A stretch of 64,000 nucleotides of DNA, taken from positions 330,397 to 394,396 of the forward strand of contig DHPR01000033.1 in the NCBI GenBank assembly GCA_002410925.1, given 5' to 3'. The notes below the pieces were generated by a model that was not told the origin of the DNA, did no database searches, and saw only the letters and a program-made list of their open reading frames with translations. This document shows, piece after piece, positions 1 through 64,000 of this stretch. The position numbers and the translations under genes were made by a program. The first letter of the stretch is position 1, and the number at the start of each line of letters is the position of its first letter. The stretch comes from a bacterium UBP13_UBA5359. Its GTDB lineage: Bacteria > UBP13 > UBA5359.

Positions 1-1138
1 TATCCGGCGAAAAATCTTTGCCCGTATTGGCATTTATAAAATGAGCATTAGCTTCATTGGCTCCGATAACGAAGTTGCGCATTTCGGCAACATCTGAATC
101 TACGACAATAGTTGCTTTTTCCTCAAGCCCAACAGGCCCTGAAAAACCCACCGGAGCGCCGGTCAGCGCTTCTATTTCTTCCGGCTCAGCCAGAATCAAT
201 TCACTGGAATTAAGCAGCCTTACCAGCTTAAATTCGTTGACTTCCCTATCTCCTCGTATCAAAACAGCAACCATTCTTCCTTCACCATTCCGATAGATAA
301 GGGTCTTTACCATCCGCTCAGCCGGAAGGTTCAGAAAGTCTGTCAATTGGTTTATTGTCCTTATTTCTGGGGTCAGAACGGTTTCCATTTCCTTCTCCGG
401 CTCATTCTCCCCCGTTGTTGTTCTGATCCTGGCAGCCTCACGATTAGCAGCATATTTACAGGTATTGCAGATAATAACAACATCTTCTCCAGCATCGGAA
501 GGAGCCATGAATTCCATAGAATCCGTGCCGCCAATCATGCCCGGGTCGGCTTCGACGGCTAGAGTTTGCAACCCACAGCGTCTGAAGGCTGCATCGTAGG
601 CCACATACATTTTATTATAACTCTCATCTAAACCTTTCCGATCACGATCAAAGGAGTACAAATCCTTCATTATAAACTCCCGCGATCTTATCACCCCCGA
701 ACGGGGACGTAATTCGTCGCGGAACTTGGTCTGTATCTGATAAAGCATTAGCGGCAGTTGCCGATAGGAGCGAACTTCATGACGGACTAGATCGGTAACG
801 ACCTCTTCATGAGTAGGCCCCAGGCAAAAATCTCGATCGTTCCTATCCTTCAAACGAATGATCTCTTTGCCTCCCTTGAGCCACCGCCCGGACTCCTGCC
901 ACAGCTCCGCCGGCTGCAAGGCCGGCAAAAGTACCTCCTGTGCCCCTGTTGCATTCATCTCCTGGCGCACAATATTAGAGATCTTTTCCAAAGTTCTGTA
1001 TCCCAGCGGCAAAAAGGAATATACCCCTGCCGCCAGTTTTCTTATCAACCCTGCCCTGAGCATGAGCCGATGGCCGGGTGTTTCCGCCTCTGCCGGTATC
1101 TCTCTTAGAGTAGTCAGAAAGAGATTACTCATGCGCAT
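1..1138 (-). CDS. proS: Prolyl-tRNA synthetase (5' part; runs off the window start)
   Basis: Not in the ORF track. Manual translation from ATG at 1138 gives MRMSNLFLTTLREIPAEAETPGHRLMLRAG, later LGPTHEE and QTKFRDELRPR (class II ProRS motifs). Follows ispG as in the conserved cluster. Confidence 0.95.
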   Translation of the reverse strand, partial: MRMSNLFLTTLREIPAEAETPGHRLMLRAGLIRKLAAGVYSFLPLGYRTLEKISNIVRQEMNATGAQEVLLPALQPAELWQESGRWLKGGKEIIRLKDRNDRDFCLGPTHEEVVTDLVRHEVRSYRQLPLMLYQIQTKFRDELRPRSGVIRSREFIMKDLYSFDRDRKGLDESYNKMYVAYDAAFRRCGLQTLAVEADPGMIGGTDSMEFMAPSDAGEDVVIICNTCKYAANREAARIRTTTGENEPEKEMETVLTPEIRTINQLTDFLNLPAERMVKTLIYRNGEGRMVAVLIRGDREVNEFKLVRLLNSSELILAEPEEIEALTGAPVGFSGPVGLEEKATIVVDSDVAEMRNFVIGANEANAHFINANTGKDFSPD

Positions 1139-2216
1139 TTTTCTTTCCTCCCGCTTCCCGTTTCAATATATCATCTACTTCTGCCATGAGCGCCGGTATC
1201 AGAAGACGCTCCGGCAGCACTTTGAGCATCTTTCCACATCGAAAAAGCATACCGCGTCCACGCCCGCCGGCTATCCCCACATCAGCATCTCTGGCTTCAC
1301 CGGGCCCGTTTACAACGCATCCCATAACGGCTATTTTTATCGGTTTTGTAACACCGCTGAGACGATTCTCCACCTCCTGGGCCATGCCTATAACATCCAC
1401 TTCACAGCGGCCACAGGTTGGGCAGGAGATTATTATGGGACCTCGCTGGCGTATGCCCAGAGATTTCAATATCTCCCAGGCTGTTTTAACCTCTTCTTCC
1501 GGCTCAGCCGTCAGTGAAACGCGCAGAGTATCGCCCAGTCCTTTATAAAGCAGTATGCCTATGCCGATAGAAGACCTTATCGTTCCGGCCCAAGCACGCC
1601 CTGCCTCAGTTATACCTATATGAAAAGGATAATTCGTTCTTTCAGCCATCTTGGCATATGCGCCCACAGTCTTCTCTATATCAAAGGCCTTCAATGATAT
1701 GACAATATCTTCAAAGCCATTCTCCTCCAGCAGACGAACCTGCTCCCAGGCGCTCTCAACTATAGCTTCGCTTACAGCACCGCCATATCTCTCCACGATA
1801 TCCGGAGAGAGCGAGCCGGCATTGGCGCCGACTCTGATAGGCACGCCTCTGGCCTTGGCCTCACAAGCAATTTCCTTAACCTTGCCGGCATCGCTAATAT
1901 TGCCGGGATTAAGCCGCAGCTTGTCCACACCCTGCTTCAGCGCCTCCAGTGCCAGACGATAATCGAAATGTATATCGGCTATCAATGGCATACCGGCAGT
2001 TGCCTTTATCGCTCCCAGAGCATGAGCGGCGTCCATATCCGGCACAGCTACCCTAACAGCTTCGCAGCCAAGATCTCTGAGCCGGGCTATCTGCTCAGCC
2101 GTCTCCTTTACATTTCTGGTATCGGTATTGGCCATCGATTGCACCATTACAGGTTCATGTCCTCCGATATAACGCACGCCAAAAGCAATACGCCTGGTAT
2201 CTCTGCGAACAATCAT
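1125..2216 (-). CDS. ispG: (E)-4-hydroxy-3-methylbut-2-enyl-diphosphate synthase
   Basis: VQSMANTDT, ADIHFDYRLA, RLNPGNI, CPTCGRC and MGCVVNGPGEA motifs. Confidence 0.97.
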   Translation of the reverse strand: MIVRRDTRRIAFGVRYIGGHEPVMVQSMANTDTRNVKETAEQIARLRDLGCEAVRVAVPDMDAAHALGAIKATAGMPLIADIHFDYRLALEALKQGVDKLRLNPGNISDAGKVKEIACEAKARGVPIRVGANAGSLSPDIVERYGGAVSEAIVESAWEQVRLLEENGFEDIVISLKAFDIEKTVGAYAKMAERTNYPFHIGITEAGRAWAGTIRSSIGIGILLYKGLGDTLRVSLTAEPEEEVKTAWEILKSLGIRQRGPIIISCPTCGRCEVDVIGMAQEVENRLSGVTKPIKIAVMGCVVNGPGEARDADVGIAGGRGRGMLFRCGKMLKVLPERLLIPALMAEVDDILKREAGGKKNAHE

Positions 2217-3272
2217 TTAGAATATCTCCCTAAGGGTTATGGCTGCTATCAGGGCCAGCAGAAGGACCAATCCGACCAGATGCACGAGTCCCTCCTTCTT
2301 GGGGTCTATCTTTCTTCCGCCGCGAAGCGCTTCTAATATCAAAAAAGCCAAACGGCCGCCATCAAGCGCCGGCAAAGGCAGAAGATTGAAAACACCCACG
2401 TTGGCACTCAATGCCGCCAGCCAGAAAAGCAAGCTCATTATCCCACCTGTTCTGGCAGCATCGCCCACTATCCTGGCAATGCCCACGGGCCCGGAAACAG
2501 CATCAACCGGCACTCTGAAAGTCATCAGCCAGTAAAGCGATTTGATGATATCTTTGGTAAGCTCGTAAGTTTGCACTATGCCCACAGAGAGAGATTCGCT
2601 AAAGCCCATCGGCCGCGTAAGGACTTTGAATACTACGCCTATGCGCCCGATATCCTTCTTAACTATCTTCTCTCCTTCCTGAACAGACCCGCTATAAACC
2701 TCTGTCTTTAACACTACCTGCTGCTCAGATCTATTTCGCTCGATAAGTAAAACAACCTTTTTCCCCGGTCGAGCGGATATGTAGCGTGTTATCTGGGCTG
2801 TGGTATCAAAGCGTCTGCCGTCCACCCCAAGAATCTTATCTCCCCGCTTGATCTGGGCATGATCTGCAGGTGAGGCGGCAATCACTCGATCGACTACAGG
2901 AAGAACACCGACAGGGCGGCCACCGACCATGCCAAGAATGATAAATACCAGGGCGGCAAGAAGGAGATTCATAACGGAGCCCGCTACGATAACCATCATA
3001 CGCCTGGATAGCGGCTTGGAATTAAAACCGTTTGCTCTGTCGTCTTCTTCCCCATCCATACCAGCGATCTTTACATATCCGCCAATGGGGAAGAGGTTTA
3101 CCTGATACCTGGTTTCACCAACAGTTCGATTGAAAAGCATCGGTCCCATTCCCAGAGCAAATTCATCCACCACTATACCGGAGCGCCTGGCAGTAATAAA
3201 GTGCCCGAACTCATGTACCAGAGTGAGCACACCAATGACGATAATAAAAGAGATAAGTGTAATAAGCATCAC
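2217..3272 (-). CDS. rseP: Site-2 intramembrane zinc metalloprotease with PDZ domain
   Basis: HEFGH and NLLPLPALDGG motifs, central PDZ-like segment, located between dxr and ispG. Confidence 0.95.
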   Translation of the reverse strand: MMLITLISFIIVIGVLTLVHEFGHFITARRSGIVVDEFALGMGPMLFNRTVGETRYQVNLFPIGGYVKIAGMDGEEDDRANGFNSKPLSRRMMVIVAGSVMNLLLAALVFIILGMVGGRPVGVLPVVDRVIAASPADHAQIKRGDKILGVDGRRFDTTAQITRYISARPGKKVVLLIERNRSEQQVVLKTEVYSGSVQEGEKIVKKDIGRIGVVFKVLTRPMGFSESLSVGIVQTYELTKDIIKSLYWLMTFRVPVDAVSGPVGIARIVGDAARTGGIMSLLFWLAALSANVGVFNLLPLPALDGGRLAFLILEALRGGRKIDPKKEGLVHLVGLVLLLALIAAITLREIF

Positions 3273-3405
3273 AGTTCCCCTGTTCAGAAATCAGAAATCA
3301 GAGCATAGCAGCTCAAGCCGGCAACCGGACAATATCCCGGGGCTATTAGGTAACGGGTATTTAATTATTCCCAATTATAATGCCAAAGACCACAATTTAC
3401 AAACA

Positions 3406-4572
3406 TCAATGCAGAGAGCCGACAGCACGCCATGCTGCCTCTCGAGCCCATTTATCCGCATTCAACAACTCTTCCAAAGAGGGATTAGAACACACGGTGT
3501 GAGCAGATAAAACTCTTTCAGTTACCTCTGCTACGGCAATAAAGGAAATCCTGCCTTTCAGGAAGAGCTCAACAGCCACCTCATTGGCAGCATTCATTAC
3601 CCCGGGAGCGGTTCCGCCCTTTGACGCCGCCTCTCGTGCCAAGCAGAGAGAAGGGAACCTCTTTTCATCCGGGCGTTCGAATGTCAAGCTGCCGATATCG
3701 GCCGGATTCAGACGCTCTCCATAATAGCCCAGGCGATCGGGATACCCTAAAGCATAACTTATCGGTATCTTCATATCGGCCGGACCCAGCTGTGCCAGCA
3801 CAGAGCCGTCGACAAAACCGACCATAGAATGAACAATGCTCTGTGGATGAATCACAACCTCTATTTTATCCAGCGGCATATCGAAAAGCCACATGGCTTC
3901 TATTATCTCTAGACCTTTGTTCATCATAGTAGCAGAATCTACCGTAATTTTCGGTCCCATGCGCCACGTGGGATGACAAAGAGCTCTTTCAGGTGTTATT
4001 CCTGCCATCTCATCTATTGCCATATGAACAAACGGGCCTCCGGATGCTGTCAGAATTATCCTCTCCAAAGCACTCTTTTGCTCTCCCCGGGAAAGCTGAA
4101 AAATGGCACTGTGCTCGCTATCGACAGGCAGCAATTTCACTCCGTGCCGCGATACCTCCGGCATAACCACGCTACCGCCCAGAACTAAAGTCTCCTTGTT
4201 TGCCAAAGCAATATCCTTGCCTGAACGTATAGCTGCCAGGGTCGGCATCAGACCTACAGCCCCACTGACGGCTACCATGACAATGTCAACGGATGGATGC
4301 ACGGCCGCTTCCGTCAGACCGTCCCGGCCACATCCTACTTTACATCCATCCAGCCTCGATTCCAGTTCATGCGCAGCCGCTGAATCATACATGCAGATAT
4401 AATCCGGTTGAAATTCTTGGGCCTGCGCCAATGCCTTTTCGACATTTCTACCGGCAGACATAGTGATAAGACGATACTTATCGGGATAAGCAGCAATAAC
4501 TGCCAGTGTCAGGCTGCCGATGACACCGGTGGCCCCCAGAACCGCTACTCCTTTTCTTCTATCCGGAATCAT
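3406..4572 (-). CDS. dxr: 1-deoxy-D-xylulose 5-phosphate reductoisomerase
   Basis: LANKETLV, PVDSEHSAIFQ, TASGGPF, HPTWRMGPKITVDSATMMNKGLE. Confidence 0.97.
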   Translation of the reverse strand: MIPDRRKGVAVLGATGVIGSLTLAVIAAYPDKYRLITMSAGRNVEKALAQAQEFQPDYICMYDSAAAHELESRLDGCKVGCGRDGLTEAAVHPSVDIVMVAVSGAVGLMPTLAAIRSGKDIALANKETLVLGGSVVMPEVSRHGVKLLPVDSEHSAIFQLSRGEQKSALERIILTASGGPFVHMAIDEMAGITPERALCHPTWRMGPKITVDSATMMNKGLEIIEAMWLFDMPLDKIEVVIHPQSIVHSMVGFVDGSVLAQLGPADMKIPISYALGYPDRLGYYGERLNPADIGSLTFERPDEKRFPSLCLAREAASKGGTAPGVMNAANEVAVELFLKGRISFIAVAEVTERVLSAHTVCSNPSLEELLNADKWAREAAWRAVGSLH

Positions 4573-5363
4573 TTCACCTCTCCGAATCGTCGCTCGCGCT
4601 GCTGATAATCCCTTATAGCTTCAATCAGATGCTCTCTGGTAAAATCCGGCCATAGAACATCAACGACCGCAATCTCTGTATAGGCTATCTGCCAGAGTAA
4701 AAAGTTGCTTACCCTGAAATCGCCTCCTGTTCGTATAAGCAAATCAGGGTCCGGCTGTCCGGCCGTATCAAGCCTGCCGCTTATAGATGCCTCGGTCAGC
4801 TCCTCAACCTTGAGACGTCCATCAAGAATATCGCCGGCCAGAAGATTCATCGCCCGGCGAAGCTCATCTCTGCCGGAATAACTGACGGCCAGATTTAGTA
4901 TAAGAGATTCATTATCGGCTGTTGTCTCCATAGAAGATCTGAAAATCTCGGCTAGCGATGCGGGCAGCCTATCCATATCTCCAATTACCCTTACACGCAC
5001 ACCTTCAGCATTCATCTCCGCTAATTCAGCCTTCATATAATGCTCGAACAACACCATAAGGGTGTTCACTTCTTCAGCCGGCCGCCTCCAGTTTTCAGTT
5101 GAGAATGAATAGAGCGTAAGATACTTTATACCTGTATCTTTACATGTCCTGATTATCTCTCTTACGGTTTCTGCCCCTGCTGCATGCCCGGCCGATCTAG
5201 GCATACCTCGCTTGCAAGCCCACCTCCCATTGCCATCCATTATAATAGCCACATGCACGGGCAACGAATTCTGGTCAAGGGTGCTTACGGAGTTATTCAA
5301 TTTCGAATTATTTGCGCTCTTATGCTTGAATATAAATGATAATAGCCTTTTTACTATACTCAA
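4569..5363 (-). CDS. uppS: Undecaprenyl diphosphate synthase
   Basis: HVAIIMDGNGRW, FSTENWRRP, IRTGGDFRVSNFLLWQ, RERRFG. Confidence 0.96.
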   Translation of the reverse strand: MSIVKRLLSFIFKHKSANNSKLNNSVSTLDQNSLPVHVAIIMDGNGRWACKRGMPRSAGHAAGAETVREIIRTCKDTGIKYLTLYSFSTENWRRPAEEVNTLMVLFEHYMKAELAEMNAEGVRVRVIGDMDRLPASLAEIFRSSMETTADNESLILNLAVSYSGRDELRRAMNLLAGDILDGRLKVEELTEASISGRLDTAGQPDPDLLIRTGGDFRVSNFLLWQIAYTEIAVVDVLWPDFTREHLIEAIRDYQQRERRFGEVK

Positions 5364-5388
5364 TTCATCATCTCCGCCGTACTTTTCG

Positions 5389-5432
5389 AGAGTAAGATAA
5401 ATCCCCTCTTAAGAGGGGATTTATCTTACTCT
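5389..5432. repeat. 44-bp perfect palindrome overlapping the ferredoxin stop codon
   Basis: AGAGTAAGATAAATCCCCTCTT|AAGAGGGGATTTATCTTACTCT; the halves are exact reverse complements with no spacer. Confidence 0.9.
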
Positions 5433-5596
5433 TCGCTGATAGCTTCTATCGGACATTCATTAACACATGTTCCGCATTTCGTGCATTCATTCTGATCAAT
5501 AAGAAAATTCCCATTTTCTTCCTTGATGGCACCTACCGGGCAAGCATCCACACAAGTGCCGCATTGGACGCATTCATCAGTGATCTTGTAGACCAT
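5426..5596 (-). CDS. 2[4Fe-4S] ferredoxin (56 aa)
   Basis: MVYKITDECVQCGTCVDACP and CTKCGTCVNECP give two CxxCxxCxxxCP motifs. GGAGG lies upstream of the ATG at 5596. Confidence 0.93.
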   Translation of the reverse strand: MVYKITDECVQCGTCVDACPVGAIKEENGNFLIDQNECTKCGTCVNECPIEAISEE

Positions 5597-5810
5597 CTTC
5601 AGCCACCTCCTTCCCCCTTTCAACCTCATGAGCCAGGATCAGGAAAAGCCTATTCTCGCCATCTTCACGTTGGCTAATCACTCTCAGCTGTCCCATTCCC
5701 TGCAACAGATGTCTGGTAGGGCAGGTTATTTCTGCACCTCCCAGGCAAATACCCTCGTTGCGAATAATCTGCAGAGCTCTATCATAAGTATAAGCAGTCA
5801 GATCATACAT
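5577..5810 (-). CDS. Small hypothetical protein, possibly PASTA-like
   Basis: 77 aa, co-oriented between frr and the ferredoxin. MYDLTAYTYDRALQIIRNEG and RVISQ resemble a single PASTA repeat pattern. Confidence 0.55.
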   Translation of the reverse strand: MYDLTAYTYDRALQIIRNEGICLGGAEITCPTRHLLQGMGQLRVISQREDGENRLFLILAHEVERGKEVAEDGLQDH

Positions 5811-5841
5811 AATGAAGCTACCAAACCGCTGAAAATACGAT

Positions 5842-6399
5842 TCAGACCTCCATTATCTCTTTTTCTTTGTTCTTCTCAACCTCATTTATATCCTCGATGG
5901 CTTTATCGGTGATTTTCTGCGACTCTTCCTGAGCTCTGTGCATATCATCTTCGGATATATCACCATTCTTTTGCATCTGCTTGAGCCGGTCATTGATATC
6001 GCGTCTCACATTACGGATAGCTACCCGTCCTTCTTCTATCTTGCGCCCAACCATCTTGACCAGATCGCGACGACGCTCCTCCGTCAACTGAGGAATTGCT
6101 ATTCTTATTACCTGCCCATCGCTGGATGTCGGAAGATCGAGATCGGACTTAGCAATAGCACGCTCAATTACGGATACCATGCTTTTGTCCCAGGGCTGTA
6201 TCGCCAGCAGCCGCGGCTCTGGCACAGAAATATTGGCCACCTGATTCAACGGTGTTTCGTTGCCGTAATACTCAACATATATTCTGTCCAGAAGCGCCGG
6301 GTTCGCCCGCCCGGTACGAATGCTTGCTATTTCTCGTTTGCTTGCCTCAATACTCTTACGCGCCTTATCTTCCATATCATGGAGCAAATCTTTTAACAT
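5842..6399 (-). CDS. frr: Ribosome recycling factor
   Basis: IRTGRANP, PQLTEERR, IRNVRRD; 185 aa. Confidence 0.97.
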   Translation of the reverse strand: MLKDLLHDMEDKARKSIEASKREIASIRTGRANPALLDRIYVEYYGNETPLNQVANISVPEPRLLAIQPWDKSMVSVIERAIAKSDLDLPTSSDGQVIRIAIPQLTEERRRDLVKMVGRKIEEGRVAIRNVRRDINDRLKQMQKNGDISEDDMHRAQEESQKITDKAIEDINEVEKNKEKEIMEV

Positions 6400-6401
6400 G
6401 A

Positions 6402-7169
<768 letters not shown>

Positions 7170-7775
7170 CTACTCTTGCACCCCCTGGCCAAGGACATAA
7201 CGTGTAAAGCGACGAATCACCATATTTTCGCCTAATTTTGCTATGGTTTCCTTAAGGACATCGCCAACCGTTTTGGAATCATCCTTTACGAAGGGCTGAT
7301 CCAGAAGACAAACCCTGTTGTAGAATTTATCCAGACGGCCTTCTATGATCTTGTCAACTATATTCGCCGGCTTGCCTTCCTGAAGCGCCTGCTCTTTTAA
7401 GACGCTCTTTTCACGATCGAGAATATCTGTCGGGATATCATCTCGGCTGATATAATCGGGATCAGTGGCGGCTATTTGCATTGCTATATCCCGTGCAAAG
7501 GCTTTAAATTCATCCGTCTTGGCTACAAAATCAGTTTCACAATTTACTTCTACAAGCACACCCAGTTTGCCGCCGCCATGAATATAGGGCTCAACAACAC
7601 CCTCTGCTGCAACACGACTGGTGCGTTTGGCAACTGAGGCCAGGCCCTTCATCCGAAGTATATCGGCAGCCTTATCCATATCGCCGTTAGCCTCGGTCAA
7701 CGCCTTTTTACAATCCATCATACCGGCACCGGTTTTTTCGCGCAATTCTTTAACTTTGGCTGCAGAAATATCCAT
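7170..7775 (-). CDS. tsf: Elongation factor Ts (short, ~200 aa form)
   Basis: [29 protein letters not shown]. Confidence 0.97.
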
Positions 7776-7869
7776 TCTTTACCTCCCTCTAATCAACTTT
7801 TAAGATTAAGCCTGGATCGCCGACTAGAGCTCTCGCTGCCGGCTTTCGGCTCCTGATTTCTAAAGCAAG

Positions 7870-7906
7870 TAAAGAGGCAAGAGGCTGCATGCCTCTTGCC
7901 TCTTTA
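7870..7906 (-). terminator. Strong hairpin between rpsB and tsf (attenuator or terminator)
   Basis: 16-bp perfect arms TAAAGAGGCAAGAGGC / GCCTCTTGCCTCTTTA with a 5-nt loop. Confidence 0.7.
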
Positions 7907-7921
7907 AAATCGCATACTTTC

Positions 7922-8788
7922 TCACACTGTCTGAGGTGCTTCCTCAGTCGTTTCTTCGGTCTCCTTTTCAGCTTCAGACTCATCGGCAGCAGCTTTGAAT
8001 GCCTCGGCCAGAGCCGTTCCGGCTGCCTCACTTGCGGCTGCGGCTTCAATTGGAGCCACAAGAGGTTCTGCAATCTCTTCTGCCTGCGCCTCTTCCTCAG
8101 CCTGTTCACCCTGCTTGGCTTCCAGCACGGCATCAGCCATTTTGGAAGTCAATAGGCGAAGCGCTCTGATGGCATCGTCGTTTCCGGGAATAACGTAGTC
8201 AACCTCATCGGGATCACAGTTGGTGTCTACAATAGCCACAATGGGTATATCCAAACGCCTTGCCTCGGTTACGGCGATATGCTCCTTTTTGGTATCGGTG
8301 ATAAAGAGAACAGACGGCAAACACGGCATATTTTTGATACCGCCCAGGTTTCTCTCCAGCTTATCCATCTCGTCCTGAAGAGAGCTGACCTCCTTTTTGG
8401 GAAGCACTTCAAAATATCCGTCTTCCTTCATACGCTCAAGATCTTTCAACCGTCTGATACGCTTCTGAATAGTATGGAAATTGGTTAAGGTGCCGCCCAG
8501 CCAACGCTGATTGATGTAGAACATACCACAGCGAATAGCCTCCTCGGCCACAGTTTCCTGCGCCTGCTTTTTTGTGCCGACAAAGAGGGCTATACCGCCG
8601 CCATCCACCACCTCTTTGATGAAGTTGTATGCCTCTTCTACTTTTCGTACCGTTTTCTGCAGATCGATGATGTAAATCCCATTTCTATCGGCGAAGATAT
8701 ACTTCTTCATCTTAGGATTCCATCTTCTGGTCTGATGACCAAAATGTACGCCTGCTTCCAAAAGTTGTTTCATAGATACAACCGCCAT
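7922..8788 (-). CDS. rpsB: 30S ribosomal protein S2 with an acidic Ala/Glu-rich C-terminal tail
   Basis: [37 protein letters not shown] at 8788 follows AGGAGG. Confidence 0.97.
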
Positions 8789-8809
8789 TATGGTCACCTC
8801 CTTTCCTAT

Positions 8810-8905
8810 CGGTTTTCAACCTCCGCCGCTCTCGTCTCCGCCGGAACCCGACATTTAAAAACTGTATGCCGAGCCACCACCGGCCAGATCAAACGACGTG
8901 TGTTG
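8810..8905 (-). ncRNA. rpsB 5' leader (S2/t44-type autoregulatory RNA)
   Basis: Minus strand reads ACACACG...GGTGG...GCGGAGG..AAAACC, the layout of known rpsB leaders, between a promoter and the rpsB RBS. Confidence 0.65.
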
Positions 8906-8919
8906 TTTTTTACTGCCGT

Positions 8920-8949
8920 AGTATATCATAATTTACAGCTCATTATCAA
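8920..8949 (-). promoter_or_regulatory. Sigma70-type promoter for rpsB-tsf
   Basis: TTGATA-18-TATACT with TGn extended -10. Confidence 0.6.
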
Positions 8950-8977
8950 GCCGGCCTGCAAGCGTATATCCGCACAA

Positions 8978-11116
8978 TCACTCCACTGCTTCAGTCGGCT
9001 TCGCCTGAATGTTGCCGGCGCCTTCGCACTCCGAGCAGCCAGGATTGATGCAAGTGTACGTCAAGCCTCTCTTCTCTGACCCCTTGACAGCGGTGGGCCC
9101 GCCACAGCGGCTGCATTTATGTTCTGTAGAGATCCTACCCCAAACAACAAAATCGCATGCCGGATAGCGGCTGCAGCCATGAAAGATTCGACTGCGCTTA
9201 CCCTTTCGTTCAACGAGCTCCCCTTCGCATTCCGGGCGAGGACACTGCGCACCAACGGTCTTCCTGATCGGCCTGGTATTGCGGCACTCGGGAAAGCCGG
9301 GACAGGCCAAAAACTTGCCGAATCTCCCTTCCTTGATTACCATCTTTCGTCCGCATTTTTCACATACCTCTTCAGTTTCCACAGGAGTAGGCCTGCGTTT
9401 CTCAGCCTCTTTTTCCGCTGTATGCAGCGATCTCTCAAAGGGGTGATAGAAGGCAGATATAACCTCGTGCCAATCCTCGCCCTGCTCCTCTATCTGATCC
9501 AAATCCTGTTCAACCCTTGCCGTAAAGCCGGCATCCATTATGGCCGGAAAATATTGGACCAGAAGATCGGTTACCAGAATACCCAGCTCCGTCGGCCGGA
9601 AACGCTTCTCCTCTTGCTCTACATAGCCACGCTCCTGAATAGTATGAATAATGGGAGCATATGTACTTGGCCTGCCTATGCCTTTCTCCTCAAGAGTCTT
9701 TATCAACGTAGCCTCGGTATAGCGAGGAGGTGCCTGTGTAAAATGCTGCTTAGGGGTAATTTCTTTGCAATTCAACCTTTCGCCCGGCTCCATTGCAGGG
9801 AAGGTACGCCTGGCCTCTTCATCGGCACTATCATCAGCCCCTTCGGTGTAAAGGCGTGAAAAGCCGGGGAACTTCACCGTAGAACCTGTGGCTCTGAATA
9901 TGCATGATCTGACATTAATATCGATAGTTACTCCGTCCAGTATCAGCGGTGACATCTGGCTGGCCATAAAACGCTTCCATATAAGGTCATAGAGCCTTTT
10001 CTGATCACGCGACAACCACTTTTCCAAATCCTCCGGACTCCTCATCACGGAAGTGGGCCTTATGGCCTCGTGAGCCTCCTGAGCCCCGCGGCGGCTACGA
10101 TATACGGGCGGCTTCTCCGGCAGATACTCCTTGCCGAAACGCTCCATAACGCAATTACGGCTCTCCTGTTGAGCCTCAGGTGCTACATTGGTTGAGTCGG
10201 TTCTCATATATGTTATCAATCCTATATGGCCGGCCTCTCCCATCTCTATTCCTTCATAAAGCTGCTGAGCTACCACCATCGTTCTTCGAGCGGAAAAGCC
10301 AAGTTTGCGAGCAGCTTCCTGTTGCAGAGTACTGGTAATGAACGGCGGTGCGGGGTTCCGTTTCTGCTCTTTCCTGGTTACATTAGCAACCTGCCAAAGA
10401 GCATCGTGCAATCCTGCCAGTATGGCCTCCATTGCAGCTTTGTCGGCAATCTTCTTTTTCTTGTTATCTATCTTTTTGCCGTCCACTGCATGCAGCTTGG
10501 CCTCGAAGCTCTCTTCATGGCCTTCCTTTGTCAGAGTAGCAATAATACTCCAATATTCTTCGGGAATAAAGGCGGTTATCTCACGTTCACGGTCAACAAC
10601 CATACGTACGGCAACGGATTGAACCCTGCCGGCACTCAAACCTTTGCGCACCTTTTTCCAAAGCAACGGACTGAGCTTATAGCCTACCAGCCTGTCCAAA
10701 ACACGCCTGGCCTGCTGTGCATCAACACGACAGCCGTCTATATCCTGCGGATGTTTCAAAGCCTCTTCAACAGCCGAGCGTGTGATCTGGTTGAACTGTA
10801 TCCGACGTGGCTCCTTAAGTTCAAGCGCACGGGCCAGATGCCAGGCAATTGCCTCTCCCTCTCTGTCCGGGTCAGTAGCCAGATAGATTTCGGAAGCAGA
10901 TTGAGCAGCTTTCTTTAGATCCTTGATAACACTCTTCTTTTCCGGGATAATTTCATAAGCAGGCTCGAAATTATGTTCAACATCGACGCCCAATTTGCTG
11001 GAAGGCAGATCCGCTACATGTCCCATGGATGCCTTGATGACATATTTATCACTAAGAAAAGATTTTATCGTCTTTATCTTGGCAGGGGACTCTACTATAA
11101 TAAGTGCTCTTGACAT
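8978..11116 (-). CDS. topA: DNA topoisomerase I with C-terminal zinc ribbons
   Basis: IVESPAK, ATDPDREGEAI, SAGRVQS, ITYMRTDS, GIGRPSTY, C4 zinc-finger repeats. Confidence 0.97.
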   Translation of the reverse strand: MSRALIIVESPAKIKTIKSFLSDKYVIKASMGHVADLPSSKLGVDVEHNFEPAYEIIPEKKSVIKDLKKAAQSASEIYLATDPDREGEAIAWHLARALELKEPRRIQFNQITRSAVEEALKHPQDIDGCRVDAQQARRVLDRLVGYKLSPLLWKKVRKGLSAGRVQSVAVRMVVDREREITAFIPEEYWSIIATLTKEGHEESFEAKLHAVDGKKIDNKKKKIADKAAMEAILAGLHDALWQVANVTRKEQKRNPAPPFITSTLQQEAARKLGFSARRTMVVAQQLYEGIEMGEAGHIGLITYMRTDSTNVAPEAQQESRNCVMERFGKEYLPEKPPVYRSRRGAQEAHEAIRPTSVMRSPEDLEKWLSRDQKRLYDLIWKRFMASQMSPLILDGVTIDINVRSCIFRATGSTVKFPGFSRLYTEGADDSADEEARRTFPAMEPGERLNCKEITPKQHFTQAPPRYTEATLIKTLEEKGIGRPSTYAPIIHTIQERGYVEQEEKRFRPTELGILVTDLLVQYFPAIMDAGFTARVEQDLDQIEEQGEDWHEVISAFYHPFERSLHTAEKEAEKRRPTPVETEEVCEKCGRKMVIKEGRFGKFLACPGFPECRNTRPIRKTVGAQCPRPECEGELVERKGKRSRIFHGCSRYPACDFVVWGRISTEHKCSRCGGPTAVKGSEKRGLTYTCINPGCSECEGAGNIQAKPTEAVE

Positions 11117-11135
11117 CTTTCACTCCTATTACGCT

Positions 11136-12242
11136 TTATGCCCGGATATATGCGCCTCCGGATAGTTGTTTAATATACCCTTTCAATTCCAATAATGTCA
11201 AGTCTGATCCTATCATGGCAGCGGAGCCGCCGGCAAGCATTATTATCTCTTCTGTAAAGCGGGGCTTGTAATCTATAAACTTCAGCAATGCGGCCTGGCT
11301 CTCTGTTAATGCTTCGAGCGTTTCTTCCTCACAGGAATTGAAAAGACGCAATTGCATACCCAGTGCTTCAATAATATCATCAACTCCTTCAATGAGAAGA
11401 GCGCCCTCTTTGATAAGCTTATGAGGGCCGCGGGACATGGGATTATCTATTGAACCGGGAACGGCCATCACATCCCGCCCCTGTTCCAGTGCTATATAAG
11501 CCGTTATCAATGCTCCGCTCTTATCTCCTGCCTCCACCACGATTACAGCCAGAGCCAGGCCGCTGATAATACGGTTCCGCTGTGGGAAATGCCAGGCTGC
11601 AGGGATTGATCTTAGGCAAAATTCCGATAGCAACGCCCCCGTTTCGACTATCTTATCAGCCAAACGGCAATTCTCCGATGGATAGATGTTATTCAGGCCG
11701 CTGCCCAGAACCGCCAGAGTTCGTCCGCCGGCCTTCAATGCGCCATAATGCGCCGCCGTATCTATGCCTCTGGCCAGGCCGCTGATAACAGTTATGCCCT
11801 GTTCTGCCAAACTACATGCTAATCTGGCGGCAATCTCCTTCCCCTGCTGCGTAGGCCTGCGTGAACCGACAATGGCCACAGACTTCTGATCATATGCGCT
11901 GAGGGTGCCTTTCACATACAAAGGATTGGGGGGATCATATATTTCCTTTAGATTTGCAGGATAACCATCATCGCCCGGTAAAAGTGCCAGACAGCCCGCT
12001 CTTGCCAAGCGATCCATTTCAGCTTCAGGAGTAGTGGACGCACGCAACTCGGATAATCGTGCGGCTAAATCTGCATCGAAACCGTTGATGGCCGCATCCG
12101 ATGCCTTCCAAAGAGCATCGGGACCGCCGAAGTATTTCAACAGCTCCGTTTTACGCTTGGGGGTCAAATCGAGCTGTCCGATAGCCACCATATACGGCAG
12201 CATATCGGCATCCCCATACTGTATGGTAAGATCGCAACTCAT
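11136..12242 (-). CDS. dprA: DNA processing protein DprA
   Basis: AIVGSR, SGLARGID, FPQRNRIISGL, SGALITA; next to topA. Confidence 0.95.
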   Translation of the reverse strand: MSCDLTIQYGDADMLPYMVAIGQLDLTPKRKTELLKYFGGPDALWKASDAAINGFDADLAARLSELRASTTPEAEMDRLARAGCLALLPGDDGYPANLKEIYDPPNPLYVKGTLSAYDQKSVAIVGSRRPTQQGKEIAARLACSLAEQGITVISGLARGIDTAAHYGALKAGGRTLAVLGSGLNNIYPSENCRLADKIVETGALLSEFCLRSIPAAWHFPQRNRIISGLALAVIVVEAGDKSGALITAYIALEQGRDVMAVPGSIDNPMSRGPHKLIKEGALLIEGVDDIIEALGMQLRLFNSCEEETLEALTESQAALLKFIDYKPRFTEEIIMLAGGSAAMIGSDLTLLELKGYIKQLSGGAYIRA

Positions 12243-12270
12243 AACTGTCTACGGTCTCCTGATATAATTA

Positions 12271-12299
12271 TCGGCCTGCCTCCATTGAGACAGACCGAT
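12271..12299 (-). terminator. Hairpin downstream of etfA
   Basis: Minus-strand ATCGGTCTGTCTC-AATG-GAGGCAGGCCGAT forms a 13-bp stem with G-U pairs; weak U-tract. Confidence 0.5.
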
Positions 12300-12320
12300 G
12301 TTAAATTAGGTTAATTGACG

Positions 12321-13508
12321 CTAGACGGCCGTTTGCTTTAATCGACGCGTAAGAGCAGGCAGTATCTCCAGCAAATCGCCTACAATGCCGTAGTGCGCCA
12401 CCTTGAATATAGGCGCATCGGGATCCTTGTTAATGGCTATTATCGTATCCGCAGATTGCATGCCGGCCAGATGCTGTACAGCACCGGATATTCCACAGGC
12501 GATATATATTTTAGGCTGAACAGTTTTTCCGGTCTGCCCCACCTGATGAATAGCCGGAGCCCATCCGGCATCAACAATGGCTCTGGAAGCGCCCACGGCG
12601 CCACCCAATGCCTCCGCCAGCTCTTTTATCAAATTAAGGTTTTCGGGCTTACCCAGGCCACGGCCGCCCGCTACTACGATCTCTGCTTCTTCAAGATTAA
12701 CACCCTGCCCGGCCTCTTTGATAACTTCCAGCAAGTCACATAACAGGCACTTTCCGTTAAGACAGGAATCTACAGGAAGGATTTCGCCAACGCAAGAGGT
12801 GTCACGCGGAGCCGGTTTGAAAACCTTGGGGCGAACAGTAGCCATCTGAGGGCGGTGATACGGGCAGAGTATGGTCGCCATAATATTGCCGCCAAAAGCA
12901 GGTCTGGTTTGTGCCAACAGCCCATCTTCATTTATATCCAGTTCGGTACAATCCGCTGTTAAGCCGGTATGGACTCGCGCTGCAATTCTTGAAGCCAAAT
13001 CACGACCTTGATTTGTTGCGCCTATCAGTACAATATTGGGTTTATAAGTGGTTATCAGGTTGGAGATGATATCCGTATAGGGTCCGGTCTGATAATGTGC
13101 CAGGCGTGGTTCCTGAGCTATATATACCTTTTTTGCTCCATGGCATATCAATTCATTAGCCATATCACCTATTTCTTCACCGAGAAGAAGAGCACATAAA
13201 TCCTGATGAAGCTTATCCGCCAGTTTTCGGCCCTCTCCTAGCAACTCCAGCGTTACGCTTCTTAGCCGTCCTTCATTATGTTCGGCAATAACCCATACAT
13301 CCTTATACTGACGGAGATCGATCTCTGCCTGCCTGTTATCTTCAACAACGATAGCGCCGAATTTGCAGGAATCGGCACAAGCGCCGCATCCGCTGCAGTT
13401 GTTCAGCAATCCGGCTCTCTTATCCTTTACTTCGATAGCGCCGAACGGGCAACTTTTCAGGCAGGCACTACATCCCACACATTTGTCATCAAGAATATAA
13501 ACACCCAT
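12321..13508 (-). CDS. etfA: Electron transfer flavoprotein alpha subunit with N-terminal 2[4Fe-4S] ferredoxin domain
   Basis: N-terminal CVGCSACLKSCP and CSGCGACADSC; TGLTADCT, RPAFGGN, QVGQTGK, GISGAVQH. Confidence 0.95.
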   Translation of the reverse strand: MGVYILDDKCVGCSACLKSCPFGAIEVKDKRAGLLNNCSGCGACADSCKFGAIVVEDNRQAEIDLRQYKDVWVIAEHNEGRLRSVTLELLGEGRKLADKLHQDLCALLLGEEIGDMANELICHGAKKVYIAQEPRLAHYQTGPYTDIISNLITTYKPNIVLIGATNQGRDLASRIAARVHTGLTADCTELDINEDGLLAQTRPAFGGNIMATILCPYHRPQMATVRPKVFKPAPRDTSCVGEILPVDSCLNGKCLLCDLLEVIKEAGQGVNLEEAEIVVAGGRGLGKPENLNLIKELAEALGGAVGASRAIVDAGWAPAIHQVGQTGKTVQPKIYIACGISGAVQHLAGMQSADTIIAINKDPDAPIFKVAHYGIVGDLLEILPALTRRLKQTAV

Positions 13509-13619
13509 TATTATCCTCCATAACAGAAGTCAAAAGCTGTAATTCAAAATGGCCGGAATATGCTTTTTCAATGAATAACAGCTTTCTCATTCCGACTCCT
13601 GAATTCCTGCTGTGCAGCG

Positions 13620-14399
13620 TCAAATATTCAGCTTCGTTATAACCTCGGCCAGGGTCTCCACGGCCTTCTCAGGTTCACCCTCCAGCATAACGGCTTTGGT
13701 GTTTCGCTGCGGAGTGAATATACTTACCACCCTGGTGGGGGAGCCGGCCAGGCCTGTTCGCTTTTCATCAGCGCCTATATCCGCCGCGTTCCAAACAGTA
13801 ATCTCCTTCTTCTTGGCAGCCAGTAAACCCCGCAATGAAGGGTACCGAGGCTCGTTTATCTGCTTGACAACGGTTACCAATACCGGAAGGGCTGTTTTTA
13901 TTACCTCATATCCATCTTCAAGCATGCGCTCCACCAACAGCATGCCGTCGTCCATCTTCATATGCTTGGCATAGGTCACCTGGGGTATACCAAGCTGCTC
14001 GGCAATTCCAGGTCCTACCTGAGCGGTATCGCCGTCTATAGCCTGCTTGCCGCCGATAATAAGATCGTAATCCCCAATCTTTCTAATGCCCATGGCCAGC
14101 GTATAGGCCGTAGCCAGCGTATCAGCGCCGGCAAAAGCTCTGTCGCTGAGCAAGACAGCATCATCTATCCCCATGGCTACAGCCTCTCTCAGAATATCTA
14201 TTGCCTGAGAAGGCCCCATAGTAATAGCCGTTACCTTACCGCCCACTGCTTCTTTAAGCTGAAGCGCTGCCTCCAGCGCATTGGCATCAAACGGATTTAC
14301 AATACTCTTGACACCATCCCGTATAAGGGTATTTGTTTCCGGATGTATCTTGACATCAGTGGTATCCGGCACCTGTTTTATACAGACAATTATATTCAT
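13620..14399 (-). CDS. etfB: Electron transfer flavoprotein beta subunit
   Basis: CIKQVPD, NPFD, KQAIDGDTAQVGP, INEPRYP. Confidence 0.96.
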   Translation of the reverse strand: MNIIVCIKQVPDTTDVKIHPETNTLIRDGVKSIVNPFDANALEAALQLKEAVGGKVTAITMGPSQAIDILREAVAMGIDDAVLLSDRAFAGADTLATAYTLAMGIRKIGDYDLIIGGKQAIDGDTAQVGPGIAEQLGIPQVTYAKHMKMDDGMLLVERMLEDGYEVIKTALPVLVTVVKQINEPRYPSLRGLLAAKKKEITVWNAADIGADEKRTGLAGSPTRVVSIFTPQRNTKAVMLEGEPEKAVETLAEVITKLNI

Positions 14400-14415
14400 A
14401 TTCTTCCTCCGTCCA

Positions 14416-15552
14416 TCACCTCAGAAGATGATTGGCGATAACCAGTCTCTGTATCTCCGAAGTTCCTTCGACTATTTCAAAGAGCTTGGCTTCACGCATC
14501 AGGCGCTCAACCGTGTATTCCTTGGTATAACCGTAGCCGCCATGTATCTGGACCGCTTTTGTAGTTGCTCTCATGGCTGTTTCCGAGGCAAATAGCTTGG
14601 CCATAGCGGCTTCCTTCTCATAAGGTATACCCTGGTCTTTCAGGAAGGCGGCTCTTAGGACCAGCAAACGGGAGGCATCAACTTCAGTAGCCATATCGGC
14701 AAGCATTGCCTGAATCAGTTCAAAACTGGATATAGGCTTACCAAACTGAACTCTTACCTTTGAATACTCCAGCGCTTCATCCAGGGCTGCCTGAGCCAAA
14801 CCGACAGCTCCTATACCCATGCCGATACGCCCTACTCCCAGAGTTTCCAGAGCTACACGAAAGCCTCTCTTCTCCTTGCCCAGCAGGTTCTCCTTAGGGA
14901 CTTTACAATCGGTGAAAATCAATTCACGATTAGGCAGAGAGCTGTAGGCCATCTTCTTCTCGTTCTTACCAATCTCAAATCCAGGCGTATCCTTCTCAAC
15001 GATGAAAGCCGTAAGCCCGCGCGCACCCTTATTGATATCCATATTAGCAATAATTACATAAATATCCGCTTCTCCGGCATTGGTAATGAAAACCTTGCTG
15101 CCGTTGAGAAGATAGTGATCACCGGCATCTACTGCCCTGGTTCTGACATTTCCGGCATCGGAACCTGCGTTGGGTTCCGTCAGGCCGAAAGCGCCTACAA
15201 CCTCTCCTTTGGCCAGCGGCACCAGATATTTCTTCTTCTGCTCTTCGTTTCCAAAGAAATAGATAGGATAGATGCAGAGCATATCGGCGCCAAACACTGC
15301 TCCGGTAGTAGTGCAGGCCCGCGAAATCTCCTCACCTACCATGGCCCAGGTTGTAAAATCAAGTCCGGCTCCACCATATTCTTCAGGTATGGGTATTCCC
15401 ATAAGATCCATTTCAGCCATCTGCCGTATATTCTCCCAGGGCATCTCTCCACTCTCGTCCACCTTGCGAGCCCTGGGTTTGAGAACGCCGTCGGCATATT
15501 CCTTGACCATTTCCATAATCATCTGTTGCTCTTCTGAAAGATTGAAATTCAC
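14416..15552 (-). CDS. Acyl-CoA dehydrogenase (Bcd-like)
   Basis: FGLTEPNAGSD, NGSKVFITN, RVQFGKPI, QIHGGYGY, EIVEGTSEIQR. GTG start at 15552 follows GGAGAGG. Confidence 0.93.
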   Translation of the reverse strand: MNFNLSEEQQMIMEMVKEYADGVLKPRARKVDESGEMPWENIRQMAEMDLMGIPIPEEYGGAGLDFTTWAMVGEEISRACTTTGAVFGADMLCIYPIYFFGNEEQKKKYLVPLAKGEVVGAFGLTEPNAGSDAGNVRTRAVDAGDHYLLNGSKVFITNAGEADIYVIIANMDINKGARGLTAFIVEKDTPGFEIGKNEKKMAYSSLPNRELIFTDCKVPKENLLGKEKRGFRVALETLGVGRIGMGIGAVGLAQAALDEALEYSKVRVQFGKPISSFELIQAMLADMATEVDASRLLVLRAAFLKDQGIPYEKEAAMAKLFASETAMRATTKAVQIHGGYGYTKEYTVERLMREAKLFEIVEGTSEIQRLVIANHLLR

Positions 15553-15629
15553 TCTTACCTCTCCCCCCGTAAGTGCATTAATGATCAGCCTGCGGAACAA
15601 TGATGGCTGCAGGCATCATACTCTCTGGC

Positions 15630-15659
15630 ATTATAAAGCACGTGAGAAAGGGTTGTCAA
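15630..15659 (-). promoter_or_regulatory. Sigma70-type promoter for the acyl-CoA dehydrogenase-etfBA operon
   Basis: TTGACA-18-TATAAT on the minus strand. Confidence 0.75.
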
Positions 15660-15684
15660 TCAGCCTGGCCGACGGAAAGATAAA

Positions 15685-16575
15685 TCAGAACACCTGATGC
15701 CGTTTAAAACCTTCTCCCAGAACCTCATGAGTATCAGCCATTATTACAAAGGCTTTCGGATCAATCCCATTAATAATATCTTTAAGCTTTCCTCTTTCAA
15801 CTCTATTGATGACGCAAAGCAGCACCTGGCGCTTCTGCCCGCTATACAGCCCCTCGCCTTCCAGCCCGGTTACGCCTCTACCAAGGTCCCCCAAGATGGC
15901 GGCTGCGATATCTTCTGAATAATCTGAGATAATTATCGCCATTTTGCTAACACTAACACCCTCTTGCACCAGATCTATCACACGGGTATTAATGTATAGA
16001 TTTATTAAGGCAAAAAGGGCCAGCTCAGCATTAAAAACTACCCCGGCTATAGCAATAATTATGAAGTCCACAATCAACAATGCTTGCCCAACAGTAAGAG
16101 AGGTAAACCGGTGCACCAACCGAGCTATCATATCCGTGCCGCCCGTAGTGCCCCTAAAGCGAAAAACAATACCCATGCCTATACCGGTAAGCAGGCCTCC
16201 GTATATGGCCGCCAGAAGCAGATTATGGGTTATAACCGGTGCGAACGACGCAAAGAGATCCACTTCGAGAGAGAGAATAATAGTGGCAATCAACGTCCTG
16301 AGGCCGAAGCCGACTCCCAAAATTTTTATGCCGGCATAGAAAAGCGGTATATTAAGGACAAGAATGGTCGTTCCCACAGGAGCTCGTAACAGATAATGCA
16401 AAATTATCGCCAGACCGGATACGCCGCCACCGGCGATCTTGTTGGGAACCAAAAAAACATCCAGACCGATTGCGACCATCGTCACGCCGATAAGTATACC
16501 GGCATAATCAATCGCAATTCTCTTCCAGTTATGCTCTGTTAATCTGTAACCGGGCAATCTCTTCAAGCTTTGCAA
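15685..16575 (-). CDS. YitT-family membrane protein
   Basis: GGGVSGL, LNIPLF, GTTGGTD, RGVT, IDPKAFV, EVLGEGF. Confidence 0.9.
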   Translation of the reverse strand: MQSLKRLPGYRLTEHNWKRIAIDYAGILIGVTMVAIGLDVFLVPNKIAGGGVSGLAIILHYLLRAPVGTTILVLNIPLFYAGIKILGVGFGLRTLIATIILSLEVDLFASFAPVITHNLLLAAIYGGLLTGIGMGIVFRFRGTTGGTDMIARLVHRFTSLTVGQALLIVDFIIIAIAGVVFNAELALFALINLYINTRVIDLVQEGVSVSKMAIIISDYSEDIAAAILGDLGRGVTGLEGEGLYSGQKRQVLLCVINRVERGKLKDIINGIDPKAFVIMADTHEVLGEGFKRHQVF

Positions 16576-16629
16576 TGGCGCTCACCGCTATTACTATTTC
16601 CTGGCGGAAATAAAATTATGCAGGCTTAT

Positions 16630-19069
<2,440 letters not shown>

Positions 19070-19075
19070 TAAACC

Positions 19076-19852
19076 TCACCTGCCTAAAAAAGTGAAAGAT
19101 ATACCAATCGCAATCAAGAAACAGATCAGGCCAAAGAGATAAGCCAGATAGCGACGTTCATCATAGCTGAGCTTCAGCTCTCCGCTTAAAGTCGATAGCA
19201 AGGCTGCAGACATGAAAGGAATGCCCGGAACACTTTGCCGATAAGCGAAAGCTATTATACCGGCTACAACTAAAGATAAGGAGAGCAGAATATATCGAAA
19301 AGAATTAAAGAGCTTAAGCTTTCTTATTACCAGAACGAATAAGAAAAAGAAGAGCACATCTCCCAAACCGAAGAGCGGCAAATGCGGGCCGCCAGCGGGT
19401 CCCGGATAAGTAACGATCATCTTATCGACAAGGGCTTCATTCTGTAGCATTTTGGCAGTGGGACCATAGTAAACACTCCAAATATCAGCCAAAGCAGCTA
19501 CCAAAGCTATAGGAAAAAGTATGTTCACCTCCCGGATCAGCAGGCTTACGATATAAGCCAGCCATATGGCGGAAGCCATTATCCAAAGGTTAATCATGAC
19601 TTCATGCAGCACATATCTGGAGGCAATAAGAAAGAGCAGACCGCTTATTATCAAGCCGACCGCCAAGCCGCTGGAGAAATCCATCCTTGAAAGAAAATAT
19701 GTCGACAGGCAAAGTGTAAGTATGCCGACAAAATAAGGTAATGCACCGCTTATTCCTGCCTGGCTCGCAGTCATACCGCTGATGATACTCATTGCCAAAT
19801 AGCCGAGTATCAGAATCATAATCCCGGGCAATGCTTTTTTTAGATTCGACAA
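19076..19852 (-). CDS. Polytopic membrane protein, presenilin/signal-peptide-peptidase-like GxGD aspartyl protease
   Basis: Mostly hydrophobic, about 9 TM segments; ADIWSVYYGP, FGLGDVLF and PGIPF in the order of the A22 YD / GxGD / PAL motifs. Confidence 0.65.
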   Translation of the reverse strand: MSNLKKALPGIMILILGYLAMSIISGMTASQAGISGALPYFVGILTLCLSTYFLSRMDFSSGLAVGLIISGLLFLIASRYVLHEVMINLWIMASAIWLAYIVSLLIREVNILFPIALVAALADIWSVYYGPTAKMLQNEALVDKMIVTYPGPAGGPHLPLFGLGDVLFFFLFVLVIRKLKLFNSFRYILLSLSLVVAGIIAFAYRQSVPGIPFMSAALLSTLSGELKLSYDERRYLAYLFGLICFLIAIGISFTFLGR

Positions 19853-19966
19853 TTACCTCACCTCTTAAAGGGTATACATACTTATTCTCTAAGAAGGGAA
19901 GATATCCTTCTACAGTACCCTCGGCCGTCGTTTCTTACAGATAGCCTCTTTTGCTTCGGCATTATA

Positions 19967-21070
19967 TCAAAGCACCAATATATCCGGGCGACGATAGACT
20001 TTACCGTTTATCTCATGCGACAATAATGGCCAGGCACTTGTCTTGGAAATAATAGAAGATCCGTCAGGCATAGTCAATATCGTATCCTCTGATTTTGTGC
20101 CGCATATAGACGGATTCCAGGCAAAGGCCTGGTAGGGCTGCACTATCTCTGTTGAAGAGAGCATCCCCTTATAATCTCTGCCTGCATAGCCGGTAGCGCC
20201 TCCCTGGTGATGCAAACGCCATTCATCGGCATATCCGGTCTCTTCATAAACACGACGGCCACAATCAAAAACTGCGGCTACTGCAGCTCCCGGCGTGGTA
20301 GCCTCGATATAAGCGGCCTCCACTCTGGTCACTGCATTATGCTTGCGCCGCAATTCTAAAGGCACTTGGCCGATGTGCACCATTCTGCTCATAGAGATTA
20401 TCAATCCGTTGCGACGGCCGCAAACCACCAGCATGGCAACGCGATTGAAAGCCTTGTCGGTCGGCAAAGGATGACGATAACGCTCAATACGTTCATCCAC
20501 AGCTATCAGCAACGTTACCGGAACAACATGTCGGCCCATAAGAGCCTCTGACAGAATACCGGCCATGGTGCACTCTCTCATGCCTGGTTTAATGGACGGT
20601 GCTACTTCATCCATAGCAGCGGACGTATCTGCTCCCACTTGCCTATATCTGTCGATTTCCTCCGGCAATAACGAGTATCGCAAAGCTGCTATGTCGGCTG
20701 ACACATCCACAGCGCCGGCAAAGGGAATATCCGATCCCGTCGATTTTTCAAAGAGACGCTCTTGTACAGCTGACGGCATCGCATACCAGGGTTCTTCAAT
20801 CAAGCTAACTTCCACGCCGCTTAATTCTTCTTCTCTTAATCTGGGCGCTTCTATATTATTGGTAATAAGATAATCCTTTTCCAAAGTCAGCAATAGAGTT
20901 GCTGAAGCCTTCTCAGAAGCAATGGAGACGTATGCTTCAGCACCGCATAGATACCATGTAACGTTAGCCAGCCTCCCCAGCAAAAGAAGATCCAGTCCCT
21001 GCCTTTGCATATACTCTCTTATACGGGTTCTTTTCTGCTCAAACTCTCTGCTGATGCCGTCATCAATCAT
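19967..21070 (-). CDS. M24-family (Xaa-Pro peptidase/creatinase-fold) protein
   Basis: Creatinase-like N domain, HHQGG, NPS, KSEDT. ATG at 21070 follows GGGAGG. Confidence 0.8.
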   Translation of the reverse strand: MIDDGISREFEQKRTRIREYMQRQGLDLLLLGRLANVTWYLCGAEAYVSIASEKASATLLLTLEKDYLITNNIEAPRLREEELSGVEVSLIEEPWYAMPSAVQERLFEKSTGSDIPFAGAVDVSADIAALRYSLLPEEIDRYRQVGADTSAAMDEVAPSIKPGMRECTMAGILSEALMGRHVVPVTLLIAVDERIERYRHPLPTDKAFNRVAMLVVCGRRNGLIISMSRMVHIGQVPLELRRKHNAVTRVEAAYIEATTPGAAVAAVFDCGRRVYEETGYADEWRLHHQGGATGYAGRDYKGMLSSTEIVQPYQAFAWNPSICGTKSEDTILTMPDGSSIISKTSAWPLLSHEINGKVYRRPDILVL

Positions 21071-21102
21071 CTCTCGCTTATACCTCCCTGACCGCAAAAT
21101 AG

Positions 21103-21156
21103 ACCGGTATACAGAGCAGGGCATATTCCAGAATATGCCCTGCTCTGTATACCGGT
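21103..21156. repeat. Long inverted repeat (26-bp perfect arms, 2-nt spacer)
   Basis: ACCGGTATACAGAGCAGGGCATATTC-CA-GAATATGCCCTGCTCTGTATACCGGT. Confidence 0.9.
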
Positions 21157-21180
21157 TTCAAAGGCTCTACAAATGACATT

Positions 21181-22383
21181 CTATTTCTTTTCTTTGTCCG
21201 CCGCCTTAGCGGAATTCTGCTCGGCTTTCTGCGCCGCCTGCTGCCGTTGCTGAGCTTGTATCATCTGCGCCATCTGCTTGCCGTATATCTCCTGAGCCAG
21301 TTTCTCCTCATCCGCCGCTTTATTCTGCATACCCATCTCCTTATATATACCGGAGAGATTATAATGTATTAAAAAATCGGCATAAGATAGATCGGAGGCA
21401 TCCTCATATTGAAGCAACGCCGCATCCCGCTTGCCCTGTTTGCGATAAATATTTCCCAGCGCCAAATGTAAATCTGCACTGCTTCCACGTTTGAGGGCTC
21501 TATCATAGGCTTCTTCCGCTTTGGCAAGCCGGTTCTTTTTCTCATATAACTGCCCTATTTGGTAATAGACGGAAGCAATATAAGGATCGTAAGGATTCTG
21601 CTTCAATGCTTTTTCAAAGGCCAGCAAGGCTTTATCGTCCTTCCCCTCCGAGAGGTGTTTATAAGCTCTGATTTCTGCATCGACCACCTGTATATCTGCA
21701 CTCTTACGAAGATCGGCCATCCACTTGGCAAGAGCCGTAGATTGTCTCTCTCTAAGTAGCTGCTCGCGAACCTCCTTAGCCTTGTCATTGAATTCTTTTC
21801 CTGCAGGCTCCTTCTTGTATTGATCTTTATATGCCTTCTTGACATCGGCATCGCTGACATTGACAGCCTGTTTTTGTTTATCCACCAATGCCTGAAGTCT
21901 CATGCCTTCAGTGATTTCACGCCGTAACATATTGACATCATAGCCCAGAGCTCTCAAGCGCTCACGAAATGCTTTATCCGAAGGGAAAGACTTTCTAATT
22001 TCGCCCATCCGCTTCTGCACATCTTTACGGCCGATTTTGATCTTCGTTCTATCGGCCTCCTGCAGAAGTATCATTCTATCCGATATTTCTTCCAGTAGTT
22101 GCGCCTTCACAGCTGTGGCATCGGTCTCTTTAAACTGCCCTCCGCCGGGTTGTTCCTTATATGCTGCGACGCGCCTGGCAAACTCCCTATCGAAGTTTGC
22201 TCGAAGCAAGGGCTTTCCGCCGACAACAGCCACCTCTCGAGACAAGTTCTGCCCCTTTTCAGTATTCGACATCATGTTCCCGCCATACATATAAAAGGCA
22301 GAGATGAGAAATATAGCGGCAATGACGCCCATCCCCCATTTCATGGTAGTTCCGAATTTTTTTCGGATATAGATTATCGACAT
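21181..22383 (-). CDS. SurA/PpiD N-terminal chaperone domain plus TPR protein
   Basis: N-terminal TM anchor, VAVVGGKPL...LLQEADR SurA_N pattern, C-terminal TPRs (YYQIGQLY, HLALGNIY); no parvulin domain seen. Confidence 0.75.
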   Translation of the reverse strand: MSIIYIRKKFGTTMKWGMGVIAAIFLISAFYMYGGNMMSNTEKGQNLSREVAVVGGKPLLRANFDREFARRVAAYKEQPGGGQFKETDATAVKAQLLEEISDRMILLQEADRTKIKIGRKDVQKRMGEIRKSFPSDKAFRERLRALGYDVNMLRREITEGMRLQALVDKQKQAVNVSDADVKKAYKDQYKKEPAGKEFNDKAKEVREQLLRERQSTALAKWMADLRKSADIQVVDAEIRAYKHLSEGKDDKALLAFEKALKQNPYDPYIASVYYQIGQLYEKKNRLAKAEEAYDRALKRGSSADLHLALGNIYRKQGKRDAALLQYEDASDLSYADFLIHYNLSGIYKEMGMQNKAADEEKLAQEIYGKQMAQMIQAQQRQQAAQKAEQNSAKAADKEKK

Positions 22384-22575
22384 ATCTATCTCTTCTCCTT
22401 TGGTCTTAAGAAATCGGAGGCCGGAATTTCAGTTAACCCGAGCACACTTCCTCAAAAAACGGAAATGTTAATTCTGACCACAGAATTCTTTTCGCTGATT
22501 AGCCACCTCATTATAATACAGGACGGCTTTTCCTCCAACCCCACCCGAATGCGGAGGTACATATATCATTTCAAT

Positions 22576-23226
22576 TTATGGTCTCCCCTCTTCTGTAACC
22601 TCCCCGTTAGTATCGAGACCCTGCCGAATAGCCTCGGCTATGCCATCCATCATGCGATGCCCGATCTCATTCAGTAAAAGACGATCGTATTTTTCTGCGC
22701 GCAGATCATCCAGGTACAAAGGTTCGCCAATAATTGCCTTTACCGGATGCGGATGTAAAATAACTCCGCCCGGCGGCAAAACGGCAGCCGTGCCGATCAG
22801 ACCTAGCGGCACTACCGGCACATTGCTTTGTGCTGCCACCAGAGCTGCGCCGGCTTCAGCCGACTGCAAGGTGCCATCCAAACTGCGCCGTCCCTCCGGG
22901 AAAATACAGACTACATTGCCATCATGCAGCAATGCTCGAGCACGCTTCAGGGCACCTCTATCAGCAGTGCCGCGCTTTACGGGAAAGGCTCCCGTTCCGG
23001 CAATAATAGAACCCATTACAGGAATCTCAAAGAGCTCTTGCTTGGCCATAAAATAGATGCTCCGGCTGATAGCAGCACCGACAAGAGGAGGGTCCAGATA
23101 GCTGACGTGATTGGCCACCAGCAAACAACCGCCGCTTCTGGGAATATCCGCCCCCATAACCTCCATCCTGCAGAATATCTTGAAAAAAGTTCGGCATATG
23201 GCTCGCCCGAAACGATATAGCATCAT
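22576..23226 (-). CDS. plsC: 1-acyl-sn-glycerol-3-phosphate acyltransferase
   Basis: NHVSYLD and FPEGRRS motifs; follows cmk. Confidence 0.9.
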   Translation of the reverse strand: MMLYRFGRAICRTFFKIFCRMEVMGADIPRSGGCLLVANHVSYLDPPLVGAAISRSIYFMAKQELFEIPVMGSIIAGTGAFPVKRGTADRGALKRARALLHDGNVVCIFPEGRRSLDGTLQSAEAGAALVAAQSNVPVVPLGLIGTAAVLPPGGVILHPHPVKAIIGEPLYLDDLRAEKYDRLLLNEIGHRMMDGIAEAIRQGLDTNGEVTEEGRP

Positions 23227-23909
23227 CTCTTCGCCGTTACTCCTTCGCACACGGATATTATCTCCTGTATCACGTCATTGATGCTCTTCTTATCGCTATC
23301 TATCAGAATAGCATCTTCCGCTGGGCGCAGTGGCGCCAGCGCCCGATCGCTATCACGGTTATCGCGTTCTTCAATATCAGCAAGCACCAGCTCATAACGA
23401 ATATCGCTGCCTCTTTTCTGCAGTTCCAACCAGCGTCTTCTGGCACGTTCCTCCACGGAGGCCGTCAGGAATATCTTCACCTGCGCCTCAGGGAAGATAA
23501 CGGTGCCGATGTCTCTGCCCTCCATAACTACTCCGCCTCGCTTACCGAGACGCCGTTGCAACGCTGACAGTTGTTCTCTGACTCCTGCAACAGCCGATAT
23601 TGGTGAAGCCAGGCGTGATATCTTTGGCGTCCTTATTTCATCAGTAATGTCACAGCCGTTTGCTACTATCCGCTGGGCGCCGTTTTGCCGGACAAACTCA
23701 AATTTCATATCCGCCGCCAGCCTGGTCAGTTCCTCTTCATTCTCCACAACGCCGTAGCGCAAGCCAAGCCAGGCCACAGCTCTGTACATGGCACCGGTAT
23801 CTATATAAGTATAGCCTAAATATTTAGCCAAGCCCCTTGCCACACTGCTCTTACCGGCTCCGGCCGGGCCGTCTATGGCAACAATCAAATCCCCGGCAAT
23901 ATTATGCAC
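23223..23909 (-). CDS. cmk: Cytidylate kinase
   Basis: AIDGPAGAGKS, DTGAMYR, EGRDIGT. Confidence 0.96.
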   Translation of the reverse strand: MHNIAGDLIVAIDGPAGAGKSSVARGLAKYLGYTYIDTGAMYRAVAWLGLRYGVVENEEELTRLAADMKFEFVRQNGAQRIVANGCDITDEIRTPKISRLASPISAVAGVREQLSALQRRLGKRGGVVMEGRDIGTVIFPEAQVKIFLTASVEERARRRWLELQKRGSDIRYELVLADIEERDNRDSDRALAPLRPAEDAILIDSDKKSINDVIQEIISVCEGVTAKR

Positions 23910-25197
23910 CAGCGCATACCTCCTCCAATATCTTATAAAAATGAGGGAAAGAAATGTCTATACAATCTGTGTTCATAATACGGCTTTCACCCAAGGCCAA
24001 GGCTGCCGCTATCGAGGCTGACATAGCAATGCGATGATCGCCGCTGCTATCGACAACAGCACTCTGTAGTCTGCCGCCGCCGATAATTCTCATCCCATCC
24101 TTCGTTTCCATAGCTCTCGCACCAAAAGCGCGCAGCATACTGCATACGGAAGCAATTCTATCAGTTTCCTTTACCCGCAGCTCGGCGGCATCCTTGATCA
24201 GTGTTTCCCCATCAGCCAGAGCAGCGGCCACGGCCAAAGCCGGGATTTCATCGATAAGCCGCGGTATCAGCGGAGCATCGATTACCGTCCCTCGTAATTC
24301 ACCGCCGATTATCGATATATTGCCCACCGGCTCGCCGGCCTCCTCTCTGACATGGGCTACCTTCAACTCGGCGCCCATAGCGCGAAGAACATCTATGATA
24401 CCTGTTCGGGTAGGGTTAAGCCCTATATCGACTAAAGTGAGGGCGGCACCGGGAAGAGATGCGGCCAGTACCATAAAGAAAGCAGCCGACGATATATCAC
24501 CCGGTATGCTGATCTCTCTGCCTGTCATAGTGCCGCCGGGGTTAAGAGCAACACTGTTGCCGTCGATAGAGATATCCGCCCCAAAGGCCGCCAGCATACG
24601 CTCTCCATGATCGCGTGATTTATACGGCTCCCATATATTAGTAGGGTCCTCGGCAAAGAGACCTGAGAGCAGCAATGATGTTTTTATCTGAGCACTGGCC
24701 ACAGGAATTTTATAGTTCAAACCTGCCAGCGGATATCTGCCCCGAACTGCTACCGGTGCCAATATCCTGGCACTGCGCCCCTGAAAGGTCGCGCCCCTTA
24801 GAGAGAGCGGTCTGGTAACGCGATCCATCGGTCTTTCTCTCAAAGATTCATCTCCGGTTACAACCGCAAACATATCCAATCCTGCCAGAAGCCCCAACAT
24901 AAGCCTGGCTGTAGTACCTGAATTGCCCGCCTGCAAAATATCTTCGGGTTCATGCAGTCCCTGTATGCCCCGACCCTTTACAATTACATGGCTGCCTTCC
25001 TGTACAATGGAAACACCCAGCATTTTGAAGATATCCACCGTTGCACGGCAATCTGCCGAATCCAGAAAATTATGGATAACGGAATCTCCTTCTGCCAGCG
25101 CTCCTAACATAATCGCTCTGTGTGATATCGATTTATCACCCGGAACTCTGATTACGCCGCCAACGCTTCGACATGGTAGTATCGTTTTGCAGCTCAT
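23902..25197 (-). CDS. aroA: EPSP synthase
   Basis: PGDKSISHR, GNSGTT, SAQIK, RVKETDRI, DHRIAM. Confidence 0.96.
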   Translation of the reverse strand: MSCKTILPCRSVGGVIRVPGDKSISHRAIMLGALAEGDSVIHNFLDSADCRATVDIFKMLGVSIVQEGSHVIVKGRGIQGLHEPEDILQAGNSGTTARLMLGLLAGLDMFAVVTGDESLRERPMDRVTRPLSLRGATFQGRSARILAPVAVRGRYPLAGLNYKIPVASAQIKTSLLLSGLFAEDPTNIWEPYKSRDHGERMLAAFGADISIDGNSVALNPGGTMTGREISIPGDISSAAFFMVLAASLPGAALTLVDIGLNPTRTGIIDVLRAMGAELKVAHVREEAGEPVGNISIIGGELRGTVIDAPLIPRLIDEIPALAVAAALADGETLIKDAAELRVKETDRIASVCSMLRAFGARAMETKDGMRIIGGGRLQSAVVDSSGDHRIAMSASIAAALALGESRIMNTDCIDISFPHFYKILEEVCAGA

Positions 25198-26048
25198 CAG
25201 TTTAATCCATTCCTATATTCTTTGGCGTTCTCCAGAAACCTCAGCAAAGACTTCTCGTCGCTGCTGGAGATCATATCCGATAAATAATCAAGCTGCTTCC
25301 TGAATAGATCCAACGCTTTAAGAACTTCCATTTTATTACTGACATAGATATCATTCCACATCTTAGGATCGCTGCCGGCCACCCGGGTAATATCTTTGAA
25401 ACCACCGGCGGCAAGCCGTGTCAGCTCCTTCAATTGCATATCGGCAACAGTATTCACCAGAGATTGCGCCACAGCATGCGGTAGATGGCTGACCATGGCT
25501 ACCAGAGTATCATGCTCAGCCAATTCCATAATCTCCGGCAAAGCGCCCACTCCTTTCACCAGCGCCGTCAAACGCCTGATATGATCACCATGATCATCAA
25601 CCGGCATCAGTAGATATCTGGCGTTTATAAAGAGATCCGGGGAGGCATACGCTATGCCCGCCCTCTCTGCACCAGCCATAGGATGCCCACCGATAAGAGA
25701 ACTGCCTTCAGGCCTGAGCTTCTTCAGTTCATCAATCAGCATGGATTTCGTGCTACAAACGTCTGTAATCAACGAACCTGGCTTCATATGAGGCATCATT
25801 ATTCTTCCAAGGTCTATGGATGCCATTACCGGAGCAGCCAGCACAAGTATATCGGCACCCATAGCAGCCTCTACCGGGTCCAACGTTCCCTGGTCCACTG
25901 CCCCCATATCCAATGCTCTCTCTACTGTCCGAGCAGATCTGCCCAAGCCTACTACCTCTTCGGCCAATCCGTTCTGCCTGACAGCCATACCCAGCGAGCC
26001 GCCAATCAAACCAAGGCCGGCAATGACACAGCAATGGTAGAGGGGCAT
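25197..26048 (-). CDS. tyrA: Prephenate/arogenate dehydrogenase
   Basis: GLGLIGGS, DVCSTK, GGHPMAG, SHLPH, GFKDITR. Confidence 0.93.
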   Translation of the reverse strand: MPLYHCCVIAGLGLIGGSLGMAVRQNGLAEEVVGLGRSARTVERALDMGAVDQGTLDPVEAAMGADILVLAAPVMASIDLGRIMMPHMKPGSLITDVCSTKSMLIDELKKLRPEGSSLIGGHPMAGAERAGIAYASPDLFINARYLLMPVDDHGDHIRRLTALVKGVGALPEIMELAEHDTLVAMVSHLPHAVAQSLVNTVADMQLKELTRLAAGGFKDITRVAGSDPKMWNDIYVSNKMEVLKALDLFRKQLDYLSDMISSSDEKSLLRFLENAKEYRNGLN

Positions 26049-26049
26049 T

Positions 26050-27072
26050 CTAGACTCTCCTCCCTAAAATCTCGGCAATAGGCTTGATCTCTGCCATTAG
26101 CTTGACAAAGTTTGCATATGTAAGTGATTGCGATCCATCGGAGAGCGCTTCGCCCGGGCGAGGATGCACTTCTATCATCAGACCGTCAGCACCGGCGGCT
26201 ATGGCCGCACGCGCCATCGGCGCCACCAGACGCCAATGTCCGGTGCCATGGCTGGGATCCACCCATACGGGCAGATGAGAAAGTTCTCGAATCAAGGGCA
26301 CTGCGCTAAGATCCAGAGTGTTACGGGTATATGGCTCGAACGTTCTGATTCCACGCTCACAGAGTATGACGGATGTATTGCCTTCCGACATGATATACTC
26401 TGCCGCCATAAGCAGTTCCTCAATAGTAGCCGACAGCCCCCTTTTCAACAAAACAGGCTTCCTGGATTTGCCTACCTCTCTCAAAAGAAAGAAGTTCTGC
26501 ATATTTCGGGCGCCTATCTGCAACATATCCGAATATTCCATTACCAGATCTACGCTGCGGGGATCCATGATCTCAGTAACGATAGGCAGCCCGGTCTCCT
26601 GCCTGGCCGCAGCCAGTATCTTCAGCCCCTCCTCTTCAAGCCCCTGGAAGGCATACGGAGATGTCCTGGGCTTGAATGCTCCTCCACGCAGTATGCCTGC
26701 TCCCGCAGCCTTGATGGCCCGCGCCGTTTCCAGCAACTGCTCTTGGTTTTCCACAGCGCACGGCCCGGCGGAAATAACTACTGCATCTCCCCCTATGGTT
26801 ACATCGCCAACCTTAATAATCGTATTCTCAGGCTGAAACTCCCTGCCGGCCAGACGAAAAGGCTTTAATATAGGTACGACTTTTTCAACAGCGGTTATGG
26901 CTTCCAGCTGCTCTGCCAACAAGGCTTTCTCGTCATTATGTACGCCGATAGCACCTATTATCGTCTTCTCTACACCTTCAGAAACATGAGTTCCATAGCC
27001 CTTATCTCCCAGACGTCTGACAACCTGGCGTATATCGGCCTCAGTCGCCTCCCGCTTCATGATAATTATCAT
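26050..27072 (-). CDS. aroF: DAHP synthase, class I-beta, with N-terminal regulatory domain
   Basis: AGPCAVE, GGAFKPRTSPY, QIGARNMQN, DPSHGTG. Confidence 0.95.
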   Translation of the reverse strand: MIIIMKREATEADIRQVVRRLGDKGYGTHVSEGVEKTIIGAIGVHNDEKALLAEQLEAITAVEKVVPILKPFRLAGREFQPENTIIKVGDVTIGGDAVVISAGPCAVENQEQLLETARAIKAAGAGILRGGAFKPRTSPYAFQGLEEEGLKILAAARQETGLPIVTEIMDPRSVDLVMEYSDMLQIGARNMQNFFLLREVGKSRKPVLLKRGLSATIEELLMAAEYIMSEGNTSVILCERGIRTFEPYTRNTLDLSAVPLIRELSHLPVWVDPSHGTGHWRLVAPMARAAIAAGADGLMIEVHPRPGEALSDGSQSLTYANFVKLMAEIKPIAEILGRRV

Positions 27073-27102
27073 ATTCCTTACCTCTTCTTCCTACTCAAAC
27101 TA

Positions 27103-28200
27103 CTATCTCCCAAGCACATCTGAAAGGGCCTTTACGAACCTTCCATTCTGCTCCATATTACCTATGGTAACACGGATATAGTCCGAAAGCCCGAATATAT
27201 CGCCCGTTCTGATAATTACTCCCTTGGACATCAGGGCTCTGAAAAGCTCTCTTGAATCCAGGCCGACCCTGACCATAATAAAGTTAGCTTCTGTTGGTAT
27301 ATAATCCAGGCCCATAGCGGTAAAGCTCTGTTGCAAGAACCTCTTTCCTTCAGAAACGAGCTGCCGGCTACGCCTGACTTGATTCGGATCACTCAAAGAT
27401 GCCTGTGCCGCTGCTAGCGCCAGACTATTGACATTAAAGGGTTCCTTGACACGATTGAGATGAGCAACTATCTCCGGCGAAGAGACTGCATACCCCACGC
27501 GCAAACCGGCTAAACCGTAAATTTTGGAGAAAGTGCGCAAAGTCACTACATGTCGCCCTTCACCGATATAGCGAAGGCTGTCCGGATAATCCTCAGATTC
27601 CACATATTCATAGTATGCTTCATCGAAGACGGCAACAGCATCTGCCGGCAGCTTTGTTAGAAAGCTCTCTACCTCATTCTGCCTTACTATAGTCCCTGTC
27701 GGGTTGTTAGGATTACAGATAAAAATGAGCTTTGTCCTGTCGCTGAATTTAGATGCCATGGCATCCAGATCATGCCGAAAATCCTTCAAAGGCACCTTTA
27801 TAAGCCTGGCGTTCATCAGAACAGCAGCTGAATCATAGCGTGAGAATGAGGGATCGGCCACTATTACCTCATCTCCCGGATGAAGATAAGTTATCCCTAA
27901 AAAGTGTATTATCTCATCCGAGCCGTTGCCGATAAAGAGCTGATTGGGTTCTACTTTCAACATGCAAGCAAGCGCTTTTTTCAAGTAATAAGCATTGCCG
28001 TCAGGATATATCTGCATTCCGGCCGCCGCCTTGCGTGCGGCTTCAACAGCCAATGGTGAGGGGCCGAGCGGATTTTCATTGGATGCCATCTTGATTACCC
28101 CTGTTATGCCCAGTTCTCTCTCTACTTCCTCAACCGGCTTTCCCGGCTCATACGGCTCCAGATCCGCTATACAGGGACGTACCAATGCATCAATAGACAT
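27103..28200 (-). CDS. hisC: Histidinol-phosphate/aromatic aminotransferase
   Basis: MASNENP, GNGSDE, NPNNPTG, DEAY, RTFSKIYGLAGLRVGY. Confidence 0.93.
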   Translation of the reverse strand: MSIDALVRPCIADLEPYEPGKPVEEVERELGITGVIKMASNENPLGPSPLAVEAARKAAAGMQIYPDGNAYYLKKALACMLKVEPNQLFIGNGSDEIIHFLGITYLHPGDEVIVADPSFSRYDSAAVLMNARLIKVPLKDFRHDLDAMASKFSDRTKLIFICNPNNPTGTIVRQNEVESFLTKLPADAVAVFDEAYYEYVESEDYPDSLRYIGEGRHVVTLRTFSKIYGLAGLRVGYAVSSPEIVAHLNRVKEPFNVNSLALAAAQASLSDPNQVRRSRQLVSEGKRFLQQSFTAMGLDYIPTEANFIMVRVGLDSRELFRALMSKGVIIRTGDIFGLSDYIRVTIGNMEQNGRFVKALSDVLGR

Positions 28201-28226
28201 ACTATTACCTCCAAATAATATCTGTT

Positions 28227-30572
28227 TCACTGACGAGTTTTGACACCGGATATTGCTGCCGCCGTGTCGGACTCTAGCGCACCGGCTCTCTCCAGCAACC
28301 AGAAACCGGCCAAAATTATCAGACAGGCAAGTGATTTATATACATGCGCCAGCAAGTTATGGGTACCAAGCATCGTAACGACACTAACTGCCGAAAAGGC
28401 CGTAGCAAACATACCGATGATAAACATCAGCATCAAAGATCCTCCGCCCTGCCGATGCAGCTTCATAAATCCCAGTGCCGCTACTACATAGAGAAAAGCA
28501 ATAATAGCTTCCATATACATGGCCGGTTCGCCTACACTCTTGCCGGGAATATAGGCAAACGGCCTCAATTGGGCAAATGATTCCAGGAGAAGATAAAGCA
28601 GCAATGCTACAAGTATGGGCAACAGGGCTTCCTGAAGAGGATTCTCTGCAAGAAGATAATTTCTTCTTTTAGGCATAAAGACTGCTGCAATGATCATAAA
28701 TGCGCCTATCAAACGTGAACATATCCAGAGCCCGATAGTCATTCCATCGTTCCCCTGAGATAAAATCGATATGCCTCCGGGAAATGTCATCAGATGCAAA
28801 AGATCGAGCAAAGACATTACCAAAAAAGCCTTTCCCAACAGAGAAAGGCGGCTATCGCCTGTCCGCCTGGCAGCAGAAAAAGCAATATAAAAAATTATTA
28901 TGCCTACCGCTGACGAATAAAGCTCCATCACGGTATGCAAATAGAGATATGGCATCCCACTAAGATCATTATAGCTATAACGAAAGATAAACTGGGCAAA
29001 GAGGTTGATCATGGCAACCAGAACTATAAGATGAACCTTATAACGATTGAGAAAAGAATCCTTAACCTTACACTCTTGCTGGGTTTCTGAGGCACCGCTA
29101 AAAGCATCCGCAACCCCTTCAATCAAATCCTTGGATAAACATGAAGCCATGACCACCCTATTACGACCGGTCTGCTTGGCTCTATAAAGCGCTTTGTCTG
29201 AGGCAGCTAAAAGCATGGTTTTGGTGGATCCATCGACAGGAAATGTCGATATGCCTATACTTACTGTTACTTTGCTCTCCGAACCATCATCCTGATTATA
29301 GTAATGCAGAGTCTCTCTAACTTCCCTTCTTATACGCTCAGCTACTAATTCCGCTTCAGCTACGCTGGTTTCAGGTAGCACGACACAGAACTCTTCACCG
29401 CCATAGCGAGCCAAAATATCTATACTCCGAGTATTGCTCTCCAGAAGACTGGAAAGGCGCTTCAACAGAATATCGCCGGCCAAATGCCCGAAGCGATCGT
29501 TGTATCGCTTAAAATGATCTATATCGAGCATCAATACGGAGAGTGGCCGCTGGAAACGTTTGGCCCGCTCCAATTCATCATCAAGACGCTGCTGAAGATA
29601 TCTGTGGTTGTTAAGTCTGGTCAGACCATCTGTTATCGCCAGCCTGGAAACTTCCTTAAAGAGGCGCCCATGCTCTATGACAACAGCCGCTTCGTGGGCA
29701 ACTACAGTAAGAAGGTTTATCTCCTCTGTAGAAGGATCATGCTCCTGTCTGTAACCCAGATGCAAAACGCCCAGGCTTCTGCCTTCAATTTTCAGGGGTA
29801 TCGATATTATTGTTACCGTCTTTCCCAACGAAAAACGAAAATCATCCCGGACGGGAAGCTCACTCTCGTTTATGTCGGCAATAATATCGTATTCACCGGT
29901 CTCTATTACCTTCCCGCTGAGATCTTCTCCCGGTGACAGCTCTATGCTTCTTATCATGGGCGAACAACCGGCAGATGCCAGATGACGAATAATCTGCTTC
30001 TCTTCGTCGAGTATCATTATTATGCCGGTGCTTGCTCCGGAAAAATCCATTACCTTATGCAGAAAGCGGATGGAATTCTCTTCAAAGTCAAGTTGACCGT
30101 GCAAAGACTTGCTTATTTCGAAGAGATATGATAGTTCCTTTACTTTAAGATTAAGATCGGCTTCCGCCTGCTGATAGAGATCAAAATCGCGCCTGGACGC
30201 AGCGATGATATTGGAAACTATGCGGCTGAGGGCAGCCAGAAAGGAAGATACCGCCCGACAATCATTTTCCACAGTATCAAATGGGCCGGCCAGAATAGCT
30301 GCCAACAGCCTCTCTTCCAGCATAACAGGTGCCAGGCAATAATCTCTGCCGGAGATACCGCAACGAATAAAGTTACCGTCGCCCACAGCAGCGACAATCT
30401 CCTCCCAGGAGATTGATATATTATCAGCACCGACGCCGGAAATACTTCCCGAAGTGCTCCATATATGAACATCAGCACCGATCAAGTGTGCTGATGCCTT
30501 TTCAAGCTCTATGATATCCCGCATATCAAATATTTGCAGGAGATCATATCTTGCAAAATTTGCAGCCCCCAT
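28227..30572 (-). CDS. PocR-like / GAF / GGDEF diguanylate cyclase with C-terminal MASE3-like membrane domain
   Basis: DGLTRLNN, DIDHFKRYND, RSID I-site, GGEEF; C-terminal TM block with LHTVMEL, LDLLHLMTFPG, LWICSRL, AHVYK. ATG at 30572 follows AGGAG; TGCTATAAT lies upstream. Confidence 0.85.
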   Translation of the reverse strand: MGAANFARYDLLQIFDMRDIIELEKASAHLIGADVHIWSTSGSISGVGADNISISWEEIVAAVGDGNFIRCGISGRDYCLAPVMLEERLLAAILAGPFDTVENDCRAVSSFLAALSRIVSNIIAASRRDFDLYQQAEADLNLKVKELSYLFEISKSLHGQLDFEENSIRFLHKVMDFSGASTGIIMILDEEKQIIRHLASAGCSPMIRSIELSPGEDLSGKVIETGEYDIIADINESELPVRDDFRFSLGKTVTIISIPLKIEGRSLGVLHLGYRQEHDPSTEEINLLTVVAHEAAVVIEHGRLFKEVSRLAITDGLTRLNNHRYLQQRLDDELERAKRFQRPLSVLMLDIDHFKRYNDRFGHLAGDILLKRLSSLLESNTRSIDILARYGGEEFCVVLPETSVAEAELVAERIRREVRETLHYYNQDDGSESKVTVSIGISTFPVDGSTKTMLLAASDKALYRAKQTGRNRVVMASCLSKDLIEGVADAFSGASETQQECKVKDSFLNRYKVHLIVLVAMINLFAQFIFRYSYNDLSGMPYLYLHTVMELYSSAVGIIIFYIAFSAARRTGDSRLSLLGKAFLVMSLLDLLHLMTFPGGISILSQGNDGMTIGLWICSRLIGAFMIIAAVFMPKRRNYLLAENPLQEALLPILVALLLYLLLESFAQLRPFAYIPGKSVGEPAMYMEAIIAFLYVVAALGFMKLHRQGGGSLMLMFIIGMFATAFSAVSVVTMLGTHNLLAHVYKSLACLIILAGFWLLERAGALESDTAAAISGVKTRQ

Positions 30573-30754
30573 CGCGACTCCTACAGCTATGCATTTAATG
30601 TCATTATTATAGCATAGAGATAACAATAAACCATATCTTTTCGGTTGGTTTCTTATATGATGCAACGCGTACCGGAATGCTTACCGGCAAGCGTATCCCC
30701 GTCGTTGCGCCCTCTATCGTCTGCAGATATAATTATAGCAAGGGGGAAGGTATT

Positions 30755-31354
30755 TTGCACATTATTAATATAATCTTTCAAGATGCTCCGCAAAGCGAGA
30801 GTATTCGCAATCTGCGGCAAGGTTCAAAAAGGGCGATAGTTCATCTGGATATGGAAAATGATGCAGATATCTCTACCAGCGCCATACCCGGCCTTGCAAA
30901 AAAAATGGAAATAGCGCTTCCGGGCATTCTGGAAGCGCCTGCCGAAGAGCTGCAACATATATGCGGCTTGGCTGACACAGATGCGCATGATTTCAAAGAA
31001 GAGATCACAGAGGGCACCAGCCTTTGCCATCTCTTAGAGCATATTATCATTTATATGCTCGGGCGCCGTATGGGGCGCTGTGCCGGTTTCTCAGGGCAGC
31101 GTTCACAGGATATAGAGGCCGGGTTGAAAACACACCATTACCTGGTAGTAGAATACGCTAACAAGCTTGAAGCCATTGTGGCCATAGATTTGGCATTTCA
31201 GATGGTCAACGCCTGGCTGCATGATAAAACAGTCAGCCTTGATCGTGATACGCTGATAACCGGGGTGCAGAAGCGCCTGGCCTTAATGCTTCCGCCCTAT
31301 ACGGGCAAGCCCATACAAGGCATTACAGAGCTCAAACCCTCTCATACGGCATAA
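30755..31354 (+). CDS. Stand-alone cyanophycin synthetase N-terminal-like domain protein
   Basis: IVHLDM, LPGILE, HIC...F...EGTSLCHLLEH, YLVVEY pattern of the CphA N domain. TTG at 30755 follows AAGGGGG. Confidence 0.75.
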   Translation: MHIINIIFQDAPQSESIRNLRQGSKRAIVHLDMENDADISTSAIPGLAKKMEIALPGILEAPAEELQHICGLADTDAHDFKEEITEGTSLCHLLEHIIIYMLGRRMGRCAGFSGQRSQDIEAGLKTHHYLVVEYANKLEAIVAIDLAFQMVNAWLHDKTVSLDRDTLITGVQKRLALMLPPYTGKPIQGITELKPSHTA

Positions 31355-32495
31355 ATAGTCTCTTATATTCGTCCAGAGCATAGCGGTCCGTCATACCTGC
31401 AATATAATCAGAGATTACCACCTGTAAAGGCAGAGAGTCCATCCTCTGTTGGACATGCGGCGGCAACTGCTCTGGGCGATTGATATAAACATCAAAGAGA
31501 CTTTTAATAAATCTTGCAGCTTTATCGGCCATGCGCATAACACGATAATGCCTGTAAACCCTGGTCATGAGAAAGCCTTTGAGTTCGCTGTTCAATTTCA
31601 TCATCCAAGGAGAGAAGGCCACCAGTCGCTCGCTAACTCCCCTGACGTCATCAACCGAAGATATCTTATGCTTCTTAAGATTGGATAGAGTCTGTTGCGC
31701 GGCATCCATTACCAGATCATTTATCAGCTGCTTTACCACTTGATATTTACGTCTGTCCATATCCAAGCCGGGATAGAACCTCTTTACATCATCATAGGCT
31801 CTCTTCCAAATCTCCAGTGATAACAGCTCTTCCTCTGTAATTAACCCGGCTGTCAGTCCGTCATCGAGATCATGATTATTATAAGCTATCTCATCGGCCA
31901 GATCTACCAGTTGTGCTTCAAGAGTGGGAGATTGACCCGGTTGGTAATCAGCATTTCCAGGGTAATCATAATCGGTATTATGCTTTATTATCCCCTCTCT
32001 AACCTCATACGTAAGATTTAGCCCCGGGAAAGCGGGATACCGCTCTTCCAGCTCCTCTACAACTCGTAATCCATGCCTGTTATGCTCAAAGCCGCCGAAA
32101 TCACGCATGATTTCTTGCAATGCATCTTCGCCTGAATGTCCAAAGGGAGTATGCCCCAGATCATGAGCCAGCGCTATAGCCTCCGTCAAATCCTCGTTCA
32201 AGCGGAGCATGCGGGACATAGTCCTGGCTATCTGGGACACTTCAAGCGTATGCGTCAATCGCGTCCGATAATAATCCCCCTCGTGAATGACGTAAACTTG
32301 AGTCTTATACTCCAAACGCCTGAAGGCAGTGCAATGTACAATTCTATCTCTATCCCTCTGGAAAGAGCTGCGATATGTATGGTCATCTTCCGGATAACGC
32401 CTTCCCGCACTATCTACCGCACACATAGCGTATGGAGCCAGCATCGTGCGCTCAATCTCCATATAATCGCCGGATGGTAAGAGATTATACACCAA
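31332..32495 (-). CDS. dgt: dGTP triphosphohydrolase (HD domain)
   Basis: FQRDRDRI, RRLEYKTQV, RLTHTLEV, HDLGHTPFGHSGE, DYIAGMTD. Confidence 0.94.
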   Translation of the reverse strand: MVYNLLPSGDYMEIERTMLAPYAMCAVDSAGRRYPEDDHTYRSSFQRDRDRIVHCTAFRRLEYKTQVYVIHEGDYYRTRLTHTLEVSQIARTMSRMLRLNEDLTEAIALAHDLGHTPFGHSGEDALQEIMRDFGGFEHNRHGLRVVEELEERYPAFPGLNLTYEVREGIIKHNTDYDYPGNADYQPGQSPTLEAQLVDLADEIAYNNHDLDDGLTAGLITEEELLSLEIWKRAYDDVKRFYPGLDMDRRKYQVVKQLINDLVMDAAQQTLSNLKKHKISSVDDVRGVSERLVAFSPWMMKLNSELKGFLMTRVYRHYRVMRMADKAARFIKSLFDVYINRPEQLPPHVQQRMDSLPLQVVISDYIAGMTDRYALDEYKRLFMPYERV

Positions 32496-32617
32496 AGCTT
32501 CCCTCCTTAGCTGATAACATATCCTTTATAAGTATGCCATTAAACAGGATATCAACACGCGATAGAAGCGAGATCGGTACGCCGGATCGTAAAGAAGGCT
32601 ATCCGTCAAGCACCTCA

Positions 32618-34348
32618 TCAAGATGCTTCATCTCTGAGCATGGCAATAAAATCATCCTGAGTCGCCACACCCATATCCCCCTTCTCCCTGTGGCGCAGAG
32701 AGAGCGTACCCTTTTCAGCTTCACGGTCGCCTATCACCACCATATACGGTATCTTTTCAGATTGAGCCTGACGTATCTTGAAACCCGTTTTTTCGTTGCG
32801 CTTATCCACTTCAGCTCTGAAATCAGCCTCCCGCAAACGAGCGCATACGGCATCGGCATAATCGAAGTGCCTATCGGCTATAGGAAGCAGACGCACCTGA
32901 ACCGGAGCCAGCCATAGAGGGAACGCACCGCCATAATGTTCAATCAACGTTCCAAAAAAACGCTCCATGCTGCCAAGCACTACTCGGTGAATCATTATCG
33001 GGCGATGCTCCTGCCCGTCCGGACCGATATAGGAGATATTGAATCTCTCCGGAAGATTAAAGTCAACCTGAACGGTCGGTCCCTGCCAAAGACGACCAAG
33101 TGCATCTCTTAGCTTAAAATCAATCTTCGGCCCATAAAAGACGCCCTCTCCGGGATCAACACGGTACGGCAGATTTTTGGTTTCCAAAGCATTGCGCAAC
33201 GCATCCGTAGCCCGTTCCCAATTCTCATCACTACCGACTGATTTTTCCGGACGGGTACTAAGGAAGAGCTCGATATCACTGAAACCGAAACGTTTTAACA
33301 TAAAGAAAGCAAAATCTACAACGCCGGTAATTTCGCTTTCAAGTTGCCCGGGCATGCAGAAAATATGAGAATCATCTTGTGTAAATCCTCTGACTCGCAG
33401 CAATCCGTGCAGTACTCCGGATCTCTCATAGCGATATACAGTGCCCATCTCAAAGTAACGCAGCGGCATATCCCGATATGATCTGGTCTGCGTCTTGTAA
33501 ATCAGTATATGCCCCGGACAATTCATGGGTTTGAGAACGTATTCTTGCTCATCTACGTTCAAGTAGTACATATTCTCTCTATAATAACCGGTATGCCCCG
33601 ATATCTGCCATAGCTCTTCTCTCGCAATATGAGGCGTAATCACCATCTGATAACCACGGCGTGCATGCTCACGCTTTTCGAAATCTTCTATCAGGGTTCG
33701 TACCAACGCTCCCTTAGGATGATAATAGATAAAGCCGGCTCCGGCCGTTTCATTGATACTGAACAGATCCAGTTCCTTGCCCAGCTTACGATGATCACGG
33801 CGCGATGCTTCCTCCAGCTTGAAAATATGCTCATCTAACTCTTCCTGGGTTTCGAACGCTGTTCCGTATATACGTTGAAGCATTTCACGCTTTTCATTGC
33901 CACGCCAGTAGGCACCGGCTACGCTAAGCAGCTTAAAGGCTTTAATCTCTCCTGTTCTGCTCACATGCGGGCCGCGACAGAGATCAAAGAAATCACCCTG
34001 ATGATATATTGATACCAGCGCATCGGTCAACTCCTTCAATAATTCGACCTTGTATTTCTCATCGAGCTCACCGAAAAGCTTTAGCGCCTGCTCCCGCGAG
34101 ACCTCTTCACGCCTGAACTCCAGATCACGCTCAATGATATCTCTCATGCGCTTCTCAATTGCTTGAAGATCATCCGGCGTAAAGCTCCTGCCAAGATCAA
34201 AATCATAATAGAAACCCTCTTCTATAGAGGGTCCTATTGCCAATTTAACTTCAGGATAGAGCTCTTTAACCGCCTGAGCCATAATATGGGCTGTGCTGTG
34301 GCGGTATATATCTCTCTCCTCTTCGCTTACAAAGCCTTTAGCACTCAT
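32618..34348 (-). CDS. thrS: Threonyl-tRNA synthetase (no N-terminal TGS domain)
   Basis: HSTAH, DLCRGPH, RDHRKLG, KPMNCP, FYGPKID, HRVVLGSMERF. Confidence 0.97.
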   Translation of the reverse strand: MSAKGFVSEEERDIYRHSTAHIMAQAVKELYPEVKLAIGPSIEEGFYYDFDLGRSFTPDDLQAIEKRMRDIIERDLEFRREEVSREQALKLFGELDEKYKVELLKELTDALVSIYHQGDFFDLCRGPHVSRTGEIKAFKLLSVAGAYWRGNEKREMLQRIYGTAFETQEELDEHIFKLEEASRRDHRKLGKELDLFSINETAGAGFIYYHPKGALVRTLIEDFEKREHARRGYQMVITPHIAREELWQISGHTGYYRENMYYLNVDEQEYVLKPMNCPGHILIYKTQTRSYRDMPLRYFEMGTVYRYERSGVLHGLLRVRGFTQDDSHIFCMPGQLESEITGVVDFAFFMLKRFGFSDIELFLSTRPEKSVGSDENWERATDALRNALETKNLPYRVDPGEGVFYGPKIDFKLRDALGRLWQGPTVQVDFNLPERFNISYIGPDGQEHRPIMIHRVVLGSMERFFGTLIEHYGGAFPLWLAPVQVRLLPIADRHFDYADAVCARLREADFRAEVDKRNEKTGFKIRQAQSEKIPYMVVIGDREAEKGTLSLRHREKGDMGVATQDDFIAMLRDEAS

Positions 34349-34426
34349 ATTGCACCTCCAGAAACTTTAAATTATGTTAGCACCACTGTATGAACTTGTA
34401 AAGCGCATTTTACGGAGAAGACGGGA

Positions 34427-34455
34427 TTGCCTGAGCTGCTGCCTTGGGCTATAAT
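34427..34455 (+). promoter_or_regulatory. Sigma70-type promoter for the small ORF and tadE
   Basis: TTGCCT-17-TATAAT. Confidence 0.6.
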
Positions 34456-34500
34456 TCAAATATTAACCCTAACTATTAATGCTGGCCGGAGGCATAAGAC

Positions 34501-34665
34501 ATGATTATGGATATAAACTGGCTTGATATTATTGAGCTTTACCTTCTTATTTGCTTCACTTATCTCTATTTTTACCAGAAGAAGCGAGTGTATAATTTGG
34601 AGAAACACGTCGACGCTCTGCAAGCGCAAATTATCGCCATGGAGAACATTGATGAGAATTCATAA
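34501..34665 (+). CDS. Small single-TM protein (54 aa), absent from the ORF track
   Basis: MIMDINWLDIIELYLLICFTYLYFYQKKRVYNLEKHVDALQAQIIAMENIDENS; GGAGG 8 nt upstream; 3' end overlaps the tadE start. Confidence 0.65.
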   Translation: MIMDINWLDIIELYLLICFTYLYFYQKKRVYNLEKHVDALQAQIIAMENIDENS

Positions 34666-35050
34666 AGAGAATAAAGGACAATCCGTAATAGAGCTTGCCT
34701 TTCTCCTGCCCTTACTCTTGCTGTTGCTGATAGGCGTGTTTCAATTCACGCTGGTTCTGAAAACTTATATCTCCCTTTCGCTGGGATCTCGCGAAGGGGC
34801 ACGCGCCGGAGCGGTGGGCCGAACCAACACCGATATTGTTGCCGTTGTAAAGAAGCGGCTGCCTGGCTTTAATACCAGCAACCTCACCATTGCGATCACT
34901 CCCTCCAATGAAAGCTCACGCCGTGTCGGAGATTATATTACCGTTCGTATTGATTATGCGCAGGATCTCATCATGCCCTTTATAAGCTTTGTACTGCCTG
35001 ATCCACTCCCTATAAGCTCAACAACCGTCATGAGAATAGAAACACTCTGA
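34652..35050 (+). CDS. TadE-family pseudopilin
   Basis: KGQSVIELAFLLPLLLLLLIG prepilin-like G/xxxxE motif, SREGARAG, terminal MRIE. Confidence 0.85.
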   Translation: MRIHKENKGQSVIELAFLLPLLLLLLIGVFQFTLVLKTYISLSLGSREGARAGAVGRTNTDIVAVVKKRLPGFNTSNLTIAITPSNESSRRVGDYITVRIDYAQDLIMPFISFVLPDPLPISSTTVMRIETL

Positions 35051-35248
35051 TTCGGCATGCCTCAGATAAAAATAGCCCGCTCTTTCAAGCGGGCATACCT
35101 TTGGGGGAAGGCGTATATTATATACCCCGGATTCAGCATTCTAAACATTTTTAAATATATTCTCGCTGATCTCAAAGAGGACGGCCTTCACCCCGGCCGC
35201 CCTCTTCAATATACAAATATGCATAAAGAGTTTGCAACAGTGCCTCCC

Positions 35249-36946
35249 TTACTGAGCAGGCACTGTCTCGGATATATTGGCATTGCACCAGCCGTCACCG
35301 CATTCAAGCTGAAGAGTTTTAGTCGTAGCATCGCAAATCTGGGATGGTCCGAAGTATTGAATCGGACCGGGAAAAACATAAGCATCTTCCAGCAGCCATT
35401 TATCTTTTACCTGAACAAAAGCCTTGAAAACATCACCATTAACATCCACCAAGGCCTTCTTAATAACGGGTTTCATCTTGCCCTTGCGCAATTCCATGGT
35501 AAGCATGGAGGCTACCGGCACACCGCCCATAACCCATTCTTCAACAGGCTTTGCTAAATTGGTAGCGGATACTGTATACCCGGTCAGTCCTGCTCTCAGC
35601 AACAGTGCCGCCGTATATCCCAGCGTATAAGTGTAATCGGCATCAAAGTTGGAAGGAGCGACACAGCGTCCTTCATAACCGAAGAAGTGATTCAATGCCG
35701 CAAATTTTCCTTTGAACTCTCCTGTTGCCTGCATAAGCCGTATTCTATCGGTTACCAAATCTATCAGAAGTTTCTCAGTCTCTATCTGTGAAAGCGTAAG
35801 ATTACCATGCTTATCACGTCTCAACAACACCTGTTGAATATCGTCGGGAAGAGAACCATATACTTTGGCGGAAGCAGGGGTTAACCTGGTATCGATATGC
35901 TGCCTCCTATCCGATGGATCGGTAAGGGTTTTAAGATAGCTTTCATCAGTATCCAATATTTTTCCCAGCTCAGCAATAAGCCCTTTCATATCGGCCAGGA
36001 ACTCCAGTAACCCTTCGGGGATAAGAACTATGCCGTAATTCTTACCAACCTCCGCCCTTTTGCAGATACCGGTCACTATCTGATCTACCACATCGGAAAG
36101 AGTCCATTCCGAGGCTTCAACCTCTTCAGAGATTATGGCTATATTAGGATGTGTCTGAAGAGCCACTTCTAATGTTATATGGCTGGCAGCACGCCCCATA
36201 AGACGAATGAAATGCCAATATTTACAGGCAGACATGGCATCACGACAGATATTACCTACTAATTCAGCAAAGGTCTTGGATGCAGTATCGAATCCAAAAG
36301 AAGTTTCTATCTGCTCGTTTTTCATATCGCCATCAATTGTTTTGGGAACACCGATCACTCGTATATCATAGTTATTGGCCGTAAAATACTCAGCCATAAG
36401 AGCAGCATTAGTATTGGAATCATCTCCGCCGATGATGACCAGAGCCTTGACACCAAGATTTTCAAGATTATTACGGCATGCTTCCAGCTCCTCGATCTTT
36501 TCGATTTTATCGCGGCCGCTGCCGATTATATCAAAGCCGCCGGTGTTTCTATATGCAGCAACTAATTCGGGTGTAAGCTCCTTATATTTGCCTTTTACTA
36601 TTCCGGCCGGTCCTCCCAGAAAGCCTATGAGGCGGCTCTTCTCATTGGCAGCTTTAAGTGCATCGAGAAGACCTGCAATGACATTATGCCCGCCCGGGGC
36701 CTGCCCTCCGGAAAGCACAACTCCTACTGATATAGGTTCACACGATAGAGCGCCTTCTCCAACAACAAATCTGGCCAGCGGTTTTCCAAAGGATTCAGGA
36801 AACTGCTTGCGTATTTCCTCTACCGATGCCATATCAGCAACCACATCCTCAAATACCAGCATAAACTTGCCGTCTTTCAGAAGCTTCGGCAGCTTAGGTA
36901 TATATTCCGACCGTGCCGCCTGAAGCACAGATAGTTTACTGTTCAT
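35249..36946 (-). CDS. pfp: Pyrophosphate-dependent phosphofructokinase (long clade)
   Basis: SGGQAPGGHNV, GGDDSNT, PKTIDGD, MGRAASH, FGYEGRC. Confidence 0.94.
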   Translation of the reverse strand: MNSKLSVLQAARSEYIPKLPKLLKDGKFMLVFEDVVADMASVEEIRKQFPESFGKPLARFVVGEGALSCEPISVGVVLSGGQAPGGHNVIAGLLDALKAANEKSRLIGFLGGPAGIVKGKYKELTPELVAAYRNTGGFDIIGSGRDKIEKIEELEACRNNLENLGVKALVIIGGDDSNTNAALMAEYFTANNYDIRVIGVPKTIDGDMKNEQIETSFGFDTASKTFAELVGNICRDAMSACKYWHFIRLMGRAASHITLEVALQTHPNIAIISEEVEASEWTLSDVVDQIVTGICKRAEVGKNYGIVLIPEGLLEFLADMKGLIAELGKILDTDESYLKTLTDPSDRRQHIDTRLTPASAKVYGSLPDDIQQVLLRRDKHGNLTLSQIETEKLLIDLVTDRIRLMQATGEFKGKFAALNHFFGYEGRCVAPSNFDADYTYTLGYTAALLLRAGLTGYTVSATNLAKPVEEWVMGGVPVASMLTMELRKGKMKPVIKKALVDVNGDVFKAFVQVKDKWLLEDAYVFPGPIQYFGPSQICDATTKTLQLECGDGWCNANISETVPAQ

Positions 36947-37231
36947 ATTACAAATACCCTCCCCCAAAATTACCCAGGAAGACAGAAGACAGAATTAAGA
37001 ACAATCCAACACATTAAATGAATATTGCCCATTCGCTCATCTCAATTTTCGAATATGCCTTTATTCTATACCATGTCCCTGCAATTATTCCTGTGTATTG
37101 TTGCTTTTGACACAATTGATATTATCTACCATTCAAAGGACAATTTCAAGAGTTGAAGCAGCAAGCCGCTCTTTAAATATTGAAGCATTGCTTTGAATTA
37201 TCTCAAGCATACCATACATGTAATAATAGAT

Positions 37232-39320
37232 TTACTCGTTTGGGAATCTGATAGCTTCCGTTTCTGAGCTATCTGAATGCGCTACTCTGTATAGAACATC
37301 TATCATCTCTTCAATTCGGTAAGGCTTGTTTATTACGCCGCTGAAACCGCATTGCTCATATTCAGCTAATACGGGATCGTTGGAATAGCCGCTGGATACA
37401 ATAATTTTTGCTTTCGGATCCAGCGCTTTAAGCTGCTCGGCAGCCTCTTTTCCTCCCATGCCACCCGGAATGGTCAAATCCATAATGACTACATCAAATG
37501 CGGAGTCTGAATTCAAAGCAGCCTCGTATGCTTTTATAGCCTGGCTACCATCTTCGGCATATCCTACTTCCCAGCCCAAATATTCCAGGATTCTTCCTAC
37601 CACGCTCCGTACAGCCTCTTCATCGTCCATCACCAAAACTTTACCCGTATCCTGAGCTATAATCTCAGCCGCTTTATCTGCTGCCTTTATCTCTCTTTGT
37701 GAGGCGGGCAGATATATATGAAAGGTCGTTCCCTTGCCATGCTCGGATTCAACAGTGACAAACCCATCATGTTTCTTTACGATGGAATATACTATAGCCA
37801 ACCCCAAACCGCTACCGCTTTTTTTAGTAGTAAAATAAGGATCGAATATGCGTTGCAGATGCTCCTGCGGCATGCCGACGCCGCTATCTGAGATAGATAT
37901 TTTTATATATTTCCCTTCGGCGATAGCCCCATCGATGCAACTGGGTTCAATAGATATATTTGTCGCAGCTATTCTGATGACGCCTCCTTCCGGCATTGCC
38001 TGATCAGCATTGATCACTAGATTGCTTATAACTTGACTAATCTGCCCTTCATCCGCCTCTATCGGCCAGAGTCCCTCAGCCATATCGTAATTACAGCTGA
38101 CATTAGAACCTCTTAACGCAAAATCGGCAGAATCAGTAATAATCTCCTTTACAGATGCCGTACTCTTTATGGGAGTGCCCCCTTTGGAGAAAGTCAACAA
38201 CTGCTGTGTCAATTCCTTGGCTCTAATAATGGCTTTCTCTGCTTCGAAAAGCTTTGCATACAGCCCTGTGCCAACCCTTACCTCTCTTCTAGCCAATGAG
38301 ATGTTGCCGAGAACAGCCATCAATATATTATTGAAATCGTGCGCTATCCCCCCGGCCAGAATCCCCAGAGATTCTAATTTTCTGGCCTTTACCAATTCCT
38401 CTTCCATTAATATCTTCTCCGTTATATCTCGAAAGACTATAACAACGCCGATAATAGCTCCATCCTTTCCATATACTGTAGTTCCGCTATCAGCTATCGT
38501 TCGTTTGCTTCCCTCTTTTGAGATAAGAACCGTCCGGCTTGTCAATTCGACTATGCACCCGGCCTTGAGTATTTTTTCAAAAATACCTCGACATCGCCGG
38601 CCTGTTTTGCCTGAAATGATATTAAATATTTCATCTATTTCTCTGCCCGCAGCATCTTCAAGCGACCACCCGGAGAGCTCTTCCGCCACCTTATTCATCG
38701 TAATTATTCGGCCTGTAGTATCAGCTGTTATCACAGCATCGGCACGAACATCTTCATAGCAAGCCTGTTCAACATTGCCGAAAAGCGCATTGTTAACCAG
38801 CTGAAGCCTCTGCAGAGCGATCTTGCTCTCCCGCTGTTCACGCCGGCGTGCTATGCCTCGCCTGACGATCTCCTCTGCATCAATANNNNNNNNNNNNNNN
38901 NNNNNNNNNNNNNNNNNNNNNNNNNNNNNNNNNNNNNNNNNNNNNNNNNNNNNNNNNNNNNNNNNNNCTGACGATCTCCTCTGCATCAATACGATCGAAA
39001 GGCTTTATCAAATAATCTATGGCCCCATACTTCAAGGCATCACGCGCCGTCTCCACTGAAGCATATGCGGTAACCATAGCCACCACTATATCGGGATTTT
39101 TGCTCTTTATCTTCTGCAATACGGTTATACCGTCATCCTCAGGCATGCGGATATCCAGAAGGATCAAATCTATCTTGTCACCCTCGTTATCCGTAATTGC
39201 CATCGCCTCTTTACCGCTGCCGGCCGTAATTACTCTGTAGCAGTCTTTGAAGAGCATCCGAAAGGCTTCCCTGGGACCGAATTCATCATCCACTACCAGA
39301 ATAGTCGCCCTGCTACTCAT
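37232..39320 (-). CDS. Hybrid histidine kinase REC-PAS-HisKA-HATPase-REC (spans the N gap)
   Basis: N-terminal REC (VVDDE, DIRMP, KPFD), PAS, AHDFNN H-box, DSGVG, FTTKKSGSGLGL, C-terminal REC. Collapsing the 24-nt overlap flanking the Ns gives one 660-aa frame. Confidence 0.8.
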
Positions 39321-40423
39321 GCTTTCCTCCCTGTTAATATCCACTTCAATGCCAGTGCTTAACCTGCTTGGAAACATTGGTTAAGTGCCGTTGTATATCC
39401 GGCAACCTTATATTTAAGGCAATTTTTACCAGCTCTGGATCAAATTGCGTGCCGGCGCCGTTATAAAGCTGCTGCCAAACCTGTTCAACCGGCATAGCTT
39501 TTCTATATGGACGATCAGATGCCATGGCATCTACGGCATCGGCGATAGACACAATCCGAGCATACAGAGCTATATTATCGTGCCTGGTGCCATACGGATA
39601 TCCGGTGCCGTCATATCTTTCATGGTGATATAGGACAGCAGGTATCATGTCCCGCAAAAAACCCACCGGCGCCAGAATCTCCGCACCTATTGCAGGATGC
39701 ATTTGCATCTCCTTCATCTCTTCCGGCAGCAAAGGCCCTTTTTTTCTTAATAACGCCTCATTTATACCTATTTTCCCAATATCATGCACCTGAGCAGCCT
39801 GACATAGAAGCTCCAGCTCTTTGCCGGCCATATTGCATGCCGTGCCCAAATACCTGGTAAGAGCTGCCACGCGCTCAGAATGGCCGGCCGTGTAATGATC
39901 CTTGGCATCGATAGCGGCTATCAGTGCTCGAACTGTACCGGCGAAGTGCTCTTTGACATCCTTTCCAGCCTTCTCTATCTCACCCTGCAGAGTACTATTT
40001 GTCAATTTAAGCCTCTGCAGAGCGATCTTGCTCTCCCGCTGTTCACGTCGGCGTGCTATGCCTCGTCTGACGATCTCCTCTGCATCAATACGATCGAAAG
40101 GCTTTATCAAATAATCTATGGCCCCATACTTCAAGGCATCACGCGCCGTCTCCACTGAAGCATATGCGGTAACCATAGCTACCTCTATATCGGGATTTCT
40201 GCTCTTTATCTCCTGCAATACGGTTATACCGTCATCCTCAGGCATGCGGATATCCAGAAGGATCAAATCTATCTTATCACCCTCGTTATCCATAACTGCC
40301 ATCGCCTCTTTGCCGCTGCCGACCGTAATTACTCTGTAGCAGTCTTTGAAGAGCATGCGAAAGGCTTCCCTGGGACCGAATTCATCATCCACTACCAGAA
40401 TAGTCGCCCTGCTACTCATGCTT
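38804..40423. repeat. ~415-bp near-identical direct repeat of a REC-coding segment (copies ~38804-39324 including the gap, and ~40009-40423)
   Basis: Both encode MSSRATILVVDDEFGPREAFRMLFKDCYRV...REQRESKIALQRL with scattered substitutions. Confidence 0.9.
39346..40419 (-). CDS. REC-HD-GYP c-di-GMP phosphodiesterase (RpfG-like architecture)
   Basis: REC domain, YTAGHSERV, HDIGKIG, HHERYDGTGYP, DAMASDRPYR. Confidence 0.92.
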   Translation of the reverse strand: MSSRATILVVDDEFGPREAFRMLFKDCYRVITVGSGKEAMAVMDNEGDKIDLILLDIRMPEDDGITVLQEIKSRNPDIEVAMVTAYASVETARDALKYGAIDYLIKPFDRIDAEEIVRRGIARRREQRESKIALQRLKLTNSTLQGEIEKAGKDVKEHFAGTVRALIAAIDAKDHYTAGHSERVAALTRYLGTACNMAGKELELLCQAAQVHDIGKIGINEALLRKKGPLLPEEMKEMQMHPAIGAEILAPVGFLRDMIPAVLYHHERYDGTGYPYGTRHDNIALYARIVSIADAVDAMASDRPYRKAMPVEQVWQQLYNGAGTQFDPELVKIALNIRLPDIQRHLTNVSKQVKHWH

Positions 40424-42397
40424 CTCACCCTGCTCAGCGTTTGCCGGCAATATCAGCTCAAAGCGCTCCCTATTATTTCCATTGATAACGAGTCTTCCGC
40501 CATGATCATGTATAATGCGCTGCGCTACAGCTAACCCTATATCGGCGCTCCTGCCGTTGCTGGTAAAGAAGAGGCGAAAAATATCATCACCGCTACCAAC
40601 TGATAAGGGATCACCGTCATCATCAACCGATATCTTCACATGCTCCTTATCGATATTCTCCACGCTCACACATATGGTACCGCCGCTTTTAGTAAAATTG
40701 ATGGAATTATGAATAACATATTCGATTGCTTTACCCATTTGCTCTCTATCCAGAGAAAGCAACACAGGGTTATCCTCTATATCAAGCTTGATATTGACTC
40801 CGGATTCAATGGCATGCTTCTTCAGCTTCTTTACTCTATCATCAAGCAAAGAGGATAAATCCATTGTTATAAAATTATAATCAGATTGTTTGGATAAGGC
40901 GATAAGCTTGCCGAGCAGATCATCAAGCCTGTGCACATCTTGGCAAACAGCCTTGTAAAAACCTGTATTAAAATCATCATCATTCTTCCGCTCCGGAAAG
41001 AGCTCGATAAACGTATTGACGGAGACCAACGGATTCCGCAATTCATGAGCAAAGAGAGCAACAACCTTGCTCAGCGTTTCCAGCCTCTGAGCATTCTCTC
41101 GCTCATGCGCCAGAGTCCTTTCCATACTGATATCATCAAATATCAAGACAGCCCCTCTTACAGAGGACAGTACATCTATCAGCTGAAAAGAGCTGATTTT
41201 AAGGTAGCATTCATGCTTGCCGGCCAGCTTAATCTCATATCCGTTTCTCTTTCTACCGGTAACAAGGCTTTCATGCAGCATATCACCCATGGGAGATGGA
41301 AGATTGCGTAGATCCTTTCCTATAACCCTGTCCCTGGGAATGTTAAGAATCTCGGCTGCACGATGATTAAAAATAGTGATGCGATCCGAAGCATCAATAG
41401 TAATAACACCGCTATGCATCCGTAGAAGTATCTCTTCTATGTACGATTTTTGATGCTGAAGTTCATTAAAAATATCTATATCCTCAAGAGCAACAGCTAT
41501 GTTGCTCGCCAATATATATAGCATTTCCAATTCTTCATTGCTGTATTGGCCACCCACAACCTTCTCTCCAAGGTTGATAACTCCCAGTACTCGTCCATTA
41601 CCGATGGACGGTATACTGACAACCGCCTGCAATAGTTCCATCTCCCGAACAACATCAAGCAGAAGAGGGTCGCCGGAATACTCCGCTTCGGTTTTACGCA
41701 GAACACGCCCCTGCTGTGTCAGCCAGAGGAGAAGCCCTCTATCGGAAGAAAGGCAGAGACTCTCAAGCATATCAGGATGTAGCCCTCGGCTGCTGGCTAT
41801 AATATATTCCCCTCCAGGCTCTGCCAGAATTATAGAAATACGGCTGACAGGATTAAGCTCGTCAATAGCCTCATGGATAAACTTAATCAATCTTTCGCGA
41901 TCGAATCCTGCTCCCAACCCCCTGGCAAACTTTCTTAAAACACTGTTAAACCGTGAATCTGAGTGAGCGACCTGATTATGCGGATATTCAATATAGCGTT
42001 TTTCATGCAGGTTGGTTTTCAGATGAGTTATCTCTCGCAACAGCTTGCTGCGCTCGATGGCCCGCGTAATAGAAAGATGCAACTCCGTGATATCAACAGG
42101 CACTCGCACTGTTTCATAGCACATATCCGTCACCAAATCCTCGCCTTCACGTTTTTTTGCAGGGAGAATAGCGATGACGGCACAGCCAGGCATATGCTTC
42201 TTCACCTGGCTGATAAGGCTGACATGCTCGCTGCGCCGGCCGGTGATATCCACTAAAGCAATATCTGCGTCTAAAGAGGCATGGCTTATTACCTCTTCCG
42301 GCGTACTTATGTGTACTGCTGTACATCCCTCTGGCAAGGCTCGCCGCATGGCAGCCAGCATATATTCTTCTTCACTGGCTAAAAAGACCGTATTCAT
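40412..42397 (-). CDS. Soluble pseudo-REC-GAF-PAS histidine kinase with degenerate ATP-binding boxes
   Basis: FAHELRNPL H-box; G1 box reads DDDGDP and G2 region reads FTSNGRSADIGL; no TM segments. Confidence 0.8.
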   Translation of the reverse strand: MNTVFLASEEEYMLAAMRRALPEGCTAVHISTPEEVISHASLDADIALVDITGRRSEHVSLISQVKKHMPGCAVIAILPAKKREGEDLVTDMCYETVRVPVDITELHLSITRAIERSKLLREITHLKTNLHEKRYIEYPHNQVAHSDSRFNSVLRKFARGLGAGFDRERLIKFIHEAIDELNPVSRISIILAEPGGEYIIASSRGLHPDMLESLCLSSDRGLLLWLTQQGRVLRKTEAEYSGDPLLLDVVREMELLQAVVSIPSIGNGRVLGVINLGEKVVGGQYSNEELEMLYILASNIAVALEDIDIFNELQHQKSYIEEILLRMHSGVITIDASDRITIFNHRAAEILNIPRDRVIGKDLRNLPSPMGDMLHESLVTGRKRNGYEIKLAGKHECYLKISSFQLIDVLSSVRGAVLIFDDISMERTLAHERENAQRLETLSKVVALFAHELRNPLVSVNTFIELFPERKNDDDFNTGFYKAVCQDVHRLDDLLGKLIALSKQSDYNFITMDLSSLLDDRVKKLKKHAIESGVNIKLDIEDNPVLLSLDREQMGKAIEYVIHNSINFTKSGGTICVSVENIDKEHVKISVDDDGDPLSVGSGDDIFRLFFTSNGRSADIGLAVAQRIIHDHGGRLVINGNNRERFELILPANAEQGEKHE

Positions 42398-42403
42398 TAA
42401 CTA

Positions 42404-44869
42404 CTATGCCTCTATCCCTATAGAAGGTACTTTAAATGCCGGTAAATCTATATTAAACATGGTAACCTCTTGATCTGACAAAAAGATATTCCCTCCGTGC
42501 TCACTGATAATTTTTCGACATATAGACAGCCCCAGGCCTGTCCCCCCCGGCTTGGTTGAGTAGAAAGGTGTAAAAACCTTCTGTTTTAATTCCGGAGAAA
42601 TCTTGTTGCCTGTATTGGCGATCATAATCCTGAACCACTTATTGCCATCCTTATCATAAGAAGCTATATCAATATTAAGGCTACCGCCATCAGGCATAGC
42701 CTCAATGCCATTAATAAGCAGATTAAGGAATAACTGCTTCATCTTTCCACCGTCGGCAAATACAAGAACGCCTCCCGGCGGATAATCTTTTTTTACCTCT
42801 ATCTGCCGCTCCTGTAACCTATTAGATAACAACAAAAGCATCTCGTCAAGAGGATCTTTAATATTAAGCGGCATCATCTCTGCTTGAGAGCGAGCAAAGC
42901 CAAGCAGCTGGGAAATCAGAATATCAATACGTTCAATCTCCTTGACAACCAGCTTTGAAAAGACCTCTCTAAACTCCTGATCATCGAATTTATCAGGCAG
43001 CAGCTGAGCAAAAGTTTTTATTGAAACCAGAGGATTCTTAATTTCATGTGCCAGGCCGGCTGCCAGCCCTCCGACGCATGCAAGCCTTTCTGCCTGATTA
43101 CGCTCCTCCTCAAGCGCTTTGATACGAGACAAATCACTGAATACAAGAATTACGCCCTCTATATCTTTTCGTATTCCTTTAAGAATGGTAGAGCTTACCA
43201 TCAAAGGAAGGCTCTCTTCATTCTGCGAAAGAGCAATCTCCAGATTGCTGCAGGTAACTCCTCTCTCCAGCGCATCGTCAACCTTCTCAGCTAGAACCGA
43301 GTTTATTTCATAAATATGGCGCCCTGTAAGATCATCCGTTTCCAACGCAAGTATACGAGCGGCAGCACGATTAAAGAGAACAGCCGCACCCTCCTTATCC
43401 ACGGTTATCACGCCGCTCTCCATGTTAGCTAATATGCTCTCGTTATAGTCACGAACACGGCGTACTTCCTCATACAATTGCGCGTTGTTTATGGCAGCTG
43501 CAGCCTGATTGGCCATAGCCATCAAAAGCCCCATATCTTCCATGGAATAAATATCCCCTGAAAGTTTCGGGCCAAGCACCATGACTGCGGAGAGATATCC
43601 ATCCAGGATAATTGGAACCGCTACGTCCACGCCTAACTTCGTCATTTCAGAGATTACACCCTCTATTCCCCGTTCAGAGGAGAGGCGTATAAGTTCCTCA
43701 CGCAGCATGACTTCTCTCTTTGAGGCAAGGTAGGCGGCAATTTGGCTGTCTCCGGAAAGCATCTCTCGAAGAGTGCCGGTTTCTTCCATAGGAGATCTGG
43801 CCAAGGCCATTCGGAAACCGCTATCTCTGCCGCTTTTTAAATAAAGATATACCTTTTCAGGATGCATAGTGCTATAGATTACATCGTAAATATAATCGGT
43901 CAGCTCCTCCAGACGCAACATGGATGTAAGCGAGCGGCTTGTTTCAAGCAATGTGCTGTTATAATCATATGCTTCCCTGTAAAAATACCTGTCAAATATG
44001 CTTTGCAGCCATACTCTTAGCGGCTGGAAACCGATAGCGACAATCAAAGCTATAAGAGACATGGTAGTAAGAGATGATAATCCTAACACGCCACGCATTA
44101 CTTTTTCACCATAAATTAGAAGAAAGATAAAGCTGGCAACGGCCAAGATGATGGAAAAAAAGTATACAAAGCTCTTTTTAATAACCAGACGGAGCTGCAA
44201 TAGCCTGTAGCGCACAATAGTATGAGTAATAAAAGCAAGCATTATGATACTGAAGGATGGTCCATATCCGGCGAAATACGAAGATTGGAATATCAATGGA
44301 AGAAGAAGATTAGTGTACGTGGTAATAAACAATGACACTGCTATTCCCAAAGTAAGGTACTGTATCTGCAGCCTCTCCACGCCTCTTGCCGTTTTATGTT
44401 TGGAATACAGATTTACAAGTGCCCAGGCAAAGCATATTGTAAAATAAACCGTATATAATGGAAGAAGTGGGCCCGGCCGATCCTGAACCCCCCAGGAATA
44501 TATATGTGCTCCGGCCATGATAGCCGGCGTAAAAGAGATGCCGCAGAAAATACAGCCCAAAACAAAAAATACTTTTATGTCGCTGGTAATCGCTAATTTT
44601 CTTCCCAAGGGAAAGACTCTTACGAACATAAGGCAGCTAACCGGAATCATGCCGGCGATAGCCAGAGCCATTCTCAACCATAGAAGAGCAGCGGCCTCGG
44701 ATTGAGCACTCTCTATAAAAAAGTTACTGAAAACCCAAGCGCTGACCAACAAAGCAAAGAGAGAGAAAAGGCGATTGACTGTTAACCGGGGATTCTTTGC
44801 CAGCACAAATATACTGAAAGCAGCATTGATGATTGCTGACAATAATAAAAGGATACACTTTATCTGCAT
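42404..44869 (-). CDS. Sensor histidine kinase, HisKA_7TM-like N-terminus plus GAF, PAS, HisKA, HATPase
   Basis: About 9 N-terminal TM helices (NPRLTVNRLFSL, AWVFSNF, IVRYRLL), AHEIKNPL, QLFLNLLINGIEAM, FYSTKPGGTGLGL. Confidence 0.88.
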   Translation of the reverse strand: MQIKCILLLLSAIINAAFSIFVLAKNPRLTVNRLFSLFALLVSAWVFSNFFIESAQSEAAALLWLRMALAIAGMIPVSCLMFVRVFPLGRKLAITSDIKVFFVLGCIFCGISFTPAIMAGAHIYSWGVQDRPGPLLPLYTVYFTICFAWALVNLYSKHKTARGVERLQIQYLTLGIAVSLFITTYTNLLLPLIFQSSYFAGYGPSFSIIMLAFITHTIVRYRLLQLRLVIKKSFVYFFSIILAVASFIFLLIYGEKVMRGVLGLSSLTTMSLIALIVAIGFQPLRVWLQSIFDRYFYREAYDYNSTLLETSRSLTSMLRLEELTDYIYDVIYSTMHPEKVYLYLKSGRDSGFRMALARSPMEETGTLREMLSGDSQIAAYLASKREVMLREELIRLSSERGIEGVISEMTKLGVDVAVPIILDGYLSAVMVLGPKLSGDIYSMEDMGLLMAMANQAAAAINNAQLYEEVRRVRDYNESILANMESGVITVDKEGAAVLFNRAAARILALETDDLTGRHIYEINSVLAEKVDDALERGVTCSNLEIALSQNEESLPLMVSSTILKGIRKDIEGVILVFSDLSRIKALEEERNQAERLACVGGLAAGLAHEIKNPLVSIKTFAQLLPDKFDDQEFREVFSKLVVKEIERIDILISQLLGFARSQAEMMPLNIKDPLDEMLLLLSNRLQERQIEVKKDYPPGGVLVFADGGKMKQLFLNLLINGIEAMPDGGSLNIDIASYDKDGNKWFRIMIANTGNKISPELKQKVFTPFYSTKPGGTGLGLSICRKIISEHGGNIFLSDQEVTMFNIDLPAFKVPSIGIEA

Positions 44870-46158
44870 TATCGGCAGCTCCGTTGTTTGCCATATTTTC
44901 CAAAGAGTAAGGCAGCATGGGTCCCACCTACGCTGGTGCCGTTCATCAGTGCATATCTGATCCGAACTTTTCTGGCGCCTTTTGTAACGTAATCAAGGTC
45001 ACAAAGAGGATCGGGAACCTCACAATTAATCGTTGGGGGTACTATGCCATGATATACGGATAATGCGGTGGAGGCAGCCTGCAGTGCACCTCCGGCAGCC
45101 AATGCCTGCCCTATCATTGAACGAATTGAATTGACAGGAATAGAGTACGCCCGTTCTCCCAGTATATACTTTATGGCATTGGTATCGGCGATATCACCGG
45201 CAGGAAATCCCGTGCCATGGGCATGAACATAATCGATATCATCTCCGGTTAGTTGCGCATGGGAAAGCACCTCGGCAAAGGCTTCCGCAATAGCTGCGCC
45301 TTCAGGGTCGGTATCCACCATATCCGATGCCTCTCCACAGGAAGCATATCCCAAAACTTCGGCATATATACGTGCGCCACGCATAAGAGCATGGTCCAAC
45401 TCTTCAAGGATAAGAGCAGCCCCTCCTTCGCTAAGAACCGCACCATCTCTTCCTGCGGCAAAAGGCCGTGATGCCTTGGCAGGATCGCCTTGAAAGGTGG
45501 TCAGAATACGGCTGGCGCACATAATTGAGAAGCCAAAAGCGGTTATCGGCGCTTCAGACGCACCGCAAACGACCATATCGGCACTATTATTTGTAATGGC
45601 TCTATAGCCCCAACCTACAGCTTCCAATCCTGTGCAACAACCCGCAGAGATTGAGCTGGCAGGCCCTTTCAATCCCAGTTCGATGCAGACATACGCCGTA
45701 GATGAATGAGAAGTAAGCTCTGTCCAGGCTGTCGGGCTTATGCCGCTGACACCTCGCTTTGAGAAAGCGGCATGTTCCCTATCGGCCATATATCCTGCCA
45801 TTGTGCTGCCAAAACATGCGCCGTAACGATATGAGTCCTTTTCCCGGAGAGGATAATCAGCATCACTGATCGCCATCTTGGCAGCAGCTACTGCAAACTG
45901 TGAAAAACGCTTCAGACGTCGAGTCTTCTTTGCCTCCATATAAGCCTTAGGATCAAAATCATTCACCTGGCCAGCTATCTTTATTGGATATGCCTTAGCA
46001 TCTAAACACGTAAGCGGTCCTATTCCGGATCGCCCCGCTTTGATTGCTTCCCAAAAGAGAGCCTTATTTGAGCCGTTTGGCGAAATAGCGCCTATGCCCG
46101 TAATTACAACACGGCGCGCGCGTGCCCTTCTCTCATACATGACCGATTGCCTTTTCAT
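44869..46158 (-). CDS. Stand-alone beta-ketoacyl synthase (FabF-like) with atypical active site
   Basis: RVVITGIG, SAGCCTG, SRPFAAGRDG, SEGG, HAHGTG, RSMIGQALAAGG, PPTIN. Confidence 0.88.
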   Translation of the reverse strand: MKRQSVMYERRARARRVVITGIGAISPNGSNKALFWEAIKAGRSGIGPLTCLDAKAYPIKIAGQVNDFDPKAYMEAKKTRRLKRFSQFAVAAAKMAISDADYPLREKDSYRYGACFGSTMAGYMADREHAAFSKRGVSGISPTAWTELTSHSSTAYVCIELGLKGPASSISAGCCTGLEAVGWGYRAITNNSADMVVCGASEAPITAFGFSIMCASRILTTFQGDPAKASRPFAAGRDGAVLSEGGAALILEELDHALMRGARIYAEVLGYASCGEASDMVDTDPEGAAIAEAFAEVLSHAQLTGDDIDYVHAHGTGFPAGDIADTNAIKYILGERAYSIPVNSIRSMIGQALAAGGALQAASTALSVYHGIVPPTINCEVPDPLCDLDYVTKGARKVRIRYALMNGTSVGGTHAALLFGKYGKQRSCR

Positions 46159-47779
46159 TGATTTTTTCTACCAAATCAGCAATAGCATCCTTTTCACCAA
46201 CATAGAACATACGCTTTATCTCTGAGGCGTATTTCGATGCTTCTATGTTCAATATGCGGCTGAGCAGCATAGATTCATCCGTCATATAAGTTGTCAGGTT
46301 GTTTCTCTCCAATTCAGCGACAAATTCTGCAGTTTCAGCCGTAAACGTCTTAAAATCCTTGCCGTCCACAGTGTATGGAAGCGGTTTCCAGAATTGTGGC
46401 GGATACATGGTCTTGATCTTATAGTCCATATTATCTTCGGCGTAATTCTTACCCAGATGAATATTATACTTCTCCGGATTTCTAGCCCAGCGGCTATGAG
46501 GATATATACCGGGAAAGTAGACCAGAACAGAGTCCGGGCGTACACGCAACAGCGTACGAATAGTCTCCATGCGGGTTATTTCATTATCGCCCGGGGCCGG
46601 ATATATAATACTGACAACGGTAATTATTCCCGCTTCTTTACTCTTCAGCAATACTGCTTCTATATCTTCCACAGTAGTATGCTTCTCCAGCGAGCCATCC
46701 AAGATAGTTTGACTGCAGGATTCTACACCGAAAAAGACGGCAGTTAACCCGGCTTGGCGGAGAAGTGAAAAATCGGTATTACGCATTGTATTAATATGGC
46801 TGAATGAAGTAAACATTATTTTCAGCTCTCGGCGCAATATCTCTACGGCTACTTCCTCCATTAGCTTGCCGGGAGTGAATTGACCGCCAAATCGAAATAA
46901 TTTTACACCGGTCTTTTTATAAGCGCGCTCCACCTCATCTACTATCCTGACAGCGGATTTCTTACGCCATTTGTTATCATCGCGAGAGCTTTGCGGGCAA
47001 AAGGGGCAGGTATAGATACATCCTCTGCTCTCATCCAGCACCATTACTTTGATTTTGCTGTTGCCTTTCATGGCCGGATATACACTCTCATCATATACCG
47101 GATAGGGCAGATCATTCAGGTTTTGCGGCCGTTGAACAGGATTGCTTACAATCCTGCCCTTATCTTTGTAGATGATATTGGGAATATCCTTCAGGCTCGT
47201 ATTGCTTTCAACAAGCCGAAGCAAGGCTTCCTCTCCCTCATCGCAGACCAGAGCATCAAATATATCCGTCTTTTGCAGAATCATCTCTCTGAAGAGATAG
47301 ACATGCGGGCCGCCGCCATAAATCCGTATATGGGGATGATCACGCCTGATTATCTCTGCCATTAATATAGACCCATAAAAGCCATCTCCATTCCAGAGCT
47401 TGAATCCAATGAAATCAGGGCGTTCCCTGCTGGTAAAAGCGGAAAGCTCCTCTGCCATAGCCGCTACTTCTCTATTGTGAAGTGCTGACAATGTGCCATC
47501 CAGCCTTTTAAGCTGTGTAAATCTGTATAACCGGCAAAGCCGGTTCCAAAGGCCACCATGCTCATTATCCGCTAATGCGTCATATATGCTTTCAAGCCTA
47601 TCTTTATAAAAAGCAGGCGTCAATCTATCGATTATTTCAACAGTGCCGTAATCCAAAATGGTAACCTCATGACCTGCATTCAGCAATGAACCTGCTAAGC
47701 TGGCCAGGCCATTATCAGGCATAAGGCTGCTGGGAGTGTATGGATAACCGGCATAACTAACAAGAAACCCTTTAGCCAC
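46133..47779 (-). CDS. Cobalamin-binding radical SAM enzyme
   Basis: B12-binding pattern PDFIGF...GGGPH...DEGE, SRGCIYTCPFC (CxxxCxxC), FFGVES. Confidence 0.9.
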   Translation of the reverse strand: MAKGFLVSYAGYPYTPSSLMPDNGLASLAGSLLNAGHEVTILDYGTVEIIDRLTPAFYKDRLESIYDALADNEHGGLWNRLCRLYRFTQLKRLDGTLSALHNREVAAMAEELSAFTSRERPDFIGFKLWNGDGFYGSILMAEIIRRDHPHIRIYGGGPHVYLFREMILQKTDIFDALVCDEGEEALLRLVESNTSLKDIPNIIYKDKGRIVSNPVQRPQNLNDLPYPVYDESVYPAMKGNSKIKVMVLDESRGCIYTCPFCPQSSRDDNKWRKKSAVRIVDEVERAYKKTGVKLFRFGGQFTPGKLMEEVAVEILRRELKIMFTSFSHINTMRNTDFSLLRQAGLTAVFFGVESCSQTILDGSLEKHTTVEDIEAVLLKSKEAGIITVVSIIYPAPGDNEITRMETIRTLLRVRPDSVLVYFPGIYPHSRWARNPEKYNIHLGKNYAEDNMDYKIKTMYPPQFWKPLPYTVDGKDFKTFTAETAEFVAELERNNLTTYMTDESMLLSRILNIEASKYASEIKRMFYVGEKDAIADLVEKINEKAIGHV

Positions 47780-47914
47780 TGCTACACCGCCTTTTTAAGC
47801 TACTGCTAATTTATTCGATGATACAAAGTATTTGTCCTGCATCATTAATACGCGCTGTAATTATCCGACATATCGACATATCGCTATGCCGCCAATTGAT
47901 TGGCAAAATCAAAC

Positions 47915-47952
47915 AAAAAAGAACCGGAGCGTTATTAAATATAATGCCCCGG
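47915..47952 (-). terminator. Intrinsic terminator after tRNA-Val
   Basis: Minus strand CCGGGGCATTAT-ATTTA-ATAACGCTCCGG followed by TTCTTTTTT. Confidence 0.7.
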
Positions 47953-47967
47953 CTCCGTGCTTTAAAA

Positions 47968-48043
47968 TGGTGCGCCGTAGTGGAATTGAACCACTGGCCT
48001 CTTGCGTGTCAAGCAAGCGATCTAACCGCTGATCTAACGGCGC
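47968..48043 (-). tRNA. tRNA-Val(GAC)
   Basis: 76 nt; GCGCCGT/ACGGCGC acceptor stem, CTTGC-TTGACAC-GCAAG anticodon arm, GTTCAATT T-loop, encoded CCA. Confidence 0.93.
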
Positions 48044-48071
48044 ATATCTGATTTTCAATCGAAGATGCCCT

Positions 48072-48145
48072 TGGTCACATCGTGGAATTGAACCACTGGC
48101 CTCTTATGTACCAGGCAAGAGATCTAACCTCTGAGCTAACCGCCC
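48072..48145 (-). pseudogene. Decayed tRNA related to the adjacent tRNA-Val
   Basis: Starts GGGCGGTTAGCTCAG and shares a 24-nt variable/T-arm stretch with tRNA-Val. The acceptor stem cannot pair, the anticodon stem has a mismatch and the loop reads GGT. Confidence 0.75.
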
Positions 48146-48159
48146 TCAATATTTATGGC

Positions 48160-49446
48160 CTATGCCGTTTCCTTATGACTCTTTTTCGCCTTCATATCCC
48201 TGATATAGACAATTTCAGGGTCTAATCTTCTTTCCACTACCTCAGCAGTTACCTTACACTGTTTTATATCTTTCTGAGAGGGTATCTCATACATTATATT
48301 GAGCATAACCTCTTCCAGTATCATCCTCAAGCCCCTGGCGCCGGTACCACGCGCCATTGCCTGTGTTGCAATAGCCGCTACCGCTTCCCTGGTAAAGGTC
48401 AGCTCTACCTCATCAAGAGAGAAGAATTTCTGATACTGCTTAATAAGGGCGTTCCTGGGCTCCGTCAGTATCCGTATCAGATCATTTACATCAAGCTGAT
48501 CCAATGTGGCCACAACGGGCAACCGGCCGATAAACTCGGGTATAAGGCCGAATTTCAACAGATCATCCGGCATCACTTTTGCAAGAATACGCCCTATAGA
48601 ACGCTCTTTCTTGCCCTCTATCTGCGCTCTGAACCCGATAGTTTGATTGCTGATTCTGGAAGTGATCATATCTTCCAGACCGTTGAAAGCGCCTCCGCAA
48701 ATAAAGAGTATATTCTGCGTATTTATCTGCAGATACTCCTGATGCGGATGCTTTCGGCCTCCCTGGGGAGGCACGCTGGCAATCGTTCCTTCGAGTATTT
48801 TCAAAAGAGCCTGCTGCACACCTTCACCGGAAACATCACGCGTTATAGATGGATTATCAGCTTTCTTGGCAATCTTATCAATCTCATCTATATAAATAAT
48901 GCCGCGTTCGGCTTTTCGGATATCATGCTCGGCAGCCTGTATAAGCCGTAACAGTATATTTTCAACATCTTCTCCCACATAGCCGGCCTCTGTCAAGGAG
49001 GTTGCATCGACTATGCAAAAGGGCACATCAATTATCCTGGCCAGCGTCTGTGCCAAGAGGGTCTTACCGGATCCTGTTGGCCCTATAAGCAGGATGTTGC
49101 TTTTCTGCAGCTCAACATCATCAACCTTGGCATTAACGCTTATTCTTTTATAGTGATTATAAACCGCTACCGCCAAGACCTTCTTGGCATTGGCCTGCCC
49201 AACTACATATTGATTCAGTATATCATAGATCTCCCTGGGCTTCGGGATATCGATAATTTCCTCCTCCGGGCTCTCGCCGATATCCTTGCAAAGCTCTTCC
49301 TCTATGATCTCATTGCATAATCCTATACATTCATCACATATATATACGCCCGGACCGGCAACAAGCTTTTTAACCTGCTCTCTGCTTTTACCGCAAAAAG
49401 AGCATTTCAATTGCATCTCATCATCTCCATCGATTAGCCTGTGCAT
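48160..49446 (-). CDS. clpX: ATP-dependent Clp protease ATP-binding subunit
   Basis: CSFCGK...ICDEC zinc finger, [19 protein letters not shown] loop; exact start uncertain. Confidence 0.97.
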
Positions 49447-49469
49447 GCTTTTCAGCATTAAACATTATA

Positions 49470-50060
49470 CTATCTCTCAGCTCTGGTTGCAATCACCTTA
49501 TCTACAATGCCGTATTCCCTGGCGTCATCTGCGGACATAAAGAAATCTCTGTCCGTATCTTTCTCTATTCTGTCCAGCGGTTGTTTGGTATGCCTGACAA
49601 GAATATCGTTGAGTATAGCTCGTATGCGCAATATCTCTCTAGCCTGAATATCAATATCCGTTGCCTGACCCTGTGCTCCCCCAAGCGGTTGATGAATCAT
49701 AATACGCGCATAAGGTAACGCAAAACGCTTGCCGGCGGTACCCGCTGCAAGAAGCAGTGCCGCCATACTGGCAGCCTGTCCCATGCAAATAGTAGAAACA
49801 TCAGGTTTCACCAGCTGCATGGCATCATAGATAGCCAGACCGGCGCTGACGACACCACCTGGAGAGTTAATGTAAAAATCTATATCCTTATCAGGGTCTT
49901 CCTTCTCCAGGAATAAAAGCTGAGCAATAATTGTATTGGCTATATCATCAGAGATAGGCGTTCCAATGAAAATAATTCTGTCTTTAAGCAACCTAGAGTA
50001 TATATCATATGAACGCTCACCTCGGGCTGTCTGCTCAACAACAATAGGAACTAATGACAT
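49470..50060 (-). CDS. clpP: Clp protease proteolytic subunit
   Basis: [24 protein letters not shown]. Confidence 0.97.
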
Positions 50061-51355
50061 CAGGCAACCTCCTTTATATTTGCATTTTTTAACAAGAGCT
50101 CTATCGCCTTATCCCTAAGAATACTCTCTTTTATAGCTGCTATCTGATCTTCGGTAGCCTTTTTGGCAAACTCTTCCGGTTTTTGCCCGTATCTACGCGC
50201 AATATCTTCCAGTGCACGGTCAATCTCTTCCTGAGGCGCCTCAAGCGCCTCAATCGCTGCGATGGTATCTAATGACAGCTCTGCCTTTATCTGGCTTTCA
50301 GCCTGCGGCTTGAGATCCTCACGCAAGGCCGCTTCATCTTTGCCGATCGCTTCCAGATAGCTTTGCAGCGAACTCTGCTGATACTGCAATCTTAAATTCA
50401 TATCCTTTAGCATGTGATCTATCTCATGCTCGATCATAACCTCCGGGATCTCAACCTGAGCTTTTTCTGCCGCCTGTTCAACTATATCAGCTCGCATTTT
50501 CTGCTCAACGTCGCTCTCGGCTTTAGCAAGCAAACGAGCTTTTAATTCTTCGCGAAATGATGCAACATCCTGGCTAGCACTGATCCTCTTTACCAGCTCA
50601 TCATCAATCTCCGGCAGTTTTCTCGCTCTCACCTCGTTTACCTTGATTTTAAAGACCGCCGTTTTACCTGCCACGTCAGCGCTATGATAATCCTCCGGGA
50701 AGGTAACGGTAGCCTGTCGTTCTTCCTCCGCGCGCGCGCCCATTAATGCCTCTTCGAATTCCGACATAAAACGACCGGCGCCCAGCTCCAGGGTAATTCC
50801 TTCGGCTTTACCGCCTTCAAAGGGAGCATCATCGATCATACCCTCAAAGTCAATTATTAGAACATCGCCCTTTGCAGCTTCGGCTTCATTATCAACATCA
50901 TATGTCGCCAATCGCTCCTGTAAAGAACTCAGCTCTTTTTCAACATCTTCGTCGGATATTTCAACTCTCTTCTTCTCTATATCTATTCCCTTGTATCCCT
51001 CTATTGTAACTTCGGGCTTCACAACTACTTCAGCGCTGAATATAAACGGCTTCTCTTCCTCAAACTGCCCGATATCGACAGATGGCTGGTCCACCGGCGA
51101 AAGCTCCGCCTGCTTGACCGCTTCCTTATAAACCTCCGGCAGCAATTTCTCCATGGCTTCTTCATATAGCACGCCTTTGCCTACATAAGCCTCCAGTATG
51201 CTACGTGGCGTTTTCCCCCTGCGGAAGCCGGGTATCCTTACCTGGCCTCGCACCTTGACGTAAGCATCGGCCACAGCCTTATTCACGCGCTCTGCTTCAA
51301 CCTCAACCGCAAGCTTTACCTTGCTCCCCTCAAGCTTATCCACTGTTACCTGCAT
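50060..51355 (-). CDS. tig: Trigger factor
   Basis: IPGFRRGK signature, FEGG FKBP domain, upstream of clpP. Confidence 0.95.
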
Positions 51356-51401
51356 TTATGCATCCTCCACCGACATCATGTCTCCGATCAACATGCAACC
51401 G

Positions 51402-51430
51402 ATTATAAATAATGTAGAGCACGCCGTCAA
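51402..51430 (-). promoter_or_regulatory. Sigma70-type promoter for tig-clpP-clpX
   Basis: TTGACG-17-TATAAT. Confidence 0.7.
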
Positions 51431-51495
51431 GAAGCCGTTCCATATGCCCAAAAATATAACCCTCTCAATAAATGAGCAGGGTCAGCATTGAAAAA

Positions 51496-51570
51496 TGGAG
51501 CGGAAGACGGGATTCGAACCCGCGACCCTCGCCTTGGCAAGGCGATGCTCTACCACTGAGCCACTTCCGC
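51496..51570 (-). tRNA. tRNA-Gly(GCC)
   Basis: 75 nt; GCGGAAG/CTTCCGC acceptor stem, TCGCC-TTGCCAA-GGCGA anticodon arm, GTTCGAAT, encoded CCA. Confidence 0.96.
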
Positions 51571-51589
51571 TCGCCATTTCTAACTTAGA

Positions 51590-51617
51590 ATTATATCATT
51601 GTGAGATACTATGTCAA
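51590..51617 (-). promoter_or_regulatory. Promoter for tRNA-Gly
   Basis: TTGACA-16-TATAAT with TGn extension. Confidence 0.7.
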
Positions 51618-52405
51618 GCCTGAAAATCAAGTTTTTGCCTATAAATCTCATAAGCGATAACAGAAAAAGCCGTAGCGGCGTTAAGAGATTCGACCCGAGG
51701 AGACATGGGCACACGCACAGTCATATCCATCAACCGTAATAACTCATCCGGCAACCCGGTAGCCTCCGCTCCTACAAAGAGCGCTATTCTTTCTGTTAAG
51801 TTAGCTTCATATAGCTGCAACGATCCGGATATATCGGCAGCAACCATCTGCAATTCGCAATAATGTAAATCATTTATCAACTTCATCTCATCCGCATAGT
51901 GCAATATGGGGAGATGAAAGACGGAACCCATACTTCCCCTAAGAACTTTGAGATTATATGGGTCTACAGAGGATGATAACAAGATAGCCTCCATGCCTAC
52001 CGCATCTGCGGTTCTGATAATCGTTCCCAAATTACCGGGATCGGAGAGACCTACGACCACGGCTATAAAGGAGGCCTTCTCAAGGATATTTTTACCTGCT
52101 TCAGGCATGTGAGCAATTGCTATCACACCGGGAGATGTCTGTAACTGAGATATTCGGGCCAGCAATCCGGAAGCAATGGGAATTATCATTTCCTGAGGTA
52201 TCTTTTGAAGCTCTGTACGGGACATCTCGGCTTCATCAACCAGAATGCGCTCAAAGTGAATACCGGAGGCGACGGCTTCCATCAAAAGCCTAAATCCCTC
52301 CAGAACAAAGGCACGCTCTGTTTCACGTCCGCTGCGGCGTGATAACGAACGCACCCTCTTCATCCATTCATTATGTATACTAGTAATTTTATTCATCCAG
52401 TACAT
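51614..52405 (-). CDS. TrmH/SpoU-family RNA methyltransferase
   Basis: DPGNLGTIIRTADA, GAEATG, ESLNAA SPOUT motifs; follows rplT. Confidence 0.9.
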   Translation of the reverse strand: MYWMNKITSIHNEWMKRVRSLSRRSGRETERAFVLEGFRLLMEAVASGIHFERILVDEAEMSRTELQKIPQEMIIPIASGLLARISQLQTSPGVIAIAHMPEAGKNILEKASFIAVVVGLSDPGNLGTIIRTADAVGMEAILLSSSVDPYNLKVLRGSMGSVFHLPILHYADEMKLINDLHYCELQMVAADISGSLQLYEANLTERIALFVGAEATGLPDELLRLMDMTVRVPMSPRVESLNAATAFSVIAYEIYRQKLDFQA

Positions 52406-52453
52406 ACCAAAGGAGACACAGAGTGTGCCTCCTTTTTCTCAATAATCTCTATG

Positions 52454-52813
52454 TTAGGCGCTGAGCGCCTCCTTGGCCACTTCAGCCAGCCGGGAAAATG
52501 CGGCAGCATCATTAACAGCCAGCTCAGCCAGAATCTTACGATTAATATCTATTCCAGCCAACTTCAATCCGCTTACCATACGGCTGTATGATAATCCGTT
52601 GTTTCTGGCTGCCGCATTAATTCTTACAACCCAGAGCCGTCTGAAATCGCGCTTTTTATTCCGACGATCTCTATATGCATACTGCAACGCATGCGCTACA
52701 GCTTCCTTGGCTGTCTTTAAAAGCTTGCTCCTGGCGCCACGATAGCCTTTCGCTAGTTTGAAAATCTTCTTCTTTCGTTTATTGGCTATTACGCCCCGTT
52801 TAACTCGCGGCAT
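52454..52813 (-). CDS. rplT: 50S ribosomal protein L20
   Basis: [24 protein letters not shown]. Confidence 0.98.
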
Positions 52814-52892
52814 AAGAAATCCCTCCTAATCAGCTTTTTAAGCCGAAGTCTATTAATCAGACTATTCCGTATAATCCTAATGAAGTAATTAT

Positions 52893-53090
52893 TTAAAGAT
52901 AGGGCACCATTCTACGAACTTTTTTATTTTCAGATTTGGCCACCATTCCTACTTGCCCTAATTCTCTCTTTCGTTTGGTGGATTTCTTGGTCAAAAGATG
53001 ACCTTTATTGGCCTTGTCGTGCATAAGCTTTCCAGAACCGGTAACCTTTAATCGCTTGGCCATGGCCCGGCGTGTCTTAATCTTAGGCAT
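52893..53090 (-). CDS. rpmI: 50S ribosomal protein L35
   Basis: MPKIKT...KRLKVTGSGK...HLLTKKS. Confidence 0.96.
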   Translation of the reverse strand: MPKIKTRRAMAKRLKVTGSGKLMHDKANKGHLLTKKSTKRKRELGQVGMVAKSENKKVRRMVPYL

Positions 53091-53097
53091 TTCCGTA

Positions 53098-53619
53098 TTA
53101 ACGCTCCTTTCCCTCTGGCTTGGGTGATAATATCATAGTCATGTTACGTCCCTCAATCTTTGGAGGCCGCTCAACAACAGCGCTATCCGCAACATCAGCC
53201 GCAACCTTCTCCAGTATCCGTATTCCGAATTCCGTGTGTGCCATCTCTCTCCCGCGAAACATAATAGTCATCTTGACCTTATCGCCTTCCCGGAGAAATT
53301 TTTTAGCATTACGCGTCTTGAAATCATAATCATGCTCATCAATTTTAGGCCTCATCTTGACTTCCTTGACTTCGATCTGCTTGGCTTTACGGCGTGTTTC
53401 CTTGGCTTTCTTGCTCTGCTCATACTTGAATTTGCCGTAATCCATTATCCGAGCAACAGGAGGCGCTGCATTTGCAGCCACTTCCACCAGATCCAATCCT
53501 TCCTCACGCGCCCTGGCCAGAGCTTCCCTGGTAGGCATTATGCCGAGTTGTTCGTTTTCGCTGCCGATAACTCTGACTTCCGGGACACGAATACGCTCGT
53601 TGATACGCAACTCTTTGAT
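53098..53619 (-). CDS. infC: Translation initiation factor IF-3, probable AUC start
   Basis: INERIR, LDLVEV, DYGKFKYE, FRGRE. GGAGGTGA lies 6 nt before an in-frame ATC. Confidence 0.95.
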   Translation of the reverse strand: MKELRINERIRVPEVRVIGSENEQLGIMPTREALARAREEGLDLVEVAANAAPPVARIMDYGKFKYEQSKKAKETRRKAKQIEVKEVKMRPKIDEHDYDFKTRNAKKFLREGDKVKMTIMFRGREMAHTEFGIRILEKVAADVADSAVVERPPKIEGRNMTMILSPKPEGKER

Positions 53620-53649
53620 ATTAACTCACCTCCGATTATTATGCTGGAA

Positions 53650-53758
53650 AACAAAAAAGGATGGCATATACCATCCTTCTCCTGCAAGTCATATATACTT
53701 ACCTGCCAACAACCTTGACGGCGCCTGCAGGTGAGAAGCGGACGGCTTCTGCTTTCCA
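53650..53758 (-). ncRNA. L20 leader with intrinsic terminator
   Basis: Minus strand GCAGAAGC..CCGCTTCTCACCTG...GTTGGCAGGT, then hairpin AAGGATGG/CCATCCTT with a U-tract, upstream of infC-rpmI-rplT. Confidence 0.85.
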
Positions 53759-53768
53759 GCTACATTGA

Positions 53769-53797
53769 ATTTTAACAGAGCCCCTCCTTCTTGTCAA
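53769..53797 (-). promoter_or_regulatory. Promoter for the infC operon
   Basis: TTGACA-17-TAAAAT with TGn extension. Confidence 0.75.
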
Positions 53798-53880
53798 TGA
53801 AATGATCGCAGTTGAATGATATGAAAGATCCAAGATGACCTTGAATGATCGCCCAAAGGCCACATTCCCAGATTCTACTA

Positions 53881-54564
53881 TCAAGCAGTAACCTGCCAAT
53901 CTTCCCTTTGAGCAACGATAAATCCTTTATCCATAGGCAGCTTTGGTATTTGCAGCCCAACATCTTGCCAGAGCTTATTCAGCACCCAGGCAGGTATAGG
54001 GCGCGTTCCATCTCTAGCCTCACTGATAGACCACAGGCAAAATGCCAAGAACTTAGCCGGTGTCACTTTTGAATAGCTTATTATAATGTTCCAGTCCAGC
54101 GTTTCCCAACGCCTTTGAATTATTGACGCTGCATCCCACCAATCCGGCCTATTCTCATACTGTATGGATATTTTTGTTGCCAAAAGATCTTCTTGGGAAA
54201 TTACAATAAAAAGCTCTCCTTCCACATACCGGCGCTCGCCTCTGGACATGACAGCTCTGTTCATATCTATCCCGGAAGTAATATTAAATATCAGGTCCAC
54301 CCGGGTGCGCTTCTTCCATGCCTGAAATATCCACTCCGGATCGGAACGCCGGGTTCTGAAACCGGCCTCTGATAAAGCATTTAAAGCCCTATCGGCATCA
54401 TGGCGCATAATATAGAAATCCACATCTGATGAGACTCTAGGATGGCCGTACTCCCTGACTGCAAGCCCACCTCCAAGAAGATAAGGTATTTGATTTCTCT
54501 CCAGTATATCCCTGGATAGAACGGCCGTTTCAGTTATTCTGGGAGAATATTGCGGTCGCTTCAT
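53881..54564 (-). CDS. Pol-beta-superfamily nucleotidyltransferase of unknown function
   Basis: GGLAV..YG..R.SSDVDF (GG...DxD) and a third Asp in VDLIF. ATG at 54564 follows GGAGG. Confidence 0.75.
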   Translation of the reverse strand: MKRPQYSPRITETAVLSRDILERNQIPYLLGGGLAVREYGHPRVSSDVDFYIMRHDADRALNALSEAGFRTRRSDPEWIFQAWKKRTRVDLIFNITSGIDMNRAVMSRGERRYVEGELFIVISQEDLLATKISIQYENRPDWWDAASIIQRRWETLDWNIIISYSKVTPAKFLAFCLWSISEARDGTRPIPAWVLNKLWQDVGLQIPKLPMDKGFIVAQREDWQVTA

Positions 54565-54650
54565 TATCTCCTCCAACAGAGTATGGGCAGATACTCTATG
54601 GCGGCTACAATATCTATGCCGTGTCGCCAACAGCGCAAGAAAAAGAATTG

Positions 54651-54911
54651 TTATCGCTTGCCGAAGGGAATATCCTCATCCAGAGGTGCTTGCTCAAAAG
54701 ATAGATGCCCCTCTTCATCGCGGAGCAAAAGATCCACTCGTTGCTTGGCTTTATCCAGAAAAGAACGGCATATTCTCGATAGCTTGACGGCCTCTTCAAA
54801 TTTCCGGAGCGCCGTATCCAGGCTTAGCTGGCCACCTTCCATCTCAGTTATGATATTTTCCAGATGCTCGAAAGCATCTTCATAGCTCATCTTATCCGTG
54901 GAGCCTTTCAT
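54651..54911 (-). CDS. xseB: Exodeoxyribonuclease VII small subunit
   Basis: SYEDAFEHLENII..ME.G.LSLD...FEE pattern; follows xseA. Confidence 0.9.
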   Translation of the reverse strand: MKGSTDKMSYEDAFEHLENIITEMEGGQLSLDTALRKFEEAVKLSRICRSFLDKAKQRVDLLLRDEEGHLSFEQAPLDEDIPFGKR

Positions 54912-56124
54912 TTCTTACCTCCGTAACATTTCCTTTAAAGCTGCCCTGAAAGAGAATTACATCTACTTCTTCGCCAATCGCCAATTGATCGCTATGCTTG
55001 ACCGTTCGGCCGTCGGCGGCCGATTTCACTATGCCATATCCCCTTTGCAAAGTGGCCAGCGGGCTCAGCATATTCAACGCTGATACCAAGGAAATAAATT
55101 CGCTCTCCTTGGCCGCCAATGAGGTTCTGAATAAATTAGCCAGAGCAGTGATACTCTTTTGCAGAGCATTATGCCGCTCAGCCAATGCCTCGGGAAAACG
55201 ACGGAGAACATAGCCTTCATGAATGGCGCGCAGCTCGCTTTGATGCAATTGAAGAAGCGCAAGCATGCTGCTGCGGGCTCTTCTCATTTTCATCAGTATA
55301 TCTCGTTCTAACTCCGCTCTATCAGGAACCGCCAATTCTGCCGCTGCCGAGGGCGTGGGCGCCCGCATATCTGCAACAAAATCGCTGATTGTAAAATCCG
55401 TCTCATGGCCTACTGCAGAGATAATAGGAACGGCGGACGCAGCAATAGCGCGAGCTACGATTTCTTCATTGAATGCCCACAAATCTTCGAGAGAACCGCC
55501 TCCGCGCCCTACGATGATGACATCTGTATTTCCCGCTTCATTGAGATCGCGTAAAGCTGTAGCAATAGCTGCAGGCGCATCCTCACCCTGTACGGAAACG
55601 GGTGCCAGTATAATTTTAACTGCGGGCATACGGCGTCTGAGTATGTTGAGTATATCTCTGATCGCCGCTCCCCTATCGGAAGTGACCACACCTATTGCCG
55701 AAGGAAAGCGCGGAATGGCTCTCTTTCTAGAAGCTGCAAATAATCCTTCAGCCTTCAGCCTGGCCTTTAGCTGCTCAAAGGCAAGCTGGAGTGCGCCGAT
55801 TCCTGCAGGCTCAATGGCTTGCGCCACCAAACGAAATTCCCCTCGTTTTTCATACAATCCCACTTCACCGGCGGTTATTACCTCCAACCCATCTTCAAGC
55901 CTGAATTTCAATTTGGAAGCAGCGCTTCTAAATAGAACGACGCTTACCTGAGATTCGCTATCTTTAAGTGTAAAATAAATATGCTGCGAAGCAGCAATTT
56001 TGAGATTCGATATCTCGCCTCTGATTCTGACCCAGGGCAGATTAAGCCCGATAATACCGGATACCTGCCGGTTCAGCTCAGATACGGTTATAACAGCGGT
56101 ATTATCTAACTCAGCGAACAGCAA
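54892..56124 (-). CDS. xseA: Exodeoxyribonuclease VII large subunit
   Basis: GEISN, HIYFTLKD, RGGGSLEDLWAFN, GHETD, PTPSAAA, LSPLATLQRGY. Confidence 0.96.
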   Translation of the reverse strand: MLFAELDNTAVITVSELNRQVSGIIGLNLPWVRIRGEISNLKIAASQHIYFTLKDSESQVSVVLFRSAASKLKFRLEDGLEVITAGEVGLYEKRGEFRLVAQAIEPAGIGALQLAFEQLKARLKAEGLFAASRKRAIPRFPSAIGVVTSDRGAAIRDILNILRRRMPAVKIILAPVSVQGEDAPAAIATALRDLNEAGNTDVIIVGRGGGSLEDLWAFNEEIVARAIAASAVPIISAVGHETDFTISDFVADMRAPTPSAAAELAVPDRAELERDILMKMRRARSSMLALLQLHQSELRAIHEGYVLRRFPEALAERHNALQKSITALANLFRTSLAAKESEFISLVSALNMLSPLATLQRGYGIVKSAADGRTVKHSDQLAIGEEVDVILFQGSFKGNVTEVRNERLHG

Positions 56125-56258
56125 CTTGTTGCTCCAATCATTATTGCAAAATTCTCATGCCTTGCTTATAATGGTTATTCGCTGGTCTTAGAGTGAAACC
56201 CTTTGACTTCAGCGTTAATAGTTTAGTAGTATTACCCTCTGGGTAAGATTGATTAGAA

Positions 56259-56678
56259 TTGGCTCGGGGTGAACACGTGTCCATTAAATTGCTACACATC
56301 GATGATGAGGCAGATACCGTCCAGATGGTAAAGCTGGCGCTGGAAAGCGAAGGCTTTGAAGTTATACCTGCTCGTTCCGGCCTGGAGGGCATTCAGAAGA
56401 TTCTGCAGGAGAAGCCCGATATCATTCTTCTGGACATCATGATGCCGGGTCTTAACGGCTATGATGTTCTCAAGGCCCTTAAACAGAAGCCCAATCCATT
56501 GCCCACGCCTATAGTTATCCTCTCCGCTAAAACTGCTCAGGAGGATATAGAGAGGGCTATGGCTTACGGTGCTACCGATTATATTACCAAACCCTTTGAT
56601 ATCCTCCTGCTGGCAGATAGATTACGTCATGATTTAAACATCAGCAAGGAAACCGGCTCCATCAATCCTTGCGAATAA
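56259..56678 (+). CDS. Single-domain response regulator
   Basis: IDDE, LLDIMMP, LSAK, KPF; no output domain. Confidence 0.88.
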   Translation: MARGEHVSIKLLHIDDEADTVQMVKLALESEGFEVIPARSGLEGIQKILQEKPDIILLDIMMPGLNGYDVLKALKQKPNPLPTPIVILSAKTAQEDIERAMAYGATDYITKPFDILLLADRLRHDLNISKETGSINPCE

Positions 56679-56688
56679 TACTCGCTGT

Positions 56689-59600
56689 TCAGCATTTATT
56701 TGCTTGAGCGGGTACGGGACATTCTCCGTTCGGCAGCATATTCTCGTTCAAAGCACTGGTATCAAGAGCAGTTGCCGAGTCTTTTCTACGATCAAGCAAG
56801 GTATATACTACGGGTATTACAAGCAAGGTAAGCAGCGTGGAGGTAATAAGACCACCGATAACCGCTATAGCCATAGGCGAACGCAATTCTCCGCCATCGC
56901 CCATGCCCAGCGCCAGAGGCAGCATGCCAAAGATAGTTGTTAAGGTCGTCATCAATATGGGCCGAAGTCTGATCGGACCTGCCTGAAGCAAAGCTGCTTC
57001 CCGCCCATATCCCTGATCTCTCAGCGCATTTGTATAATCCACTAACAGAATAGCATTCTTGGTCACGATTCCTCCCAGCATTATCAAGCCGATCAATGAT
57101 ATCATATTCATGGTTTTCCCTGTTAAGAGCATCAGCACAAAGGCACCTATACCGGCAAGCGGCACTGAAAACATAATCACTAACGGGTAAATCAGAGATT
57201 CATACAGAGCCACCAGCCCCAGATAGATGAGTATGATAGAGAGTATCAGCGCCTGTATCATAGGGCTGAAGATCTCTTGCATACTCTCGGCCTCGCCGCT
57301 ATACTCGATAGAGTAAGCATCCGGTAAATCGAGCTCGCTCAATTTAGCCTTAATCTTTTTGTTGACCTGGCCGATGTTATGGTTGCTGTCCAGGCCGGCA
57401 TAAACCTTTGCCAGGCGCTGCCGGTTCTCACGATTGATCTCCGCAGGTCCGCCGGCCGGCAGAATATCCGCTATTTCTCCCAATCTTACAGTTTCTCCAA
57501 CATTGTTAAGAAGCAGAAGATTTTTGATGCCGTCAATCTCCTGCCTATCCTCTTCACGCAGCCGAACAAGAACATCATACTCCTTGCCACCATCCTTGAA
57601 CCTGGTAGCCACATTTCCTGTCATAGCGGTATAGATTGTTGAGGCCACCTGGCCGGGAGTGATTCGTCTGTCCTCTGCTAAACGTCTATCCACCTTTATT
57701 TGCAATTCGGGCTTACCCATATTCATCGTGTTGCCGATACCAATAAGCCCCTCTATACCGGAAAGCTCCTTTTCTACTTCGTTGGCTATTTCGGTCAATC
57801 GCCGGGAATCGGGGCCGCTTATTTTTATCTGTACCGGCGCCGTGCCGGAGGCGCTATCCTCGCCGCCACCCATAGAGGCGGCTTGTGCACTTACTTTGGC
57901 ACCCGGAATAGTGGAGAATCTATACCGTAGATCATCAGCAACCTTACGGCTATCCTGTTTATGCCCTTTGCGCAATTTAACAAAGATACTGGCCTGCCTG
58001 GCTCCACCTGTCCCAATCTCCGCATAAGCTATTTCCGTATCCTTAAGGCTAAGGAGGTATTTCTCCATTTCGCTTACACTTTTATCCGTTAGATCAAGGG
58101 ATGCTCCGGTCGGCATCTCAACATAAGCCTTTATCTCTCCTCTGTCCACAAAAGGAAATGCCTCTCCGCCTATTATCGGCAACAGCATCAGTGAAGCTAT
58201 GAGAGAAAAAGCAGCCAGCCCTACCACCTGCCACTGATGAGCCAACGCCCAGGACAAAGCTCTTTTATAAGCGTGCTCCAATCTAGTGTAAAAGCGATTC
58301 CATGCACTATCCCTGTCCATACCCTCACGACGCAATAGCCTGGCAGCCAATGAGGGTATCAGGGTAAGGGACATAAAGAGTGACATAAATATGCTGAAAG
58401 CGACGGTCAGCCCAAACTCCTTAAATATCTGACCCACCATTCCTTTCATGAAGGCGATGGGAACAAAGACCGCCATAATGGTAAAGGTAGTAGCAATAAC
58501 GGCGCCGCCGATCTCACCGGTGCCGCTGGAAGCAGCCTCAGCCGCATCTTCGTTACGCTCAAAATGACGATAAATATTCTCAAGCACCACAATCGAATCA
58601 TCAACCAGCATCCCCACGGCCAGAGCCAGCCCCATCAAAGAGAGGACGTTTAACGTGAATCCGCTGTAATAAATAAAGGCAATGGCGGCAATCAATGATG
58701 AGGGTATGCTCAGGAAGATAATAAAGGTACTTCGTGCGCTACGCAGAAAAAGGAAGATGACCAGAACCGTAAGCAGTATGCAAAGTAGAAGATTGTCACG
58801 AACCTCTTTGACGGAATCCTTGATAAAGGTTGAGTTATCGATAATCACTTCCAGCTTATTACCCTGCGGCAGCCGGCCTGAGAGATCGGAGACGGTCTTA
58901 CGTACCGTATCCGCCACTTTAACGGTATTAGCTCCGGATTGCTTTTTGATTACTAGTGTCACACAATTCTCACCGTTGAAACGGGCCTTCTGCCGAACTT
59001 CCTTAAATGTATCCTCAATCGTAGCCACATCACCGATAGTAAGGGGCAGGCCGTCAATAACGGCCAGGTTGATCGCAGCTATCTGCTCAACAGATGTAAA
59101 TTCACCCACGGTACGAACGGTATATTCTCTTGAACGCTGATCTATTCTGCCACCGGGCACATTCAGATTATCGCCTTTCAAGGCGGCTACCACCTGTGCC
59201 AGCCCCAGCCCATATGCCTCCAAGCGCCCCTGATCCACCCGCACATCTATCTCTCTCTCCAAGCCGCCGACAACATCAACCGAGGCTACACCGTCAATTC
59301 TTTGCAAACGCTCCTTAACAGTATCGTCCGCCAGCTTCCGGGTTTCCGCCAGAGATCCCTTGCTAAAGAGGGTGATGTTCATTATAGGATGAGCATTGAT
59401 ATCCACTCTAGCAATGCTGGGATCCACTATATCTTGTGGAAGATCGCCACGAACGGCTGAAACTTTATCCCTGACATCCGCTACGGCACCGTTAATATCA
59501 GTACCGAGCTCAAATTCGATTACTACTACCGATGCGTTTTCGCGGGAAAACGAATATACCTTCTTTATGCCACCGATAGGACTGACAGCATCCTCTATAG

Positions 59601-59796
59601 GCTTGCTGACAAGGCTCTCTATTTCCGCCGGCCCCACACCTGGATAAGCCGTCACTATGGTAACATATGGTATATCGACATTGGGCATGAGATCAATCGG
59701 CAAACGTGTCAGGCATATCAACCCAAAGAGCGTCAGAACTAATACAATCACACCCACGAACAAAGGGCGTTTTATGGAAATATCCGCAATATACAT
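56689..59796 (-). CDS. RND efflux transporter (AcrB/SwrC-like)
   Basis: 1035 aa; GMLVDDSIVVLENI, GIVTKNAILLVD, RLRPILMTT. Confidence 0.95.
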   Translation of the reverse strand: MYIADISIKRPLFVGVIVLVLTLFGLICLTRLPIDLMPNVDIPYVTIVTAYPGVGPAEIESLVSKPIEDAVSPIGGIKKVYSFSRENASVVVIEFELGTDINGAVADVRDKVSAVRGDLPQDIVDPSIARVDINAHPIMNITLFSKGSLAETRKLADDTVKERLQRIDGVASVDVVGGLEREIDVRVDQGRLEAYGLGLAQVVAALKGDNLNVPGGRIDQRSREYTVRTVGEFTSVEQIAAINLAVIDGLPLTIGDVATIEDTFKEVRQKARFNGENCVTLVIKKQSGANTVKVADTVRKTVSDLSGRLPQGNKLEVIIDNSTFIKDSVKEVRDNLLLCILLTVLVIFLFLRSARSTFIIFLSIPSSLIAAIAFIYYSGFTLNVLSLMGLALAVGMLVDDSIVVLENIYRHFERNEDAAEAASSGTGEIGGAVIATTFTIMAVFVPIAFMKGMVGQIFKEFGLTVAFSIFMSLFMSLTLIPSLAARLLRREGMDRDSAWNRFYTRLEHAYKRALSWALAHQWQVVGLAAFSLIASLMLLPIIGGEAFPFVDRGEIKAYVEMPTGASLDLTDKSVSEMEKYLLSLKDTEIAYAEIGTGGARQASIFVKLRKGHKQDSRKVADDLRYRFSTIPGAKVSAQAASMGGGEDSASGTAPVQIKISGPDSRRLTEIANEVEKELSGIEGLIGIGNTMNMGKPELQIKVDRRLAEDRRITPGQVASTIYTAMTGNVATRFKDGGKEYDVLVRLREEDRQEIDGIKNLLLLNNVGETVRLGEIADILPAGGPAEINRENRQRLAKVYAGLDSNHNIGQVNKKIKAKLSELDLPDAYSIEYSGEAESMQEIFSPMIQALILSIILIYLGLVALYESLIYPLVIMFSVPLAGIGAFVLMLLTGKTMNMISLIGLIMLGGIVTKNAILLVDYTNALRDQGYGREAALLQAGPIRLRPILMTTLTTIFGMLPLALGMGDGGELRSPMAIAVIGGLITSTLLTLLVIPVVYTLLDRRKDSATALDTSALNENMLPNGECPVPAQANKC

Positions 59797-61038
59797 CTAG
59801 AAGGCCGCTCCTTCCATCACCTTTACCTTTTGTCCCTCAACAAGATCATCCTGGCCTACAACAACAACAGATGTCCCCGTTGAAACCCCCATAACCTCTA
59901 TCCGATTCTCTTGTTCTATGCCGGTATGTACTTCCATCTTCCTGACTTTGCCATTCTCGACGCAGGTGATGTATTTCCTGCCGTCAGACTCTCTTATAGC
60001 ATCATGAGGCACACTGATAGTGGCACTATGCGTGGAAACGGCAACCTTAGCTCTGGCAAACATGCCGGATTTGACATTACCATCCTGAAGAGATATACGA
60101 ATCTTAAAAGAGCGCGTCTTGGCATCAGCCACCGGCACTATTTCAGCTACCTTGCCGACGATCGCTTTTTCCGGCAAAGCATCCACTCTTATACCGGCAG
60201 CCTGGCCGCGCTTAAGCTTTGCAAAGAATCTCTCCGGCACTCTGGCCTCAAAATAGAGATTATTCTGTTCCGTTATCCTCATAAGCGACGTACCCGGTAG
60301 AACCATCTCGCCTTTATCAATTCTACAATCGGATATAACGCCGGATATAGGAGCACGTAAAATAGTATGACCGAGTTGGACACGAATCATATCCACATTA
60401 CCTCTTGCCTGCGATACACCGGCTTCAGCAGCTCTGATATCCTCTCGCCTGGCACCCTCACCGACCATGGATAATTGTGCCCTGGCAGAGCTTAATTGAG
60501 CTTCGGCGGCCAGATATTGCGCTCTGGCGGCATCCAATTGCTGCTCAGCTATAGCGCCCTGCGAACGGAGTGATTTTATCCTCTCGTAATTCTGACGAGC
60601 ATTGTCAAAGACAGCCTGTGCCTGCCTGGCACCATTCTCTGCCTGCAAGCGTTCTTGAGATCTGGCGCCGGACCTAAGAGCAGCTAGCCTGGCTTCAGCA
60701 GCAGAGACCGCCGCCACAGCAGTAGATAGCTGTGCTTGCAGTGCGCTGTCATCAATCCTTAGCAGAACCTGGCCGGCAGATACCTTTGTTCCCTCATCTC
60801 CAACTCTGTAGATTACCTTCCCGACCGTTTCAGCTGCAACGGCAACCTCGCTTTTGGGGACTATTGAACCGGTAAGCTCTATGCTCTCAGTCATATCTTC
60901 GCTCAGCGGTTTTACTACGTATACGCTTTTAATCTCAGGTCCGTTATCGTTATCAATTTTCTTGTATCGCTTTCCGACTATCGTAAAAGCAGTTGTTAAC
61001 ACAATCACCGCTGCCGCCAGCGCAAATACTCGCTTCAT
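59797..61038 (-). CDS. RND periplasmic adaptor (membrane fusion protein)
   Basis: Lipoyl halves around a long alpha-hairpin, APISGVI, GMFARA. Confidence 0.92.
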   Translation of the reverse strand: MKRVFALAAAVIVLTTAFTIVGKRYKKIDNDNGPEIKSVYVVKPLSEDMTESIELTGSIVPKSEVAVAAETVGKVIYRVGDEGTKVSAGQVLLRIDDSALQAQLSTAVAAVSAAEARLAALRSGARSQERLQAENGARQAQAVFDNARQNYERIKSLRSQGAIAEQQLDAARAQYLAAEAQLSSARAQLSMVGEGARREDIRAAEAGVSQARGNVDMIRVQLGHTILRAPISGVISDCRIDKGEMVLPGTSLMRITEQNNLYFEARVPERFFAKLKRGQAAGIRVDALPEKAIVGKVAEIVPVADAKTRSFKIRISLQDGNVKSGMFARAKVAVSTHSATISVPHDAIRESDGRKYITCVENGKVRKMEVHTGIEQENRIEVMGVSTGTSVVVVGQDDLVEGQKVKVMEGAAF

Positions 61039-61055
61039 AATTACCTGTTTCCTCC

Positions 61056-62348
61056 CTACAACTCCATAGCGACTGCTCGCTCCAACTCGGATAGAGCAAT
61101 CTCATAATCGCTTACTGCATTGCTATAATTTATCTTTGCCTGAGTAAGTGCCGTTTGCGCATCAATCAATTCCACACTGGTAGAAACACCGGACTGGTAA
61201 CGAACAACAGCAATTCTGTTGCCCTCCTCCGCCTGCACCAGTGCCTGACGTGAAGCATCTATCAACTTCTTATCCTGCTGTAATTGCAGATAACTCTGTC
61301 TTACCTGGAGCGATATATTGCGTTTGGCATCACCGGTCATCAGCTTAAGCTGTTCAGCGATATTGGTATTCTCACTCAATCTCGATTTTGCCAGTCCGTT
61401 ATCAAAAAGGGAGACTCTGGCCGATACACCTATTGTCCATATTCCGGAGGTTGCAGCCGTCATATCCTGATGCAGAACGGCATAGCTTAAAGTACCGTCG
61501 ATATTAGGACGAACGGCTGATATTATTATCTTTCTACCGGCTTCATTAAGTCTGACCGACAAAGCTAAAGAACGCAGCTCCGGCCTTTGCTCCCAGGCCA
61601 TCGATATAAGATCATCAAGGCTGTGCTCTATCGGCTTTATTTCAGGCGAGAGCTTTAGTTGAACGATAGTGCTTAAATCTATTCCCAACAGATTATTCAG
61701 CGCATTCATTGCCAGGCCAACCCCATTTGATGCCGTGAGCAAATTCTGTTGAACCTGCGCTAACTGAGTTTCTGCCCTCAAGAGATCATATTTAGCTACC
61801 GTACCCGCTTTATAGAACTTCTGAGTTACCTCCAGATGCGCCCTGGCCTGTGCCACAGCCTCCCTGGCCACCACTTCCATGCGCTGCGCCTTAGCCAGAC
61901 CATAAAAGGCTCGCTTAACGGATAGAATCAGATCATCCTTTTTCGCCTCCAGATCCACTCCGGCTTGTTCAAAAGCTATCTCGGCCTGCTCTTCCTGTGC
62001 TTCCAATCTTCCTCCACTGTATATAGGCTGATTCAACTGTAGTCCCAGATCATAGGAAGTGGAATTTACAGGAAATTCATTGGGTAGAAAGTGGCTGGCG
62101 CTAGCCCCGGCGCCAACGGTAAATTTCTGCTGTGCCCTGGCCTGTGCCAATCTGTCGGCAGCAATATCCACCTTCTGTATTTCCGTGTTCAGCATCACAT
62201 TTTTCTTCAGTGCCAGAGCTATACTCTCCGGCAATGTCAACGAAATAGTTGGCGTTGCCGATGCTTCGTCGGCAAAAGCTGCTGTTGCCGCTGCAAAAAA
62301 GAATACTCCGGCCAGAGCAATAGATGCCGTCGTTCTGATCCTTATCAT
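61056..62348 (-). CDS. TolC-family outer membrane efflux protein
   Basis: Signal peptide, QPIYSGG, RPEL, RYQSG...ELIDAQ repeats. Confidence 0.9.
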   Translation of the reverse strand: MIRIRTTASIALAGVFFFAAATAAFADEASATPTISLTLPESIALALKKNVMLNTEIQKVDIAADRLAQARAQQKFTVGAGASASHFLPNEFPVNSTSYDLGLQLNQPIYSGGRLEAQEEQAEIAFEQAGVDLEAKKDDLILSVKRAFYGLAKAQRMEVVAREAVAQARAHLEVTQKFYKAGTVAKYDLLRAETQLAQVQQNLLTASNGVGLAMNALNNLLGIDLSTIVQLKLSPEIKPIEHSLDDLISMAWEQRPELRSLALSVRLNEAGRKIIISAVRPNIDGTLSYAVLHQDMTAATSGIWTIGVSARVSLFDNGLAKSRLSENTNIAEQLKLMTGDAKRNISLQVRQSYLQLQQDKKLIDASRQALVQAEEGNRIAVVRYQSGVSTSVELIDAQTALTQAKINYSNAVSDYEIALSELERAVAMEL

Positions 62349-62440
62349 TTAAAAGAGCCTCCTCATTTCTTCATGCTCCATATTAAAAAGATTCGATTTC
62401 AAGATACTTTGTACGCGATTTGCATATGGAAGACCACCCA

Positions 62441-63025
62441 TTATTGCATGCTTGAATCAGAACCGCGATCGATGATCAAATTACAAACAAAAGATGTTAT
62501 CTCACTGCTGTTCCAGGTCGTTCCCTGCTTGTCATGCAACGTAAGGATATGAGCCATTCCAAATATGGCGCAAGCAGCCATTTCCGGTTGTCCTATTCCC
62601 AAATTACCTCTGATTAAAATACCTTGCAAAGACCGCTGCATTCGTGTCACAATGCCCGGCAGTAGTTCATGCAAACGTTCACCCATGCCGGCCAATTCGC
62701 GAAATGCTAATTTTATTATCGGTCCTCTGTTATGAGAAAAATCAACGTAATGCTTTATAAATCGGCGTAAAAGCACAGGCGGTTCTTCTTGTGCAGAAGC
62801 GATTACTTCCAAGCCCTTCACCAATTGTTCCATATCATGAACTACCAGTGATAGATATAGGTCCTCCTTGCTCGAAAAATAGTAATAAATCGATGCTTTG
62901 GAAATACCGGCGGCAGAGGATATTTCTCTCATGGATACACCCTTATATCCACTTTCCGCAAAGAGCTCTGCAGCGCACTTAATGATCCTATCTCTGGTAT
63001 AATCCGTTGCGTTTTCTTTTGCCAT
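62441..63025 (-). CDS. TetR/AcrR-family regulator
   Basis: RIIKCAAELFAESGY..SMREI...GISKASIYYYFSSKEDL HTH. Confidence 0.93.
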   Translation of the reverse strand: MAKENATDYTRDRIIKCAAELFAESGYKGVSMREISSAAGISKASIYYYFSSKEDLYLSLVVHDMEQLVKGLEVIASAQEEPPVLLRRFIKHYVDFSHNRGPIIKLAFRELAGMGERLHELLPGIVTRMQRSLQGILIRGNLGIGQPEMAACAIFGMAHILTLHDKQGTTWNSSEITSFVCNLIIDRGSDSSMQ

Positions 63026-63053
63026 TATCCTTCTCCCCAAAAGATCAGGCCAC

Positions 63054-63089
63054 CTGTCCGTCTGACTGACCGGTCAGTCAGACGGACAG
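63054..63089. promoter_or_regulatory. 36-bp perfect palindrome, probable TetR operator
   Basis: CTGTCCGTCTGACTGACC|GGTCAGTCAGACGGACAG, directly downstream of the -10 box. Confidence 0.8.
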
Positions 63090-63118
63090 ATTATATCTTT
63101 ATAGCGAACTATTGTCAA
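63090..63118 (-). promoter_or_regulatory. Consensus sigma70 promoter of the tetR-tolC-MFP-RND operon
   Basis: TTGACA-17-TATAAT. Confidence 0.85.
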
Positions 63119-63163
63119 GCGTTATTTCCGTACGGAGCTGAACCCTCGGTGTTCCGGCGCCTG

Positions 63164-64000
63164 CTAAGCAGTATTCCTGATCATCCCGCCAATTATTAAA
63201 AGTCTTCCTATCCGCTCTGCTGCTGCAGCTACGGCCTGCTCTGCATTTTCAAGCGCTGTCTCCAAATTCATACACTCCGTTACACAGCTAACAGCTATCA
63301 GAAGATCGCTCCAGGAAGAGAAATCATTTGCAACCGATCCTCCCACGGCCACTACCGGTAAGCTCAATTGCTCCGCCACAGATATCACACCCGATAAAAC
63401 TTTACCACAAGCGGATTGGGCATCAATTCTTCCCTCGCCTGTAAGAATAAGATCTGCCGCCCCGGCCTTAGCTTTAAAATCGAGGACATCCATCGTCAGC
63501 TCAATACCCGACCGTAATTTTGCATTAAGAAAGGCCATAAGTCCTGCTCCAAGGCCACCGGCTGCACCCGAACCCGGTATCTCTGCTATATCCAAGCCTA
63601 ACTGGCGCTTGATTACGGAAGCTAAATTTGCCAAGCATTCATCAAGATATGCGGCTATCTCGGGTGTAGCTCCCTTCTGATAACTGTAGATATGCGCTGC
63701 TCCCTGCAAGCCGCAAAGCGGATTTTTGACGTCACTGGCAACCAGAATCTCCGTCTCCGATAGGCGGCTATCCAAGTTACTGATATCCAATCTATCCAGA
63801 CGGCACAGCTCGCCACCACCCATTCCCAGAGCGCAACCATTGCTATCGAGAAATCGAATGCCTAATGCCTGGGCCATTCCCATACCGCCATCGTTGGTGG
63901 CGCTGCCGCCTATACCTATAATTAAACGACGGCAACCTTCATCCAAAGCAGATCTGATTAGCTGTCCAGTGCCATAAGAAGTGGCTCTCACCGGATCTAG
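63164..64000 (-). CDS. glxK: Glycerate kinase (3' part; 5' end outside the window)
   Basis: ATSYGTG, GGSATNDGG, DVKNPLCG, GAAGGLG, TGEGRID. Confidence 0.92.
   Translation of the reverse strand, partial: LDPVRATSYGTGQLIRSALDEGCRRLIIGIGGSATNDGGMGMAQALGIRFLDSNGCALGMGGGELCRLDRLDISNLDSRLSETEILVASDVKNPLCGLQGAAHIYSYQKGATPEIAAYLDECLANLASVIKRQLGLDIAEIPGSGAAGGLGAGLMAFLNAKLRSGIELTMDVLDFKAKAGAADLILTGEGRIDAQSACGKVLSGVISVAEQLSLPVVAVGGSVANDFSSWSDLLIAVSCVTECMNLETALENAEQAVAAAAERIGRLLIIGGMIRNTA

Follow-up and report, generated by a model that had tools for sequence, protein, structure and literature searches.

A ketosynthase, methyl-transfer enzyme and 7TM kinase module that recurs in uncultivated anaerobes and may make and sense its own lipid signal

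A six-gene operon next to tRNA-Val

Six closely packed genes lie on the minus strand of the window (the whole 64,000-nucleotide stretch of DNA that was analysed), between tRNA-Val/clpX and pfk. The order begins with a 548-aa B12/radical-SAM enzyme (rSAM, 46133-47779), which Pfam identified as a cobalamin-type (class B) radical SAM protein, and a lone FabF-derived ketosynthase (KS, 44869-46158; Pfam ketoacyl-synt N and C). These are followed by an 821-aa HisKA_7TM-GAF-PAS-HisKA-HATPase kinase (HK1, 42404-44869) and a soluble 661-aa GAF-PAS-HisKA-HATPase kinase (HK2, 40412-42397). The last two genes encode a response regulator of the c-di-GMP phosphodiesterase type (REC-HD-GYP, 39346-40428, probable start ATG 40419; Pfam REC-HD_5/HD) and a hybrid kinase, REC plus PAS-HisKA-HATPase-REC (gene 6, 37232-39320, ATG 39320). 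Pfam backed each domain call of the original prediction, and the reading frames and coordinates reproduced the packing that it had described. The rSAM and KS frames overlap by 26 nt, or by only 8 nt if KS starts at its seventh codon, as in database entry P0121; the KS stop and the HK1 start have one base in common (TAATG); HK1 and HK2 are 6 nt apart; HK2 and REC-HD-GYP overlap by 8 nt, measured from ATG 40419; and 25 nt separate REC-HD-GYP from ATG 39320 of gene 6. The six genes are probably one operon.

The upstream boundary of the operon is tRNA-Val(GAC) (47968-48043, minus strand; ARAGORN; Rfam tRNA 70.2 bits), with tig-clpP-clpX beyond it and pfk and thrS downstream, so that the block does adjoin tRNA-Val among housekeeping genes, as had been noted. 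Likewise, Pfam found no ACP, reductase, dehydratase or exporter domain in the six-gene block. The leader/promoter region (47780-47967, minus strand) extends from tRNA-Val to the rSAM start. A hairpin followed by a T-run was seen by eye after tRNA-Val, although it is missing from the list of the hairpin scan. The proximal part of the leader, about 110 nt, is conserved with L001 and L016, and an Rfam riboswitch search of the leader found none.

Gene 6 contains a run of 82 N (38886-38967). Its two flanks share a repeat of 24 nt and, when aligned to the uninterrupted orthologue (668 aa) of the congener L001, cover positions 25-377 and 354-2007, which overlap; this indicates that the run is a scaffold join and rules out a broken gene. 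The two parts are 93% and 88% identical to that orthologue.

A ketosynthase with an altered active site and a cobalamin-type radical SAM enzyme

The rSAM protein scored 47.6 bits against the Pfam B12-binding domain and 63 bits against Radical_SAM, and its CxxxCxxC motif (C254/C258/C261) is unchanged in all 15 homologues that were aligned. It fell far under all NCBIfam cut-offs, the top match being ApyD (97 versus a cut-off of 750). The nearest solved structures were an unnamed rSAM protein (9ccb), CysS (E 2e-23), AprD4 and TokK (E 1e-17), with TsrM further off (E 2e-9). The window rSAM has the B12-binding domain and rSAM core in common with the class B cobalamin rSAM methylases CysS, TokK and TsrM, but differs from them in about 100 extra, conserved N-terminal residues and in having no curated-family assignment. 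It is likely to perform the methyl-transfer step of the pathway.

The KS has the fold, the Cys and the first His of FabF/KAS II, and its top solved matches are FabF enzymes (E 3e-97). Unlike these enzymes, it carries a Cys-His-Gln triad, in which Gln (Asn in relatives) stands for the second His, and the preceding Lys is Arg; its score against TIGR03150 was 408, under the cut-off of 494. Its gene also lies outside the fab cluster, with no adjoining ACP. Since the genome has its own housekeeping fabH-fabD-fabG-acpP-fabF cluster elsewhere, on contig C19 (35% identity to KS), the KS is an extra paralogue. The second catalytic His was missing in 31 of 31 module KSs (Gln in 19, Asn in 11 and Ser in 1), and Cys-His-Gln was found in 113 of the 120 nearest database homologues. 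With this His missing, the KS could be an enzyme that does not condense at all. No module locus contained the ACP motif, which was confined to five housekeeping fab clusters once an antisense match in L076 had been set aside.

A membrane-embedded sensor kinase and two near-identical receivers

HK1 consists of HisKA_7TM, two further hydrophobic helices, GAF, PAS, HisKA and HATPase. An AlphaFold2 model of residues 1-300 (pLDDT 88.7) shows a seven-helix bundle with a hairpin at 118-132 and two additional helices, and places the whole sensor within the membrane. HK1 is followed by HK2 in seven loci (L001, L015, L016, L025, L055, L070 and L084) and by a second kinase in L112, L124 and L127 as well. 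The N-terminal domain of HK2 aligns with REC, with the acceptor Asp kept and the acidic pair and Thr/Lys partly lost; the orthologue in G037 matches Pfam Response_reg at 24.5 bits. This degenerate REC-like domain leaves the part of HK2 in the relay uncertain, a point counted against the self-made signal proposed below.

The REC-HD-GYP protein scored 88.6 bits for Response_reg, 103.9 for HD_5 and 69.3 for HD in Pfam, and its translation shows both the HD and the GYP motif. Its REC domain belongs to the AtoC/NtrC type, which fits HK1 and HK2 as AtoS-type kinases, and homologues with 37-52% identity are present in the module loci L112, L117, L124 and L127. The first REC and linker of gene 6 are nearly a duplicate of those in the HD-GYP gene (97% identity over 353 nt in the window and 99.5% over 424 nt in L001).

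The module recurs in unrelated genomes

The rSAM family was found in 12 of the 401 genomes searched, and the trio of rSAM, KS and 7TM kinase in half of the ten non-congeneric reference genomes with this family (G037, G257, G146, G356 and G291). Among 26 long-flank metagenome loci examined for co-occurrence of KS and kinase, a 7TM-type kinase was present in 14/14 loci bearing KS, versus 1/12 without it; after dereplication at 60% identity, it was present in 9/9 KS-bearing groups. HisKA_7TM was detected in 40 of 51 members of the kinase cluster. Homologues of the two enzymes therefore do stand beside 7TM kinases, a pairing on which the original prediction had staked itself, and the same gene order in unrelated genomes and many metagenome contigs indicates that the arrangement is more than chance. 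In G136 and G117, the two kinases are followed by a REC-HD-GYP gene; in G146, a sigma54 response regulator stands between the kinases and this gene, and in G148 the gene adjoins rSAM.

The rSAM family is not exclusive to this circuit, since it occurs without KS in 11 of 20 dereplicated long-flank groups, 9 of which also have no kinase. In KS-less loci, rSAM is followed by a FeeM/LuxI-like N-acyl synthase (7/77 loci, never together with KS), a neighbour that again points to an acyl substrate. The methyl-transfer partner also varies: it is the cobalamin rSAM in the window, a class I methyltransferase in the congener G002 and an ICMT-type enzyme in other lineages. The core of the module is a KS with Cys-His-Gln/Asn and no own ACP, a methyl-transfer enzyme and a HisKA_7TM kinase. 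Sigma54-type promoter matches were found upstream of KS (8 loci), FadL (4), a small HTH gene (3) and REC-HTH_8 (2). A search of the open full text found no description of the combination of KS, B12 rSAM and 7TM kinase, in agreement with the earlier statement that no such system was known, and the module is apparently undescribed.

Joint divergence of the putative methylating enzyme and the 7TM sensor

In the congener G002, a class I SAM methyltransferase stands in the place of rSAM, and the 7TM domain, linker and GAF of HK1 (52-59% identical) are the only strongly diverged part of the operon. The domains other than 7TM-GAF and PAS (73%) are 68-90% identical, with 89% for KS and 87% for the kinase core, and clpX is 90% identical; the control pair G000/G001 showed 84-98% identity throughout. 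Similarly, L025 and L055 share 49% identity in rSAM, with an abrupt break some 40 residues in, and 35% in the 7TM domain, whereas identity is 92% in the intervening KS, 85% in the remainder of HK1 and 75-98% across most of FadL. Of the 26 pairs whose KS identity was at least 70%, this was the one strong outlier. The sensor part of HK1 is thus a hypervariable block in both mosaic comparisons. In partial Mantel tests, which are unreliable among related sequences, rSAM and 7TM distances given KS correlated at r=0.29 (reached in 4/2000 permutations), versus r=0.14 for rSAM and the kinase core given KS (297/2000); KS and 7TM distances given rSAM were also correlated (r=0.47), which was counted against ligand matching.

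The joint change of the methylating enzyme and the 7TM sensor, with KS and the kinase core conserved, is as a synthase-receptor pair predicts. The specificity groups of Staphylococcus agr and Bacillus comQXP show co-variation of the gene that makes the signal with the sensor domain of the kinase, around a conserved kinase core and regulator. The module resembles them in that enzyme and membrane sensor are hypervariable together around a conserved kinase core. However, the agr and comQXP signals are peptides, whereas the variable enzyme of the module is an rSAM or methyltransferase presumably acting on an acyl chain, and its two variable blocks flank the conserved KS. The mosaic events number only two, one of which involves a fragmented MAG (87% complete, 5% contamination), and recombination hot spots could yield such mosaics without ligand matching.

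A possible self-made lipid signal and its alternatives

The recurrence of the module in many uncultivated anaerobes suggests that they probably make and sense a lipid signal of their own. We favour, at about even chances, a methylated acyl product that the cell would make itself and read through the 7TM domain of HK1. In the pathway that we infer, the KS would take over and condense an acyl chain supplied by the housekeeping ACP and fatty-acid synthase, and rSAM would methylate the chain, setting a specific structure. The lipophilic product would partition into the membrane, of the same cell or of a neighbour, where the 7TM bundle of HK1 would sense it. HK1, with or via HK2, would then phosphorylate both near-identical REC modules; one would switch the HD-GYP phosphodiesterase and alter c-di-GMP, and the other would feed the hybrid kinase for further relay. 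In relatives, the output is a sigma54 activator that seemingly drives the sigma54 promoters of the KS operon and the FadL channel, closing a feedback loop. The original prediction had likewise led from the enzyme pair through an acyl molecule to the 7TM domain, and on to a fall in c-di-GMP through the HD-GYP protein; the co-variation in the two mosaics lends weight to this route, in which the product and its binding are inferred only. Several features count against it: no thioesterase, exporter or own ACP was found to account for product release, Pfam detected no DNA-binding regulator among the outputs of the window's operon, and no sigma54-type promoter matching at least 9/10 positions lies upstream of its rSAM start.

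The feedback loop suits lipid homeostasis equally well, and remodelling of the envelope or membrane lipids is a lesser but substantial possibility. Here rSAM and KS would make a structural, for example methyl-branched, lipid, and the 7TM kinase would sense the membrane state or an unrelated cue and tune expression or behaviour, with pmrCAB and DesK/DesR as models for two-component control of such lipids. The sigma54 sites before the KS operon and FadL together with the sigma54 activator in the cassette, the sensor placed entirely inside the membrane by the AlphaFold2 model, a FadL that could bring in fatty acids for membranes, the ICMT-type protein that also matches the phospholipid methyltransferase PEMT (E 2e-13) and the PlsC-type acyltransferase downstream in four type A' loci all fit this explanation. 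However, PlsC adjoins cmk and ispH and may be housekeeping synteny alone, and Pfam found no transcription factor in the window's operon, only c-di-GMP hydrolysis and further relay as outputs. Moreover, nothing about a sensor of bulk membrane state would call for its exchange along with the methylating enzyme when KS and the kinase core are retained. It is unlikely that the circuit is instead a Tod-like catabolic or scavenging regulon, in which FadL would import an exogenous hydrophobic compound, the 7TM kinase detect it, and KS and rSAM assimilate or modify it. A FadL/TodX channel with sigma54-type promoters does occur in G257, in G136 and in 7/77 loci, hydrocarbon regulons typically have activators of the sigma54 kind, and the words sampled from the stretch recur in fermentation runs (at least half of them in 4 metagenome runs, 2 of which are possible sources of the DNA) and landfill runs (a share of 0.29-0.42). 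Yet the window genome gave no FadL match with the query used, KAS-type enzymes build and condense, and oxidation, CoA-ligase and beta-oxidation genes were not seen in the annotated cassettes.

The joint divergence of rSAM and the 7TM domain in two comparisons would also be expected if rSAM docked on or covalently modified the kinase or an associated membrane protein, so that the co-variation traced a protein interface. For some class B rSAM enzymes, the methylated substrate is a peptide or protein, and the NCBIfam matches, all far under cut-off, include ApyD, RiPP methylases and an MCR methylase. Such direct coupling is more unlikely still, however, since the substitute in G002 has the unrelated fold of a class I methyltransferase, the rSAM family pairs with FeeM-like acyl synthases where the 7TM kinase is absent, and the constant KS partner speaks for an acyl substrate. 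The position of the block beside tRNA-Val amid housekeeping genes might suggest unrelated genes inserted there by chance, but this is hardly credible given the recurring order in many unrelated loci and genomes and the overlapping reading frames.

Likeness to known signalling systems

The self-made lipid signal that we favour would resemble the Rpf/DSF system of Xanthomonas, in which RpfF, RpfC and RpfG link a fatty-acid-derived product to a membrane sensor kinase, a REC-HD-GYP protein and c-di-GMP hydrolysis. The module also encodes enzymes, a membrane kinase and REC-HD-GYP together, with a predicted lipid product and c-di-GMP output. In contrast to Rpf, it has no crotonase-type RpfF, its enzymes being a KAS II-fold KS and a cobalamin rSAM; its sensor is HisKA_7TM-GAF-PAS with no REC or HPt; and it adds a second kinase and a hybrid kinase. 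The Rpf-like design that had been proposed is thus no more than a functional analogy, since neither an RpfF-type nor an RpfC-type protein is present.

CqsA/CqsS and PhcB/PhcS, which use CAI-1 and 3-hydroxy fatty acid methyl esters, respectively, pair a small hydrophobic acyl-derived signal with a multi-pass membrane histidine kinase that has no large periplasmic domain, as is proposed for the module. PhcB is a methyltransferase, as is the replacement of rSAM in G002. CqsA, however, is a PLP enzyme with no homology to the module's enzymes, and the module's 7TM domain comes from another family and leads to other outputs.

Organization and spread of the six-gene operon

The original prediction of six tightly packed, co-oriented genes was reproduced by the ORF list and translations, including the junctions, and every claimed protein domain was found again by Pfam. 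All six genes lie on the minus strand and encode a B12/radical SAM enzyme (rSAM; 46133-47779; B12-binding and Radical_SAM), a lone FabF-like ketosynthase (KS; 44869-46158; ketoacyl-synt N and C), a sensor kinase (HK1; 42404-44869; HisKA_7TM-GAF-PAS-HisKA-HATPase), a second kinase (HK2; 40412-42397; GAF-PAS-HisKA-HATPase), a REC-HD-GYP regulator (gene 5; 39346-40428; REC-HD_5/HD) and a REC-PAS hybrid kinase (gene 6; 37232-39320; REC, then PAS-HisKA-HATPase-REC). The rSAM and KS ORFs overlap by 26 nt, or by 8 nt with an alternative start, the KS stop and the HK1 start have one base in common, and the remaining junctions are, in order, a 6-nt gap, an 8-nt overlap and a 25-nt gap.

This layout stands, but gene 6 is not uninterrupted, as it contains a run of 82 N (38886-38967). 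Since the same 24 nt are repeated on both flanks of the run, and the flanks align with overlapping stretches of the 668-aa orthologue, which is intact in the congener locus L001, the run is a scaffold join. The REC and linker regions of genes 5 and 6 (40009-40419 and 38968-39320, respectively) are 97% identical over 353 nt, and this repeat was therefore probably the cause of the join.

As also predicted, a tRNA-Val gene lies directly upstream of the operon, and the flanks are housekeeping genes, with the tig-clpP-clpX genes upstream and pfk and thrS downstream. Between thrS and pfk, the opposite strand carries a gene for a TadE-like pilus assembly protein (34523-35050, plus strand). The only Rfam elements in 36800-48400 were the tRNA-Val and one sub-threshold hit, with no riboswitch, and a sigma-70 and terminator scan of the operon leader gave nothing better than background. 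Just upstream of the tRNA-Val is a tRNA-like stretch (48065-48140, minus strand) with the T-arm sequence in common and unpaired acceptor ends; it was called by neither ARAGORN nor the Rfam scan, and may be a decayed tRNA copy.

The genome (2.25 Mb, 98% complete) has two congeners among the genomes compared, and the remaining relatives share only the domain rank. A search of genome contigs with the single rSAM protein returned only L001 and an unrelated partial match, L002. In a database search, at least 435 full-length rSAM homologues were found at E ≤ 1e-30, all with generic names; those with lineage labels came mostly from MAGs of Omnitrophota, Elusimicrobia, Chlamydiota, Armatimonadota and Aureabacteria, and a few were labelled as DPANN archaea. 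The protein Atlas holds an rSAM cluster of 553 members, named "hypothetical protein" and most frequent in Omnitrophota, and the family occurs in 12 of 401 reference genomes.

A metagenome scan with an rSAM alignment yielded 80 loci, or 82 with L001 and L015, the locus of reference genome G037. A simple gene caller recovered the rSAM ORF in 77 of these, and the neighbours were clustered; L018, L059, L065, L087 and L088, in which the ORF was unrecovered, were left out of the counts, and in L018 a KS and a 7TM domain were detected downstream by tblastn. Among the 77 loci, 31 carried a KS and 34 a member of one kinase cluster (HisKA_7TM in 40 of its 51 members); other neighbours were an ICMT/PEMT-type membrane methyltransferase (19 loci), a sigma54 activator (14), a REC-kinase (14) and a FadL/TodX outer-membrane channel (7). 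Of the 26 loci flanked by 4.5 kb or more on each side, the kinase was present in 14/14 with a KS vs 1/12 without. Dereplication at 60% rSAM identity left 35 groups, 20 of them with long flanks, and the kinase accompanied the KS in 9/9 of the KS-bearing groups among these 20. Homologues of the KS and rSAM thus do adjoin 7TM kinases, contrary to an outcome that would have refuted the original prediction. Outside the genus of the window, the rSAM-KS-7TM kinase trio was found in five reference genomes (G037, G257, G146, G356 and G291). The six-gene block is one copy of a widespread module.

The ketosynthase lacks the second catalytic histidine

The KS has both thiolase-fold domains (PF00109, 138 bits; PF02801, 97 bits). 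In its active site, the Cys and the first His are kept, the second catalytic His is replaced by Gln, and Arg stands for Lys five residues earlier, so that the Cys-His-His triad of FabF is absent. The second His was missing from all 31 module KSs (Gln in 19, Asn in 11, Ser in 1), and 113 of the 120 nearest KS homologues in a large protein database have Cys-His-Gln. The KS scored 408.3 against the FabF equivalog TIGR03150, below the cut-off of 493.75, and passed only the broad subfamily NF005589 (391.7 vs 387). The genome has a normal plsX-fabH-fabD-fabG-acpP-fabF cluster on another contig, C19, whose FabF is 35% identical to the operon KS; the latter thus counts as an additional paralogue. It departs from FabF in triad, equivalog score and location alike, and so is not a bona fide FabF.

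Serine-motif scanning located acyl carrier proteins in five housekeeping fab clusters only and in none of the module loci, after one match in L076, antisense within a region called as a kinase gene, was set aside; the "lone KS" is thus a family trait. A KS-profile search of the 401 genomes did not tell module KSs and housekeeping FabF apart (357/401 matched at E ≤ 1e-110), and served solely to choose high-scoring loci for inspection.

A cobalamin-type radical SAM enzyme and its replacements

The rSAM carries the two domains that define class B (cobalamin-dependent) radical SAM enzymes: a B12-binding domain at residues 104-189 (PF02310, 47.6 bits vs the cut-off of 32.1) and a radical core (PF04055, 63 bits), in which the CxxxCxxC cysteines C254, C258 and C261 are invariant in 15/15 sequences. 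It scored far under every curated NCBIfam cut-off, the best scores being 97 vs 750, 93.6 vs 360 and 92.9 vs 481, and fell into none of the characterised subfamilies tested, including ApyD, BchE, HpnJ/R, PhpK and the TIGR04072 lipid rSAM. The second of these scores belongs to TIGR04072, and a ladderane-type lipid enzyme was rejected on this score. The nearest solved relatives are the rSAM protein 9ccb, the iterative methylase CysS, AprD4 and TokK, followed by TsrM and OxsB.

In two genomes, another methyltransferase occupies the place of the rSAM. The congener G002 (a fragmented genome, 87% complete) retains KS-HK1-HK2-HD-GYP-gene 6, and the position of the rSAM, directly upstream of the KS, is taken by genes for a class I SAM methyltransferase of 240 aa and a dCache-HAMP kinase. 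The module of G117 (L127, 8608-17082), also without an rSAM, combines a 531-aa KS that keeps the second His with an ICMT-type methyltransferase, a 7TM kinase, a second kinase and a REC-HD-GYP regulator 52% identical to that of the window. The methylating enzyme of the module therefore appears to be exchangeable among rSAM, class I and ICMT-type enzymes. Since three unrelated methyltransferase folds occupy the same slot, methyl transfer is the predicted role of the rSAM.

The predicted methylase and the 7TM sensor domain change together

Between the genome of the window (G000) and G002, identity is high in the KS (89%), the HK1 kinase core (87%), the HD-GYP protein (78-90%), the HK2 domains (68-86%) and clpX (90%), and falls sharply exactly at the start of HK1, to 52% in the 7TM domain, 57% in the linker, 59% in GAF and 73% in PAS. 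In the control pair of the same genus, G000 and G001, every part is 84-98% identical, with 91% in the 7TM domain.

A second, independent case was found in the metagenome loci L025 and L055, which are 92% identical in the KS, 85% in HK1 outside the 7TM domain, 75-98% in FadL from residue 81 and 62-100% in HK2 (both in 40-aa windows), vs 49% in the rSAM and 35% in the HK1 7TM domain (residues 1-215). Both rSAM alleles are intact; their residues 1-40 are 88-100% identical and the remainder 30-58%. These two hypervariable blocks flank a conserved KS, a pattern that would be hard to explain by chimeric assembly. Among the 26 pairs with KS identity of at least 70%, L025/L055 is the sole strong outlier; clear co-divergence of rSAM and 7TM domain was absent from the other 25, with L047/L055 showing it partly. 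In a partial Mantel test of 18 loci that controlled for KS distance, rSAM distance was associated with 7TM distance (r = 0.29, a value attained in 4 of 2000 permutations) and showed no link to the distance of the kinase core (r = 0.14, attained in 297 of 2000). Such tests are weak among related sequences, and KS distance was itself correlated with 7TM distance.

In the specificity groups of agr and comQXP, the signal-making gene co-varies with the sensor domain of the receptor. The module resembles these systems in the joint change of the methylating enzyme and the 7TM sensor, and the two comparisons show the pherotype-like combination of a variable methylase and sensor domain with a conserved kinase core and regulator.

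Sensor kinase, possible relay and HD-GYP output

HK1 is a HisKA_7TM sensor kinase, with the 7TM domain (PF16927, 36.1 bits vs 28.6) fused to a HisKA/HATPase core. The AlphaFold2 model of residues 1-300 (pLDDT 88.7) has seven membrane helices, a short hairpin and two further helices. A Foldseek search of the 7TM model against the PDB matched eukaryotic GPCR bundles only (TM-score 0.34-0.53; E = 9e-5 and weaker), and we take these model-based matches to reflect common topology, not homology. Assignment as a PrsK/PEP-CTERM kinase was rejected, as the match was confined to the kinase core (122 vs 300). Passages of PMC5847659 name HisKA_7TM as a sensor domain and give no ligand for it.

HK1 and HK2 both belong to the AtoS type, and the HD-GYP protein has an AtoC/NtrC-type REC domain, which fits the kinases and this regulator as partners and also fits the sigma54 activators found in other loci. 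HK2 has an N-terminal REC-like domain that keeps the acceptor Asp and has partly lost other conserved residues; because of this degeneracy, a phosphorelay through HK2 is only possible. Gene 5 has Response_reg, HD_5 and HD domains, with the HD and GYP motifs visible in the translation. The identity of the REC and linker regions of genes 5 and 6 is even higher in L001 (99.5%; 17356-18880) than in the window, whereas between the window and L001 the gene-6 orthologues show identities of 93% and 88% in their two parts. The receiver modules are thus more alike within each genome than the gene-6 orthologues are between genomes, which indicates concerted evolution of the tandem modules by gene conversion and suggests that the outputs of genes 5 and 6 both listen to the same kinase.

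The HD-GYP output is not unique to the lineage of the window, since such regulators recur elsewhere: a REC-HD-GYP protein 37-52% identical to that of the window follows the kinase pair in G136 and G117, a REC-GAF-HD-GYP protein lies two genes past the kinase pair, behind a sigma54 response regulator, in G146, and a REC-HD-GYP regulator adjoins the rSAM in G148.

Sigma54-type promoter matches in related loci

We scanned 889 kb on both strands for the sigma54-type promoter pattern TGGCAY-N5-TTGC (at least 9/10 positions) and obtained 48 matches. Seventeen of these, in loci many of which are closely related to one another, lay no more than 250 nt upstream of a module gene, namely the KS in 8 cases, FadL in 4, a small HTH gene in 3 and REC-HTH_8 in 2. 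These positions make it probable that, in the relatives, the circuit regulates both its own enzyme genes and the channel. Ahead of the rSAM start in the window there is no match of this kind, and the operon encodes no DNA-binding regulator; the sole 9-of-10 match on the operon strand, at 47548, is within the rSAM gene.

Interpretation of the module

The REC-HD-GYP regulator has a counterpart in RpfG of the Rpf/DSF system. However, none of the six operon proteins has the ECH or crotonase domain of an RpfF-type synthase, and HK1, without REC or HPt, does not match an RpfC-type hybrid sensor (TM-HisKA-HATPase-REC-HPt). As both proteins are absent, the operon is not an Rpf system. The original prediction knew of no described system of this kind, and our searches of the open full-text literature likewise returned no description of the combination. 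The module is apparently an undescribed combination of synthase and sensor kinase in one cassette.

The reading we favour, at about even chances, is that the KS and the methylase would make the cell's own methylated acyl product, whose structure the methylase would fix, that the HK1 7TM domain would read this product inside the membrane, and that the outputs would be c-di-GMP hydrolysis and a further relay. If the same components are seen as a phylogenetically wide new class of lipid autoinducer systems in uncultivated anaerobes, which we propose only tentatively, the His-less KS would build an acyl scaffold, the exchangeable methylase (cobalamin rSAM, class I or ICMT-type) would write a branch or ester "code" on it, and the GPCR-like seven-helix kinase would read that code; the co-replaced enzyme and sensor alleles would then be specificity groups, like agr or com pherotypes, with c-di-GMP turnover as the read-out in the lineage of the window. 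FadL in some loci and the FeeM/LuxI-like partners described below hint at exchange of the product between cells; no exporter or thioesterase for it was seen.

Alternatively, the enzymes could remodel lipids while the kinase senses some other cue; the co-replacement of enzyme and sensor weakens this explanation, and we consider it unlikely. Sensing and processing of an imported hydrophobic compound is improbable, direct protein coupling of the rSAM to the sensor a little more so, and chance adjacency of the operon genes is scarcely credible.

A self-made methylated acyl signal, if correct, would bring new chemistry to bacterial lipid signalling, in which a cobalamin radical SAM enzyme tailors an acyl chain built by the KS. 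It would also add a new kind of receptor, HisKA_7TM, for which those passages of PMC5847659 give no ligand. Omnitrophota, Elusimicrobia and MAGs labelled Chlamydiota are among the lineages that have the module, and hardly any signalling has been studied in these lineages. It would also give a testable role to the large family annotated "hypothetical radical SAM", which numbers no fewer than 435 members (E ≤ 1e-30), and to the large Cys-His-Gln KS subfamily now carrying the FabF annotation, and the two natural enzyme/sensor swaps are ready matched and mismatched pairs. Under lipid homeostasis, the module would still represent a lipid-modification pathway that is new and has a dedicated sensor.

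Variant neighbourhoods of the radical SAM family

The module of the window, rSAM-KS-7TM kinase-second kinase, is designated type A. Type B cassettes, seen in L029, L031, L050, L067 and relatives, combine a KS with three rSAM paralogues and an ICMT-type methyltransferase. They also encode a 7TM kinase, a HisKA_7TM protein that stands alone, a sigma54 activator, a sigma54-like factor of their own, HTH-cupin and small HTH proteins and a PilZ protein. In the sub-type formed by L068, L073, L085, L089 and L080, the gene upstream of the rSAM always encodes a conserved protein, about 250 aa long, that has a CxxC...C motif at its N-terminus and no Pfam match. In seven of the 77 loci (L019, L021, L023, L038, L040, L045 and L058), all without a KS, a FeeM/LuxI-like N-acyl synthase directly follows or adjoins the rSAM, and a conserved Cys-rich protein of 180 aa, for which Pfam gave no match, often precedes the rSAM. 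The rSAM and this synthase look like a second undescribed enzyme pairing.
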